A stretch of DNA of 64,000 nt, taken from the NCBI RefSeq assembly GCF_964213995.1, contig NC_135804.1, positions 67,580,001 through 67,644,000 of the forward strand, written 5' to 3'. How positions within the stretch are numbered: position 1 is the first letter of the stretch; each line of letters begins with the position of its first letter. This document shows positions 1-64,000 of the stretch, one piece after another. Position numbers and translations under genes: made by a program. Source of the DNA: Mustelus asterias (Eukaryota). The notes under the pieces were generated by a model. That model saw only the letters and a program-made list of their open reading frames with translations, had not been told where the DNA came from and did no database searches.

Positions 1-1068
1 GCTCAATTTCTGTCCTACCACAAAAATGTACCCCATCAGTCTCGCGGCGGACACAGAGGAATTCACCAGGCAAATGAGGCTCCAGTTCTTCCACAAACCC
101 CAAGAGGCCAACAGCAGACCCAATGAGACAGCCAATGAACCGGAACAGAGATCCACGGTGCAGCAACCGAAGAGGAAAGAATCGAATTGGACCCCTCCGG
201 AAGGCCACTGCCCTCAACTCGACAGGTATGCCCAAGCTGTCAGGAGATGTGTTGATATCAGATTCATCGGCCGCACTCACAAGACACCCCCAAATGTCAC
301 CCAAGTACAATGCAATGCCATCCGCACACTCAAGACCAACTGCAACATTGCCATCAAACCAGCAGACAAAGGAGGGGCCACTGTAGTACTGAACAGAATG
401 AATTACTGAAAAGAAGTGTACCAACAACTGAACAATCAGGGACACTACAGTTACCCACAGATCCGACCAAAGAACACACCTGCCAACTCAACAGGCTGAT
501 TAAGACCTTTGATCCGGACCTTCAGAGCACCCTCCCTGCTCTCATCCCACGTACTCCCCGCGTTGGAGATCTCTACTGCCTCCCGAAGATACACAAGGCC
601 AACACACTCGGCCGTCCCATCGTATCAGGCAATGGGACCCTGTGTGAGAACCTCTCTGCCTACGTCGAGGGCATTTTGAAACCCATCGTATAAGGAACCC
701 CCAGCTTCTGTCGCAACACTACGGACTTCTTGCAGAAACTCAGCACCCATGGAGCAGTTGAACCAGGAACATTCCTCGTCACAATGGATGTCTCAGCACT
801 CTACACCAGCATCCCCCATGACGACGGCATCGCTGCAACTGCCTCAGTACTCAATGCCGACAACTGCCAATCTCCAGATGCAATTCTACAACTCATCCAC
901 TTCATCCTGGACCACACGTCTTCACCTTCAACAACCAATTCTTCATCCAGTCACAGAACTGCCATGGGGACCAAATTCACACCTCAATATGCCAACACTC
1001 ACCTGATGAAGGAGCAGCACTACCAAATAAACCTATTGGACTTTAACCTGGTGTTGTGAGACTTCTTG
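1..1068 (+). mobile_element. Degraded Penelope-like element: N-terminal/RT fragment joined by internal deletion to the end of a pseudo-LTR
   Basis: ORFs 26-409, 310-693 and 730-1059 encode PLE RT motifs (KPADKGG, LPKIHK, MDVSALYTSIP, TAMGT) with stops and frameshifts. At ~997 the sequence jumps to ACTCACCTGATGAAGGAGCAGC...CCAAATAAACC...GGACTTTAACCTGG, matching the pLTR end of other copies here. Confidence 0.9.
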
Positions 1069-1244
1069 AACTGGACAGATGGGCAGAGAGGAAAATGATA
1101 TTCTACATGGTTTAGTATAGAGTATTTTGTGAGACGCAACAATATAAGGGAAGACACAATAAATATGAGGATACTTAAAAGTATGGAGGAGCAGAGAGAC
1201 GTTGGAATGGATGACCAGAGATCCTGACATTTTAGTCTTCATAG

Positions 1245-1572
1245 CATCATAGAATCATGGAACCATAACAGTGCAGAAGGAGGCCATTCATCTCATCCAG
1301 CATGCACCAGCAACAATCCCACCCAGGCCCTATCCCCTTAACCCCACATTGTTACCCTGCTAATCAAATCATCCAGACACTAAGGGACAATTTACCATGG
1401 TTAACCAACCTAATCCGCACATCTTTGGATTGTGGGAGGAAACCTAAGCACCCAGAGGAAACCCATACAGACATGGGGAGAATGTACAAACTCCACACAG
1501 ATAGTCACCCAAGGTCAGAATTGAACCCAGGTCCTGGTGTTGTGAGGTAGCAGTGCTGCTCACTGTACCATC
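1245..1572 (-). mobile_element. tRNA-derived V-type SINE (HE1-like)
   Basis: Reverse complement has a tRNA-like head, the V-domain GGGTTTCCTCTGGGTGCT and a CR1-like 3' tail; homologous to many other copies in the window. Confidence 0.8.
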
Positions 1573-2339
1573 CATAAACTTCTTTAAGGAAGGTTACATA
1601 GACCAGAATTGATTTTCTTGGAACAGAGGAGGCTGAAGGGAGATTTAATTGAGATATGTAAAACTGAGGGGCCTGTATAGATTTAATATGGAAAAGCTAT
1701 TTACCTGTGCAGCAGGGTTAAAAACTAGGGGCCTACATTTAAAGTAATGGGTAAAAAGATTCGATAAAAAAACATGTTTTCACACAGATGAAACTCATCT
1801 GCTGAAAGAGCCACTACATTTTAAAATCTTTTTGGATATCAGTAAGATAGAGGACTATGGACCGAAGGCAGGAATGTGGCATCAGGCTGGGTCGCTCTTC
1901 CTCAATTGTCAAGGACACAATGAACTAAATGGCCTCCGACTGTGCTGTAACTCTTCTGACTTGTATAACAGGGAGTGACCAGTGTTGGATGAATGGACAG
2001 AAGAAATTAAAGACCAATATTTATACACTGCCTCAGAACTGAAGTTGTCCCAAAGTGCTTTAGAGGCAATTAATGACTTTGAGGAGTATTAACTGTTTCA
2101 ATATTGGAAAATTGCAGCCATTTTGCACACAGCAATGTCCAAATGTGGAAAATGGAATGGAATGTGGAGGAGTGGGAGGACTGGGAATCTTGAACAAATT
2201 TAAAGTACTAACACTCTCTGGGGATGTTGAGTGTTTGAATAGGATGATTAAATGTCACCAAAACTAAATGAAGGTCCCAAAAGGTGAGACTATCAAATCA
2301 GTAAGAATGCCATCATAGTGGGAGACTTGATAATGAGTT

Positions 2340-2682
2340 GGACACATTGGTTAGCTATGCTGCCTCACAGCACCAGGGAACCAGTTTCGATCCGACCTTG
2401 GATGACTGTCTTTGTGGAGTTTGCACGTTCTCCCCGTGTCTGCATGCTTTTCCTCCGGGTGCTCCGGTTTCTGTCTGCAATCCAAAGATGTGCAGGATAG
2501 GTGGATTGGGCATGCTAAATTGCTCCTTAGTGTCCAAAGATAAGGTTAGGTAGATTAGCCATGGTAAATGCATGGGGTTACAGGGATAGGGACGGGATGA
2601 GTTGGGGGACTGGGGTGGGATGCTGCTTTGGCGATTGGAAGCCTTGAGGGGTGTGGGGGAGCTAGGGATTCTATGGTTCTAT
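2340..2682 (+). mobile_element. V-type SINE (HE1-like)
   Basis: TGGTTAGC..TGCTGCCTCACAGC head and CCTCCGGGTGCTCCGGTTTC V-domain. Confidence 0.8.
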
Positions 2683-3141
2683 CTTCTGCAGTCCAGACCT
2701 ACATTCCACAGTAATCTAGTCCCCGTTTAGTGCTAGATTAGAGGATATTTTGAAGGAAAAAAGAACAGGAAATATTAAGTAAAGGATGAGAGCAATCTGT
2801 CATCTTGATATAAATGGGAGGGGAAAGTGTGGGCCCTGGACCCTCTCAAAAGGAATATCTAAGATTAGGAAGCAGGCAAAGTACTGAAAGTGTAGTAATT
2901 TCTAGAATACTTTCCCTGCGAGGTACTAGGAAAGGAAAGTTAGGAGAGAAGCAATGATGAAGGGAAGGGTGAGAGTGGGCTCCTTCCTGAAAATGCAGGA
3001 GAAAGCCTAAAATTTGGAGAAAGAGTTTCTTATATCAGAGTAGATTGAATTTTGCACTTTGGAAATGGTTATTTTGGCCTTTATTGCAAAAGGTTTTGAA
3101 TATAGGAATAAATATGTCTTACTGCAATTATATAGAGCCTT

Positions 3142-3368
3142 GTGGGGGTTGGATAACTCAGTTGGCTGGATGGCTGGTTCCTGAGGCAGAGCAACGCCAA
3201 CAGTACAGGGTGAATTGCCGTACCAGCTGAGGTCAATGATGAAAGCCCTGCCTTCTCAACCTTGTCCCTCGCCTGAGGTACGGTGATCCTCAAGTTAAAT
3301 TACCACCAGTCAGCTCTCCCTCTCAAAGGGAGGAGCAGTTTATGGTCACCTGGGACTATGGTGACTTT
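3142..3368 (+). mobile_element. tRNA-derived SINE of a different family
   Basis: A-box-like TAACTCAGTTGG head, ~225 bp, inserted in a decayed CR1 fragment. Confidence 0.45.
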
Positions 3369-3445
3369 CCTTTATATAGAACCTTGGTGAGACCGACCTG
3401 GAGTATTGTGTGCCAAAGGAAATATAAATTTGTCATGATGGGAGT

Positions 3446-4292
3446 AAGAACATAAGAACATAAGAAATAGGAGCAGGAGTAGACCATCTCGCCCCTCGAG
3501 CCTGCCCTGCCATTCAGTAAGATCATGGCTGATCTGAAGTGAATCAGTTCCACTTACCCGCCCGTTCCCCATAACCCTTAATTCCCCTACCGATCAGAAA
3601 TCCATCTATCCGTGACTTAAACATATTCAACGAGGTAGCCTCCACCACTTCAGTGGGCAGAGAATTCCAGAGATTCACCACCCTCTGAGAGAAGAAGTTC
3701 CTCCTCAACTCTGTCCTAAACTGACCCCCCTTTATTTTGAGGCTGTGCCCTCTAGTTCTGATTTCCTGTCTAAGTCATTATCTTATATGCCTCTATAAGA
3801 TCACCCCTCAGCCTTCTAAACTCCAACGAGTACAAACCTAATCTGCTCAATCTCTCCTCATAATCTATACCCCTCATCTCCGGTATCAACCTGGTGAACC
3901 TTCTCCGTACTCCCTCCAAGGCCAATATATCCTTTCGCAAGTAAGGGGACCAAAACTGCACACAGTATTCCAGCTGCGGCCTCACCAATGCCTTGTACAG
4001 ATGCAGCAAGACTTCTCTGCTTTTATATTCTATCCCCCTCGCGATAAATGCCAACATCCCATTTGCCTTCTTGATCACCTGTCGTACTTGCAGACTGAGT
4101 TTTTGCGACTCATGCACAAGGACCCCCAGGTCCCTTTGCACAGGAGCATGTTGTAATTTTATTCCATTTAAATAATAATCCAATTTGTTATTATTTCTTC
4201 CAAAGTGAATTACCTCGCATTTGCCAACGTTATACTCCATCTGCCAGATCCTCGTCCACTCACTCAACCTTTTCAAATCTCTCTGCAGACCT
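3446..4292 (-). mobile_element. CR1 LINE, 5'-truncated 3' fragment
   Basis: ORF 3770-4330 encodes the CR1 ORF2 C-terminus (WQMEYNVGKCEVIHFG, LVRPQLEYCVQFWSP, RRLRGDLI); (ATGTTCTT)n tail at 3446-3465. Confidence 0.92.
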
Positions 4293-4294
4293 TC

Positions 4295-6651
4295 CGCTTG
4301 TGGATAGGCCGACAAGAGGTGAGGCCACATTGGATTTGGTACTGGGAAATGAACCGGGCCAAGTGGTAGATTTGGTTGTGGGAGAGCACTTTGGAGATAG
4401 TGACCACAATTCGGTGTCTTTTGTTACTGCAATGGAGAGGGATAGGGCCGTACGGCAGGGCAAGGTTTACAATTGGGGGAGAGGTAATTATGATGCAATT
4501 AGGCACGAATTAGGGGGCATAAGATGGGAACAGAAACTGTCAGGGAAAGGCACTAATGAAAAGTGGAACTTTTTCAAGGAACAAATACTGGGTGTCCTTG
4601 ATAGGTATGTCCCTGTCAGGCATGGAGGAAATGGCCGAGTGAGGGAACCATGGTTCACGAAAGAGGTGGAATGTCTTGTGAAAAGGAAGAGGGAAGCTTA
4701 TGTAGGGATGAGGAAACAAGGTTCAGATGGCTCATTTGAGGGTTACAAGTTAGCAAGGCATGAGCTGAAAAAGGGGCTTCGGAGAGCTAGGAGGGGACAT
4801 GAGAAGTCCTTGGCAGGTCGGATCAAGGAAAACCCCAAGGCTTTTTACTCTTATGTGAGGAATAAAAGAATGACCAGGGTGAGGTTCGGGCCGGTCAAGG
4901 ACAGTACTGGGGAACTTGTGTATGGAGTCAGTAGAGATAGGCGAGGTGATGAATGAATACTTTTCTTCAGTGTTCACCAAGGAGAGGGGCCATGTTTTTG
5001 AGGAAGAGAAGGTGTTACAGGCTCATAGGCTGGAGGAAATAGTTGTTCGGAGGGAGGATGTCCTGGCAGTTTTGAATAAACTGAAGGTCGATAAGTCCCC
5101 TGGGCCTGATGAAATATATCCTAGGATTCTTTGGGAGGCAAGGGATGAGATTGCAGAGCCTTTGGCTTTGACCTTTGGGTCCTCACTGTCCACGGGGATG
5201 GTGCCAGAGGACTGGAGAGTGGCAAATGTTGTTCCTCTGTTTAAGAAAGGGAATAGAAATGACCCTGATAATTATAGACCGGTTAGTCTTACTTCGGTGG
5301 TTGGTAAATTGATGGAAAAGGTCCTTAGGGATGGGATTTACGACCATAGAGAAATATGCGGATTAATCCGGGATAGTCAGCACGGATTCGTGAAGGGCAA
5401 GTCGTGCCTCACAAATTTGATTGAATTTTTTGAGGAGGTAACTAAGTGTGTTGATGAAGGTAGGGCAGTTGATGTCATATACATGGATTTTAGTAAGGCG
5501 TTTGATAAGGTCCCCCATGGTCGGCTTATGATGAAAGTAAGGAGGTGTGGGATAGAGGAAAAGTTGGCCGATTGGTTAGGTAACTGGCTATCTGATCGAA
5601 GACAGAGGGTGGTGGTGGATGGAAAATTTTCGGACTGGAGGCAGGTTGCTAGCAGAGTGCCACAGGGATCAGTGCTTGATCCTCTGCTCTTTGTGATTTT
5701 TATTAATGACTTAGAGGAGGGGGCTGAAGGGTGGATCAGTAAATTTGCTGATGACACCAAGATTGGTGGAGTAGTGGATGAGGTGGAGGGCTGTTGTAGG
5801 CTGCAAAGAGACATAGATAGGATGCAAAGCTGGGCTGGAAAATGGCAAATGGAGTTTAACCCTGATAAATGTGAGGTGATTCATTTTGGTAGGACTAATT
5901 TAAATGTGGATTACAGGGTCAAAGGTAGGGTTCTGAAGACTGTGGCGGAACAGAGAGATCTTGGGGTCCATATCCACAGATCTCTGAAGGTTGCCACTCA
6001 AGTGGATAGAGCTGTGAAGAAGGCCTATGGTGTGTGAGCTTTTATTAACAGGGGATTGGAGTTTAAGAGCCGTGGGGTTATGCTGCAACTGTACAGGACC
6101 TTGGTGAGACCACATTTGGAATATTGTGTGCAGTTCTGGTCACCTCACTATTAGAAGGACGTGGAAGCGCTGGAAAGAGTGCAGAGGAGATTTACCAGGA
6201 TGCTGCCTGGTTTGGAGGGTAGGTCTTATGAGGAAAGGTTGAGGGAGCGAGGGCTGTTCTCTCTGGAGTGGAGGAGGCTGAGGGAAGACTTAATAGAGGT
6301 TTATAAAATGATGAAGGGGATAGATAGAGTGAAGGTTCAAAGATGATTTCCTCGGGTGGATGGAGCTATCACAAGGGGGCATAACTATAGGGTTCATGGT
6401 GGGAGATATAGGAAGGATATCAGAGGTAGGTTCTTTACGCAGAGAGTGGTTGGGGTGTGGAATGGACTGCCTGCAGTGATAGTGGAGTCAGGCACTTTAG
6501 GAACATTTAAGCGGTTATTGAATAGGCACATGGAGCACACCAGGATGATAGGGAGTGGGATAGCTTGATCTTGATTTCAGATAAAGCTCGGCACAACATT
6601 GTGGGCCGAAGGGCCTGTTCAGTGCTGTACTGTTCTACGTTCTATGTTCTA
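4295..6651 (+). mobile_element. CR1 LINE, 5'-truncated (end of APE endonuclease plus RT), frameshifted
   Basis: ORFs 4300-4956 (PTRGEATLDLV, SDHN), 4916-6037 (KSPGPD, NYRPVSLTS, DFSKAFDKV, FADD) and downstream fragments; (ATGTTCT)n tail at ~6630-6651. Confidence 0.95.
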
Positions 6652-6889
6652 AATGCCTGTATATCCTGTCTCTCACAATATTTTCTAACATTTAACCCAT
6701 TACAGATGTTAGGCTCACTGGACTGTAGTTCACAGGTTTTTCCATGCAGTCCTTCTTAAACAAAGGCACAACATTTGCCACCCTCCATTCTTCAGGCACC
6801 TCAGCTGTGACTGTCGATGATTCAAATATCTCTGTAAAAAGTTTAACAACACCAGGTTAAAGTCCAACAGGTTTATTTGGTAGCAAAAG

Positions 6890-6935
6890 CCACACAAGCT
6901 TTCGAGGCTCTAAGCCCCTTCTTCAGGTGAGTGGG
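6890..6935 (-). ncRNA. Minimal hammerhead ribozyme (inverted pLTR copy)
   Basis: Reverse complement reads CCCACTCAC CTGAAGA A GGGGCT TAG AGCCTC GAAA GCTT GTGTGG. Confidence 0.72.
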
Positions 6936-7078
6936 AATTCTGTTCACAAACAGAACTTATAAAGACACAGACTCAATTTACATGAATAATGGTTGGAATG
7001 CGAATACTTACAACTAATCCAGTCTTTAAGAAACAAAACAATGGGAGTGGAGAGAGCACCAAGACAGGCTAAAAAGAT

Positions 7079-8659
7079 GTGTATTGTCTCCCGAAGATAC
7101 ACAAGGCAAACACACCCGGCCGTCCCATCGTATCGGGCAATGGGACCCTGTGCGAGAACCTCTCCGGCTATGTCGAGGGCATCCTGAAACCCATTGTACA
7201 AAGAACCCCCAGCTTTTGTCGCGACACGACGGACTTCCTACAGAAACTCGGCACACATGGAGCAGTTGAACCAGGAGCGCTCCTCGTCACAATGGATGTC
7301 TCAGCACTCTATACCAGCATCCCCCATGACGATGGCATTGCTGCAACGGCCTCAGTGCTCAGCGCCAACAACTGCCAGTTTCCAGATGCAATTTTACATC
7401 TCATCCGCTTCATCCTGGACCACAATATCTTCACCTTCAACAACCAGTTCTTCATCCAGACACACGGAACAGCCATGGGGACCAAGTTTGCACCTCAATA
7501 TGCCAACATCTTCATGCACAGGTTCGAACAAGACTTCTTCACCGCACGGGACCTTCAACCGATGCTATACACTAGATACATCGATGACATTTTCTTCCTT
7601 TGGACGCATGGTGAACAATCACTGAAACAACTCTATGATGACATCAACAAGTTCCATCCCACCATCAGGCTCACCATAGACTACTCTCCGGAATCGGTTG
7701 CATTCTTGGACACGCGCATCTCCATTAAGGACGGTCACCTCAGCACCTCACTGTACCGCAAGCCCACGGATAACCTCACGATGCTCCACTTCTCCAGCTT
7801 CCACCCTAAACACGTTAAAGAAGCCATCCCCTACGGACAAGCCCTCCGTATACACAGGATCTGCTCGGATGAGGAGGATCGCAACAGACACCTCCAGACG
7901 CTGAAAGATGCCCTCATAAGAACAGGATATGGCGCTAGACTCATTGATCAACAGTTCCAACGTGCCACAGCGAAAAACCGCACCGACCTCCTCAGAAGAC
8001 AAACACGGAACACAGTGGACAGAGTACCCTTCATTGTCCAGTACTTCCCCGGAGCGGAGAAGCTACGGCATCTCCTCCGGAGCCTTCAACATGTCATTGA
8101 TGAAGACGAACATCTCGCCAAGGCCATCCCCACACCCCCACTTCTTGCCTTCAAACAACCGCACAACCTCAAACAGACCATTGTCCGCAGCAAACTACCC
8201 AGCCTTCAGGAGAACAGTGACCAAGACACCACACAACCCTGCCACAGCAACCTCTGCAAGACGTGCCGGATCATCGACACAGATGCCATCATCTCACGTG
8301 AGAACACCATCCACCAGGTACACGGTACATACTCTTGCAACTCGGCCAACGTTGTCTACCTGATACGCTGCAAGAAAGGATGTCCCGAGGCATGGTACAT
8401 TGGGGTAACTATGCAGACGCTGCGACAACGGATGAATGAACACCGCTCGACAATCACCAGGCAAGACTGTTCTCTTCCTGTTGGGGAGCACTTCAGCGGT
8501 CACGGGCATTCGGCCTCTGATATTCGGGTAAGCGTTCTCCAAGGCGGCCTTCGTGACACACGACAACGCAGAGTCGCTGAGCAGAAACTGATAGCCAAGT
8601 TCCGCACACACAAGGACGGCCTCAACCGGGATATTGGGTTCATGTCACACTATTTGTAA
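7079..8659 (+). CDS. PLE RT plus GIY-YIG endonuclease (5'-truncated but open; the first few codons come from the inverted pLTR)
   Basis: RT motifs GTAMG and RYIDD; Zn-finger-like linker CHSNLCKTC; GIY-YIG motifs VVYLIRC..WYIG..RMNEH..E..GLN. Confidence 0.85.
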   Translation: MYCLPKIHKANTPGRPIVSGNGTLCENLSGYVEGILKPIVQRTPSFCRDTTDFLQKLGTHGAVEPGALLVTMDVSALYTSIPHDDGIAATASVLSANNCQFPDAILHLIRFILDHNIFTFNNQFFIQTHGTAMGTKFAPQYANIFMHRFEQDFFTARDLQPMLYTRYIDDIFFLWTHGEQSLKQLYDDINKFHPTIRLTIDYSPESVAFLDTRISIKDGHLSTSLYRKPTDNLTMLHFSSFHPKHVKEAIPYGQALRIHRICSDEEDRNRHLQTLKDALIRTGYGARLIDQQFQRATAKNRTDLLRRQTRNTVDRVPFIVQYFPGAEKLRHLLRSLQHVIDEDEHLAKAIPTPPLLAFKQPHNLKQTIVRSKLPSLQENSDQDTTQPCHSNLCKTCRIIDTDAIISRENTIHQVHGTYSCNSANVVYLIRCKKGCPEAWYIGVTMQTLRQRMNEHRSTITRQDCSLPVGEHFSGHGHSASDIRVSVLQGGLRDTRQRRVAEQKLIAKFRTHKDGLNRDIGFMSHYL

Positions 8660-8862
8660 CTCCCACAGTTGCGTGGACCTGCAGAGTTTCACTGGCTGTC
8701 TTGTCTGGAGACAATACACATCTTTTTAGCCTGTCTTGGTGCTCTCTCCACTCCCATTGTTTTGTTTCTTAAAGACTGGATTAGTTGTAAGTATTCGCAT
8801 TCCAACCATTATTCATGTAAATTGAGTCTGTGTCTTTATAAGTTCTGTTTGTGAACAGAATT

Positions 8863-8908
8863 CCCACTCACCTGAAGAAGGGGTTTAGAGCCTCGAAAGC
8901 TTGTGTGG
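8863..8908 (+). ncRNA. Minimal type I hammerhead ribozyme in PLE pLTR
   Basis: CAC-CTGAAGA-A-GGGGTT(TAG)AGCCTC-GAAA-GC-TT-GTG: conserved core, 6-bp helix II, palindromic AGCT in place of helix III. AATAAA at 8921. Confidence 0.75.
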
Positions 8909-9000
8909 CTTTTGCTACCAAATAAACCTGTTGGATTTTAACCTGGTGTTGTTAAACTTTTTACTGTGTTTACCCCAGTCCAACGCCGGCATCTCCACAT

Positions 9001-9890
9001 CAAATATCTCTGCCAGGGCACCCGCAATTTCCTCCCTAACCTCTCACAACGTCCTGAAATGCACTTCATCAGGTCCCGGGGATTTATCTTCCTTGATGCA
9101 CTTTAAGACTTCCAGCACCTCTGTCTCTGTAACATGTTTTCTCCTCAAGATGTCGCTATTTATTTCCCCAAATTCCCTAACATCCATATGTTTCTGAACA
9201 GTAAATACTGATCAGAAATATTCATCTCGAATCCCATCCATCTCTTGTGGATCCACACACAGATGATCTTGTTGATCCTTAAGAGGTTGTATTCTTTCCC
9301 TTGTTACTCTTTTGCCCTTTATGTATTTGTAGAAGCTTTTTGGATTCTTGCTTTCTCTGCCAAAGCAATCTCATGTCCTCTTTTTGCCCACCTGATTTCT
9401 CTCTTAACTCGACTCCAACACCCTCTATTCTCTTCAAGGGATGCACTTGATCCCAGCTGCCTATGCATGCCATATGCCTCCTCCTCCTTTTTGACCAGGG
9501 CCTCAATGTCCCAAGTCATCCAGGATTCCCTACTTCTACCAGCCTTGCCCTTCACTCTAAGAGGAATGTTTTTACCCTGAACCAACACAATTTTGAAAGC
9601 CTCCCACTTACCAGACGTCTCTTTGCCTGCCCAATCAACTTTTGAAAGTTCCTGTCTGATACCATCAAAATTAGCCTTCTCCCACTTTAGAATTTTAACT
9701 TTTGGGCCAAACCTATCATTCTCCATAGCTATCTTAAAGTAAATGGAAATATCCATATCCAAATCAGAAATACCTCCTCTCTGTACTGCCGTGATGTTAT
9801 CCCTAATCAAAAACGCAACTCCCCCTTGTCTCTTACCCCCTGTTCTATCTTTCCTCTCGCATCTGTACCCTGGAACATTGAGTTGCCTGG
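9001..9890 (-). mobile_element. Degraded CR1 ORF2 fragment (continues at 6740-6834, split by the PLE)
   Basis: ORF 9319-9810 (IRDNITAVQR, WEKANFDGIRQEL, KRGHEIALA) is homologous to the other CR1 ORF2s. Confidence 0.85.
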
Positions 9891-9893
9891 CCT

Positions 9894-10067
9894 CATAGAA
9901 TCATAGAAACCCTGTAGTGCAGAAAGAGGCCATTTGGCCCATCGAGTCTGCACCGACCACAATTCCACCCAGGCCCTACCCCCATATCCCTACATATTTA
10001 CCCGCTAATCCCTCTAACCTACGCACCCCAGGACACTAAGGGGCAATTTTAGCATGGCCAATCAACC
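9894..10067 (-). mobile_element. V-type SINE 3' fragment
   Basis: Matches the 3' half of the copies at 13873 and 48103. Confidence 0.75.
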
Positions 10068-10378
10068 CGTCAGCCTCCTTGCATTGCAATAAATGCAGTT
10101 TAATCTAGACTTCCCTTGTTTGTTTGTTATGTTGCTGAAATTTAATTCTTTGGCAGGTTTAGGCTTTATAGTGAGCTCAGAACTCTCAGAAAATCTGTCA
10201 AAATCGGACAGGGAAATCAAATAAATGCTGTTTATTGTCGTTTGACTGAGATTTAATTGGATTCTCTGTGGAAGAAGTGACTCGGGGCAGGGATAGCATG
10301 TGGGGACCTAAATACTGATGGGATTGGATCCAACACCAGCTCTGGTCTCTCACTCTCCCCAGTGTTACTGATCTGCTG

Positions 10379-10615
10379 TTTTTACTCAAAACATTTAATT
10401 AAATATAAATTTATACTGACATAAACCTTAGAAATGGAGCTCCTGGAAAAACCATCTGTCCTTTTCTGTCTTGTACTTTCCCTTAAACTTTACTTTGGCT
10501 TCCCGCCTAGTTTTGCGTTTCCAAGCAGGGTCCTTAAAAACATCCTTGTTCACAATGGTCTTATCTAGGTAAATGCCAACCGAGTATCTGGTTGGCATCG
10601 GGTGGTTGTAGTTTG
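10379..10615 (-). pseudogene. RPL27: Processed pseudogene fragment of 60S ribosomal protein L27 (C-terminal part plus 3' UTR)
   Basis: Minus frame [61 protein letters not shown] matches the eL27 C-terminus (NYNHLMPTRYSVDI..DKTVVNKDVF..KWFFQKLRF). Intronless; ATTAAA and a short A-run follow the stop. Confidence 0.9.
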
Positions 10616-10705
10616 CGGCTGATCCAATCCCAGCAGTTGCGAGAGAATGAGATTTAAAATTAACCAAATTACAATGATTTTTCCGACAATAATAAAATTG
10701 TACCG

Positions 10706-10900
10706 GCTGTGGGCGTACAATTTTGTCTTTTAAAAAAGCATTTCGATAGTTACATGGGTAGGATGGGTATAGAGGGATATGGGCCAAATGCGGGCAATTG
10801 GGATTAGCTTAGGGGTTTTTAAAAAAATGGGCGGCATGGACAAATTGGGCCGAAGGGCCTGTTGCCATGCTGTAAACCTCTATGACTCTGTGACTCTATA
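10706..10900 (+). mobile_element. CR1 3'-end fragment
   Basis: GGGCCGAAGGGCCTGTT..ATGCTGT and CTATGACT-type tail. Confidence 0.7.
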
Positions 10901-11364
10901 ATGGACTATTCGTGGAATTAGAGATTTGGCTCAATCTGAAGCAGTTGGTCATTGAACAGCCGGATCCTCAACATCACTGATCACATTCGTAATTTTCACA
11001 TTTCTGATAAAGGATCGTTACTTCGGTGCGTGACAAGGTCCAATGACCCACAGGTGTCTATCAAAAATAATTGGAATAGATTGTTAGCCTCCTGCCGGGA
11101 CATCAAACTCCCATTGCAGATTGAGAGCCCATTACAACAATCAGAAGATGTTAATTTCTCTTTCCTGCACCCAGAAGTGAATCAGCTTTGTTGTTCCCAG
11201 TGTGAGCGACATCAACACCACTCATTAACATAATGGCAGGAAACACCATTACCTTGGCAACGGTGTACATCATCAAAACAAATCAAGGGAACATTACCAA
11301 AAACGGTCAAACACACAAAGTGGAATGGAAGAGTGGGGTTAATCAGGAAGGAGCTGTGATGAAG

Positions 11365-11700
11365 CAGCACAGTGGTTAGCACTGCTGCCTCACAGCTCCC
11401 AGAAACCTGGGTTCGATTCCTGGCTCAGGTTGCTGTCAGCGCGGAGTTTGCACATTCTCCCTGTGTCTGCGTGGGTTTCTTCCGGGTGCTCTGGTTTCCT
11501 CCCACAGTCCAAAGATGTGCAGGTTAGGTGCATTGGCCATGCTAAATTGCCCCTTAGTGTCCTGGGATGCGTAGGTTAAAGGGATTAGCAGATAAATATG
11601 TGGGCTTACGGGGATCAGGGCTGGGTGGGATTGTTGTCGGTGTAGACTCGGTGGGCCGGATGGCCTCCTTCTGCACTGTCGTGTTTCTATGGTTTCTATG
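11365..11700 (+). mobile_element. V-type SINE, full length, with probable ATGAAGCA TSD
   Basis: Complete head, V-domain and tail; ATGAAGCA at both flanks. Confidence 0.85.
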
Positions 11701-12106
11701 AAGCAAGACGTTCAAAGATCGGAGGAAGGAATCTAACATTGGTGGAGGGAAGCACTTCTTTTCAGAATAATGGAGGAAGGAGGTAGAGCTTCTGGAGGGA
11801 GTTACTACAGGTTATCAGAAACAGGAGTAGACACAGCTGTAGCTCGGGTGGAGAGGCATTTTTTCCAGTTAGTCACAAACTAGAGCGGTCATTTGGAGTG
11901 GAACAATGAAGATAATTGTGTAGGAAAGTCTCGTTTTCAGCCCCTTCCGAACACCGAGTCAGAATTTCCTCTATTTCATTGCCACTGTTGATAGCGCAAT
12001 TGTCCACCCTACTCTATATCAGGAATGGGGAAAGGCAACGCTTGGGAATCGGTGAGATCGTTCCCTCTCCCTGATGGAGAAAGAGACTGATCGTCCTGTG
12101 GAGGCT

Positions 12107-12425
12107 ATTCGTTCATGCGATGTGAGCGTCGCTTGCTGGGCCAATATTGCCTATCGCTAATTACCTTTGAATTGAGTTCATTTTTAAGAGTGAACCATGG
12201 AGTCACATCTAGGTGAGTACGGCAGGTTTCCTTCCTTCAGGGCGTTAATGAACCACATGGGTCTTGATGAAAATCGGCAACAGTTTCATAGTCACCATTA
12301 GACCTTTAATTACAGATTTATTTTCATTGAATTCAAATGTCGCCATCCACTTTGGTGTGATTCGAACCCGGGTTCCCAGAACATTATACTGGGTCCCTGG
12401 ATTACTAGTCCAGTGACAATGACAC
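12107..12425 (-). mobile_element. tRNA-headed SINE sharing its 3' tail with the LINE at 43.7-45.1 kb
   Basis: B-box GGTTCGAATC on the minus strand; GACGCTCACATC-like tail. Further copies at ~48930-49325, 50275-50580 and 51705-52030. Confidence 0.65.
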
Positions 12426-13069
12426 TCATTATGAGTTTACCCACCGACTCTTCTCCAGATCCCTGAAACTGCTGGCTATGAATTAATGAAAGTCTGTTAA
12501 TATTTTACATGTTTATGAATTTTCCATCATCTTTAATTTTGGCGTCATGTTTTTAACTCCCCTATTTCATGCCCGGATTTCTGCAGCGACACGATCACTT
12601 CTTCCTCAGTGGTATACATCTGGCTCCACTCAATGTCTGTGTCCACATAAAAACAGTGAATCATTCGATCTTCAATCCCCATATAATAGATCAAACCTGA
12701 TCTCTGAGCTAACTTGCCCCACACATTCATTAATACATTGTGTTAACATACATCAATTAATGCTATTAAACTCGGATACAACATTAACAGTTGATCTGGA
12801 AGTAATTACCATTGGGAGAAGAGGGTTCAAAACCTCTGCCACCATTTGTTTGCAGAAGTGTTTTCTAATCTCATTTTACATCTGGCTCTAGTTTCTTTTT
12901 TAGATTATATCCTCTTGGCCGAGACTGCCCAACCAACGGAAAAGTGTTCTCGCTACCTACCCCTTGTGGTTTCCATTAATATGCTGAAAATTTCAATCAA
13001 TTCATCCCTAACACTCTATATGCCTGGATGCAAGTTTGTTATATATGGGAGGGGGTGGAGGAGTGGTTA

Positions 13070-13417
13070 ATGCTCATCACTATTTAACTCCCCCATCCCC
13101 CCACAAGGATTCCTCAGGTTATCCTTTGACACTCTGCACCTTTGTTCTGCCATTTACACATTCTGATCTCTTAATGGCTGCTCAGTGCCATTCTCAGCTT
13201 TTGTCACCATTTATATTCCCTTTGTCTTCTTGTCTATTATTTACATTTCTATCAATTACAACTCCAAACCTCCCACCCTCAGTATAAACCTTGGCCAATT
13301 TTCCTTGCCCTCAGCTTTGACAAACAGTCATTCTGACTCAAAACATTGGCTCTATTCTCTCTCCACAGATGCTGTCAGGCCTGCTGAAATTTTGCAGCAT
13401 GTTCTGTTTTTGTTTCG
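13070..13417 (+). mobile_element. pLTR-like remnant of a second hammerhead-bearing repeat family
   Basis: TTGACAAACAGTCATTCTGACTCAAAACATTGGCTCTATTCTCTCTCCACAGATGCTGTCAG is a decayed version of the motif at 44185-44409. Confidence 0.5.
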
Positions 13418-13872
13418 TATTTATAAACGGTGGATTGTGCTTGACTCTCTTATTGTTTGTTTTCTGATAAAGTCACATGGCAAATTGATTAGCAGAATGC
13501 AATGTATATAGTCTGTATGGACTTTAAGAAAGCATTTCACAAAGTACCACAAAGTATGAGCCTTATGGAATGGAAGAGTTACCACAAAGTCTGCGGATTG
13601 TGGAATAAAAGAGTCAATGTCAGCTTGGAGCAAAAGCAGTTTAAGGACAGAAAGAAGTGAGTGAGCCACGTTAAAAACTTGTTTTTCAAACTGGGGAATG
13701 GTAGACAGTGCTGTTCCTCAAATGTTAGTTCTCCGACCACGTGTATCAATAGGTTATACAAGATAAAAGTTCAAAAAATGCCATACAACACCTTGGAGCT
13801 GTGGGAGTCAGTGAGATGATGCTAATCGATTGCAATAGGACACAGGAGAGATGAGTGTCTCCCTATCCTTAA

Positions 13873-14212
13873 TCATAGAAGTCATAGAAACCCTACAGTG
13901 CAGAAGGAGGCCATTCGGCCCATCGAGTCTGTACCGACCACAATCCCACCCAGGCCATATCCCTACATATTTTACCCACTAACCCCTCTAACCTACGCAT
14001 CTCAGGACACTAAGGGGCAATTTTAGCATGGCCAATCAAGCTAACCCGCACATCTTTGGACTGTGAGAGGAAACCGGAGCACCCGGAGGAAACCCACGCA
14101 GACACGAGGAGAATGTGCAAACTCCACACAGACAGTGACCCGAGCCAGGAATCGAACCCAGGGCCCTGGAGCTGTGAAGCAGCAGTGCTAACCACTGCGC
14201 TACCATGCCGCC
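13873..14212 (-). mobile_element. V-type SINE, full length
   Basis: Near-consensus copy: GGCGGCATGGTAGCGCAGTGGTTAGC head, GGTTCGATTCC B-box, V-domain. Confidence 0.9.
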
Positions 14213-14883
14213 CTTAATTACAGACTTCAGGAATTTCCTGACAGCAGAGCTTAGTGTAACTGGTCTACAATGACCCATTTTTCCCCCCCGTCGCAGTTTT
14301 TTTTAATAGCGGAGTGAATTGTAGAATTTTCACTTGAAAGGAATGCGTCCTGACTGCTGAGAACTTTGCAGATGCCCTAATTTATATTCATACAATGTTT
14401 CCACTTTCCTTTAAAACTCTGGGATGGAAACATTCCCCAGTCCTGGGCAATTGTCACATGTTATTGTCAGTAATCAGATAGCATCCTAAGGTGGAAATCA
14501 TGGCCTGGGACCATTTTGTTTTGTTGTTAAATTTAGACTAAGATATTCAATGTTGGAAGTTCAGTCACCCGGGTTTATACTTTGCATCGTGAGTACAGGT
14601 GAAATCAAATGGCATGTCTGCAGCATTTACAAGATGCTTAAGTGGTGGATATTGTGTTCTCCCTCATTGTCCATTGTATTCGGCAGAGATCTGGACTCGT
14701 GTTGTGTTAAAGCATTTCTCTCGTGTTTTCATGGATCTTCTACGTGAAACTACGGGAACAGTTGGGAGAACGCACTGCGTGGACCTAGCGTTTGTTTCTA
14801 TTGGCTGTTCCTAGACATCTTCAGTTGCTTCCTTGTGTGATTACCTCTTTTCTTTGTGATTACCTGGTTCAATGACCAACAAG

Positions 14884-15224
14884 TCATAGAATCATCGAAT
14901 CCCTACAGTCAGAAGGAGGCCGTTCGGCCCATTGAGTCTGCACGGACAGCAATCCCACACAGGCCCTATCCCCGTAAACCCGCATATTAATCCTGCTAAT
15001 CCCTCTAACCTATGCATCCCGGGTCACTAAGGGGCAATTTAGCAAGGCCAGTGCACCTAACCAGCACATGTTTGGACTGTTGGAGGAAACTGGAGCATCC
15101 GGAGGAAACCCACACAGGGGTGAATGTGCAAACTCCACACAGACAGTGACCCAAGCTGGGTATCAAACTCAGGTCCCTGGAGCTGTGAGGGAGCAGTGCT
15201 AACCACTGTGCCACCATGCTGCCC
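14884..15224 (-). mobile_element. V-type SINE
   Basis: Homologous to 13873-14212. Confidence 0.85.
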
Positions 15225-16400
15225 ATTGATGTTTGACTTTCTCTGGACAGATGATTGCTTTTACTAAAACAAAATACTGCAAGTGCTGTAGATCTGAAAT
15301 AAAAACCGAAAATGTGGGAAAATTTCTGTACTTCTGGTAGCATCTGTGGAGAGAGTTAACATTTCAAATCCAGTATGATTCTTTGGGTGCACTCGAAAGG
15401 TTAACTCTATTTCTCCCTCCACATTTTTCTCTCTACAGATGCTATCAGAGCAGTTGAACTTTGTTTCCTGCTTTTTCTGTTTTGATTGCTTTATGTTTTT
15501 GATTCCATGTTCTCATTAGACTGCTTTGAAAAGCGCGAAGGTAAACGGAGCACAATCACTGATGTGACATATTCCCAGGGCTCACTTGAAATCAATTGGG
15601 CAGCATTTGGAGTGAAAAGCATGTGGTAACATGGACTGTACGAACAGTGGTAAGTAGAGTTAGTCGTTCCTAACTTTAGTTGCTTTCACACTGAAGATTA
15701 GTTTTCTTCAGATTTTCTGGCCTCCCAGTGAGTTGATAATGAGCTCCTTCAGGTGCTTACGATGCACTCGATGAGAAGGTAAGAAAAACTCTTCTTACTC
15801 TTTCAATAAACTCAAAACTTTCTTGTCCTCTATTCATCAAAGCTGTTGAGACATTAAAGGATTTTCTTTCCTGATTGTCCAGATGAATGATCCTCTGATT
15901 AACCACTTGGCAGCACAGTGACAAAAAAGGCTGTGGGACTTATGATCTTGATCTGGGAATGCTTTGATTTGCTGCTATGGGGAGCTGATTCGTTATAAAT
16001 AAATTAACTGCATGACTGTTTGCAAGATAGCTATATGTTAAGATCTCCACTGATGTTAGAAGTGAGGGCATCCCCAAACCTGGAAGGGTAACTTAAAATG
16101 CTGTGTCTTAATTAGTGTTTTTTTTAGTTTTAGTATGTTGTGAGGATAGATATGTCCACAATGAGGGAAGGGTCCCGTTTTGTTATAGGCACTGAAAACA
16201 TATAACACACCACAAGATAGCATGAAACAAAAGTACACTGAAATACAATAATGCCCCTTGTCCATGCAGTATACCTTCGTGCTAAATCCAACTAATGGTT
16301 ACGTCCCATCAATTATCTTTAAGTTTAGGAAGCCTTGTTTGATTCAGTGTAGTTTGTCTCTAAGATTTCAAATCAGCAGCCTCCAACCTAGAATCCTGCT

Positions 16401-16443
16401 CTTACTGTGTTTACCGCAGTCCAACGCCGGCATCTCCACATCA
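16401..16443 (+). mobile_element. 43-bp PLE tail-only micro-insertion
   Basis: CTTACTGTGTTTACCGCAGTCCAACGCCGGCATCTCCACATCA equals the 3' terminus of the pLTR; flanked by an imperfect TSD AGAATCCTGCT/AGAATTCAGCT. Confidence 0.75.
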
Positions 16444-16979
16444 AGAATTCAGCTTTCCAGCTGGCAAAGCTTTGATAGTCACTGCTTTCCAGCTGCTTTT
16501 CTTTCTCCATTCCACCTTTCCTGTCAATTCAGAGCTTTTGGCTACTGATGGACCATATTTCCTTTTTTGATCTTCTATCTAAGTGACTTCAGAAGCCAGG
16601 CTTTTAGCAGATATGTGTGAATTGCTTTCTCATGTCTCTACCTTGAACTATTCACTTCCGCAGTTTTAACACCTAAAATTCTATACTTCTATTGTTTCCC
16701 ACTCAACTTAAATGCATATGTATTTTTCATGCTCTCAAGTTAATTTGCACAGCAAAAACCCTCCAGACAGCAGCACTCATCAATTGATCTTTCATCCCAT
16801 TCTTCAAACTTTATTTTATCTTTATTTTATCCCAACTTCTTTAACCTTTATTGTATCTATTTTTAAATCTTTACGTTAGCTCATTCCACCTACCCCCTTT
16901 TTACAGATGAAGCGTCTCAATTTAAAGGTGATTTAATTTATCAACCATTTGTACCTCATCTAACATTACAAAAATCCAA

Positions 16980-19900
16980 AAGCATGCATTGACATAAAAT
17001 ATAACTTCAAAGTATTTAACAAGGCCCACAATGATTATTTTACACTCAGGACAGCACATAAGCAATGATGTTCTCTCTCCCAGATGTGTGACTGATTTTC
17101 AGATTAAATAGACTCCACCAAAACAGCTGGTGTTCCAATTTCGAAATCTTGCAGAAGCTTCATGGGATAATATGAACAATATATGATTGTTTCTGCTGTA
17201 TTACCGGCAACATAAATCTCACCACGTTGTAATGCCAATGCCAAACTGAGTCTCCTTTTCGATCATAGAATATTTCTGTTGATGAGGGTTTGATTTCCTT
17301 AGGAAATACCCCACAGGCTTCTCAGGTTAATTTTCATATTTTTGCAACAACACTGGCCCCACAACTAATATCCCTATCGTCCACAGCCATTTTAACCTGT
17401 TTGCCATAATTTGGTGTGACTAACACTGGTGCTGCTGTTAACACAGATTTTAAATGTTGGAATGCAGTTTGGCAGTCCATCATCCAGTTAACTTTCTTCT
17501 TCTTCAAGAATTCTGTGAGTGGTGTCATGATACAGCTAGTTTGGCACCAACTTGTGAAAAAACTCACTCATTCGCAGGAATTGTAAACACTCCTTTCTTG
17601 TGATAGGTTCTGGAAAATCCCAAAGGGCCTGCATTTCTGCATCTTCTGGAGCCATCTGATCATGTCCCATGATATGCCCTGCATATGGCATTTGAACTTT
17701 GGCAAACTCGGTTCTTGCCAAATTCAACACTAGGTTAGTGTCTTTTAAAGTATTTAAACAGTTCTTTAAGGTGTTGTAGATGCTCTGACCAACTTTGACT
17801 AAACACTACCAAATCATCAATGTACACCACACAGTGACTCAGTTCATGAATTTTATTTTTTCATCTCTGAAGTGTTGCAGTGTGTTCTTCATTCCAGATA
17901 GCATAACTTTAAACTGATGAACATCCATTTAGCATCAAAAATGCTAACTTTCCTTTGCTCACTCTGACAAAGGTACTTGCCAATATCCTTTTAGCAAGTT
18001 TATTTTGACAATGAATTTGGACTGTCCAACCTTTTCAATGCAATTGTCCAATGATGGAATAGGAAACGATTTCTGTTGGTGATGGAATTCATTTCTCTGT
18101 AGCCCACATAAAGTCGTTGGGAGCAATTTTCCCAAAATAATTTGAAGTGTCCAACAGGTGGGAAAATACCTGTGTTTGAACGAGCTGAGTTTTGATAATT
18201 AACAATACTCTGTGCAATACAGAGGCCCTCAGGTAATTCATGCCAGTAGGGGTATTTGGAGCCTAATCATACTGGAGAGGCAGCAGTAGAATGCTCAGGG
18301 GGTCATTTGGCATGTGCAATCTCTCAGAATACTGGGAGATTGGTGACATCCACCACCCACCCTTGCCAGCCTCCCGATCACAGGCTCTGCCCTGTGGCCA
18401 GCCCTGATTGCCGATCACCAGCCCCCACTCACCGATGCAAAGTTCCTCCATTCCCTCACTTCCTACCTCCCTCTGCCGGTCTGGCCCCACCCTCTTGATG
18501 CCTGGTGGGCACTGACAGTGTGCCCAGCTGGCAATGCCTTCTGGCACTGTCCAAGGGGCACTAGCCCCCTGCCCCGACCTGCCAGGGGGCCTCAATGGCC
18601 TCCAGTCCCACCAGCAAGGCCATCACATCTGGTCCCCATTGCTGTGGACCAGCTGTGATCCCCACTGGTGTAGACTTCCATTGGGAAGTGAGCCCAGACA
18701 ATTGCGTCCAGAGCCCATTAAAGAGATTTAACTGATGAATATTAAAATCAACTTCATGCCGTTCCCTGGCACTCGGCTGATTATGTCAATAAAAGTGGGT
18801 TGGAAAGATCCCGACTGGCCAGACACCGGGCATGATTCCAGTAATTGGCTTCCTGCTTACATTTTCCGCCCTCCTACGCTACTCGAACAGCGTAGCAGGG
18901 TGGGAAATTTGTGCCCTTTGTGTTTTGTCCACATTTACGTCATACCTAATTTATCTTCACAAATACATTTATACATTCGTAGTAACTTTTCAATTTGCTT
19001 CGACTTTTACCTAGAAGGTAACTTAGCAAGCTGTTGAAATTTTCAAATACTTCCTCATGAACCAAATGAATTTGAGGAAAGTCACACTCAGAATTTCTAT
19101 TCCCTGCTTCGTTAATACCAAGACCTCACAGTTGTCATCATATCCTCTATCCCAGTACTGCTTAAGCATGTTAATATGACATACTCTATTTGCATCAATC
19201 TGGTGTGAGTAGCAAATAATTTACTTCAACTGTTAAGTTTTTTCTCAATTTGATATGGTTCACTAAAGTCAAACCTAGCTTTCAATGGTTCACCTGACTC
19301 TGGCACATTTGCAACTGCTATAAAGCTATGACTCTATTTTCTTATCAGCCACTGCTTTCATTCCCTGCTGTGCTACCTTAATGAATTCTTGCCAATTTTC
19401 AAGCTCCATTCAGTCTCTAAAAGTGTAGTTTCTGATTCCCACTTGATTATTTCTCTTGGAATAGTTTCAATGGTCCACTCACTTCATGTCAGTTCAAAAT
19501 GACTAAGCCTTGGAGAATCATTTGGCGCATCCAAAGTGACAAATATTAAAAATGGATTCCCCTTGTTCCAATCATGAGAGTAACTTTGACCATAAGCTCT
19601 CATTACTGTTTTCGATGTTTGATGCCATCTTTCTATTGCTTCCTATGACTCTGGATGATACACTGATATATTTTGTTTTATTTCTTGACTTTTTGAATAA
19701 TCCTGACAAAAAATTGAAACTTGATCTGATTCTATTTCTTTTGGTAAGCCTTAGTAAAGAATTCTGTTAATTCTTCTACCACTCTTTTCCCTGCAATGTT
19801 TCTTAAAGGAAAATCTAGTGGATGTATCCATGGTCGTTAGTAAGTATTGATTTCCACTTTTTGTCTTTGAAAGTGGCCTGGTACAGTCAACAAGAACTCT

Positions 19901-20160
19901 TGTTCAAAAAAAAAATGTTCTTCAAAAGCTGGAAAAGGAATGAAATGTGCTGGTTTTATTGTTTCCCTATTACTTGATGTGTGGAATGCTCCACAAAACT
20001 AAAATAAATATTTATGTTGCCCCAGGCAGTAAAACATTTTCTGTATATCTGATTGCTGTTCCTTTGTGCCAAAATGTCCTATAATGGAATTTAATGAGTT
20101 AGTCTCAGAATGACTTTCCTATATCCATGAGGTAATACAATCTGATGAATATTGTGCCCT
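16980..20160 (-). mobile_element. Decayed Ty3/Gypsy pol with Gmr1-type domain order (integrase upstream of RT-RNase H)
   Basis: Minus-strand remnants in order: integrase (IHQIVLPHGYRK..GHFG; RVLVDC..KTKSGNQYLLTTMDTSTRF) at ~19800-20150, RT (LLKGYWQVPLSE) at ~17960-18000, then connection/RNase H ORFs 17334-17730. Confidence 0.75.
18119..18916. mobile_element. Putative non-autonomous DNA transposon (MITE) with imperfect terminal inverted repeats, nested in the Gypsy remnant
   Basis: Left GGGAGCAATTTTCCCA versus right TGGGAAATTTGTGCCC; GC-rich interior interrupts the AT-rich RT. Confidence 0.5.
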
Positions 20161-20327
20161 TAAACTTCACTTATAGCGTGTCAAGCAGAACATGTCGCAA
20201 GACTGGTAATATGTGCATCCACTCCAGCAGGTCAACCATAATATGGGCATGAATTGCTCACTGGAGATTTGTGCGTTATGAGGAGGGTACATGAGAATGG
20301 GATTGTTGCTGCGCCTGCTGCACAGTC

Positions 20328-21556
20328 TGTTTTAACCGTTATACGAAGACAAAGAATTGTGAATAGACTTCTTGTTAGTACATTTTTTTTACATACAATT
20401 ATTAATCACCCACCCAATCAACAATAAGTTATCTTACAGAATACTAAAGTTCAAGTCCAATACTAGACCTTGACTTAACTTTTGTGTGACTGGCAAGTAC
20501 CCAGGCAGATATTGGCCTTTATCCAGGATGTTGCCTGGTATGGAAGGTCTTAGCTATGAGGAGAGATTGGGTAAACTGGGCTTGTTCTCCCTGTAAAGAC
20601 GGAGAATGAGGGGAGACCTAATAGAGGTGTACAAAATTATGAAGGGTATAGATAGGGTGAACAGTGGGAAGCTTTTTCCCAGGTCGGAGGTGACGATCAC
20701 GAGGGGTCACGGACTCAAGGTGAGAGGGGCGAGGTATAACTCAGACATCAGAGGGACGTTTTTTACACAGAGAGTGGTGGGGGACTGGAATGCGCTGACA
20801 AATAGGGTGGTGGAGGCAGGCACGCTGACATCGTTTAAGACTTACCTGGATAGTCACATGAGCAGTCTGGGAATGGAGGGATACAAACGAACGGTCTAGT
20901 TGGACCAATGAGCGGCATAGGCTTGGAGGGCCGAAGGGCCTGTTTCCGGTGCTGTACTGTTCTTTGTTCGTTCTACCCATGTGTTGGTCTCCGTGGTCCT
21001 CTGCATAGTCTGGTCCTTTGGTCTGGTCTGATGCTTTGGTCTTCCTTCCTTCCTTAGATGTAGTGGCTCTCCTTGTGCTGGTCGTTGCTGGTGATGGCCA
21101 CCATTATTGTCGTTCATTCGATGGGAGAGAGAGAGATTCTTCTGTTGTGCAGCACCCTTTGTACCTCGCTGGTTTTTGCACCCTTTTATGGTCATTGCCA
21201 ATCAATCGACCAAGACTTGATCACCCTGATCGATAAGGTCCAATCAGGTGCTGCCACACTGATCCCTGGGTGTGTACCCAACGGCCATGCCTGGAGGTGT
21301 TGGAGGTATGTAGATCACATACCTCCCTCCCAAATAAGGGGTTAAGGCTCCCCTTTGTCTGGTAAACAAGTATGTTTGACCAGAGAGTGTCTATTGTCTT
21401 TGGGATGGCCTATTTCCTGTGTATTCAGTTGTCTGAGCTACAGCCTGTTAATCTCTGTCCTTTTCTTTTGAGGCTGCAGCCTGCCTGTTTCAGTGCTTGT
21501 CCAATTGTCCCAGTGTGCTTTGTAAATCACCATTTTAAGTGGCTCATTTGGCCACA
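20328..21556 (-). repeat. LTR copy A (putative 3' LTR), interrupted by a CR1 3' fragment
   Basis: Direct repeat of 30902-31670. Minus strand runs TGTGGCC...TTAAAACA and is preceded by purine-rich AAGGGGAAC (polypurine-tract-like). Confidence 0.75.
20522..20975 (+). mobile_element. CR1 3' fragment inserted in LTR A
   Basis: ORF 20606-20899 (RGDLIEVYKIMKG...) is nearly identical to the C-terminus of the 56.5-59.3 kb copy; TTCT tail. Confidence 0.9.
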
Positions 21557-22452
21557 GTTCCCCTTGTTGATCCTGAATGTGAAGCGTGATGGATCACAGA
21601 CTCAGGACTAATATCTGTAGGATTTCCCCAGCCACTCAACAGTCAAGTAAGGCCCAGGCATTAGCATGCACAGTAACAAATCCCTACAACATATTTACAT
21701 TTCAGAAGCTACAGACAACAAACATTCTACTGTTAACCAGGAATTACAAACAACCACACATTCTGAAACCAAATCATTACAATAAGCCAGTTACAAACAA
21801 CCAAGCATTCAAAAAACATTACGATAAGTATTCGTGAGTCCAGGGTACATTCCGTTTTTTCTGAAGCTGCGCTATATTCAGATAATCCACTGGCAAAAGA
21901 TTTGACTCCCAAGTGGCAAAGCTCTGTTCAAAGGATCATGCCAGTTGATGAAAGTACAGCAAATGACATTTGATTTTTAAAAATCACTACAGTTTTCAAG
22001 AAATGAGTTTTAAAACAAAAGACCATCAGTTTGCTTTCAAAGAGTCTTGAAATAAGTTACGTGAAAAGGCTGCTGTGTAGGGAGATGTTTCATTATTTTT
22101 CAATGGCAAGGAAAATGACTCAAAAATAACTGGGTACCTTGCTGGCAATTTTCAACATGCGGTCTCAATCCCTCGACAGACGTTCCATGCCAATTTTTCA
22201 AATGAAGGCATTTAAATTAATTAAAAGCCACATGGCTTACTTTTTTTAATGTAAAGTTCAATCCTCATAACGAGTTAACCGAGTCAACAACTGGATAACA
22301 AGATTAATCATGGTGAAAATAGTTTTCTCGCATTTTATCGTAACAGGCAAATCAACTTTCATCAGATAATGCTTTCTGCGGTTCCAGGAGTCATTTTAGG
22401 AACAAGGTGGGAGGCTGACCTGACACTGGCAGAAATGCTTCTCTTGCTTTGA

Positions 22453-22632
22453 TCAATCATAGTCCCTGTATGAGCGGCCTCCGTAACAACCACCACCACC
22501 ACTGCAGTAGTATCCACCTTGGCCCTTGTACCCACCCGAATAGCTACCTTGGTCTCCTGTATCATACCGGCCTCTGCCACTATAGCCGCCGCTCCTGTCA
22601 CTATCCCAATAGCCACCTCCTGCTCCTCTCCT
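22453..22632 (-). pseudogene. Intronless C-terminal RGG/YGG fragment of a CIRBP/RBM3-like RNA-binding protein, followed by probable 3' UTR (to ~21570)
   Basis: Minus frame not in the ORF track: RRGAGGGYWDSDRSGGYSGRGRYDTGDQGSYSGGYKGQGGYYCSGGGGCYGGRSYRDYD*. The SYRDYD end resembles CIRBP/RBM3 C-termini. Confidence 0.6.
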
Positions 22633-22726
22633 GTGTGTGGAGATGCCGGTGTTGGACTGGGGTAAACACAGTCAGACGTTTAACAACACCAGGTTAAAGT
22701 CCAACAGGTTTATTTGGTAGCAAAAG

Positions 22727-22772
22727 CCACACAGGCTTTCGGAGCTCTAAGCCCCTTCTTCAGGTGAGTGGG
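22727..22772 (-). ncRNA. Hammerhead motif in array pLTR 1 (core U16.1->C, probably inactive)
   Basis: GAAAGCCTG instead of GAAAGCTTG. Confidence 0.55.
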
Positions 22773-22975
22773 AATCCTGTTCACAAACAGAGCATATAAA
22801 GACACAAACACAATTTACATGAATAATGGTTGGAATGCGAATACTTACAACTAATCAAGTCTTTAAGAAACAAAATAATGTGAGTGGAGAGAGCATCAAG
22901 ACAGGGTAAAAAGATGTGTATTGTCTCCAGAAAAGACAGCCAGTGAAACTCTGCAGGTCCAGTCAACTGTGGGAG

Positions 22976-25643
22976 TTACAAATAGTGTGACATGAACCCA
23001 ATATCCCGGTTGAGGCTGTCCTCGTGTGTGCGGAACTTGGCTATCAGTTTCTGCTCAGCGACTCTGCGTTGTCGTGTGTCGCGAAGGCCGCCTTGGAGAA
23101 CGCTTACCCAAATATCAGAGGCCGAATGCCCGTGACCACTGAAGTGCTCCCCAACAGGAAGAGAACAGTCTTGCCTGGTGATTGTCGAGCGGTGTTCATT
23201 CATCTGTTGTCGCAGCATCTGCATAGTTTCCCCAATGTACCATGCCTCGGGACATCCTTTCTTGCAGCGTATCAGGTAGACAACGTTGGCCAAATTGCAA
23301 GAGTATGTACCGTGTACCTGGTGGATGGTGTTCTCACGTGAGATGATGGCATCTGTGTCAATGATCCGGCACGTCTTGCAGAGGTTGCTGTGGCAGGGTT
23401 GTGTGGTGTCATGGTCACTGTTCTCCTGAAGGCTGGGTAGTTTGCTGCGGACAATGGTCTGTTTGAGGTTGTGCGGTTGTTTGAAGGCAAGAAGTGGGGG
23501 TGTGGGGATGGCCTTGGCGAGATGTTCGTCTTCATCAATGACATATTGAAGGCTCCGGAGGAGATGCCGTAGGTTCTCCGCTCCGGCGAAGTACTGGACA
23601 ACGAAGGGTACTCTGTCCACTGTGTTCCGTGTTTGTCTTCTGAGGAGGTCGGTGCAGTTTTTCGCTGTGGCGCGTTGGAACTGTTGATCAATGAGTCGAG
23701 CGCCATATCCTGTACTTATGAGGGCATCTTTCAGCGTCTGGAGGTGTTTCTTGCGATCCTCCTCATCCGAGCAGATCCTGTGTATACGGAGGGCTTGTCC
23801 GTAGGGGATGGCTTCTTTAACGTGTTTAGGGTGGAAGCTGGAGAAGTGGAGCATCGTGAGGTTATCTGTGGGCTTGCGGTACAGTGAGGTGCTGAGGTGA
23901 CCGTCCTTAATGGAGATGCGTGTGTCCAAGAATGCAACCGATTCCGGAGAGTAGTCTATGGTGAGTCTGATGGTGGGATGGAACTTGTTGATGTCATCAT
24001 AGAGTTGTTTCAGTGATTGTCCAAAGGAAGAAAATGTCATCGATGTATCTAGTGTATATCATCGGTTGAAGGTCCCGTGCGGTGAAGAAGTCTTGTTTGA
24101 ACCTGTGCATGAAGATGTTGGCATATTAAGGTGCGAATTTGTTCCCCATGGCTGTTCCGTGTGTCTGGATGAAGAACTGGTTGTTGAAGGTGAAGATATT
24201 GTGGTCCAGGATGAAGCGGAGGAGATGTAAAATTGCATCTGGAAACTGGCAGTTGTTGGCGCTGAGCACTGAGGCCGTTGCAGCAATGCCATCGTCATGG
24301 GGGATGCTGGTGTAGAGTGCCGAGACATCCATTGTGACGAGGAGAGCTCCTGGTTCAACTGCTCCATGTGTGCTGAGTTTCTGTAGGAAGTCCGTCGTGT
24401 CGCAACAAAAGCTGGGGGTTCTTTGTACAATGGGTTTCAGTATGCCCTCGACATAGCCGGAGAGGTTCTCGCACAGGGTCCCATTGCCCGATACGATGGG
24501 ACGGCCGGGTGTGTTTGCCTTGTGTATCTTCGGGAGGCAGTAGAGATCTCCAACGCGGGGAGTACGTGGGATGAGAGCATGGAGGGTGTTCTGAAAGTTC
24601 GGATCAAAGGTCATGATCAGAGTGTTGAGTTGACGGGTGTGTTCTTTGGTCGGATCTGCAGGTAACTGTCTGTAGTGTTCCTTGTTGTTGAGTTGTTGGT
24701 ACACTTCGTTGCAGTAATCCGTTCTGTTCAGTATGACGATGGCCCCTCCTTTGTCTGCTGGTTTGATGGCAATGTTGCGGTTGGTCTTGAGAGCGTGGAT
24801 GGCGTTACGTTGTGCTTGGGTGATGTTCGGGGCTGTCTTGTGAGTGCGGCTGATGAATTTGGTGTTGACGCACCTCCTGACGGCTTGGGCATACATGTCA
24901 AGTCGAGGGCAGCGGCCTTCCGGAGGAGTCCAATTCGACTCTTTCCTCTTCGGATGCACTGCGGATCTCTCTGTTGGCTATTCCGGTTCATTGGCTGTCT
25001 CATTGTGTTCGTTGTTGGCCTCTTGGGGTTTGTGGAAGAACTCCCTCAGCTTCATTCGCCTGATGAATTCCTCTGTGTCTGCTGCGAGACTGATGGGGTC
25101 TATTTTGGTGGTGGGGCAAAAATTAAGCCCTCGGCTGAGAACTTCGATTTCATCTGGTTGAAGTGTGTAGTCGGACAAGTTGACAATGGACTTCCCTGCA
25201 GTGGTACTGTTTTCTACTGTGGTACGGGGGGAGGCTTGGTTGCTGCTGGTGGAGATGCCGAGTTTCTCAAGTTTCCTGTTCTTGGCGTGCATGTAGATGG
25301 TGTAGCTCCTTTGTCTCGTCTGCTTGGCAGAGTTTCGCAGCTGGTCTGCATACTGAGCGCACGTTGAGAATGTGGACTCTATCTTGGTTTCCAGGCTGCG
25401 GCGTTTGCTGTAGAGTTGGTGTATGAGGTGGTTGAGGAGGGTGAGAGAGGTGCGACGGCAAAGTCTCTCAGCGTAGTCTGTGTTATAGGTTGACCTGAGT
25501 GGGTTCGTGATCCGTAGTCCTTTCGGTATCTTGTCTGCTTTCTTGCATCTTTGTAGAAACTTGATGTCTGTGTCGATATGCGCGATCTTCTTGGAGATCC
25601 TCTCCACTTGGAGCCGGCAGTTTGCGGTGTCGATGGTAGTCAT
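22976..25643 (-). pseudogene. PLE ORF, unit 1 (premature stops at 24978 and 24126, small deletion near 24020)
   Basis: ORFs 24978-25679, 24126-24959 and 22976-24040 together give the N-terminal domain, RT and GIY-YIG; ATG (MTTIDTANC) at 25643. Confidence 0.9.
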
Positions 25644-25736
25644 GAGGTGGAGATGCCGGTGTTGGACTGGGGTAAACACAGTAAGAAGTTTAACAACACC
25701 AGGTTAAAGTCCAACAGGTTTATTTGGTAGCAAAAG

Positions 25737-25782
25737 CCACACAAGCTTTCGGAGCTCTAAGCCCCTTCTTCAGGTGAGTGGG
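25737..25782 (-). ncRNA. Minimal hammerhead ribozyme in array pLTR 2
   Basis: CAC CTGAAGA A GGGGCT TAG AGCTCC GAAA GCTT GTG. Confidence 0.75.
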
Positions 25783-25985
25783 AATTCTGTTCACAAACAG
25801 AGCATATAAAGACACAAACTCAATTTACATGAATAATGGTTGGAATGCGAATACTTACAACTAATCAAGTCTTTAAGAAACAAAATAATGTGAGTGGAGA
25901 GAGCATCAAGACAGGGTAAAAAGATGTGTATTGTCTCCAGAAAAGACAGCCAGTGAAACTCTGCAGGTCCAGTCAACTGTGGGAG

Positions 25986-28658
25986 TTACAAACAGTGTGA
26001 CATGAACCCAATATCCCGGTTGAGGCCGTCCTCGTGTGTGCGGAACTTGGCTATAGGTTTCTGCTCAGCGACTCTGCGCCGTCGTGTGTCGCGAAGGCTG
26101 CCTTGGAGAACGCTTACCCGAATATCAGAGGCCGAATGCCCGTGACCGCTGAAGTGCTCCCCAACAGGAAGAGAACAGTCTTGCCTGGTGATTGTCGAGC
26201 GGTGTTCATTCATCCGTTGTCGCAGCGTCTGCATAGTTACCCCAATGTACCATGCCTCGGGACATCCTTTCTTGCAGCGTATCAGGTAGACAACGTTGGC
26301 CGAATTGCAAGAGTATGTACCGTGTACCTGGTGGATGGTGTTCTCACGTGAGATGATGGCATCCGTGTCGATGATCCGGCACGTCTTGCAGAGGTTGCTG
26401 TGGCAGGGTTGTGTGGTGTCATGGTCACTGTTCTCCTGAAGGCTGTGTAGTTTGCTGCGGACAATGGTCTGTTTGAGGTTGTGCGGTTGTTTGAAGGCAA
26501 GAAGTGGGGGTGTGGGGATGGCCTTGGCGAGATGTTCGTCTTCATCAATGACATATTGAAGGCTCCGGAGGAGATGCCATAGGTTCTCCGCTCCGGGGAA
26601 GTACTGGACAACGAAGGGTACTCTGTCCACTGTGTTCCGTGTTTGTCTTCTGAGGAGGTCGGTGCAGTTTTTCGCTGTGGCGCGTTGGAACTGTTGATCA
26701 ATGAGTCGAGCGCCATATCCTGTACTTATGAGGGCATCTTTCAGCGTCTGGAGGTGTTTCTTGCGATCCTCCTCATCCGAGCAGATCCTGTGTATACGGA
26801 GGGCTTGTCCGTAGGGGATGGCTTCTTTAACGTGTTTAGGGTGGAAGCTGGAGAAGTGGAGCATCGTGAGGTTATCCGTGGGCTTGCGGTACAGTGAGGT
26901 GCTGAGGTGACCGTCCTTAATGGAGATGCGTGTGTCCAAGAATGCAACCGATTCCGGAGAGTAGTCTATGGTGAGTCTGATGGTGGGATGGAACTTGTTG
27001 ATGTCATCATAGAGTTGTTTCAGTGATTGTTCACCATGAGTCCAAAACAAGAAAATGTCATCGATGTATCTAGTGTATAGCATCGGTTGAAGGTCCCGTG
27101 TGGTGAAGAAGTCTTGTTTGAACCTGTGCATGAAGATGTTGGCATATTGAGGTGCGAATTTGGTCCCCATGGCTGTTCCGTGTGTCTGGATGAAGAACTG
27201 GTTGTTGAAGGTGAAGATATTGTGGTCCAGGATGAAGCGGAGGAGATGTAAAATTGCATCTGGAAACTGGCAGTTGTTGGCGCTGAGCACTGAGGCCGTT
27301 GCAGCAATGCCATCGTCATGGGGGATGCTGGTGTAGAGTGCCGAGACATCCATTGTGACGAGGAGAGCTCCTGGTTCAACTGCTCCATGTGTGCTGAGTT
27401 TCTGTAGGAAGTCTGTCGTGTCGCAACAAAAGCTGGGGGTTCTTTGTACAATGAGTTTCAGTATGCCCTCGACATAGCCGGAGAGGTTCTCGCACAGGGT
27501 CCCATTGCCTGATACGATGGGACGGCCGGGTGTGTTTGCCTTGTGTATCTTCGGGAGGCAGTAGAGATCTCCAACGCGGGGAGTACGTGGGATGAGAGCA
27601 CGGAGGGTGTTCTGAAGGTCCGGATCAAAGGTCTTGATCAGAGTGTTGAGTTGACGGGTGTGTTCTTTGATCGAATCTGCAGGTAACTGTCTGTAGTGTT
27701 CCTCGTTGTTGAGTTGTCGGTACACTTCTTTGCAGTAATCCGTTCTGTTCAGTATGACGATGGCCCCTCCTTTGTCTGCTGGTTTGATGGCAATGTTGCG
27801 GTTGGTCTTGAGAGCGTGGATGGCGTTACGTTGTGCTTGGGTGATGTTCGGGGCTGTCTTGTGAGTGCGGCTGATGAATTTGGTGTTGACGCACCTCCTG
27901 ATGGCTTGGGCATAAATGTCAAGTCGAGGGCAGCGGCCTTCCGGAGGAGTCCAATTCGACTCTTTCCTCTTCGGATGCACTGCGGATCTCTCTGTTGGCT
28001 ATTCCGGTTCATTGGCTGTCTCATTGTGTTCGTTGTTGGCCTCTTGGGGTTTGTGGAAGAACTCCCTCAGCTTCATTCGCCTGATGAATTCCTCTGTGTC
28101 TGCTGCGAGACTGATGGGGTCTATTTTGGTGGTGGGGCAAAAATTAAGCCCTTGGCTGAGAACTTCGATTTCATCTGGTTGAAGTGTGTAGTCGGACAAG
28201 TTGACAATGGACTTCCCTGCAGTGGTACTGTTTTCTATTGTGGTACGGGGGGAGGCTTGGTTGCTGCTGGTGGAGATGCCGAGTTTCTCAAGTTTCCTGT
28301 TCTTGGTGTGCATGTAGATGGTGTAGCTCCTTTGTCTCGTCTGCTTGGCAGAGTTTCGCAGCTGGTCTGCAGCCTGAGCGCAAGTTGAGAATATGGACTC
28401 TATCTTGGTTTCCAGGCTGCGGCGTTTGCTGTAGAGTTGGTGTATGAGGTGGTTGAGGAGGGTGAGAGACGTGCAAAGTCTCTCAGCGTAGTCTGTGTTA
28501 TAGGTTGACCTGAGTGGGTTTGTGATCCGTAGTCCTTTCGGTATCTTGTCTGCTTTCTTGCATCTTTGTAGAAAGTTGATGTCTGTGTCGATATCCGCGA
28601 TCTTCTTGGAGATCCTCTCCACTTGGAGCCGGCAGTTTGCGGTGTCGATGGTAGTCAT
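25986..28658 (-). pseudogene. PLE ORF, unit 2 (full length apart from one in-frame TAG at 27999-28001)
   Basis: ORFs 27999-28694 and 25986-27980 are in the same frame, separated by the TAG and 6 codons; RT YIDD and GIY-YIG are intact. Confidence 0.9.
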
Positions 28659-28751
28659 GATGTGGAGATGCCGGTGTTGGACTGGGGTAAACACAGTAAG
28701 AAGTTTAACAACACCAGGTTAAAGTCCAACAGGTTTATTTGGTAGCAAAAG

Positions 28752-28797
28752 CCACACAAGCTTTCGGAGCTCTAAGCCCCTTCTTCAGGTGAGTGGG
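28752..28797 (-). ncRNA. Minimal hammerhead ribozyme in array pLTR 3
   Basis: Identical to 25737-25782. Confidence 0.75.
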
Positions 28798-29071
28798 AAT
28801 TCTGTTCACAAACAGAGCATATAAAGACACAAACTCAATTTACATGAATAATGGTTGGAATGCGAATACTTACAACTAATCAAATCTTTAAGAAACAAAA
28901 TAATGTGAGTGGAGAGAGCATCAAGACAGGGTAAAAAGATGTGTATTGTCTCCAGAAAAGACAGCCAGTGAAACTCTGTAGGTCCAGTCAACTGTGGGGG
29001 TTACAAATAGTGTGACATGAACCCAATATCCCGGTTGAGGCCGTCCTCGTGTGTGCGGAACTTGTCGAGCG

Positions 29072-29625
29072 GTCGACAATCACCAGGCAAGACTGTTCTC
29101 TTCCTGTTGGGGAGCACTTCAGCGGTCACGGGCATTCGCCCTCTGATATTCGGGTAAGCATTCTCCAAGGCGGCCTTCACGACACACGACGGCACAGAGT
29201 CGCTGAGCAGAAACTGATAGCCAAGTTCCGCACACATGAGGACGGCCTCAACCGGGATATTGGGTTCATGTCACACGATCTGTAATCCCCATAGCTTGCC
29301 TGGACTTGCAGAGTCTCACTGGTTGTCCTGTCTGGAGACAATACACATCTCTTTCACCTGTCTTAATGCTCTCTCCACTCACATTGTCTGTACCTTTAAG
29401 ACTTGATTAGCTGTCAGTATTCGCATTCCAACCATTATTCTGTAAATTGAGTTTGTGTCTTTATATGCCCTGTTTGTGAACAGAATTCCTACTCACCTGA
29501 AGAAGGAGCTTAAGGCTCCGAAAGCTTGTGGGTTTTGCTACCAAATAAACATGTTGGACTTTAACCTGGTTTTGTTAAACTTCTTACTGTGTTTACCCCA
29601 GTCCAACGCCGGCATCTCCACATCA
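29072..29625 (+). mobile_element. PLE 3' fragment (GIY-YIG end plus pLTR) of a related subfamily, inverted relative to the array
   Basis: ORF 29049-29285; its pLTR differs from the array pLTR; hammerhead at 29488-29532 (helix II GGAGCT TAA GGCTCC); ends CATCTCCACATCA. Confidence 0.9.
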
Positions 29626-29639
29626 TTACATTTATTTAA

Positions 29640-30801
29640 CCCATCCTCTTAATTAAACCCTACTGCAATCAATATCACTTCTCTGATCTCTGACATTTTG
29701 AGGGCCTGGCAGGGCAGAGCGTACAGAATTGCTTAAGCACATGACTATCAGCTTTACTTCTTCCCTTTCATCTAACCTGTGTATTATCTTTTGCTGTCTA
29801 ACCTCCTCAAAGAAACTGTGTGGGTCAGCCGGTGGCTCAAAAGTTGGGATTTTATTTGCAATTTCGGCCAATTGTGCCACCGTAAACGGGGTCGTGTATG
29901 TAACAGCTGGGCCCTGAGCCTCTCTTACCCGTCACTGGGTGCATTGGTACCGGAAGTGAATCTGGGGGCACGGTGGGTATGACTTCCCCTGGGAAAGATG
30001 GTGGTAGACCCCAATCCTCGGTTCGCGTAACGTACAGCTTAGCATTTTTTTTTAACTCTCCCCAATCTGCATTCTCTCTCTCCTCTTCCTCTACTGTCCT
30101 GAAGGTACACAAATCCATTTTGAACTGATAATCGGGATTTCAGCCGTGAAATTTCTTGCTGGCATTTGGAGTGGTCAGTGGTTGCCTGTCTCTGTTCTTT
30201 ACTTGGCTTGATGTAACGCTTTTATTGCCACCTGCAGATCAGTGCACTTAGCTTCCAATCGTGCTACTGCCTGCTCGACTTCACCTTCGGCCAAGACAGC
30301 GTGCTGGGCATCTTGGTAGGCTCTCTCATACTGGGTCTGAAAATTGCCCAGATGTAATAAATTTGCCTGGTTTGTTCTTCTTAATTCGTTTACCTCTGTC
30401 TTTTTCTGCTTTTATTTGTTCTATCCTCTCCTGCTGCTGTTCCTTTAGTTTCTTAATCTCCGCATACTTTTCCTCTCTTAATTTCCTGAATCCCTCTTTC
30501 TCCTCTTGTACCTGCTTCGATTCCTCCAGTTCCTTATGAACTGTGTTTAGTTCCTTTTCTGTTCCCAGCAGCTGTCCTAAGCAGCTCACCATGGCAGTCG
30601 CTTTCTCACATTTGCCCATTTTCCCTGAACTTTCCTCAGTTCGTCCCAATACTTCTGCCCTAGGGATCCTGGTCCCGTCTCAGTATTGGCACAAACTTCT
30701 GCCCATAGGGGCCACCCTTTCTTCTTAATATATTGCCTGATTTTTGTTTCCCACAGGGGACACTTCTCTGTCTCTGTGCTGTTTCCTGTATTCAATGACA
30801 A
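29640..30801 (-). pseudogene. Frameshifted retrovirus-like gag remnant (MA-like N-terminus, coiled coil, capsid N-terminal region)
   Basis: Lies directly downstream of LTR B. Fragments CPLWETKIRQYIKKKGWPLW, an E/K/Q-rich coiled coil, and PMHPVT..VTYTTPFTVAQLAEIA..FFEEV, which resembles the retroviral CA YxPF..L motif. Confidence 0.55.
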
Positions 30802-30901
30802 GGGATAGGGAGTTGATTGGGCTGCGGGTAAGGCTTTGGGCTATGTTCCGGTCCTAATCCCTCCAGATCCCAATGTAAATCTACAGAGTTTATCCTAAGT
30901 C

Positions 30902-31670
30902 TGTTTTAACCCTTAAACGGAGGACAAAGACTTGTGAATAGACTTCTTGTTCGGACAATAATATTTATTTACACAATTATTAATCACCCACCCAATCAAC
31001 AATAAGTTATCTTACAGAATACTAAAGTTCGAGTCCAATATTAGACCTTGACTGAACATTTGCGTGACTGGCAAGTACCCAGGCAATATTGGCCTTTATC
31101 CGCCTGTTGGTCTCCGTAGTCTGTGTGGTCTGGTCTTTTGGTCTGGTCTGATACTGTGGCTCAGGTCTTCCTTCCTTCCTTGGGTGTGGTGGTTCTCCTC
31201 GTGCTGATGATGGTCACCGTTGTTGTCGTTCGTTGGTGGAGAGAGAGAGAGATTCTTCTGTTGCACAGCACCTTTATACCTCATTGGTTTTCGTGCCCTT
31301 TTTGGCCATTGCCAAACAATCGATCAGGGCTTGATCACCCTGATCGATAAGGTCCAATCAGGTGCTGCCACACCGATCTTTGGGTGTGTACCCAACGGCC
31401 ATGCCTGTAGGTGCTGGAAGCATGTAGGTCACAGACCTCCCTCCGAAATAAGAGGTTAAGACTCCCCTTTGTCTGGTAAACAAGTATGTTTGTCCAGGGA
31501 GTGTCTATTGTCTTTGGGATGGCCTATTTTCTGTCTATTCAGTCGTCTAAGCTGCAGCCTTTTTATCTCTGTCCTTTTCTTTTGAGACTGCAGCCTGCCT
31601 GTTTCCGTGCTTGTCCAATTATCCCTGGGTGCTCTGTAAATCACCATTTTAGGTGGCCCATTTGGCCACA
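30902..31670 (-). repeat. LTR copy B (putative 5' LTR)
   Basis: TG...CA ends on the minus strand, TATA box GGTATAAAGG (~31270-31280), AATAAA (~30964-30969); direct repeat of 20328-21556. Confidence 0.8.
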
Positions 31671-32199
31671 GGATGCACTAATGGTGCTTAATGTCCTGCA
31701 TAAATAAAGACAGAACCTCGCTAAATCTTTATGTTTATTTCTGCCCAGCAGCTGACCCAGTTGACAGGGTGGTCAGGTGGAATAGCAATGGTAGGAGCCC
31801 ACAACTCAGACCCTCGACAGTCAAGCATAAATTTGGATGCTGGAACTTCAGAGGGTGGGAGGGTGGCCATTGTGGTCAGGTAATTTGGATTTGTCTGGGA
31901 AAGTACTGAAGTGCTTGGGAGTAGGATGGTGGAAAAGAGGCTCCAGGTTTCCTCCCGGGCTTATGGGAACACTCCTGGTCCACATGGAGTGTTGGAAAAA
32001 AAAAACATGTATCTTTTAGAGTCAGTGATTATTGTCTTTCAGGGCATCATAACATGGCCTAATTTCATATTTAGATTATGGTGAGAAGTATGGGTCTCAG
32101 ACTGGTGTCTTATGTTTAAATGCGATTGCAAGAGAATGAGGACTGATTTGGCTAAAGTGCATTGGGAAATAGGTTTAAAAAGTTGAAAGGTATTCCACC

Positions 32200-32390
32200 C
32201 CTATATCCCCACACATTTACCATGGCCATTCCACCTATCCTGCACATCTTTGGTCTGTGGGAAGAAAGTGGAGCATCCAGAGGAAACCCACACAGGCATA
32301 GGGAGAAAATGTAAACTCCAGACAAGCATTTACTACCTCAGGCCAGAATCGAACCTGGGTCCCTAGGGCTATGAGACAGCAATGCTAACT
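32200..32390 (-). mobile_element. V-type SINE, diverged
   Basis: GGAGCATCCAGAGGAAACCCAC and AATCGAACCTGGGTCCC motifs. Confidence 0.7.
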
Positions 32391-32449
32391 TTTGGAATGC
32401 CCACCTTTTCAGAAAGGAGTTTGATATGAGAAGGATTGTAATTTTCTTT

Positions 32450-33275
32450 GCTAGCTAAGGAAGTTAACGATAGTATTCAGTATTAACCAAACCGTACACC
32501 AGTACTCTGAGCGTGGCCTCATTAGAACTTTGTAGAGTTGCAGCAATACCTCTTTACTTTTATACTTCAGCCCTTTTGAAATAAAAGCCAACATTTCATT
32601 TGCTTTTCGTATTACCATCTGGACCTGCATGCTACATTTCTGGGTTTCATGAGCACGGACCCTCAAATCCCTTTGTGCTGCAGCTTTCTGCAGTCACTCT
32701 CCATTTAAATAATAATCCACCTTCTCATTTTTCTTTCCAAAGTAAACAATCCCATATTTTCCCACAGTGAATTATTCCATTTGTTAGCTTTCTGCTCCCT
32801 CATTTAACCTGTCAATATCTTTGAATGATTGATAGCTTCATTTCAACATTCCTTCTCTCTAACCTTTATATTATCCACATCCGCAAATTTGGCCAGAGTG
32901 CTCGCTGTTCCTTCCCACAAATCATTTAATATATATTGTGAAGAGCTGTGGTCCGAGCATTGATCCGTGTGGCACTCCAATGGTTGCTTCGTTCCTACCT
33001 GAGAAAGACTGCATTATCAGTGCTTCCTGTTAATTAGTCAATCTTCCATCCATGATAAAATATTACCTCCAACGCCGTTGCCTTTTGTGTGGTACCTTAT
33101 CGAATGCCTTTTGAAAATCCAAATATACAACATTTACTGGTTCTCCGCTCTCTACTTTGGCTGATACACCCTCAAAAAACTCCAGTAAATTTGTCAGACA
33201 TGATTTTCGCTTCATTAAACCCACTGACGCTGCTTGATCAGGTTATGACATTCCAAATGCGCCATGATCGTCTCC
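32450..33275 (-). mobile_element. Old CR1 RT fragment (continues at ~36640-38160, split by the younger CR1 and the U2 element)
   Basis: ORF 32451-32666 (KANEMLAFISKGLKYKSKEVLLQLYK) and decayed RT motifs. Confidence 0.75.
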
Positions 33276-33279
33276 TTAA

Positions 33280-36200
33280 GATAAAGAAGATAAAGAAACG
33301 GATGTTTTTGTACACATTGGTGCAAATGACGTAGATAGGAAGAGCAGGGGGATCCTACGAGAACAATTCAGGGAGTTGGGAAATAGACTAAAAAGTAGGG
33401 CCTCCAGGGTGGCCATCTCTGGGCTGCTCCCAATGCATCGTGCCAGTGAGGCTAAGAATAGGGAGTTAGTACAATTGAATGCTTGGCTAAAGGACTGGTC
33501 CAGGAGGGAGGGCTTCATTTTCCTAGATCAATCGGAAGTTTTCAGGAGAGGATGGCACCTGTACAAGAAGGACGGGTCACAACTAAGTTGGAAGGGCACG
33601 AATATCCTGGCTGGGAGTTTTGCTAGTGCAGTTCGGGGGGGTTTAAACTAGTATGGCAGGGAGGTGGGGATCAAAATATTAGGTCTACAAGTGTAGAGGC
33701 TGGGGACGAGCTTGGGGCTGGGACAAGGCTGGCAAAGAATAAGAGCACTCTGGGGGAGGATGACCTCACTGTGCCTGGAGGTCTGGCGTGCTTATACTTC
33801 AATGCAAGGAGCGTAGCAGGTAAGACAGACGAACTTAGGGCCTTAATGCTCACGAGGAATTTGGATGTGGTTGCGGTGACAGAGACTTGGTTGAAAGAGG
33901 GACAGAACTGGCAGCTGAATATTCTGGGGTACAAGTGTTTTAGGCGAGACAGAGGAGGGGCCAAAAGAGGTGGGGGAGTAGCAGTGTTAGTTGGAGAGCA
34001 TATTACAGCGGTGCAGAGGGAGGACAATTCAGAGGGGTCGTGTAACGAGTCACTCTGGGTGGAGCTTAGAAACAGGAAGGGCGCAGTCACTATGTTGGGA
34101 GTATACTACAGGCCCCCCAACAGCCCGAGGGAAGTGGAAGAACGGATATGTCAGGAGATACTGGATACGTGCAGGAAAAATAGGGTTGTTGTAGTGGGAG
34201 ACTTCAATTTCCCTGGTATAGACTGGAAATCGCTGAGAGCTGGGACTCTGAATGGGGAGGAATTTGTAAAATGCATACAGGAGGGTTCTTTGGAACAATA
34301 TGTAGATAGCCCGACTAGAGAGGGGGCTATACTGGACCTGGTACTGGGGAATGTGCCCGGTCAGGTCTTCAAAGTTTCGGTAGGGGAACATGTGGCAAAT
34401 AGTGACCACAATTCTGTTAGCTTTAGGATAGTGATGGAAAAGGATGAGTGGTGTCCCAAGGGTAAGGTGTTGGATTGGGGGAAGGCTAACTTGAGTGGGA
34501 TTAGGCAGAAATTGGTTGGGAGAGGCTGTTTGAGGGTAAATCCACATCTGGCATGTGGGAGTCTTTTAAGGAACAGTTGTTCGGGCTGCAGGACAGGCAT
34601 GTGCCTGTAAAAAAGGAGGATAGGAAGGGTAGGATTCAAGAACCGTGGATAACCAGGGAAATTGAGGAATTGGTCAAAAAGAAAAGAGAGGCGTATGTTA
34701 GGTCCAGGCAGCTAAAAACGGAGGGAGCTCTGGAGGAGTACAAAGAAAGTAGGAAAGAACTCAAACGGGGAAGTAGAAGGGCAAAAAGGGGTCACGAAAT
34801 GTCCTTGGCAGACAGGATTAAGGAGAATCCCAAGGCATTTTATTCATACGTTAGGAACAAAAGCTTTGTCAGGGAAAAAATCGGACCTCTCAGGGACAAA
34901 AGTGGGGAATTATGCTTGGAGCCCAAAGAAGTAGGGGAGATCCTAAATGAATACTTTGCGTCGGTATTCACAAAGGAGAGGGATGTGTTGACTGGGAGTG
35001 TCTCGGAGGGGAGTGTTGAACCGTTGGAGAAAATCTCCATTACAAGGGAGGAAGTGTTAGGTTTGTTAGAGAATATAAAGACTGACAAATTCCCAGGGCC
35101 TGATGGAATCTATCCAAGGCTGCTCAGGGAGACGAGAGATGAAATCGCTGGGCCTCTGACGCAAATCTTTGTCTCATCACTGGACACAGGTGAGGTCCCA
35201 GAGGATTGGAGGATAGCTAATGTGGTCCCGTTATTTAAGAAGGGGAGGAAGGATAACCCGGGTAATTATAGGTCGGTGAGCTTGACGTCCGTGGTGGGGA
35301 AGTTGTTGGAAAAGATTCATAGAGATAGGATGTATGCGCATTTAGAAAGGAATAAACTCATTAACAATAGTCAGCATGGTTTTGTGAGAGGGAGGTCATG
35401 CCTCACTAACCTGGTGGAGTTTTTTGAAGAACTGACCAGAATGGTTGACGAGGGAAGGGCCGTGGATGTCGTTTATATGGACTTTAGTAAAGCGTTTGAC
35501 AAAGTCCCTCTTGGTAGGCTGGTGCAAAAGGTTGGATCTCATGGGATAAAGGGGGAGGTGGCTAGATGGGTGGAGAACTGGCTTGGTCACAGAAGACAGA
35601 GGGTGGTAGTGGAAGGGTCTTTTCCCGGCTGGAGGCCTGTGACTAGTGGTGTTCCGCAGGGCTCTGTATTGGGACCTCTGCTGTTTGTGATTTATATAAA
35701 CGGTCTGGAAGAAGGTGTAACTGGGGTGATCAGTAAGTTTGCGGACGACACAAAATTGGCAGGACTTGCAGATAGTGAGGAGCATTGTCAGAGGCTACAG
35801 AAGGATATAGATAGGCTGGAAATTTGGGCAAAGAAATGGCAGATGGAATTCAATCCTGATAAATGCGAAGTGATGCATTTTGGTAGAAATAATGTAGGGA
35901 GGAGCTATACGATAAATGGCAGAACCATAAAGGGTGTAGATACGCAGAGGGACCTGGGTGTGCAAGTCCACAGATCTTTGAAGGTGACGTCACAGGTGGA
36001 GAAGGTGGTGAAGAAGGCATATGGCATACTTGTCTTTATAAGACGGGGCATAGAGTATAAAAGTTGGGGTCTGATGTTGCAGTTGTATAGAACGTTGGTT
36101 CGGCCGCATTTGGAATACTGCGCCCAGTTCTGGTCGCCACACTACCAGAAGGACGTGGAGGCTTTGGAGAGAGTACAGAGGAGGTTTATCAGGATGTTGC

Positions 36201-36640
36201 CTGGTATGGAGGGGCTTAGTTATGAGGAGAGATTGGGTAAACTGGGGTTGTTCTCCCTGGAAAGACGGAGGATGAGGGGAGACTTAATAGAGGTGTATAA
36301 AATTATGAAAGGCATAGATAGGGTGAACGGTGGGAAGCTTTTCCGCAGGTCGGTGGTGACGTTCACAAGGGGTCACAGGTTCAAGGTGAAGGGGGGGAGG
36401 TTTAACACAGATATCAGAAGGACATATTTTACACAGAGGGTGGGGGGGGCCTGGAATGCGCTGCCAGGCAAGATGGTGGAGGCAGACACACTGGGAACGT
36501 TTAAGACTTATCTAGATAGCCATATGAACGGAGTGGGAATGGAGGGATACAAAAGAATGGTCTAGTTTGGACCAGGGAGCGGCACGGGCTTGGAGGGCCG
36601 AAGGGCCTGTTCCTATGCTGTATTGTTCTTTGTTCTTTGT
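33280..36640 (+). mobile_element. Long CR1 LINE: ORF1 C-terminal SGNH-esterase part plus near-complete ORF2 (APE and RT) with one frameshift near 34520
   Basis: HIGAND and ORF 33376-33651 (ORF1 end); ORF 33771-34610 (YFNARS, VTETW, GDFN, SDHN); ORF 34553-36565 (FADD); (TTGTTCT)n tail. Confidence 0.95.
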
Positions 36641-37333
36641 TAAATCCATTCTAATATTTTTCCAACAACTGAAGTGAAGTTTCCTGCAATATTCCCTCTG
36701 CTCTAAACAAGGATGCCAAATTGGCAGTTTTCTAATCCTTTGGCACATTTCCAGAATCCAAGGATCTTAGAATCTTAGATGTTTGTAAAATGACTACTAA
36801 TACATCCATGATTTCTGTAGCTACCGGCTTTAAGATCCTGGCATGTAAGCTATCTGTTCAGGGGTCGCTGTCAGCCTTTAAGCTCATTAGTTTGCTTAAA
36901 ACTAATTCGCTAGTGATGGTGACTCTATATATTTCCTCCCCTGTATTTATTTTATTCTTTCTGGAATGCTTGTAGTATCCTCCACAATCAACACCAAGCA
37001 AAATATTTATTTAACTCCTCAGCCTTTCTCCTCCCTGATTACTTTTTTAGTCCATCTTTGCTGCATTCTGAATCTATAACATTCTTCTGGCCTACCATTA
37101 AGCTTTGCCATCTTATATTTTTCTGTTTGCAATTTAATACCATCCTTAACTTCCTTAGTTATCCATATTAGGTTCTTCCTCCCTTAAGTGTCTTTCCTCC
37201 TCATTGGGATGACATTTGACAAGTTATCTTTGTAAATGTCTGTCAAAGCTCATCTATTGTCTTACCTAGTAATCTATATGACCAGTCTGCTTTGGCAAAT
37301 TCTATCGAGCTACCTTCGTAATTCCTCTTTCTT

Positions 37334-37706
37334 ATCGCTTCTCGGCCTTTTGGCTAAGATCAAGTGTAGTATCCGGCATCGCTTCTCGGCCTTTTGGCTA
37401 AGATCAAGTGTAGTATGGATCGCCTGCACTTGGTTGAGGTCATTAGGTTACGCTGAGGCTTCATATGTTTCATATGAAGCAATTTTTAAAAGCGGCATCT
37501 CGGCCTTTTGGCTAAGATGCAAATGAGCTCAAGTCTTGGAGGAGGATCCTCCCCCTTCTCCAATCAGCTTGACTCATGTAGATCAGGCCCAGGACAGGGT
37601 GGTTTTGGTCTCCCGTCCTGTCTTGTCAGCCTGGATCTGAAATGTCTCAACTTGTTGAGACTCTGAATTGGATTTGATTTGATTGAATTGGAAAAGTATA
37701 AAAAAA
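37334..37706 (+). mobile_element. U2 snRNA-headed SINE-like element with three U2 5' modules, a structured body and an A-rich tail
   Basis: U2 nt 1-40 at 37334-37373, U2 nt 1-39 at 37378-37416, partial U2 stem-loop I at ~37498-37518; ends GAAAAGTATAAAAAAA. Confidence 0.7.
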
Positions 37707-38209
37707 GTTCAACACTGATATTTTAGTCCCAATTTCCTCACACTCAAGCTGAAAACTAAATTATACTGCGATCACCTAAACATTCCTTAACTTTGAGATA
37801 ATTTATTAAACCCACCTCATTACATACACAATATCAGATCCAAGATAGCCTGATCTCAAGTTGGTTCCATAACATTTTGCTCCAAGAAATCATCCCGCAT
37901 GCACTCCATAAATTCATTATCTTGGCTACCATCTCCAGTTTGATTAGCCCAATCTATATGAAAATTGATTAATACAGTGCTCTTTTTAGATGTACTTGTT
38001 CTTCTCTGAAACACTTTCATGCAGTGAGGTTACTTTTCAGGGCCTATACAATCCTTCTACCATTCCCTTCCTCTGGTATTTGACACTTCTACCCAAATCA
38101 ACTCCACATATGAATTTAGATTGTCCCTCAGAACTGTACGCATTTACTGTCATAGTAGCAGAGCTACACCACCACCTTTTCTTTTCCACCTGTCCTTCCC
38201 AAAAGTCAA

Positions 38210-39165
38210 TGATTTTCGATAAGATGTCTCATCAAAGTTTACTGGGCAAAATAACAGCTCATGGTGTAGGGGTAACATATTAGCATGTATAGGAGATTGG
38301 TTTGCTAACAAAAAACAGAGTAGAAATAAATGGACCATTTACACATTTGTAAACTGTAACTCGTAGACTGCCACAGGGATCGGTCCTGAAACCTCAATTA
38401 TTTACAATCTACATCAATGACTTGAATGAATAAACCAAATATATAAGTAGTTCAGGTGCTGGTTGCATGGATATAGCAGCAGAAAGTGGGTTGTCAAGAG
38501 CACAAAAAAGTCTACGAAAGGATTTAGACAAATTTTGAGAGTGAGTTAAATTGGCAGTTGGAGTATCATGTTACACAATATAAATTGTCCACTTTTGGAT
38601 TGAAGAATAAAAAAACATATTATTTGAATGTAGAGAGTGCAGAATCTAATGGTACAGATGGACCTGGGTCTGCTGCTACATTAATCACAAAATCTTGGTG
38701 CTGCAGCAAGTGATTAGGCAGACAATTAAATGTTGATGTTTATTGTAAGGTTAATTAAGTATAAAGGAGGGAATTGTTGCTGCACAGGGCTCTACAGACT
38801 GGAAATGATATGCTCAGTTTCGATCTAATTTAAGAAAGGAAATAATTGCAATCGAAGAATTTCATAGAAGGTTCGATTGACTGATTCCTGGGGTGAAATG
38901 GTTCTCTTATGAGAAAAGATGGAGCAGGTTGGGCAATTATCTACTGGAGCTCAAAAGAATGAGATGGGATATTATTGAAGCATGTAAGAGTCCGAGGGGA
39001 CTTGACAGGGTAGATCGTGAGAAGGTGTTTTCTCCCCTCTGGGTAGTCTAGAACTAGGGGAATCATTTGATAAAATTGGTGTTTTTGATTTAAGACATGA
39101 GATGTCGAGACTTTTGGTAGAGTAAAATTGAGAGGCTGAATGGCCTTTTCCTGTTGTTAATTATT
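38210..39165 (+). mobile_element. Highly decayed CR1 RT/3' fragment
   Basis: Remnants of DKV.H, PQGSVL and YEKRWSRLG motifs. Confidence 0.65.
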
Positions 39166-39664
39166 GTGTGTCCTTATACCATGGATCTTTTTAGTCATGC
39201 TCCAATTCTCCATTACCAAGTGACATTATTTATCAGATTATCTTTGTCTTTTTTCTCCCAGTTAGTTAAGGACTTTTTATTCTACCAAGTCTTCCTGATT
39301 TTCTCATGTATCTATGTTGAATTGTGAGGGGGATGGGGGGAATAGAGTTCTGTCTCATTTACTGCACAATGTGTTTCTTTCTTCACTTCTTTCCAGAGAC
39401 ATCAGCTCAGCTACTTGAAATGTGCACAATTAGTGTTTGCCTGATGACAATGAAATTAAAAAATGTGGAACATTGACCCATCATTTGCACTGATGTTACA
39501 TACAAGGGCCACCATAATGATTGAATTCCAAAGGTTTGATATTCAACATATGGAGCTTAGGAATACACCATCCGTGTGAACATATGGATGGGGAGTGCAA
39601 GATTTCTCTGCCTATGACTTTTTTAAATCTCTTCTTGCTATCTTTTTCTTGTGTTCTTCCAGTG

Positions 39665-39935
39665 TTGGGTCACTGTCTGTGTGGAGTTTGCACATTCTCC
39701 CCGTGTCTGCGTGGGTTTCCTCTGGGTGCTCCAGTTTCCTCCCACGGTCCAAAGATGTGCGGGTTAGGTTGATTGGCCATGCTAAATTGCCCCTTAGTGT
39801 CCCAGGATGCATAGGTTAGAAGGATCAGTGGAGTAATTATGTGGGGTTATGGGGATAGGGCCGAGGTGGGACTGTTGTTGGTGCAGGCTCGATGGGCTAA
39901 ATGACCTCCCTCTGCACTGTCGGGTTTCTATGATT
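39665..39935 (+). mobile_element. V-type SINE, 5'-truncated
   Basis: V-domain and tail present. Confidence 0.8.
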
Positions 39936-40209
39936 CCTGATTCCCCCTACTCTGATTCCTTAGGTTCCCATTCCCCCAGCCATATAGTTTAAACCCATTC
40001 CAGGCACTCTAGCAAGTACCCTCACAAGGACATCAGTCCTGGTCCTGCCCAGGTGTAACTCATCCGGTTTGTACAGATCACACCTCCCCCGGAACTGTTC
40101 CCAATGCCCCAGGAATCTGAAATCCTCCCCCTTACACCATCTTTTCAGCCACGTATCATTTTGTATGTCCTGCTGTTTCTACCCTGACTAGCATGTGGCA
40201 CAGGTAGTA

Positions 40210-40725
40210 ATGCAGTTTTTTTGTCCTTATCTGAGGAAAGATGTCCTTGCTAAAGAGAGAGTACAGCAAAGGTTAAACAGACTAATTCCTCGAATGGCAG
40301 GTCTGTCATATGAGGAGAGACTAAGTCGGTTTGGATTATATTCACTGGAGTTTAGAAGAGTGAGAGGGGATCTTAAAGAAACTTTTAAAAGTCTAACAGG
40401 GTTAGACAGGGTAGATTCAGAAAGAATGTTCCAAATGGTGGGAGATTCCAGAACTAGGGGTCATAGTTTGAGGACTGAGGAGAAATTTCTTCATCCAGAT
40501 GGCGATGAATGTGTGGAATTAATTATCACAGAAAGTGGTTGAAGCCAAAACATTGTCTGATTTCAGGAACAAATCAGATATAGCTCTTGGGGCTAAAGGG
40601 ATCAAGGCATATGGAGGGGAGGAAGGGGGATCAGGATATTGAATTTGATGATCAGCCATGATCAAAATGGAGGTGGAGCAGGCTTGAAGGGCCAAATGGC
40701 CTATTCCTGCTTTTAGTTTCTATGT
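40210..40725 (+). mobile_element. CR1 3' fragment
   Basis: ORF 40195-40542 (YEERLSRFGLYSLEFRRVRGDL). Confidence 0.8.
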
Positions 40726-42297
40726 AATCTTGCGATCACTATCTTTTGAGATCTTACTTTTCAGCTTGCTTCCTCGCTCTTTATCTTCAGCTTTTAGGAC
40801 CTCATCCCTTTTTTACCGATGTCATTTGTACCAATGTGTATCACGACCACTTGCTGTTCACCCTCCCCTTCAGAATGTCCTGCAACCACTCTGAGACACC
40901 AGGGAGGCAACATGCCACCCTGGAGTCTCGCTTGTGACCATAGGAACACCTATCTATCCCTTTTACAATTCTGGTACCTGTCTTTGTTTGCTCTCAATCC
41001 TCGGCTGCTTAGAATTGATTTATTTTCCTGACCTTACAGAAACAAAAAAGCTTATAACCTAAGGGTTTACAATCCAATGCCTGGCATTTCTGCAATATTC
41101 TTAAAGAATCTATTTCTTGCAGTTTGTACTTTGGGTGGATGTCCCTCCCCACTATGTGCTCTCAATGAGAGACTCCATACCATGGGGTAAGTTTTTGCAG
41201 GCATTTTCCCACTATTTCACAGTAACATAGATGTAAAATGCATGGAAACCTGATAACTTCGCTGCATTCCTGCTTCACAGTTTCACCGAATTTGAAGCTC
41301 TTTTTCACCAGTCACATTGGAGAAGTCACAGTGCACTCTAAAAATTCACCACAATGATCTGAAATATGCTGGTTTTCATCATATTGCAGTTTGAATGGTT
41401 ATTTCTAGGAAGTATGTGTAGTATTTCTCACATGCTCTCTAGATTTAGATGTAATGATTGATCCATACTAAGCAATGGACCAAAGACTGAGCTCTATGGA
41501 TCCCCACTGGTACCAATCCTTCCAGTCCTGTGGACATTTGCACTTTGCTTTCAGCCATTCAATCAACTTGGGATACAATTTGGCACTTTCCTTTGGATCA
41601 CGTAAGCTCTAATTTACTTTGCTCAAATCTAAATTGACTACATCAATGCTTCACGCTCATCGATCCTCCTTCTGACCTCAATCAAAAGAGCAAGCACACA
41701 AAAAAGGGAGAAAACAGAGTTAATGTTTCAGATTTGTGATCGAACACCTGTGTTCTTCGCTCTGTACAGATGCTACCTAAACTGCTGAACTTTTCACTAT
41801 TTTCTGTTTTTATTTCGGATTTACGGCAATATTCAGCTTTTGTATTCATTGGTTCTGGTTGAGAAATATATCTCCCTCCCCCTTGTGCTCACCTGGCCAA
41901 TTACTGCACACACGACCAATTAGCACAAAAGCGGAAGCTGCCCATGTTTATCTTTACTTACCCGATTAGTGTGTATGCATTATGTTGGCTCTGTAGTGTG
42001 TTGTTTACAACTTTCTTTGGGGCTAACGTCTCCCCAGACTGTCCGAGATGGAGCAGCGGAAGCAAATCATTCGGTGTCCTCAACTTCAGCTGTCAAATGA
42101 AAACAGTGAAATCCAGATGTGAGGAAGGGCGGAGGTCATGGATGGTCAGGAAATCCAACAGTCCTTTTCCAACCAGAACTGTTCAGGTACTTGTGTCTGT
42201 CCTTAGTAATAGAAATTGACAACCTGAAACGGCCATTCCAAATAACAGGCCCAGCTGATCTTTCAGTATTACTTTGGGAATTAATTAGGAGTCTATG

Positions 42298-42588
42298 ATG
42301 AATCATAGGATCCTTGCAATGCAGAAAGAGGCCATTCAGCCCATTGAGACGGCACTGACAACAATCCCTGCAACCCCACATATTTACTCTAGTTCCCCTT
42401 GATACTAAGGTGCAATTTAGCATGGCCAATCAACCTAATCTTTGAACTGTGGGAGGAAACTGGAGCACCTGGAGCAAATCCACGCAGACACTGGGAGAAT
42501 GTGCAAGCTCCACACAGTCACCAAAGGTCGGAATTGAACCTGTGTCTCTGGCGCTGCAAGGCAGTAATGCTTGCCACTGTGCAGCCCC
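42298..42588 (-). mobile_element. V-type SINE, diverged
   Basis: Homology to the other copies. Confidence 0.75.
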
Positions 42589-43729
42589 ATCAGGAAACAA
42601 AAGCAATGATAACATCGCTTTTAGTTCCTGGTCTCACAGGCTCCTACAAAAATGTAAGAAGGAACCGGAAATCAGGATTAACAAGAAAACAGGATGAAAG
42701 AATTGAGTATTTCATGACAACTATCAAAGTGATGATGCACAGGGGTTGGCCATCTCTATCTGAAATTCACATCTATTATTCGATGAGGTGATTATGATCC
42801 ACATGGTCAGTTATTGGAATGGGAGAAGAAGCAGTTTTTACTGAAATATATGTGATCAGGGAGTTGCATCTGGTATTGAAATATCCAATAACTAAGATAG
42901 AAGAATGGATGCTCTCCTCTTTCACAGGCTATCGAACCAAATGAATTGGTAGCCCCTTCATTACTCAGCGGAACCGCTGTTAGAGATGAAGTTCCAGCAT
43001 TTTGACCCAGTGACAGTGAAGGAACGACAATATATTTCTAAGTCAGGATGGTGTCTGACTTGAACTGGAGCTTCCAGGTGTTGAGGTATTGGTGTTCCCG
43101 TGTGATAAGAAAGCTTACATTTCAAAACTGTCGTAAAACATTTTTTTTCCCAGGAGGCCAAATTTGTTGGAATTCATGGTTTCAAAGCTTGTGTATTTTG
43201 TGAAAAGTTTCCGTTTTGGTTCCAGTTATGATTTAAGGTAACTAGTTGGGAAAGTGTACCTTCAGGTTTCTCAGAAAACAAACTCAGCAGAAACAAAAAT
43301 GGAAAGTTCAGGTTTATGGAGAAACTGACATTCGTTAAAATCAGATGTATAGAAAAAGACAAAAGCCAGTCGATCTCATATCCAAGTGGTGCCAGAAAAG
43401 TAGGGTGAAGAAGGCAGAAGCTATATCCAAGAGCTGGAAACAGGCAAATACATTTACTGATCTTGATTTACAAAATGAACACTTGTGTGCTGAACTGAGG
43501 ATGATCTGAAGACAAATGTCAGTTTGATGAAGACTATGTCTGTGGAATTCAGATTGTTTTGGTGCTACTTTTGGCTGAGGATCAAGTTGGAAGGGGTCAC
43601 CAATAGTTCTTAGCAATACTCTGCTCACTGATGCCCAGTTTGGATTTCACCAGAGTAACTCAGTTCGGTGACCTCATTATAAAATGTTTTTCAAACAAAG
43701 ACAAAAGAGCCAAACTTCACAGGTGGGGT

Positions 43730-45060
43730 AATATGACTGTCCTTGAAATCAATGCAGCATTTGATGGAGTATGGCATCAAAGAGCACTAGCGAAACTGGA
43801 GTCAATAGGAATCGGGGGGAAAACTGTCCGCTGGTTGGAGTCATACCTGCCACAAAGGAACTTGGTTGTGGTTATTGGAGGTGAATCATCTCCGCTCCAA
43901 GATATCACTGCAGGAGTTCCTCAGGGTAGTGTCCTCAGCTCAACCATCTTCAGCTGCTTCATCAATATCCTTCCTTCTATCACAAGGTCAGAAGTAGGGA
44001 TATTTGCACAATCTCCAGCACCATTCATGACTCCTCAGATGCTGAAGCAGCCCATGTCCAAATACAGCAAGACCTGGACAATATACAGGCTTTGGATACA
44101 ATAGCAATTAACATTCGCACTGCACAGCTGCTCAGCAATGATGGCCTCCAACAAGGGAGAATGTAACATTACATTCAATTAAATTACTGAGATAAAAGCA
44201 AAGTACTGTGGATGTTGGAATCTGAAACCACAACAGAAAATGGTTGAAAATCTCAGAAGGTCTGACAGCATCTGTGGAGAGAGAATAGACCCAATGTTTT
44301 GAGTCTGGATGACACTTTGTCAGAGCTGATGAAGGGTCAGCCAGACTCAACATTGGCTGTATTCGCTCTCCACAGGTACTGTCAGACCTGCTGAGATTTT
44401 TCCAGCATTTTCAATTAAATCACCATTGCTTAATCTCCCCTATCAACATCATGGGGGTTACTGTTGACGAGAAATTGAACTGAACTAGTCATATGAATAG
44501 TGTGGTCGTGAGAGCAGGTCAGAGGCTAGGAATCCTGAGGTGAATAACTCACCTCCTGACTCCCCAAATCCTGTCCAGCATCAACATGGCAAGAGTCAGG
44601 TGTGTGATGGAATACTCTCCACTTGCCTGGCTGAGTGCAACTCCAACAATACTCAAGCTCAGCACCATCCAAGGCAAAGCACTCACTTGCTTGGCACCCT
44701 ATCCACCATCTTCAATATCCACCCCCTCTACCAATGATGAATGGTGGTAGCCGTATGTACCCTCTACATGATGCACCTCAGGCACTCACCAAGGCTACTA
44801 ATAAAGCATGATCCGAACTCACAAATGCTACATTCTAGAATGATGAGCAGCAAACACGTGGTAGCACTGCCACCTGGATGTTCACCTCTAAGCAACTCGC
44901 CATCCTGATTTGAAAACATGTCACTGTTTCTACATTGTCATTGATTCAAAAGCCTGGATCTCTCTCCCTAACAGCACTGTGCGCATACCTACCCTCACGT
45001 ACTGCAGTGGTTCAAGAAGGCGGCAATTGAGAGTGGGCTGGTCAGTGATGCCCACATCTA
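43730..45060 (+). mobile_element. Older CR1-group LINE RT/3' fragment
   Basis: ORF 43631-44104 (AAFDGVWHQRALAKLESIGI, GVPQGSVL); 3' end GATGCCCACATC is shared with the SINE family at 12107. Confidence 0.75.
44185..44409. mobile_element. Palindromic hammerhead-motif mini-element with 11-bp TSD
   Basis: Inverted arms centred on CAGAGCTG (~44321-44328); TSD TTCAATTAAAT at 44174-44184 and 44410-44420. Confidence 0.7.
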
Positions 45061-46435
45061 TCACCCCAAATAAACTCTCTGACCTATGTTCATGGCCATT
45101 TCCACGTGGGCTTGCTATTGTCATGTAAATTTTATAATTAGGGCAAACTCTGATAATTTACTTACACCACTTTTTACCTGCATCCTCCTTGCATTCCTTT
45201 CTAGGTCCACCCCTTGAAATAGCTCTCCTCAAATAACTCACCACTACACTTTCTAATTTAGAATTATACAACCTAAGGCTATGATTCATATCAGTGACTG
45301 GTTTTCAAAATCACACCCTCTCCACCCCAGTTCCTACTTTTACTGCCACTATAACCATTAAACTCACTCTCTAATCATTTCCTCTGATCTATATGAAGTA
45401 GATTTTAATGTGTTGCTGAAAAATAGTTTAATCATTCTCCACTAGACTTGACTGGACCACATTAAACATTACTATGGCTAAAACTGATGACAATTCAATA
45501 TTATCTAGGAAGGCAAATTTTTTACCAGCCTTTTCATCTCCACCCCAAACTGTGCTCACAATCCCCTTATCCTATCTCCGCTCAGCCCAGTCCCCAATGA
45601 TAATCCCGAGGAGTTTGAGGAATTCTTTTCTGCAACGATCCATCTGTTCAACTACTTCCATTGTTTCTCTGAACTCAATGAGCCAACTGAAATTTACCTT
45701 TCACCTAATCCATCAATCCACATCTTTCTTTCTCGCTTCACATTCTCTCCTGCATTGATCTCATCAATGTAATCCAGTCCTTGCTCTCTGGATTAGATTC
45801 CAATTTCCTGACCAGCTAAGTTTGATCCTAGTTGATATTATTAATATCAATGATATGTCTTCTCCTTCCAAACTGCTGTCATCGGAACTTGACTGAAAAA
45901 ATCCTTCACAACCCAATCCTGAAAATAACCCTTTCCTTTCAAAGTCTCTTGGATATGTCAGCCTCTCCGAGCTGCGTGCCCATCTTCCTCAAATTGAATC
46001 CCTCCATTTAGCTTTCCACCAATTCCAGGACATCAAAACCACAAATGTCACCCTAGTTGACTCTGGCAAAGTTGAAATATCCCCCCTGGTTCAGTTGGAT
46101 GTGGCTGTTGGCAAAACCTGCTCCTCATCACCATCACTCAGCTCGGTGGGATTGCATTCACCTGATTCAATTTTTATCTATCCAATTGCAGTTAGTGATC
46201 AGCTGTAATAGGTTATTTTCCCACTCCTACCTACACCATTCATTTTTGTACTCTCCACCTCCCTCCTATTTCTCACAATTGCACTGCCTCTCCAAGGTTG
46301 TCATCTGAGAATACTTCATTTCCACATGGATGTTCTCCCAACACGTCTTTCGACTCCTTCTGTTATCTCTAAAGTCAAACTGCTTATCCAGTCCCATTAA
46401 TGGAAGGCAAGAAAGTTCTTCCAGCTAGATTTTGG

Positions 46436-46737
46436 GAATCATAGAATCCCTGCAGTGCAGAAGGAGGCCATTCGGTCATTCGAGTCTGCACCTACCACAA
46501 TCTCACCAAGGCCCTATTCCCATATCCCCTTATATTTACCCTGCTAATCCCCCTGACACTACGGTTAACTTAGCACTGCCAATCAATCTAACCAGCACAT
46601 CTTTGGACTGTGGGAAGAAACTGGAACACCTGGAGAGAATGTACAAACTCCATACAGACAGTGACCCAAAGCTGGAATTGAACCTGGGTCCCTGGCATTG
46701 TGAGGCAGCAGTGCTAACCACTGTGCCACCATGCCGC
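46436..46737 (-). mobile_element. V-type SINE
   Basis: Head and tail match the family. Confidence 0.8.
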
Positions 46738-47519
46738 CAGGCATAGACTATTCCATTTGGTCTCCATCACAAACTCCTTTTCATAGCTACTGGGCACATC
46801 CCTCTTGCTTGGTTAGGTTTGAGACTAAATCAAATGATTCTCAATCTCAGTATTACTTTTGATCCTGAGATAAGCATCCAAAGACATATCCGCACCACCA
46901 GAAAGACTGCCGGTTCTGTTCTCTGCAACTTTTCCACACTTCGGCATATCTTGCATAGATCCCTTGCTAATGTCTTCATTAAGGCTCCTGAGCTGCACCA
47001 GTGCAGATAGAGGTGATTCAAAAATCTCTTGCCCACGTCCTAATAAGCACTAAATTCTGCTTAACCTGCTCTCCTGTGCTTACATTTACTCCCATTTATG
47101 GAATGCCTCGATATTTCTAGATCCTACATTGGTCCCAGGAATCTCTCTCGATGCAGCCTGTTTTAGCATTAGGTACCCTCATGTCTCTGAAATCTGCCAA
47201 TTCTGGGTTCTTGGGTATCTCCGATTTTAATAGTTCCGCTAAAGTCAGTCCTACATTCAGCTGCCCAGGTGCTAAGCCCCAGAACCGCCTGCCTAAGTTC
47301 TCTGCTCGTTGCAACCTGCCTACTCGAAAATGACCCATATGTTCCAACAATTCTCCCTGTTAGCTAACTAATCCTCCATCCAGACTAATATGATAACCCG
47401 ACACCATGAGCTCTTATTTGGTGTAGTAACCTTTGATGTAACACGTTGTTGAATGCTTTTGAAAATACAAATATAAAACATTTATTGCTTCCCCTTTATC
47501 CAGGCTTCTTTGAACCTTT

Positions 47520-48610
47520 GATGCAGTTTGAGCAAATGCAGAGCAGCAAAGAATTGAATGCAAGCTTGGAGTTTGGTAAGTTCTGGAGTTTAAAGTGCTA
47601 ATCTTGTTCTTAAATTTTGCTCTTAAAATCTATCGAGTCTGTAATTAGCAGGAACCAGAATGAACTCTGTAAGCATTCTAAGTTTTTACTTTCTAGCAGT
47701 TTAGACAGGACAAATTCACTGTCAGCTGTGGGAGCTGAGCAGTTAATTAGCTAACAAGTTTAATTTGGTTCCTGTCATCCCTGCAGTGAGTTCCAGTTTA
47801 GTTTTCTATAAATCCAGAGTATTTAATGCAGCCTACGCAAATGGAGTACAGCTTGGTGCTTGGTAAGTAGGGGAGTTCAGTGGAGAAGGAAGGAGGTGTT
47901 TGTTTCCCTTCACTTTTTCTACCTTTCACACCCTTTCAGATTGCTTCTTACTCTACTACAGAGAAAGGAGCCAATTGTTTGGTGAGAATCTGGGTAAGTG
48001 GGTAAATTTACTCTATCCCCAAGTTTTAAAACAGTACACAATTTGATGGTGAAGTTAATAAAATGTGTGAAAAGCACCATAAATAAATACATAGAACATA
48101 ATGGCGGCACTGTAGCACAGTGGTTAGCACTGCTGCTTCACAGCTCCAGGGACCTGGGTTCGATTCCTGGCTTGGGTCACTGTCTGTGTGGAGTTTGCAC
48201 ATTCTCCTCGTGTCTGCATGGGTTTCCTCCAGGTGCTCCGGTTTCCTCCCACAGTCCAAAGATGTGCGGGTTAGGTTGATTGACCAAGCTAAAATTGCCC
48301 TTAGTGTCCTGGGATGCATAGGTTAGAGGGATTGGTGGGTAAATATGTAGGGATATGGGGTTAGGGCCTGGGTGGGATTGTGGTCGGTGCAGACTCGATG
48401 GGCCGAATGGCCTCTTTCTGTGCTGTAGGGATTCTAAGATTCTAATTTCATTAAGTAATTAATTAACACACATTAAGGATGGCAGGGTAAGTGATGTGTC
48501 AGTACTGCAGCATGTAGCAGCTCATGGATAACAATGTGATCCAGGAAAATAAACTCATTTACAGGAAGTGTTTGTGGCTTGAGGAACTTTGGCTCAGAAT
48601 CATTGAGTCA
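47520..48610 (+). mobile_element. CR1 5' UTR and ORF1 N-terminal zinc-finger remnant, interrupted by a V-SINE
   Basis: ATGGCAGGG..GTGATGTGTCAGTACTGCAGCATG (M..VMCxxCSM) and RKCLWLEELWLRIIE resemble the CR1 ORF1 N-terminus. Confidence 0.5.
48103..48445 (+). mobile_element. V-type SINE, full length
   Basis: Near-consensus copy. Confidence 0.9.
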
Positions 48611-49533
48611 CTGTGAGGCAGCAGTGCCAGTGTGTGGTTCATGCACATGTGGTCATCCGGATTGCAAGCTGTGTCTATGAATTCTCTCATGCTGTAGGCC
48701 AACAGGGCTGAGCTCCCCATTCATACTTTTAGTTTAAAGCCTCCGATAACTTCATTCTTCCATTCTTTGGTTTGGCAGGATTATTCTGATTAACAGAATC
48801 AAAGTCCATTAATGATTGGGAAAGACAAGTCACTGGAGGATGTGTAGATGTCAGTTTAAACAAAGGCTCAGCTCCTAAGTCTGAGTCTTTTCCTCTTTAG
48901 TGCATGTAACTGATGCTTTTCTTCTCTTTATTCTTTCATGCGCCATGTGCACCATTGACAAGCGGAGTATTTGTTAGCCATCCTTAACCCTCGTGGCTTG
49001 CTAGGTCATTTCAGAGGGCAGTTAAGAATAAACCACATTGTTGTAACTCTAGAGTCACATGTAGGCCAGTCAAGGCAAAGCTGGCAGAATTGCCTTTGAA
49101 CCCATTTCAGAGGGCAGTTGCTGTAGGTTTGGAGTCACACGTAGGCCAGACCAGGAAAGGGCAGCAGATTTTATTCCGTCAGCATTTTGACAGAAATTGA
49201 TGACGTGGTCACCGTTATTGATATTCCAGATTTTATTCATTGAACTTAAATTAGCCCAGCTGCCGTGGTGGGTTTCGACCCCATATGCTCATTGGATTGT
49301 AACTCAGTGACATTGCCACTACACTTCTGTCTCCCCACAAGCACTGAGCTCTCAGTTAATAACACAATAAGCACATCGACAGGCCAAATAGTGTAAGGCC
49401 CCCGTGTGTCTCCTCTTTTCTGTACTGTGGGAAACCTAACATGTGAGCTTATGATATTGAGTAATTTAAATGACTTGATGCTTTCGCATCTGGCTTTGCT
49501 TAACATTGGGCCAATATTCAGCATAGAAGCAAT

Positions 49534-49712
49534 AGATGTGCGGGTTAGGTTGATTGGCCAGGTTAAAAAAAATTGCCCCTGGGATGCGTAGGTTAGAGGG
49601 ATTAGTGGGTAAAATATGTGGGGGTAGGGCCTGGGTGGGATTGTGGTCGGTGCAGACTCGATGGGCCGAATGGCCTCCTTCTGCACTGTAGGGTTTCTAT
49701 GATTTCTATGAT
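49534..49712 (+). mobile_element. V-type SINE 3' half
   Basis: GATGTGCGGGTTAGG...GGGTTTCTATGATTTCTATGA. Confidence 0.8.
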
Positions 49713-50319
49713 TAGAGACCGGAAATGTATTACATAATAAGGTGCATTTTCAACTTGTACGGGTGCTGTTGAATATGGACTTGAATCTATCAGGAGATAC
49801 TCACAGTCAACCAATAAAATGACAGGGAAACTATTAACAGAATTAATTGTTAGTGAAAAATAGAAAATGGGAACCATGAAATGGGGAAGATTGTAATGTC
49901 GGAGGAATTGGGGTTAACTTGCCAAGTAATTGAGGTTTGACAAAATGCATAGGGAAAGAGTAACGGCAAGCTTTGCAGTAATATACAAATGTATGTGGTG
50001 GGATAATGAAAAATCCATTAAAATAATTATTGGTAGGTCAGAATCAAGAATGGTTGATAAAATCAAGAAGCAACAGAATACATTATTAACTACGAAATAA
50101 TTGGTAGGAGAGTTGAAGAAGACCAATGTAAAAACAATGAATAGATGGAACTAACTGGTCAAGACCTTATGAGACGTGTCATTTCTACACTGTAGGGGAC
50201 ACTTGTGATGAAGGTGGTACAACAGGGACTGGACGAAATATACTGTATTTGAAAGCATATGTTTATTTTTTTATTCATTCGTGGGACATTGGCATCACTG
50301 GCTGGCCAGCATTTATTGT

Positions 50320-50524
50320 AAGAGTTTTAACACCAGATTAAAGTCCAACAGGTTTATTTGGTAGCAAATGCCATTAGCTTTCGGAACACTGCTCCTTCGT
50401 CAGATCGTCAGCAGGGCTCCGAAAGCTAATGGCATTTGCTGCCAAATAAATCTGTTGGACTTTAACCTGGTGTTGTTAAAACTCTTACTGTGGATACCCC
50501 AGTCCAACGCCGGCATCTCCACAT
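50320..50524. mobile_element. Fold-back PLE mini-insertion (inverted pLTR end plus pLTR end with tail), 13-bp TSD
   Basis: TSD CAGCATTTATTGT at 50307-50319 and 50525-50537; the arms meet at the hammerhead (CTGACGA..GAAAGCTA). Confidence 0.85.
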
Positions 50525-52371
50525 CAGCATTTATTGTCCATCTCTAGTTGCCTTTGGAGGACAGTTGAGAATCAACCACAGTGCTGCACCCTGAAAGAGA
50601 CTCTTTCGCTCTGTAGGTAAGCTATGATGTGGCAGCATCTCACTCCAGCCTGTGGGTTCACAATTGATGAGGAATCATTCAATTGTCAGGTAACGTTAAG
50701 GCATTAGAGAGATTAATGGACTCAACTGACTGCAAACAAAGGGAAAATATTGTGTTACCGCCGCACCTGCTCTTTCCTACGTCTGTTACATCAACCAGAA
50801 TCCCGAAACCGGAACAATTCTGCATGTTTCTAAACTGCAATAATCAAAATGGGCCACTATTATAGAATTATGGGCGAGTTGCATTATTTCAGCTGAGATT
50901 TGTGACAGCACAGACGAGAGCACGAATAATTCTGATCGTTGTCTAAGACTGTTCAGGAGTAGATGTGAAATACAAAAATGCAAGTTAATTTAAAATGATA
51001 GCAAGACATTGAGGGAAACGAAGTATTTTGCACGGAAAGAAGGGCATAAAACTCTTTACTCACATCTGATCTACAAAGGAAAATTATAGATACCTAAAAT
51101 GGAGACGGGCATGGCATGGCATGGCAGAAAGAGAGCGAACCAGCGAGAGTGTTAAAGTTCAGGCGAGCGACACGCTACAACTAATGTTCTCAGACTTGGC
51201 TGAGGTTGCTGAACTGAGCAGAACAGTCGCGTATCCTTAATGTGAATAAACCTGTGCAATATTGAAATTTACTCAGAATTAGGCAGCGGTAACCACATAA
51301 TGCAAATACAGTAAATTGACCACGCTGCTTCATTTGTAATGGAAATATGCAGGTTTTAACTTTACGTTTGATAGGCGGTGCAATGTTACAATGTGTGATA
51401 AATTATTGGCCCGTATCCGCTCCACTCAAAGTTTTTTTTACTGTTGAAAAGAATAACTTTAAGTTTGAATGAATAATAAAATATAAGGATAGTACAATAT
51501 AAAACATTGCAAAAGAATAACGAATGACTGCATTCACAATCTTTCTTCAAATGAACAATCGCATCTTTAATAAGCTGGCTGATGAGTAACAGTCTGAGAT
51601 TGATGCGGGTAATAATGTGTGAAAAAATATCAGAACTCGAGCTGGTCGGAATTAACCATTCGATGTGAATATATTTTATATATATACACACACACACACA
51701 TATCCTTTCATGGGATGTGCACATTGCTGGCAAGGGCAGCATTTGTTGAACATCCTGGGAACCAATGGCTCCCAGTTCAAAGGGGCGCTAAGATTTAGTG
51801 CTGTGGGTCTGGAGTCACATGTAAATCAGACCAGGTAAGGATGGCAGTTTTCCTTCCCTAAAGGACGTTAGGGAACCAACTGGGTTTCATTGTCACTATT
51901 ACTGAGAAAAGTATGATGTTGCAGATTATTAATTAACAAATTTTAAATCACACCAACTGCTATGATGAGTTTTGAACCCATGTACCCAGAATGTTAGCCT
52001 GGCCCTCGCATTTCTAGCCCAGTGACCTGAGGATGAAGCCGTATGCAATAACACCCAGCTCTCAAAGACTCAAAGAGGAAGTGTGAGATAGGGTTGTGAG
52101 AGAGAGCTTATTGTTTAGTTTGCGATGTGTGGAAGATGTTTATGTGATTCGCAGTGATTGAGAAATGTGTGTTTGTGACAGTGTGAGTGAACTTTATATG
52201 TATAAATTATCGCTGGGTGACAGAGAGCGCTGTGAATGGTAGCGATGCGATTATTAGATTAGGAGTTCATTGTTGGGTAAAACACTGAATAAGTAACACT
52301 GGGTAACTGAGTGTGAGATTCATGTGCGATAAAAACTGAGTGAAAAATGTATGTGAGAAAACGTGTTATGA

Positions 52372-52651
52372 AGTAAATGTTATTTATTAGTCACAAATAA
52401 GGCTTTCATTAACACTGCAATGAAGTTACTGTGAAATTCCCCAGCCGCCACAATCCGGTGCCTGTTTGGGTCAAGCACCTAACCAGCACATCTTCCGGAA
52501 TGTGGGAGGAAACCGAGCACCCGGAGGAAATCCACTCAGGCACGGAGAGAATGTACAAACTCCACACAGACAGTGACCCAAGCTAGAAATCGAACCCAGG
52601 TTCCTAGCGCCTTGAAGCAGCAGGGCTAACCACTGTGCTACTGTGCCGCCC
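52372..52651 (-). mobile_element. V-type SINE variant with a different 3' tail
   Basis: Head and V-domain as in the family; 3' part CACAGTAACTTCATTGCAGTG..ATAAATAAC differs. Confidence 0.7.
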
Positions 52652-53017
52652 CTGTTCGTTTGTAAGACGATAATGAGAAATAGATCTGTGCTCGAAAAAC
52701 ACTGAATGAATGACGGTTGTGCAAGTCTTTGAGAGCTGGGTGTCTGAGGCAGAGTCACAAAGTGAGGGATGAGTGATTGAGGTGACAATGAATGCGGGAG
52801 GATCTGTGTGGAAAACAGTGACATGTTGGCTTTCTGGATATAACTGATTCTTCTTACTGTGAACACGTGATGGAAAAGAAAGTAAAGAATGAATATTCAG
52901 TCAATGCCTCAAGTAACAATCCATCCAGACATGTCACAAAAATGGATTCTACCTTTGTGTTTCCCGCCAGTTTTTCCTATGATCCCACGGAAATTTTCGA
53001 AGTTAATGATGAAGATC

Positions 53018-53136
53018 TTACCAATAAAGAAAGACGGATTTGAAATGATCCACGATGAAGATAGTCCCCAACAGGATCACCATTAACCCCAACAGGAAAC
53101 GGCACATGTTAATCATTTGGAAGTGGTCAGTTGAGC
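53018..53136 (-). pseudogene. Putative terminal transmembrane (TM) exon of an activating Ig-like receptor (NxxR motif, short tail)
   Basis: Long polypyrimidine tract plus CCAG acceptor; phase-1 reading STDHFQMINMCRFLLGLMVILLGTIFIVDHFKSVFLYW*. Confidence 0.6.
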
Positions 53137-53912
53137 CTGGTGGACAGCAACAGAAGGGATGGTGAAAGAAATTCAATGAGAAAAAGGAGAGAAACAAATA
53201 AAGACAGAATGTGGCATAGTGTATATTTGAGAGAGGGAGTGGAAGTTATAAGCAGATGGAATAGAGTGTGAGAGAGAGCAACAGAGCGTGACGATTGTGT
53301 TAGAATCAGGACTGTCTCTTTAAGAGAAACAGTTAACGTTGGAGTCCATATGGCCCGCCACAGATGCTGTCAGGTCTGCTGAGTTTTTCCAGCATTTTCT
53401 GTTTTTATTTCAGATCTCCAGAATCCACAGTTTTTGCTTTATTTTTGTCTGGGATCTAATCTCATAGTGGTTCATGTAAATGTTAAGCTTCCGAGAGTCT
53501 TGCAGAGTGACCATAGGGAAGAGAGATCTGGCAGTCACTGGCTGCTTGGCAGAAGTTGTGGGACAGAAGGGAGGACAACGAGATTGAGGAAAGGAGGAGT
53601 GAGGATACAAAGGAGCTAAATGGATAAATGATAATTTCTGAATTCAAGACGTGAAGGTGGATTGCTGGAATTTGGAAAGGAGCGGGGAGGTGAATAGGTG
53701 AGTGAAAAAATGGGCAGATGCTGTCACTAGAGATATACAGGTGAGGAGGCAATCCTCACTGCTTTCCCCAGATTGGAGAGGAGGAGGAAGATGAGATCAA
53801 CATTCTCTGTGCCAAGGTTTTTTCTGGGATCTGAGCCTACTTTTATCCTTTTACTGTTTAATTTGTTAATGCATCATATCCAAATTGTTGTTTTTTAAAT
53901 AAACTTAACAAA

Positions 53913-54688
53913 CCATTTTTTGGAAGGACTAATACAAATGGGAAATATACAGTAAATGGCAGAACCCTTAAGAGTATTGATAGGCGGAGGGATCTGGGTG
54001 TACAGGTACACAGGTCACTGAAAGTGGCAGCGCAGGTAGAGAAGGTAGTCAAGAAGGCATAAGGCATGCTTGCCTTCATCGGCCCGGACATTGAGTTTAA
54101 AAATTGGCAAGTCATGTTGCAGCTTTATGGAACCTTAGTGAGGCCGCACTTGGAATATAGCGTTCAATTCTGGTCGTTGCCAGAAAGATGTGGTGGCTTT
54201 GGAGAGGGTACAGAAAAGATTTACAAGGATGTTGCCTGGCATGGAGGGCATTAGCTATGAGGAGAGGTTGGGCAAACTTGGTTTGTTCTCACTGGAACGA
54301 CGGAGGTTGAGGGGAGACCTGATAGAAGTCTACAAGATTATGAGAGGCATGGACAGAGTGGATAGTCAGAAGCTTTTTCCTAGGGTGGAAGAGTTAATTA
54401 CTAGGGCGCATAGGTTTAAGGTGCGAGGGGCAAGGTTTGAAGCAGATGTACAAGCCAGGGTTTTTACACAGAGGGTGGTGGATGCCTGGAACTCGCTGCC
54501 GGGGGAGGTAGTGGAACCAGATACGATAGTGATTTTTAAGGGCATCTTGACAAATACATGAATAGGATGGGAATAGAGGTATATGGTCCCCGGAAGGGTG
54601 GGGTTTTTTAGTTAAGTCGGGTAGCATTGTCGGTACAGGCTTGGAGGGCCGAAGAGCCTGTTCTTGTGCTGTATTGTTCTTTGTTCTA
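53913..54688 (+). mobile_element. CR1 3' fragment
   Basis: ORFs 54066-54254 and 54190-54561; TTGTTCT tail. Confidence 0.9.
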
Positions 54689-54952
54689 ATGATCCGCTAA
54701 ACCCGGTATATATCGAGTGATTCGGATGCAAACCAGCCGACACTGGCTGTCGTTCTTCGACAGGGATCCAAGCGGATCTTCATGGTGGAAAGGCAGAGGA
54801 GTTCATGGGCACTGAATCTAACATTCATTGCAGTGCAAAGTGGGAAGTAGCGGATTGAACGCCTATTATTTTAAAACTAAGGATCAGTGGTGAATACGAT
54901 AACCTGTATATGAAAAATATGCAATTTAGCACTGAAAATCCGATACACTTTC

Positions 54953-55226
54953 TTTGACCCCGAACCGTGTAGCTGTCATTGGCGGCGACATCAAGAGAGG
55001 CATGATATATCTGACAGGTATACCCGTTTTCCAGAGGGCTGAGGGAGCTTGAAGCCTGACATAATCCCTCCTCATTCCATATTACTGTGATACACATCCC
55101 AGGTGGAATTTTGAAGTCATTCTTATACCAGGTGATGTTAACTTCCTCTGGAAAGAAGCCAGCTTTTGCACAGAAGAGTGTGTGTTGAAGGGGATGGGCG
55201 GATAATCTTCACAGGTGTTGGCGGCA
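54953..55226 (-). pseudogene. Ig C1-set domain exon with a 2-nt frameshift and a mutated donor
   Basis: Acceptor TTTCCAG; VPPTPVKII..TLLCK/AGFFPEEVNITWYKND..GLCQASSSL..YTCQIYHASL. Length 274 nt (276 expected for a phase 1-1 exon); donor GAAAGT instead of GTAAGT. Confidence 0.8.
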
Positions 55227-56051
55227 CTGGAAATGGAGAGAAAGCCAATGCTGATTTCGCTAATTGTGCCTTGCGTTTGAGATGGGAAAGAACAGGCGGC
55301 CGAAAGGCTGCTGCGCTTTATCAACTTTCGAAGAATTTTATCACAATATTAATATTCATATTGAACCCCTGGGTGCCTTACAATAATAAATTCCGACATT
55401 TCTATCGTTCTTTTCTTCATGGAAAGCCATTGACTTTAAATCCCTCCAACTGTGATAAACTAAAATTCTATGTACATAGATCCCAGATAGACGGTAGGGT
55501 CTTTTTAATCCATCGTTTTCTGTGTCTCCAAGTGTTCACTTTGAATTAGCTCGCGTTTCGTAATCACTTTCATGTCGCTTGACAGTGAGACAATAACATT
55601 TCGTAAAATGAGCGATCATTTAATATCACAGTCCATGGATTTTTCCGATAGAGTTTAACACCGTTCACCAACTTGACAGGCGAGAACGAATCAACCGCCT
55701 GATATATAGTTTTCAGCGTTTCTCAAGAAATAAATATCGGGCGAGATGTAAACCCCACTGTCAATTGTCAAAATCAAATCCAACTAAATGTTTCTGCTCC
55801 AGTCTGAGAGTTGTTGTCAAGGTCAAATCAGAATGAAGCTAACAGCACTGTTGGTGAACCTACACTGCAGCGGCAGAAGAACACGGCTCACCACCACCTT
55901 CTCAAGGACTCGGAGAGACAAACCCCACATCTGGTGATCGAATGATAAATAACAAGTTACCCTGTGCTGGAGTTCATCCACTTGGCTTTTTTCCCGAGAT
56001 AATGATCACACTCTAAAACTCAACATCCACGTATATTATTCAAACACTTAC

Positions 56052-56097
56052 CTTGTATTCGGGTACAGAGTGTAATCAAATGGAGGGACAAAATCAT
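56052..56097 (-). pseudogene. Putative signal-peptide (leader) exon
   Basis: ATG..MILSLHLITLCTRIQ + G followed by GTAAGTG donor (phase 1, typical of Ig-superfamily leaders). Confidence 0.5.
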
Positions 56098-56498
56098 ATC
56101 AACAAAATCAGCTAACAACTCTGATGGACGAGGCATTTGTCAAGTATCGCCCTTCTAGAGGTTCTACTGACCGATTATATCACCGCTAATTACACCTACT
56201 CGATCCAGAGTCTATGGTTGATTTATGTGTCTTCTCCTGATTTCAGGAGAATTACAGGGCACGCCAGATATAAACCAGGATGTACAGTTTCCATCAGCAG
56301 TTTCACACCAGCACAGACGTAATAACTATCAATTATCTCCTTTACTTTCCTTTAACTTTTTCTTCGTCTTTACTATTTATGAACTTGTAATTTAGTGAAT
56401 GACCTTTAACCCCACTCCACTCGTTGGAAATTACGTTTGTATTTGAAATCAATTCATTATCCATAGGATCTCCTAGATCACAGTTGAATTTGGAATCA

Positions 56499-59258
56499 AA
56501 GAACAAAAGAACAAAGAACAGTACAGCACAGGAAACAGGCCCTTCGGCCCTCCAAGCCTGCGCCGCTACTCGGTCCAACTAGACCATTCGTTTGTATCCC
56601 TCCATTCCCAGGCTGCTCATGTGACTATCCAGGTAAGTCTTAAACGATGTCAGCGTGCCTGCCTCCACCACCCTACTTGGCAGCGCATTCCAGGCCCCCA
56701 CCACCCTCTGTGTAAAAAACGTCCCTCTGATGTCTAAGTTATACTTTGCCCCTCTCACCTTGAGCCTGTGACCTCTCGTGATCGTCACCTCCGACCTGGG
56801 AAAAAGCTTCCCACTGTTCACCCTATCTATACCCTTCATAATCTTGTATACCTCTATTAGATCTCCCCTCATTCTCCATCTTTCCAAGGAGAACAACCCC
56901 AGTCCACCCAATCTTTCCTCATAGCTAAGACCCTCCATACCAGGCAACATCCTGGTAAACCTTCTCTGCACTCTCTCTAATGCCTCCACGTCCTTCTGGT
57001 AGTGCGGCGACCAGAACTGGACGCAGTACTCCAAATGTGGCCTAACCAGCGTTCTATACAGCTGCATCATCAGACTCCAGCTTTTATACTCTATACTCCG
57101 CCCTATAAAGGCAAGCATACCATATACCTTCTTCACCACCTTCCCCACCTGTGTTGCCACCTTCAAGGATTTGTGGACTTGCACACCTAGGTCCCTCTGT
57201 GTTTCTATACTCCTGATGACTCTGTCATTTATTGTATAACTCCTCCCTACATTATTTCTTCCAAAATGCATCACTTCGCATTTATCCGGATTAAACTCCA
57301 TCTGCCACCTCTCCGCCCAATTTTCCAGCCTATCTATATCCTGCTGTATTGCCCGACAATGCTCTTCGCTATCCGCAAGTCCAGCCATCTTTGTGTCATC
57401 CGCAAACTTGCTGATTACACCAGTTACACCTTCTTCCAAATCATTTATATATATCACAAATAGCAGAGGTCCCAGTACAGAGCCCTGCGGAACACCACTG
57501 GTCACAGACCTCCAGCCGGAAAAAGACCCTTCGACCACTACCCTCTGTCTCCTATGGCCAAGCCAGTTCTCCACCCATCTAGCCACTTCTCCTTGTATCC
57601 CATGAGCCTTAACCTTCTTAACCAACCTGCCATGTGGGACTTTGTCAAATGCCTTACTGAAATCCATATTGACGACATCCACGGCTCTTCCTTCATCAAC
57701 CGTTTTTGTCACTTCCTCAAAAAACTCCACCAAATTTGTAAGGCACGACCTCCCTCTTACAAAACCATGCTGTCTGTCGCTAATGAGATTGTTCCGTTCT
57801 AAATGCACATACATCCTGTCTCTAAGAATCCTCTCCAACAACTTCCCTACCACGGACGTCAAGCTCACCGGCCTATAATTTCCTGGGTTATCCCTGCTAC
57901 CCTTCTTAAACAATGGCACCACATTCGCTATCCTCCAATCCTCAGGGACCTCACCCGTGTCCAAAGAAGCGACAAAGATTTCCGTCAGAGGCCCAGCAAT
58001 TTCATCTCTCGTCTCCCTGAGCAGTCGAGGATAGATGCCATCAGGCCCTGGGGCTTTGTCAGTTTTAATGTTCCCTAAAAAACCTAACACTTCCTCTCTT
58101 GTAATGGAGATTTTCTCTAACGGGTCAACACCTCCCTCCGAGACACTCTCGGTTAACACGCCCCTCTCCTTCGTGAATACCGATGCAAAGTATTCATTTA
58201 GGATCTCCCCTATTCCCTTGGGTTCGAAGCATAATTCCCCTCCTTTGTCCCTGAGAGGTCCGATTTTCTCCCTGACAACTCTTTTGTTCCTAACGTATGA
58301 ATAGAATGCCTTAGGATTCTCCTTAATCCTGCCTGCCAAGAACATCTCGTGACCTCTTTTTGCCCTTCTAACTCCCCGTTTGAGTTCTTTCCTACTCTCT
58401 CTGTATTCCTCCAGAGCTCCATCTGTTTTCAGTTGCCTGGACTTAACGTACACCTCCCTTTTCATTTTAATCAGATCCTCAATTTCCCTGGTTATCCACG
58501 GCTCTTGAATCCTACCTTTCCTATCTTTCCTTTTTACAGGCACATGCCTATCCTGCAGCCTTATCAATAGTTCCTTAAAAGACTCCCACATGGACTTACT
58601 CTCGAATATCCTCTCCCAATCAACATCCACCAATTCCTGCCTAATCCGGCTATAGTTAGCCTTCCCCCAATTTAGCACCCTGCCCGTAGGACAGCACTCA
58701 TCCTTGTCCATTACTATCCTAAAGTTAACAGAGTTGTGGTCACTATTTGCCACATGTTCCCCTACCAAAACTTTGACGACCTGACCGGGCTCATTTCCCA
58801 GAACTAGGTCCAGTATAGCCCCCTCTCTAGTCGGGCTATCTACATACTGTTCCAAAGAACCTTCCAGTACACATTTTACAAATTCCTCCCCGTCTGGACC
58901 CCCAGCTCTAAGCACTTTCCAGTCTGTGCCAGGGAAATTAAAGTCCCCCACTACAACAACCCTATTTTTTCTGCACCTATCCAGAGTCTCCTGACGTATC
59001 CTTTCCTCCACTTCCCGTGGGCTGTTGGGTGGTCTGTAGTACACCCCCAGCATGGTGACTGCACCCTTCCTGTTTCTGAGTTCCACCCACAGCGACTCAG
59101 TACATGACCCCTCCAAGTTGTCTACCCTCTGCACCGCGGTAATATGCTCCTTAACTAATATCGCTACTCCCCCACCTTTTTTAGCCCCTCCTCTGTCTCG
59201 CCTAAAACACTTATACCCCGGAATATTCAGCTGCCAGTCCTGTCCTTCTTTTAACCAA
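56499..59258 (-). mobile_element. CR1 LINE, 5'-truncated within the APE domain, remaining ORF2 open
   Basis: 851-aa ORF 56579-59134 with GDFN, SDHN, NYRPVSLTS, FADD; (TTGTTCT)n tail. Confidence 0.95.
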
Positions 59259-60657
59259 GAGGAGAAGAGGAAAGTATTATATTATCGAAATTACAATCAT
59301 TGGCTTTCATTACCGTAACTAATAGTTTGACCTCAATCATCTCCAAACCCTACAATATCACTCACACTGTTAAATTCACAAGTAGAACCCTGGCGGTGAT
59401 ACTCCGGACATTCCTTGCTTGCCGTTTGCACGGTTTCCCCAGCTCAACACACGGACAATTACCCAGATCTTGGTTAGGATATGTAAACTGATCTACCACT
59501 AACATTACTTTAACAGGGAATACTTAAGCGGAGTTTAAATTTTCATTATCCAGAAATGTCCCCAACCACATAATAGATTCCATTTTTTTGTATTAACAGT
59601 ATCAATAACAATTCCAAATAACATTTAAACAACAGCCATTTTTAACTAAAAACCTCTCCGACTGTCAAGAACTATGAGATTTTTTCATTGCAAGCCTTCC
59701 CTTTATGGGCGGTTATTTGAAATTTTTACAATCGTATTTTCTTCAGATAACAATTATGTCCATCAAATCGTTTGGTCTATCCTCAATTGCAATCATTGTT
59801 CCCCCTCTGACACTGGAAGCCCTGGGAAATACTTTGACCTCACAGCTAAGATCTTATTGTTAACATATTCTGAGCTGGTACAGCAAAGGCTCCTTGTTCT
59901 CATCTCACTGGCTAGAGCTTAATTCGATTTCATACAAATGTTCTTTATTAAATATTTGAACTGACCTATGCACACAAACGTTTGCTCACTTTTTCAGCAG
60001 CAAATAAAGCGAGAGTAATTCTGAGGAACGCAAATGAATATGACAAGTCTTAATTACATTCGAGAATAAGTGAAACTGGATCTTTCCCGTAATTCTATTC
60101 CAGAGCCAGTCCAGGTATTTGTAAATAAGATTTTGAATTAATGGATATGAAATAAACTACGTGACTTGCTCATTCGGAAAGCCAGTATGGACAAGAAGAA
60201 CCAAGGGTTTCCTTCTGCACCGCAACAATCTGAGAAAACCTATTGCCTCTGTAATGGTATTCATCAATGTAAGTGAAATCCAACATAAACATTTTAAAAA
60301 ATCTAATATTTCTGCAGCAACATGTTGTTAAATGCTCGCTTTCGTGTCACTGGCTGTTCTGTAGGTAATGAAGTACTTGCGCTTGGTTTTCCTCTTCTCC
60401 TCAGTCCTTACATCTCAGACCTTCCTTTCCTTTTTTAAAAATATTGTGTTGTACGTGTATTGTCCTCATGCAAAAGACCCCCGCCCCGTCTCACACCTGA
60501 TCATCTGTCGTTTTTTCTTAAAGTTGCTACTTTTTGTTGCTGCTGCTTTTGCTCTAATATTCTCCATCCTTTCAGTTCCAACGAAACCGTGTTTCGCTCA
60601 TGATAGACGCTGGCAAACCTGCAGAGTTTTTTTTCAACTTCCTCTGTTCTTGTTTCA

Positions 60658-61281
60658 GATGTGGAGATGCCGGCGTTGGACTGGGGTGAACACAGTAAGA
60701 AGTCTCACAACACCAGGTTAAAGTCCAACAGGTTTATTTGGTAGCAAATGCCATAAGCTTTCGGAGCGCTGCTCCTTCGTCAGATGGAGTGGAAATGTGC
60801 TCTCAAACAGTGCACAGAGACACAGAAATCAAGTTACAGAATACTAATTAGAATGCGAATCCCTACAGCCAGCCAGGTCTTAAAGGTACTGACAATGTGG
60901 GCGGAGGGAGCATTAAACACACGTTAAAGAGATGTTTATTGTCTCCACACAGAACAGCTAGTGAGATTCTGCAAGTCCAGGGGGCAAGCTGTGGGGGTTA
61001 CTGATAATGTGACATAAATCCAACATCCCGGTTTAGGCCGTCCTCCTGTGTGCGGAACTTGGCTATCAGTTTCTGCTCAGCGACTCTGCGCGGTCGTGTG
61101 TCGTGAAGGCCGCCTTGGAGAACGCTTACCTGAAGATCCAAGCCTGAATGCCCGTGACTGCTGAAGTGCTCCCCCACAGGAAGAGAACAGTCTTGCCTGG
61201 TGATTGTCGAGCGGTGTTCATTCATCCGTTGTCATAGCATCTGCATGGTTTCCCCAATGTACCATGCCTCGGGACATCCTG
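60658..61281 (-). mobile_element. PLE 3' fragment (GIY-YIG end plus pLTR, third subfamily) with hammerhead at 60751-60787
   Basis: ORF 60998-61225; reverse complement CCAT CTGACGA A GGAGC AGC GCTCC GAAA GCTT ATGG. Confidence 0.9.
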
Positions 61282-61574
61282 CAGGAAAGGATTACCCAAT
61301 AAGCCACTAAAGCCTTATTGGGTAAGGGGTGTGGTTCTGTATGAACAAATTTCCTTCATGAAGTGGGAGAAAACACTTGGCTGCTCATAAGATATATACT
61401 ATCTGAAATATACCTCGATAGTTTGTCTTGGTCCATTACCCTATTGGAGATGAGGCTGAATATACAACAATTATACCATCATTACTCCAAGTACGCGATG
61501 CTGCATCGAGTGATTAAAACTTGAATATAGTCCTCGCATTTTCTTAAAACATATAGTTGGTTGGGAACGGCGGC

Positions 61575-61840
61575 TAGCCAAAAGAAAATGAAACTTGCAT
61601 TTATAAAGCGCCGTTCAGGAAATTCTGCAACGCTTTAAAGTCAGTGATGTATTTTTGAAATGTAGCCACTGTTCTAATGTAGGATTTGTGGCTGCCAATT
61701 TGTTAACTGTCCCTCACAGAACAAAGTGAGAATCATCAGATTATGTTTTTATGTGATGCCTATAGTCGGGATACATATCCAAAACGGTAAACCTATGGCA
61801 TTTGCGTCCAACTGAAGCAAAGTGTCTAGAATTGCCATCC
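61575..61840 (-). mobile_element. Old Deu-type (SacSINE1/AmnSINE1-like) SINE remnant; its 5' part continues at ~63580-63717 after the CR1 insertion
   Basis: AACTTGCATTTATAAAGCGCC..TTTTTGAAATGTAGCCACTGTT..AATGTAGG resembles the L2-type tail recalled for this family; similar remnant at ~2015-2140. Confidence 0.45.
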
Positions 61841-61844
61841 CATC

Positions 61845-63577
61845 ATGTGCGTGGAGTCTGAAGAGATAGGAGAGGCACTAAATGAATATTTTTCGTCGGT
61901 ATTCACATAGGAGAGTGGCAGTGTTGTCGAGGGGAGTACTGAGATACAGGCTGTTGGACTGGACGGGATTGAGGTTCATAAGGAGGAGGTGTTAGCAATT
62001 CTGGAAAGGGTAAAAATTGATAAGTCCCCTGGGCCGGATGGGATTTATCCTCGGATTCTCTGGGAGGCTGGAGAGGAGATTGCAGCGTCTTTGGCTTTGA
62101 TCTTTGTGTCGTCATTGTCTACAGGAACAATGCCAAAAGACTGGAGGGAAGCAAATGTTGTCCCCTTGTTCAAGAAGGGGAGTAGGGACAATCTTGGCAA
62201 TTATAGACCGGTGAGCCTTACTCCTGTTGTGGGCAAAGTTTTGGAAAGCATTATAAGAGATAGGATTTATAATCACCTAGAAAGGAATAATTTGATTAGG
62301 GATAGTCAGCACGGTTTTGTGAAGGATAGGTCGTGCCTCACAAACCTTATTGAGTTCTTTGAGAAGGTGACCAAAGAGGTGGATGAGGGTAAAGCGGTTG
62401 ATGTGGTGTATATAGATTTCAGCAAAGCGTTTGATAAGGTTCCCCATGGTAAGCTTTTGCAGAAAATACGGACACATGGGATTCAGGGTGATTTAGTGGT
62501 TTGGATCAGGAATTGGCTAGCTGGAAGAAAACAGAGGGTGGTGGTTGATGGGAAATATTCATCCTGGAGTTCAGTTACAAGTGGTGTACCACAAGAATCT
62601 GTTTTGGGGCCACTGCTGTTTGTTATTTTTATTAATGACCTGGATGAGGGCGTGGAAGGATGGATTAGTAAATTTGCAGATGATGCTAAAGTTGGTGGAG
62701 TTGTCGACAGTGCGGAGGGAAGTGGCAGGTTACAGAGGGACATAGATAAGCTGCAGAGCTGGGCTGAGAGGTGGCAAATGGAGTTTAATGCGGAAAAGAG
62801 TGAGGTGATTCACTTTGGAAGGAGTAACAGGGATACAGAGTACTGGGCTAATGGTAAGATACTTGGTAGTGTGGATGAACAGAGGGATCTGGGTGTCCAT
62901 GTGCATAGATCCCTGAAAGTTGGCACCCAGGTTGATAGGGTTGTTAAGGAGGCATACGGTGTGTTAGCTTTTATTGGTAGAGGGATTGAGTTTCGGAGCC
63001 AGGAGGTCATGCTGCAACTGTACAAAACTCTGGTGCGGCCGCAGTTGGAGTATTGCGTACAGTTCTGGTCGCCGCATTATAGGAAAGATGTGGAAGTGTT
63101 GGAAAGTGTGCAGAGGAGATTTACCAGGATGTTGCCTGGTATGGTGGGAAAATCGTATGAGGAAAGGCTGAGGGACTTGATGTTGTTTTCGTTAGAGAGA
63201 AGAAGGTTAAGAGGTGACTTAATAGAGGCATACAAGATGATCAGAGGATTAGATAGGGTGGATAGTGAGAGCCTTTTTCCTCGGATGGTGATGGCTAACA
63301 TGAGGAGACATAGCTTTAAATTGAGGGGTGAGAGATATAGGACAGATGTTAGAGGTAGGTTCTTTACTCAGAGAGTGGTAAAGACGGGGAATGCCCTGCC
63401 TGCAGCAGTAGTGGACTCGTCAACATTAAGAGCATTCCAATGGTTATTGGATAAACATATGGATGATTTTGGAATAGTGTAGAATAGAGTGGCTTTAGAT
63501 TGGTTTCACTGGTCGGCGCAACATCGAGGGCCGAAGGGCTTGTACTGCGCTGTAATGTTCTATGTTCTATGTTCTAT
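61845..63577 (+). mobile_element. CR1 LINE, 5'-truncated RT region
   Basis: ORF 61989-63482 (KSPGPDG, DFSKAFDKV, FADD); (ATGTTCT)n tail. Confidence 0.95.
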
Positions 63578-64000
63578 CAGAAAGACAGCACCTCCGACGA
63601 TGCGTCATCCGTCGCTCCTGCACGGAATGTCAACCTTTTCCTGTTACTAAGGCAGGAGCTGGACCCACAATCTTTTTTATGCTGAAGTGAGTAACCAATT
63701 GAGTCAAGGCTGACACTTATCAATCTCGTTACCATAGAGCCCACAGCGCACCAAAGATTCCGGCAGAATGACCAGAGGGAAGAGGGAACTGGCGGACATC
63801 ACCAGAAAATGACAGTAGAATCAATGTTGGTGAGGAAACCGCCCGTCAAACGTGTGCTCGGTAAGGGACAGTGGATAACGATCCACTACAGTCCAGATAT
63901 GTGGAGTGAATAGACTGCAAACCAGCCCCCAATGTGTGCAGCGTCGGGCGTGAATCCAAGAAGGAAGGTCTTCACGGTGGAAGTACATAAGAGATCATGG

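What the first reader, a model, noticed from the sequence alone, without database searches (positions are those of the whole stretch)
20328..31670. Retrovirus-like LTR pair bracketing gag, a PLE array and a cellular mRNA fragment: possible gene transduction
Seen on the minus strand: LTR B (TATA, AATAAA, TG..CA), gag remnant, PLE complex, CIRBP/RBM3-like coding end plus ~0.9 kb UTR-like sequence, polypurine tract, LTR A. No pol/env is recognisable, and no poly(A) lies between the host fragment and the purine tract. Established: retroviruses capture cellular mRNAs by template switching and lose internal genes. Inference: a defective endogenous retrovirus carrying a cold-inducible RNA-binding-protein fragment. 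Caveats: the LTRs differ by several indels, no clean TSD was found at the TG/CA ends, and no canonical TGG primer-binding site follows LTR B.
Basis: partly seen in the sequence, partly recalled or inferred. Interest (0 to 1): 0.7.

Follow-up and report, generated by a model that had tools for sequence, protein, structure and literature searches.

The report
Shark retrovirus captured cold-shock mRNA
This is one broken copy of a roughly 50-copy dead retrovirus family in a shark-like genome in which a whole host mRNA for a cold-inducible RNA-binding protein stands in place of the viral enzyme gene, likely captured once by template switching and then likely spread with help from intact relatives, a known kind of gene capture whose two parents are both still in the genome.

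Summary
Confirmed and extended. The window holds one damaged copy of a family (48 loci) built LTR–tRNA-Arg primer site–gag–complete CIRBP-like mRNA–env remnant–purine tract–LTR. Both parents are in the genome: an intronless CIRBP-like gene on C5 (copies 88–93% identical) and a pol/env-bearing retrovirus family with the same LTR and gag. The mRNA replaces pol. Its 5' junction sits in a short microhomology and puts the CIRBP start in frame with the Gag zinc knuckle (22 of 29 copies). Its 3' junction joins the host poly(A) site to an A-run just before viral env. Shared junctions and a shared UTR deletion indicate one capture. Mixed gag ancestry and several tRNA-Arg primer sites indicate many later rounds with helper recombination. 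Three first-reader caveats change: the window copy has a 4-bp target duplication (ATCC), a poly(A) remnant, and lost its primer site by deletion. The Penelope array came later, where gag's end and the RRM are missing. Selection for the fusion is not shown. The helper is a true retrovirus, probably snakehead-like, not a lokiretrovirus. Gene capture by ERVs is known (crocodilians); no CIRBP or shark case turned up in nine literature searches or in the scan's notes.

The parts
31671..31674 (-). Target-site duplication, 5' copy (ATCC)
30898..31670 (-). 5' LTR (LTR B), starts TG; last ~17 nt, primer-binding site and ~180 nt of leader deleted
30757..30897 (-). Remaining part of the 5' leader
29627..30753 (-). 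gag remnant (coiled coil and part of capsid), decayed; 3' third with zinc knuckle missing
29070..29626 (+). Penelope-like element, inverted terminal segment; begins at a gag site hit by this element in other copies too
22637..29064 (-). Penelope-like tandem array (0.4 kb 3' piece plus two ~3.0 kb units, 55 differences in 3000 nt); later insertion; gag 3' end, gag-CIRBP junction and RRM are missing at this place
22453..22636 (-). C-terminal RGG part and stop codon of the captured CIRBP-like coding sequence
21861..22452 (-). Captured host 3' UTR, with the family's 373-nt deletion (near 22295) and mutated poly(A) signal AATATA at 21878-21873
21855..21860 (-). A-run: junction of host poly(A) tail with viral A-run; ~350 nt of env remnant that follow in other copies are deleted here
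21566..21854 (-). Viral 3' region (env end and 3' untranslated)
21557..21565 (-). Polypurine tract
20304..21556 (-). 3' LTR (LTR A), TG...CA, interrupted by a CR1 fragment
20524..20983 (+). CR1 LINE 3' fragment inserted in LTR A
20300..20303 (-). Target-site duplication, 3' copy (ATCC)

Best explanation
The element is a decayed copy of a ~50-copy defective endogenous retrovirus family whose pol gene is replaced by a complete host CIRBP-like mRNA, likely captured once by two reverse-transcriptase template switches and then likely copied many times by pol-bearing relatives as a largely passive passenger. Inferred steps: the abundant mRNA of the intronless C5 gene was co-packaged with viral RNA; during minus-strand synthesis RT left the viral A-run just upstream of env for the mRNA's poly(A) tail, copied the mRNA to about 45 nt upstream of its start codon, and returned to gag at a short microhomology behind the zinc knuckle, giving gag-CIRBP-env. 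The lineage then lost 373 nt of UTR at a direct repeat, mostly lost the internal poly(A) signal and most of env, and kept exchanging LTR and gag sequence with helpers. After integration the window copy lost its primer site, and a Penelope insertion took the place of gag's end and the RRM. Shown: both parents, both junctions, family structure, frame, target duplications, primer sites. Inferred: co-packaging, order of events, helper dependence, passivity.
For: 48 loci carry CIRBP-derived sequence in viral context; 0 of 48 have RT within the 10 kb held, against 34 of 40 loci picked by gag (28 of 40 with env, 1 of 40 with CIRBP). The host gene L074 has no LTR or gag and matches from 5' UTR to poly(A) site. 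Same 5' junction in 40 of 48, same UTR deletion in 43 of 48, same 3' junction in 34 of 48; 26 sites where at least 90% of copies differ from both host paralogues. Helper copies have an A-run directly before the env start, where the host mRNA ends. 4-bp duplication perfect in 12 and 3/4 in 4 of 23 pairs. Primer sites match tRNA-Arg genes with CCT, TCT and CCG anticodons. Gag of CIRBP copies is interleaved with helper gag (16 label changes against 24.5 shuffled; a single clade would need 1). Two copies keep a full-length env stretch and one pol-bearing copy has the same env deletion. Junction patterns: 28 CIRBP-type against 114 helper-type hits, 0 in reversed controls.
Against: The window's LTR pair is among the most diverged (0.108-0.117 against a median of 0.071, range 0.049-0.120, for 23 other CIRBP copies; between copies median 0.12) and its sister grouping has support of only 0.38, so one LTR may have been exchanged. 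The window copy lacks the 5' junction and primer site, so its assignment rests on the parts that remain. The gag tree is star-like and weakly resolved. The parent has no intron within the captured span, so splicing cannot prove an RNA template; the A-run could be wholly viral, although homology stops exactly at the poly(A) site. Passivity is not proven: shared RRM changes lean synonymous (dN/dS 0.58, p=0.34).
Confidence: 0.85

Rival explanations
1. Same capture, but the Gag-CIRBP fusion was useful: an RRM-RGG domain added behind the nucleocapsid would bind or chaperone viral RNA and favoured the spread of the defective genome.
For: In frame in 22 of 29 copies, with no stop between zinc knuckle and start codon in 17 of those 22. 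Shared indels in the coding part are 8 in frame to 1 frameshift, against 4 to 17 in the UTR. Shared RRM variants dN/dS 0.47-0.58 against 1.0-1.2 for singletons. The family reached about a quarter of the helper-type count.
Against: One founder explains the frame (roughly 1 in 6 by chance, my estimate). RRM test not significant (p=0.06 and 0.34). Gag variants shared only among CIRBP copies show dN/dS 1.27 (32 N: 9 S). In-frame indels lie in triplet repeats and include host-lineage changes. An RNP1 glycine is replaced in 39 of 40 copies. Only 6 of 41 coding sequences are open to the natural end.
Confidence: 0.1
2. A LINE-made processed pseudogene of CIRBP inserted into an existing provirus, which then amplified.
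For: An A-run ends the insert; CR1 and Penelope elements are active in this genome.
Against: The insert replaces about 5.3 kb (gag end and all of pol) instead of interrupting a continuous sequence, has no duplication of its own, and both ends lie in homology with the virus.
Confidence: 0.03
3. In this window LTR B-gag and CIRBP-LTR A come from two different proviruses joined by recombination between Penelope copies or LTRs.
For: High LTR divergence; the junction region is replaced by Penelope sequence at a site that is hit in several copies.
Against: Matching ATCC on both sides (1 in 256 by chance), collinear order, and LTR B's nearest LTR among 109 is LTR A.
Confidence: 0.05

Closest known systems
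Crocodilian ERV gene captures: KIT-ligand in CrocERV29, nectin3 in CrocERV31 (PMC4299795; passages and section 15 read)
   Same: Host mRNA inside a non-mammalian ERV lineage, spread to several insertions.
   Different: There the gene lies between pol and env or replaces env, and purifying selection was reported; here it replaces pol, is fused in frame to gag, reaches 48 loci, and selection is not shown.
LTR-mediated retroposition by microsimilarity template switching, incl. HERV-K/FAM8A1 (PMC5131818; passages read)
   Same: Part of the internal ORFs replaced by mRNA, short homology at both fusion points, further rounds as a non-autonomous element.
   Different: Here the captured piece is near full length, runs to the poly(A) site and uses a viral A-run as the 3' homology; the LTR examples in the passages read were often 3'-truncated without poly(A).
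Acutely transforming retroviruses with gag-onc fusions (recalled textbook knowledge; mentioned in PMC11905727 and PMC4299795 passages)
   Same: gag fused in frame to a host gene, pol lost, env kept or lost, helper needed.
   Different: Germ-line family, tens of millions of years old by LTR divergence; cargo is an RNA-binding protein; no evidence of a growth effect.
Snakehead-retrovirus-like ERVs (clade Huo; CmiERV lineage I) (PMC4422223 part 1 of 2; PMC6001957 and PMC4977317 passages)
   Same: Probable class of the helper: true retroviral RT, nearest pol proteins in frogs and coelacanth (48-52%), highest RT-core identity in BFVD 48% to Q88285, which I recall as snakehead retrovirus Gag-Pol.
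   Different: No named snakehead sequence could be put in my tree; the name of Q88285 comes from no call.
Lokiretroviruses and their gag-only BHIKHARI derivatives (PMC7947760 parts 1-2 of 4 and supplement passages; bioRxiv 10.1101/2024.03.25.586437 passages)
   Same: Coiled-coil Gag, dual RNase H, RXKR-type Env cleavage site, non-autonomous derivatives.
   Different: RT motifs and tree place the helper outside this group.

Membership tests
ERV with captured host mRNA (transducing, non-autonomous) | Paired LTRs with TG...CA ends and a target-site duplication | tested here: met
   Window ATCC/ATCC; 12 perfect and 4 near-perfect of 23 pairs
ERV with captured host mRNA (transducing, non-autonomous) | tRNA primer-binding site and polypurine tract | tested here: met
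   Family: tRNA-Arg sites; window copy has the purine tract but its primer site is deleted
ERV with captured host mRNA (transducing, non-autonomous) | Insert derives from an identifiable cellular gene outside any ERV | tested here: met
   L074/L075 on C5, no LTR or gag in 10 kb; copies 88-93% identical
ERV with captured host mRNA (transducing, non-autonomous) | Insert replaces viral coding sequence, with homology at the junctions | tested here: met
   pol absent in 48 of 48; junctions
ERV with captured host mRNA (transducing, non-autonomous) | Loss of introns relative to the parent | tested here: inconclusive
   Parent has no intron in the span; the 373-nt gap lies at a direct repeat, is not GT-AG, and is covered in public contigs
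ERV with captured host mRNA (transducing, non-autonomous) | Captured gene expressed or under selection in the virus | tested here: inconclusive
   dN/dS tests not significant; no listed contig bridges the gag-CIRBP junction, only part of the pieces shown
Retroviridae (helper) | gag-pol-env order; PR-RT-tether-RNase H-IN; RT inside the retroviral clade | tested here: met
   Pfam; best PDB hits gamma and foamy RTs; 26-row clade, SH-aLRT 99, quick tree; env-like ORF with signal-like stretch, RSKR site, coiled coil and transmembrane stretch read by eye
Lokiretrovirus (helper) | RT in the Loki clade (PFGYxNSPAEF, IYVDDIL) | tested here: not met
   Helper has PQGFHNSP and QYVD; Loki-like P0024/P0026 fall outside its clade
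Lokiretrovirus (helper) | Env similar to paramyxovirus fusion protein (PF00523) | tested here: inconclusive
   No Pfam hit in 6 env pieces at E up to 10; model pLDDT 40, fold search uninformative
Snakehead-retrovirus-like (clade Huo) (helper) | RT groups with snakehead retrovirus | tested here: inconclusive
   48% over 172 columns to Q88285_1, the highest identity among 50 rows shown, but unnamed by the tool; no named reference in the tree
CIRBP/RBM3 family (cargo) | One N-terminal RRM followed by an RGG-rich tail | tested here: met
   RRM_1 E=1e-26 on L074, residues 7-77; 79% nucleotide identity to first exons of intron-containing genes on C26. The name CIRBP/RBM3 is recalled from the sequence, not given by a call

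The most novel reading that the evidence does not exclude
A shark retrovirus turned a host cold-shock RNA-binding domain into part of its Gag protein: the in-frame Gag-RRM-RGG fusion gave the defective genome a packaging or RNA-chaperone advantage, which is why this one capture spread to about 50 germ-line sites over tens of millions of years.
Probability: 0.1. Interest if true: 0.8.

Novelty: new member of a known kind. Interest (0 to 1): 0.52.

Why it matters
Gene capture by retroviruses is central to oncogene history, but germ-line cases with both parents and both junctions preserved are few. Here the 3' switch can be read directly (host poly(A) site joined to a viral A-run), and 48 copies record what followed: loss of the internal poly(A) signal in most copies, env loss, primer switching among tRNA-Arg types and recombination with helpers. 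It is a natural test set for whether captured cargo is passenger or selected. It also warns annotators that most CIRBP-like hits in this genome are proviral.

Tried and rejected
Intron-containing CIRBP-like genes on C26 as parent: rejected, only the first exon matches (79%) and no UTR. The 373-nt UTR gap as an intron: rejected. Lokiretrovirus as helper: considered from env layout and NYNRIN-like names, rejected on RT. Env structure from a single sequence: pLDDT 40, fold search meaningless. Longer gag homologues: none. Viral-contig scan with RT: none. First tRNA pattern wrongly included CCA and found nothing; of 6 loci then scanned, 3 were called tRNA-Arg, 1 tRNA-Pyl and 2 nothing. Expression: no RNA holder listed on record; raw RNA runs X22, X23, X24 laid 0 reads, so no test. 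Peptide search of the Loki supplement with six helper motifs: 0 hits. Atlas with a stored gag homologue gave only generic retrotransposon gag leads. The careful RT tree did not finish; the quick tree is used. Scan notes: nothing on this family. The supplement of PMC7947760 was cut when stored, so its alignments could not be seen in full.
Full report
Observation. The two LTRs align at 90.0% over 762 nt, with a CR1 fragment in LTR A. Comparison with sister copies moves the end of LTR A to 20304, and the element is then bounded by ATCC on both sides. LTR B has lost its last 17 or so bases together with the primer site and about 180 nt of leader. The Penelope complex is an inverted terminal piece, a 0.4-kb piece and two units that differ at 55 of 3000 positions, so it is much younger than the provirus. 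The genome is shark-like: the named gag homologues are from Scyliorhinus and Heterodontus.

A family. A search with 21480-22640 scored 40 of 753 candidates, all in viral context. With further loci from a protein search and one from the gag search, I hold 48 loci. The usual layout is LTR (about 810 nt), primer site, leader, gag, a complete RRM-RGG coding sequence, 3' UTR, about 600 nt of viral sequence, purine tract, LTR; about 5.3 kb. A 25-nt junction pattern found 28 places genome-wide, all already in my set, so the family is close to 50 loci. A few are probably segmental duplicates.

The host parent. Intron-containing CIRBP-like genes on C26 match only in the first exon. The source is L074 or its near twin L075 on C5: intact, intronless in the coding part, no LTR or gag nearby, matching from about 45 nt before the start codon to the poly(A) site. 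Copies are 88-93% identical to it; 26 sites separate at least 90% of copies from both paralogues. Public contigs of guessed or unrecorded type are deep across L074 5209-6604 and near zero beyond 6723, and one ends at 6695; this fits an abundant transcript ending there, but contigs cannot prove ends or RNA origin.

The viral parent. A gag search gave 12,220 first-look candidates, 77 scored. Of 40 new loci fetched, 34 have RT and 28 env within 10 kb, and 1 has CIRBP. Pol reads PR, RT, tether, RNase H, integrase, in frame with gag behind TGA-CGG in the copies where this could be read. The helper-type junction pattern has 114 hits. RT falls inside a retroviral clade with frog and coelacanth proteins. 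Lokiretrovirus was considered and rejected: the Loki RT motifs in the supplement of PMC7947760 match P0024, which lies outside that clade, and not the helper. The highest identity in the viral fold search is 48% to Q88285, which I recall as snakehead retrovirus; such ERVs are reported in elephant shark (PMC4422223). Class: probably snakehead-like, not settled.

Junctions. At the 5' side virus and host share CA(G/A)CTCCT in register; the element follows gag up to that point and the host 5' UTR from two bases later. This junction is found in 40 of 48 loci. It places the CIRBP start in frame with the zinc knuckle in 22 of 29 copies scored. At the 3' side host homology ends just after AATAAA and passes into an A-run that helpers carry directly before the env start; 34 of 48 loci show this join, and the window keeps the A-run but has a further deletion behind it. 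The host signal is intact in 3 of 36 copies scored and reads AATATA in 25; loss of a signal that would end the genomic RNA early is a plausible advantage but may be a founder effect. A 373-nt UTR deletion at a short direct repeat is shared by 43 of 48. Two copies keep the whole env stretch, one a part, most share an internal env deletion also seen in one pol-bearing copy.

Spread. Duplications are 4 bp (12 perfect, 4 with one mismatch, 7 worse, of 23). Primer sites vary among 3' ends of tRNA-Arg genes, as expected from repeated reverse transcription. LTR pairs differ by 0.049-0.120 (median 0.071, n=23), helpers by 0.041-0.113 (n=7), so both were active over the same long period: about 35-85 million years at a recalled shark rate of 7e-10 per site per year, about three times older at the rate assumed in PMC4422223. 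Gag of CIRBP copies is mixed with helper gag, and the synonymous excess in shared gag variants disappears when variants also seen in helpers are removed (0.58 to 1.27). That fits repeated recombination with helpers and no constraint on the family's own gag.

Function. The RRM shows a non-significant synonymous excess among shared variants; an RNP1 glycine is changed in 39 of 40 copies; 6 of 41 coding sequences are open to their natural end. No expression of the fusion was shown. I therefore read the cargo as a passenger (0.85), with a selected fusion as the live alternative (0.1).

Against my reading. The window's LTR pair is at the old end of the range and only weakly supported as sisters; the diagnostic 5' junction is missing in this copy; intron loss cannot be used; the trees are quick ones.

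Known kinds. ERV gene capture is described for crocodilians (PMC4299795) and LTR-mediated retroposition for several animals (PMC5131818). Nine paper searches showed no CIRBP or shark case, but the library lacks most subscription journals. Papers were seen as passages or named parts only, as stated under Closest known systems; PMC8922424 and PMC8278194 as passages. The scan's notes hold nothing on this family. Verdict: a real and well-preserved new member of a known kind; interest 0.52.

Noticed in passing
G000:C5:11.34-11.51 Mb (L074-L077): Cluster of four CIRBP-like genes with intronless coding sequence and intact frames, separate from an intron-containing pair on C26 (23.57 and 23.59 Mb). 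Possibly older retrogenes that became functional; public contigs are deep over L074.
   Followed up: partly
window 29627 and many loci (L039, L053, L083, L086; L044, L049, L056, L058, L059, L063, L081): The Penelope-like element hits the same few sites of this ERV again and again (one gag site, one LTR site, in only one LTR of a copy), pointing to target-sequence preference.
   Followed up: partly
helper loci L087-L126: Large retrovirus family (114 junction hits), gag and pol in one frame separated by TGA-CGG, primer sites from several tRNA-Arg types, env without a Pfam match.
   Followed up: partly
window 25986-28718 and 22976-25703: Both Penelope units share the same in-frame TAG between their two long ORFs.
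   Followed up: no
L055/L078, L052/L079, L101/L109, L122/L123: Pairs of unusually similar loci, likely segmental duplicates, so independent insertions are slightly fewer than loci.
   Followed up: partly
G000:C9:124047212-124047436 (L085): A separate decayed processed copy resembling the C26-type gene, without LTRs.
   Followed up: no
run X1 laid on L074: One shallow contig skips the same UTR stretch as the element, suggesting the family also exists in that other organism.
   Followed up: no

Follow-up and report, generated by a model that had tools for sequence, protein, structure and literature searches.

A young U2-headed SINE family, probably mobilised by a Keno-type LINE and transcribed from copies in U2 genes

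The element at 37334-37706 of the window, which is the whole stretch of 64,000 nucleotides that was analysed, belongs to a U2-headed retroposon family with a non-coding unit of ~330 nt and A tails, in which U2 nt 1-39 is followed by an antisense arm, then by a U2 stem-loop I inside the body and a tail rich in hairpins. It is near certain that this U2-headed SINE is a real, young family. Judging from the sequence evidence collected here, the retroposon is probably mobilised by a Keno-type LINE and transcribed from a few copies that lie in U2 genes behind the U2 promoter.

Layout of the element, its family and its predicted fold

The window copy is oriented on the plus strand and opens with an extra U2 head (U2 nt 1-40, 37334-37373), which lies outside the family unit. 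It is followed by a linker (37373-37377) with the sequence found at -5 to -1 in the major U2 genes, those of C24; the first C of the linker doubles as U2 nt 40. CGGC separates the extra head from the family head (U2 nt 1-39, 37378-37416), which ends at the Keno cut site (nt 38|39). The U2 genes of this genome form tandem arrays on C24 and score about 190 bits with Rfam; their first 39-40 bases recur without change at 37334 and 37378, and the linker has the same sequence as the five bases that precede their start. Both heads, read as U2 in the preliminary description, are identical to the genome's own U2 genes. The linker, head and body start of the window copy have only four exact matches genome-wide.

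The body, also on the plus strand, begins with the antisense arm (37424-37449), which matches the reverse complement of U2 nt ~11-36 imperfectly and includes G-U pairs, and continues with a perfect hairpin (37458-37480) that is shorter in older subfamilies. The internal U2 stem-loop I module (37495-37518) corresponds to U2 nt 4-27 with one substitution (23 of 24 positions identical) and is fixed in the family; one U2-embedded SINE copy has it deleted. Then follow a stem-loop with a variable tip (37523-37577), a long imperfect stem (37580-37638), also with a variable tip and with one pair altered on both sides in five copies, a nearly invariant 3′ hairpin (37644-37661) and the terminal AAAGTAT motif with the A tail (37692-37706). 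This motif is common to the 3′ end of the partner LINE; the tail counts seven A, the last two of which may be target bases. The hairpins, long stem, third module and A tail of the preliminary description are all borne out. Of its three U2 modules, only the one at 37334-37373 is an extra head; the other two are fixed in the family.

Rfam recognises the second head and body of the window copy as U2 at 49 bits (cut-off, 46 bits); the body contains no U2 sequence past nt 40, and U2 upstream sequence found no match at the window locus or at the other dispersed SINE loci compared. A candidate Sm site, suggested by the Rfam alignment in the AATTTTTAAAAG stretch, does not have the G found after the U-run in real U2 genes.

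The insertion lies in the decayed ORF of an old LINE-like repeat (37090-37998, minus strand), which is bluntly split between 37333 and 37705. The site, described earlier as TT|AA-like, reads CTT|AAG; its flanks join in frame on the minus strand as the decayed ORF, and target-site duplication is absent at this copy. Judging from its motifs, the host repeat may be a CR1; a nucleotide search of the fetched loci gave one weak match. A second decayed LINE RT fragment, read by eye, is located at 38250-38680 of the window (plus strand).

Within the 3.68 Gb assembly, a 24-mer of the tail has 4,736 exact matches and a 38-mer spanning the head/body junction has 252, the reversed controls giving 0 in both cases. 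A search with the body returned 1,823 candidates, and the 40 that were scored are 99-100% identical; the multicopy nature supposed for the body is thereby confirmed. A target-site duplication of at least 8 nt is observed in 61 of 118 distinct copies vs 2 of 118 in a shifted control. Among 34 clear cases, hand-picked from this list of 118, the base before the cut is T or C in 33. Overall, SINE copies are 79-100% alike and the subfamilies keep one common plan. Their heads start anywhere from U2 nt 1 to 19, nt 1 being the commonest start (25 of 93 heads) and the others being truncated by up to 18 nt. The tail is also covered by 88 and 55 contigs in two of four runs from other organisms (X2 and X5), whose RNA origin is only guessed. 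These contigs carry the tail with substitutions of their own, and the family therefore extends beyond this genome; they indicate the presence of related sequence, not transcription.

Several arrangements were observed alongside the typical copies. Head-to-head inverted SINE pairs or inverted heads occur at L007, L063 and L159, and a short divergent U2-headed element at L233 (971-1136), with only part of the tail in common, may represent a sister family of greater age. The idea of an ancestral right-hand monomer that once stood alone, prompted by L011, found no support, as the short copies start at varied points, like 5′ truncations. At L002, L019, L080, L095, L122 and L163, SINE and LINE copies lie at, or immediately beside, one A-rich position in a partly palindromic repeat of very high copy number; this repeat is also present in the U2 spacer and occurs many times within the window. 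Given the A-richness of the site and the abundance of the repeat, a second preferred target there was not counted as evidence.

Folding of the 373 nt of the window copy gives z = -9.2 (0 of 100 shuffles as good), a score of which the repeated heads supply part. Over its first 33 nt, the body is imperfectly complementary to the head in antiparallel orientation, and most of the deviations still allow G-U pairing. In the consensus fold, obtained from 44 of 106 near-full copies picked for diversity, head nt 18-36 pairs with the antisense arm (17 pairs, 98% of cells paired), and this stretch is paired in 42 of the 44 copies folded singly. The antisense arm is predicted to cover most of the branch-point-pairing bases of the head. 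Two-sided change affects 2 of the 65 predicted pairs, so covariation is weak, with little of it in the head-arm pairs; the covariation score beats 500 of 500 shuffles in a control that ignores relatedness. Among the base changes, A>G exceeds T>C about threefold per site (82 on 58 sites vs 44 on 90, counts that are not independent among related copies), and A>G changes are clustered in six copies, T>C changes in none. Such an excess would fit editing of a double-stranded RNA prior to its reverse transcription. Copies at L029, L080 and L159 (948-1280), in which the only clustered changes are A>G (up to 11), look like edited RNA returned to DNA in this way.

U2 genes, extra heads and the source of the transcript

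Five SINE tails are directly followed by U2 nt 39 onward, the downstream sequence that the preliminary description had suggested looking for. Five of at least 4,736 tails at the U2 site correspond to about 0.1%, far above chance for one site, and about 99.9% of the SINE copies sit away from U2 sites. The family is thus dispersed, with a strong but rare preference for U2; with this correction, the earlier proposal that the element targets U2 genes is supported.

Three SINE copies in the assembly are located directly behind U2 upstream DNA (C14:62.23 Mb, C21:28.06 Mb and C24:43.06 Mb) and involve two U2 gene types; copies preceded by a U2 promoter region, as envisaged earlier, thus exist. At the C24 locus, U2 upstream DNA is followed by U2 nt 1-39, the SINE, a decayed duplication, a truncated LINE, a duplication, a second SINE and U2 nt 39-191. 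At C14 and C21, the SINEs follow 245-250 bp of upstream DNA of a second U2 gene type, an intact copy of which scores 175 bits. This type (L099-L101; C14:62.23 Mb, C21:28.06 Mb) is 85-90% identical to the major one, with other upstream DNA and a unit of ~450 bp, and most of the copies seen are split at nt 39 by a SINE or LINE. The two kinds of upstream DNA have a short common motif ending 44-46 nt before the start, the distance at which the PSE is expected upstream of a U2 start. The promoter-adjacent copies differ from the window copy at 3, 18 and 62 places. None of these three is a U2-embedded source identical to the youngest subfamily, that of the window copy, which occurs in no major-type U2 gene of the assembly.

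Two further features of the U2 arrays were recorded. U2 genes of a 1,833-bp array at L056 (2125-2331 and 3974-4180) have a short internal duplication near nt 18-37, possibly the scars of aborted insertions, and Gypsy-like LTR retrotransposon protease and RT ORFs are found beside the C24 U2 array at L102 (7557-9615).

About 30 dispersed SINE copies carry an extra U2 head, which indicates that a head is gained in a minority of rounds only and not at each round, as had been supposed. Double heads were sought by exact-match searches that together reach to about U2 nt 100. Two consecutive heads were found in 40 matches, in 28 of which the first head ends at nt 36-55 (one of these is a LINE and two come from one local array). 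Among the other 12, six end at nt 28, five at nt 35 (one local array) and one at nt 33, and at least four of the six ending at nt 28 are insertions into the head of an older copy. Extending the search to about nt 77-84 gave 24 matches: in 17, all of them LINE copies of the C24 arrays, the head ends at nt 58, and in the remaining seven at nt 54-57. No extra head ending at nt 59-100 was found by these exact searches, the last of which covered about nt 71-100. If an element inserts at 38|39, duplicates 0-20 bp and is afterwards transcribed at that locus from U2 +1, the resulting extra heads are expected to end at nt 38-58. The lack of ends past nt 58 could instead reflect the structure of the U2 snRNP limiting template jumps.

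The linkers point in the same direction as the head ends. In four dispersed double-headed copies the linker equals bases that lie just ahead of a U2 gene start. The window copy and L095 have 4-5 nt from the major type, whereas L198 and L229 have 7 nt from the second one. A copy inside a C14 U2 gene has a longer linker, of about 30 nt (32 nt) of U2 upstream DNA. At L089, U2 nt 33-53 precedes the SINE and nt 39-58 follows it, all within an outer 13-bp duplication. Extra heads ending at nt 36-57, together with U2 upstream linkers, are the expected footprint of passage through U2 genes. A lone CGGC before a single head (L096) may be due to chance, as a rough estimate predicts near 0.6 such cases, and weight was placed on the double-headed copies. 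A different arrangement is seen at L170 (1494-1713), where six tandem copies of U2 nt 2-35 + TGG stand ahead of one SINE.

These footprints in the DNA suggest that the window copy may be a record of two passages through U2 genes. In the first, a transcript beginning at about -4/-5 of one U2 gene would have inserted at nt 39/40 of another; in the second, a transcript of that U2 locus would have inserted at the window site. More generally, it is likely that the SINE is transcribed from its U2-embedded copies.

A possible but rather unlikely alternative retains the same family and the same LINE and derives the RNA from scattered copies via flanking promoters, the extra heads being template jumps onto free U2 snRNA and the copies in U2 genes dead ends. 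It agrees with the dispersal of nearly all copies and with the fact that no U2-gene copy is identical to the youngest subfamily; the double-head junctions, with short overlaps or a few untemplated bases, also speak for it, and the accessible text of Kojima 2015 (PMC4494074) accounts for the head additions of SINEU-2 by template jumps. However, the heads stop at U2 +1 and not in varied flanks, and the extra heads stop by nt 58. The U2 upstream linkers, moreover, need templates from U2 loci, or an upstream-started U2 RNA and two jumps, and L089 has U2 on both sides of the SINE. Transcription from copies embedded in U2 genes is consequently preferred to transcription from scattered copies.

The partner LINE and the proposed cycle

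The LINE found in the U2 arrays has two ORFs, ORF1 with a CCHC domain and ORF2 with APE, RT and zf-RVT domains (Pfam). Its protein shares 40% identity with one named TX1 149 kDa, and the highest-identity named match of ORF2 is in a ray (81% over 30% of the query), a match that underlies the probable assignment of the host to the elasmobranchs; none of the sequences returned is labelled Keno. The LINE inserts at the U2 nt 37-39 site, as Keno does, and its copies begin with U2 nt 1-33, 5-35 or 9-33. An ORF2 of 1135 aa is present in four of five fetched LINE loci; one full-length copy has intact ORFs of 353 and 1135 aa behind a head of U2 nt 9-33, and one full-length copy lies directly behind U2 upstream DNA. 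The LINE is widely dispersed, with 908 candidates and duplication lengths similar to those of the SINE. In the 13 non-array copies read, U2 nt 39+ follows the LINE in none, so it is not strictly U2-specific.

At L051 (1475-7123; C24:44.81-44.94 Mb), about 16 copies of an 8,035-bp tandem unit consist of an intact U2 gene and a full Keno-type LINE, whose ORF2 is broken by an abundant ~380-bp SINE that we take to be HE1-like. This unit is a dead LINE amplified along with the U2 array.

It is very likely that the SINE is moved by this Keno-type Tx1 LINE. The order at L065 is SINE, LINE end, SINE, with one and the same duplication between the elements and on both outer sides, four times in all, and a same-strand SINE abuts the LINE at three of five loci chosen by protein alone and at one of 13 chosen by the 3′ end. 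The comparison of the two 3′ ends, proposed in the preliminary description, yielded little in common beyond the 7-nt AAAGTAT motif before the A tail: their local alignment is not above shuffles, and in the anchored 3′ alignment with the motif left out, 52 of 2000 shuffles are as good.

This weak 3′ homology would favour movement of the SINE mainly by another poly(A)-priming LINE (other Tx1 or L1), the Keno-type LINE making rare U2 insertions only. Other Tx1-like fragments do exist in the genome, at 66-89% identity to the Keno-type LINE, which is the LINE family that the survey covered. Such a carrier is nevertheless improbable: away from U2 genes the SINE and the Keno-type LINE stack at the same sites with the same duplication, and the latter is itself dispersed, with similar duplication lengths and intact ORFs. 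The element can hardly be a one-off U2-LINE chimera, the truncated 3′ end of a LINE or a functional variant of a U2 gene, even though the Rfam score lies just over the cut-off, given the thousands of copies of fixed structure, the far higher score of real U2 genes and a body devoid of U2 beyond nt 40. An origin of the body from the 3′ end of a LINE was also tried and dropped, as its local match to the partner LINE is not significant and none of 30 tails sampled by position is preceded by LINE sequence; a same-strand neighbour SINE copy is present at 12 of these 30.

With the Keno-type LINE as partner and U2 genes as the site of transcription, the following cycle can be proposed. The LINE endonuclease would have 38|39 as its cut site in U2 genes and would cut at Y|A, with loose specificity, in other DNA. 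A SINE arriving at a U2 gene would either fuse seamlessly, its head being identical to the first 39 nt of the gene, or land behind U2 nt 1-(39 to 58) with a duplication. RNA polymerase II would then start at U2 +1, occasionally a few bases upstream, and read through the SINE, giving single-headed or double-headed daughters. By folding over the head, the antisense arm would prevent the RNA from serving as a splicing decoy. The fullest form of this reading, held with somewhat more belief than doubt, is that of an active SINE-LINE pair that breeds in U2 genes: both partners start with the first 33-39 bases of U2, insertion at 38|39 would rebuild a promoter-driven source, the arm would hide the head and the double heads would represent dated records of passage.

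If true, this would directly answer how promoter-less snRNA-headed SINEs are transcribed, and would represent an independent origin of such SINEs outside crocodilians, extending them to a second vertebrate lineage. It would also provide a case of a transposon dependent on the very spliceosomal genes that it damages, and would yield thousands of young presence/absence markers. The C14, C21 and C24 loci, together with the intact partner LINE, make the question of transcription directly testable.

Comparison with known systems

Among the systems that use the same target, Keno has a 3′ flank in U2 that runs from nt 39 onward, according to the available portion of PMC6136364. Keno is known here second-hand, from the accessible text of PMC4494074, PMC4640811 and PMC6136364; the partner LINE resembles it in its APE endonuclease and RT and then in the same U2 3′ target, and differs in being also dispersed, in having a U2 head of its own and in carrying a SINE, while the window element is non-autonomous. 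Utopia, whose downstream flank starts from U2 nt 39 in the part of PMC4640811 consulted, uses the same U2 site; unlike the APE-type partner described here, it is autonomous with a restriction-like endonuclease. As far as the cited portion of PMC4494074 goes, R2 also relies on the promoter of its target gene through 28S co-transcription, but is an autonomous pol I passenger. The human U2/U6-L1 template-switch chimeras cited in the same text likewise have an snRNA 5′ piece fused to a retroposon; in contrast to those one-off events, the head described here is fixed in thousands of copies.

The family does not correspond to a classical pol III SINE with a tRNA, 7SL or 5S head, as Rfam matches U2 only and runs of 4-5 T are present in the head and body. 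Nor is the window copy a functional U2 gene, with 49 vs about 190 bits and no match to U2 upstream DNA at its locus.

The closest likeness is to SINEU-1, -2 and -3, the snRNA-headed SINEs of crocodilians (Kojima 2015, PMC4494074). The accessible text of that paper reports no SINEU outside crocodilians and calls SINEU transcription an open question. Likewise, no snRNA-headed SINE outside crocodilians was found in the accessible parts of the literature searched, which included PMC5753468, PMC5786205, PMC5381603, PMC4758252 and PMC5499810, with Repbase Reports, Dfam and subscription journals outside its scope.

The differences concern the host, crocodilian for SINEU and probably elasmobranch here, and the target, as the SINEU partner prefers Mariner-N4 whereas the partner here targets U2 genes. 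In addition, the present family has copies in U2 genes behind the promoter, unreported in the available text of PMC4494074, an arm antisense to the head, and very young copies (100% identical). By host or target, the window family is therefore not a named crocodilian SINEU. As for the likenesses, both are short (<500 bp) and non-coding, with a U2-derived head, a poly(A) tail and internal oligo-T. In both, snRNA pieces have been added repeatedly at the 5′ end, insertions stand in tandem around a single duplication, and targets are shared with a Tx1 LINE that has a U2 head as well. The window family thus has every structural feature of the SINEU class that was tested, a likeness that concerns the structural plan.

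Follow-up and report, generated by a model that had tools for sequence, protein, structure and literature searches.

A probable pseudogene with an NxxR transmembrane exon in a candidate V-C1 paired-receptor family of Mustelus asterias

Large families of paired activating and inhibitory receptors (KIR/LILR, SIRP, CHIR, NITR) set innate thresholds in bony vertebrates. In SIRP, which in mammals is linked to NSFL1C, a Lys in the middle of the transmembrane segment (TM) serves DAP12. According to the accessible portions of PMC6557307, PMC2413239 and PMC4536121, a second type of TM, with Asn-x-x-Arg (NxxR) and a C-terminal acid, associates with FcR-gamma, the Arg being essential; its hosts there are LRC, FCRL-like and SLAM-like receptors of mammals, birds and Xenopus. 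For Xenopus the association has transfection support (PMC6557307, PMC2413239, in the same portions). Sharks or cartilaginous fish do not occur in the accessible portions of these three papers. The SIRP family is listed under Tetrapoda in the accessible part of PMC13262535, and those of PMC10751288, PMC12227049, PMC7916673 and PMC3964593 hold no account of a shark V-C1 paired-receptor family. No description of such a family or of a shark NxxR TM was found in the literature, subscription papers being mostly outside the search.

A stretch of 64,000 nucleotides of Mustelus asterias DNA (the window), located on contig C4 of the 3.68-Gb genome, was analysed. A first-pass annotation made from the sequence alone had placed a leader at 56097-56052, a C1-set Ig exon at 55226-54953 and a TM exon at 53136-53018, all on the minus strand. 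The three elements are present, and are given below with the intervening features.

56052..56097, minus strand: leader-like ATG-to-donor element, its membership in the gene doubtful
55227..56051, minus strand: interval expected to hold the V exon, with a non-significant V-like hexapeptide and a high-copy repeat
54953..55226, minus strand: C1-set Ig exon with a frameshift near 55185 and GA in place of the GT splice donor
53918..54688, strand not assigned: interspersed repeat fragment between C1 and TM exons, LINE-like by eye
53022..53136, minus strand: Arg-type TM exon, phase-1 acceptor intact, 72% identical to the TM of model P0015
53110-53108, 53101-53099 and 53050-53048, minus strand: codons of the TM-exon Asn, Arg and Asp (Arg+17)
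53021 onwards, minus strand: probable GTAAG donor at the 3' end of the TM exon; the unspliced reading stops at 53020-53018

The C1 exon matched Pfam C1-set over the cut-off (25 bits against 21, E 2.5e-5). The frameshift and dead donor described earlier both proved real: the exon measures 274 nt (3n+1), its alignment to the C4:67,644 kb paralogue has two gaps, one of 2 nt near 55185 and one of 6 nt, and GA stands where that paralogue has a GT donor. The lesions were the same, wherever covered, in public contigs of three runs (two sample labels, one study, possibly the source of the assembly itself), with contigs X1 and X2 covering the whole exon and X3 the frameshift only. Because the public contigs show no difference, an assembly error is unlikely to lie behind the lesions. 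The paralogue itself (L002, C4:67,644,160-67,644,425), just past the end of the window, is a second degenerate C1 exon, sister to that of the window (95/80), without the B-strand Cys and the C-strand Trp; V is absent upstream of it and TM is absent between it and the window C1. These two adjacent broken C1 exons are a possible tandem pair, without V.

Searches with tblastn, a protein profile and a DNA profile found no V exon between the intact upstream gene and the window C1, in agreement with the earlier failure to see one between leader and C1. A V-like hexapeptide near 55403-55380, brought up by tblastn, scored 1.4 bits, a level reached by 21 of 586 control windows, with an nhmmer E of 6; lying within the background of the control windows, it was rejected as a V remnant. 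Repeat depth marked a short high-copy repeat near 55840-55910. Because the architecture of the family is leader-V-C1-TM, the missing V is read as loss and not as design. That loss far exceeds the decay of the C1 exon, which keeps 52-60% identity to its relatives, so simple neutral decay would have to be joined by a deletion, or by a V-less phase earlier on.

The element read earlier as a leader has the pattern of one but is unlike the leaders of the family. A scan for ATG, a hydrophobic stretch and G/GTRAG returned it as the single instance in 528 kb on both strands, with thresholds set post hoc on the element itself. A profile built from 49 N-termini of the family gave it 2.7 bits, the level of its own shuffles (380 of 500 as high), where a true leader scored 15.3. 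Family leaders, where they could be picked out, lie ~160-370 nt upstream of the V exon. A DNA match of the leader region to L110 and L112 (E 0.16), considered as a sign of a V-less subfamily, was rejected as chance; both of these genes have broken V exons.

In the TM exon N-M-C-R stands where the TM starts, and the tail is short. When 264 kb were scanned under strict criteria for an acceptor plus a hydrophobic stretch, four matches came up on the two strands together, and the window TM was among only two on the minus strand. In paralogue TM exons two bases separate a stop codon from the GTAAG donor after it; the window exon keeps the donor at 53021 and has TAT at the family stop position, and to judge from these letters it probably ends at 53022, at that donor. 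The start at 53136, the NxxR and the short tail reported earlier stand; the former end at 53018 came from a stop that overlaps the donor. A DNA search with the exon returned itself alone, and a protein search gave two paralogues at E 0.7. Irrelevant matches were all that PDB searches with the window TM or with a profile of shark TMs produced, no solved chain being matched. The repeat in the C1-TM intron recurs many times over 264 kb, its copies being 66-86% identical.

At least 57 related C1 exons lie in two C4 clusters, at 58.79-59.96 Mb and 67.63-70.02 Mb; the C1 query, with 150 of 450 candidates scored, gave 69 matches, 58 of them (57 exons) in the clusters, a lower bound. Most clustered C1 exons have a V exon upstream, and 53 of 58 matches to the V query fall in the same clusters. 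When the 10 kb that follow each of these 57 exons were scored, 39 had an uncharged TM, 13 an Arg TM and 5 no TM within that distance. Broken or weak exons made up 2 of the 39 uncharged TMs, and three of the 13 Arg-TM genes (the window gene, L081 and L094) are visibly broken. The 13 Arg-TM exons have a short tail, with Asp (nine) or Asn (four) at Arg+17. The nearest intact neighbour, 21-35 kb upstream of the window C1, comprises leader, V, C1, an uncharged TM and a tail in three exons, of which the final one encodes two ITIM-consensus motifs; it is the one uncharged-TM member whose genomic tail was read, and ITIM-like motifs occur in many NCBI models of that class. At C4:67,691,300-67,691,900 (plus strand) there is an inverted, broken copy of a leader and V, 71% identical to the V of this neighbour, which was perhaps moved away from one of the C1 exons that lack V.

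The second cluster ends, on its low side, with the window gene, and no exonic neighbour downstream of it in the window was recognised by eye among the ORFs. A tandem block with a period of ~3.0 kb occupies 22,636-29,064 and 29,650-30,840 of the window; the broken minus-strand ORFs next to it have, by eye, the look of retroelements and gave no Pfam match over the cut-off. Within the second cluster, C4:67.79-68.70 Mb and 69.29-70.0 Mb appear to be a large segmental duplication, across which the gene pairs L078/L090, L081/L094, L080/L092 and L082/L095 recur in order. An isolated, divergent V-C1-TM member of the family (L099, L100) was seen at C4:54,656,039-54,664,000, ~4 Mb from the first cluster.

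Protein searches found V-C1 proteins in sharks, rays and chimaera. NxxR together with the same C1 type occurs in NCBI models of three other shark genera, from two further orders. The Heptranchias models P0015, P0017 and P0028 have leader, V, C1 and a TM with N-F-C-R, 72% identical to that of the window; Chiloscyllium P0042 is a V-C1 model with N-I-F-R; Hemiscyllium P0102, also with N-I-F-R, is a C1-only (V-less) model with an altered TM end and may be partial. The earlier inference of a cartilaginous-fish family joining this C1 type to an NxxR TM is thus borne out in predicted models, with the amendment that the ectodomain is V-C1 and not C1 alone. Exon joining in intact relatives and homologs of the TM exon were both found, the joining as predicted in XP_ models. 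A search of sequencing runs with an intact Arg-TM paralogue listed no RNA run, which weighs neither way. AlphaFold2 gave for P0015 a V domain, a C1 domain and a TM helix at 225-252 (pLDDT 91).

The five NxxR TMs (window, P0015, P0028, P0042, P0102) form one clade (98/99). Their x positions vary while the Asn is constant over three shark orders, so the Asn is conserved in a single NxxR lineage. As a marker, NxxR holds for this orthologous lineage, where Asn, Arg, acid and short tail go together, and not for the Arg-TM class at large: the Asn is present in 1 of the 13 genomic exons, namely the window copy, and is absent from the other 12. It occurs in 4 of 14 NCBI Arg-class models. Since Gln replaces Arg in two of these models (Arg in 12) and the acid at +17 is lacking in three (present in 11), the class is not uniform. 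By comparison of these residues, the wider, putatively activating class conserves Arg and an acid or Asn at +17, not the NxxR Asn. Gln for Arg was seen in the Arg-class TMs of P0011, P0034, P0038 and P0071 (Chiloscyllium, Hemiscyllium and one Heptranchias model); such members are possibly non-signalling.

A functional gene would have leader, V, C1 reading frame and splice sites all intact; the window copy falls short of this and is unable to make the receptor protein. With a frameshifted C1, an undetectable V and an intact NxxR TM, the locus is probably a pseudogene, descended from a likely activating V-C1 paired receptor, and it may have died through birth-and-death turnover at the cluster edge. 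The TM exon might instead still serve as an alternative last coding exon, spliced to the C1 of the ITIM neighbour ~32 kb upstream with two C1 exons skipped, yielding an activating isoform. It has the same strand and phase as that neighbour, keeps its acceptor, frame, Asn, Arg and Asp, resembles Heptranchias more than the C1 exon does (72% against 52%), and is the only Arg TM of its C1 lineage found in the genome. At three C1 lesions per ~280 nt, however, a 115-nt exon would be spared by chance about 3 times in 10 (an estimate), TAT replaces the family stop codon and the neighbour's own terminal exon intervenes; such reuse is considered highly improbable. Hardly any credence is given to the view that the gene was once a V-less leader-C1-TM receptor which used the leader-like exon at 56097-56052 until its C1 broke. 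That element is indeed unique in 528 kb and on the right strand and in the right phase, V is untraceable beside a well-preserved C1, and both the sister C1 at C4:67,644 kb and the model P0102 lack V; but the element is unlike family leaders and was found with post hoc thresholds, V is present in P0015, P0028 and P0042, P0102 is perhaps a partial model, and the other seemingly V-less Arg genes have broken V exons.

Within species, Arg-TM genes and uncharged-TM partners share 88-98% identity of C1 in six pairs (95, 98 and 96% in M. asterias, 90 and 88% in Heptranchias, 96% in Hemiscyllium), and V identities in such pairs were 98 and 94%. Heptranchias P0015 and P0013 are 86% identical across 228 residues. 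Among NxxR orthologues of different species, C1 identity is 52-59%. A C1 tree of 36 chosen rows needed 12 changes for the Arg label, in agreement with an 85-row tree (9 changes), and AU tests on C1 rejected a single clade of NxxR genes as well as one of all Arg genes. The TM tree (51 rows) put 24 Arg-class TMs on one side of a branch (92/95), on 37 columns only and with class labels drawn from the same sequences. The simplest reading of these comparisons would be that an old activating TM exon was kept while ectodomains were exchanged with inhibitory partners. Gene conversion or repeated exon shuffling may hold the activating and inhibitory ectodomains alike.

A zeta-family profile gave two genome matches over the cut-off among the three matches listed. 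An FcR-gamma-like gene on C275, known from its TM exon, keeps the TM Asp and has FceRI gamma as best PDB match (E 3e-11); a CD3-zeta TM exon is also in the genome. A complex prediction for the window TM with two copies of the FcR-gamma TM (score 0.06, mark 0.34) speaks neither for nor against such a complex. From the reported NxxR/FcR-gamma pairing and the FcR-gamma-like exon on C275 we infer Arg-Asp pairing for the intact NxxR orthologues. An intact orthologue would be a type I membrane protein without a signalling motif of its own; in the membrane its Arg would pair with the Asp of an FcR-gamma dimer, whose ITAM would carry the signal, while the look-alike ITIM partner would inhibit through phosphatases. 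By analogy with land vertebrates, the Arg-bearing TM likely marks an activating receptor that signals via a partner chain.

The shark exon shares Asn-x-x-Arg with the TMs of LILRA, NCR1/NKp46, GPVI, FCAR, OSCAR, TARM1, ggFcR, Xenopus ILR, XFL-TM1 and SLAM-like receptors, as these are given in the accessible portions of PMC6557307, PMC2413239 and PMC4536121. Further shared features are an acidic C-terminal end of the TM (Arg+17 in shark numbering, a register not aligned to mammalian TMs), a short tail, an exon of its own and an expanded paired family. It differs in sitting on V-C1, where known NxxR TMs sit on LRC, FCRL or SLAM domains, and in that the Asn occurs in one shark lineage only. The DYT consensus at the N-terminus of the TM exon, described in the accessible part of PMC6557307, is unmatched (D-H-F in the window, D-R-F in Heptranchias, G-R-F in Chiloscyllium). 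LRC receptors have C2-like Ig domains, whereas in the shark family C1-set is the best Pfam match, preceded by V-set in intact members. With TTYH1 as the one marker of LRC linkage, none of 24 Tweety matches fell on C4. The suggested synteny with MHC- or LRC-related regions was not borne out, neither Tweety nor MHC class I, one marker each, having a match on C4.

The Arg-TM members could be real receptors coupled to CD3-zeta, to DAP10/12 or to no adaptor, with a convergent likeness to tetrapod NxxR TMs. For this speak the lack of Asn in most Arg-TM members and of Arg in those with Gln, the zeta TM exon in the genome, the absent DYT motif and a shark TM profile that matches no solved chain. Asn, Arg, C-terminal acid and short tail nevertheless occur together in five sequences of four genera, though the x positions vary, and shark TMs match three of the four features given in the accessible part of PMC6557307; we regard this alternative as unlikely. 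More ambitious, and put forward tentatively as a possibility we would not bet on, is the idea that the shark NxxR...acid exon is the ancient module of tetrapod LRC, FCRL and SLAM-like receptors. On that idea an FcR-gamma-coupling exon would predate the split of cartilaginous and bony vertebrates and would have been grafted in sharks onto a non-rearranging, antigen-receptor-like V-C1 paired system of 50-plus genes, likely the missing chondrichthyan NK/myeloid receptor complex. Either the NxxR TM type, reported from mammals, birds and amphibians in the accessible portions of those papers, would be pushed to the base of jawed vertebrates, or a precise convergence would be shown. New here are the 57-gene inventory, the NxxR lineage traced through three orders and the tests for exchange of ectodomains; the window copy itself is probably only a pseudogene. 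As candidates there are the activating/inhibitory pair of Heptranchias, whose ectodomains are 86% identical, and the shark FcR-gamma.

The family has been masked by a dozen misleading automatic names. Several members are auto-named SIRP-like by NCBI, and the C1 had been called SIRP-like before. The family, which would work in the manner of SIRP or LILR pairs, resembles SIRP-alpha/SIRP-beta1 in a V plus C1-set ectodomain, in near-identical ectodomains and in clustered paired members with ITIM tails and charged TMs. However, SIRP has V-C1-C1, where intact shark members have one V and one C1, and the shark Arg stands at the start of the TM instead of a mid-TM Lys. SEP-domain matches, the one marker of SIRP linkage, lay on C7 and C20 (none of four on C4). 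SIRP-like is thus a resemblance and no claim of orthology.

B7-H6 (NCR3LG1) and tapasin-related proteins, whose names NCBI frequently gives to shark members, have the V-C1 architecture in common with them. B7-H6 was among the weak PDB matches (24% identity only) and, in the fold search, among those sharing the top place (Z 14.8, rmsd 4.2, 190 aligned); there many Ig proteins lay no more than 1 Z unit apart, SIRP not being among those listed. B7-H6 is a single-copy ligand, and a 57-gene family (at least) with ITIM and Arg-TM classes is accordingly receptor-like. UrIg, UrIg2 and PRARP share an unsplit V, its G strand containing GxG, and a C1 after it, and UrIg2 was the second PDB match of the family profile (E 7e-26); compared with these non-rearranging VJ-C1 genes the shark family has a single C1 and paired ITIM/Arg-TM tails. 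Linkage to MHC, as in the UrIg type, was not found, all 140 MHC class I matches being on C8 and none on C4. These exon matches lie at C8:21.6-24.8 Mb, most of them in a dense array, and at 31-43 Mb.

Sequence and fold searches together tied UrIg2, B7 proteins, SIRP, MHC and Ig chains. Among those named, the nearest matches outside chondrichthyans were lungfish, coelacanth and frog models auto-named SIRP-like. In a lungfish model that bears the automatic name SIRP-beta-like, Arg stands at the start of the TM, and a coelacanth SIRP-like model has a TM Lys (P0115/P0144); both bear on the age of the charged-TM types.
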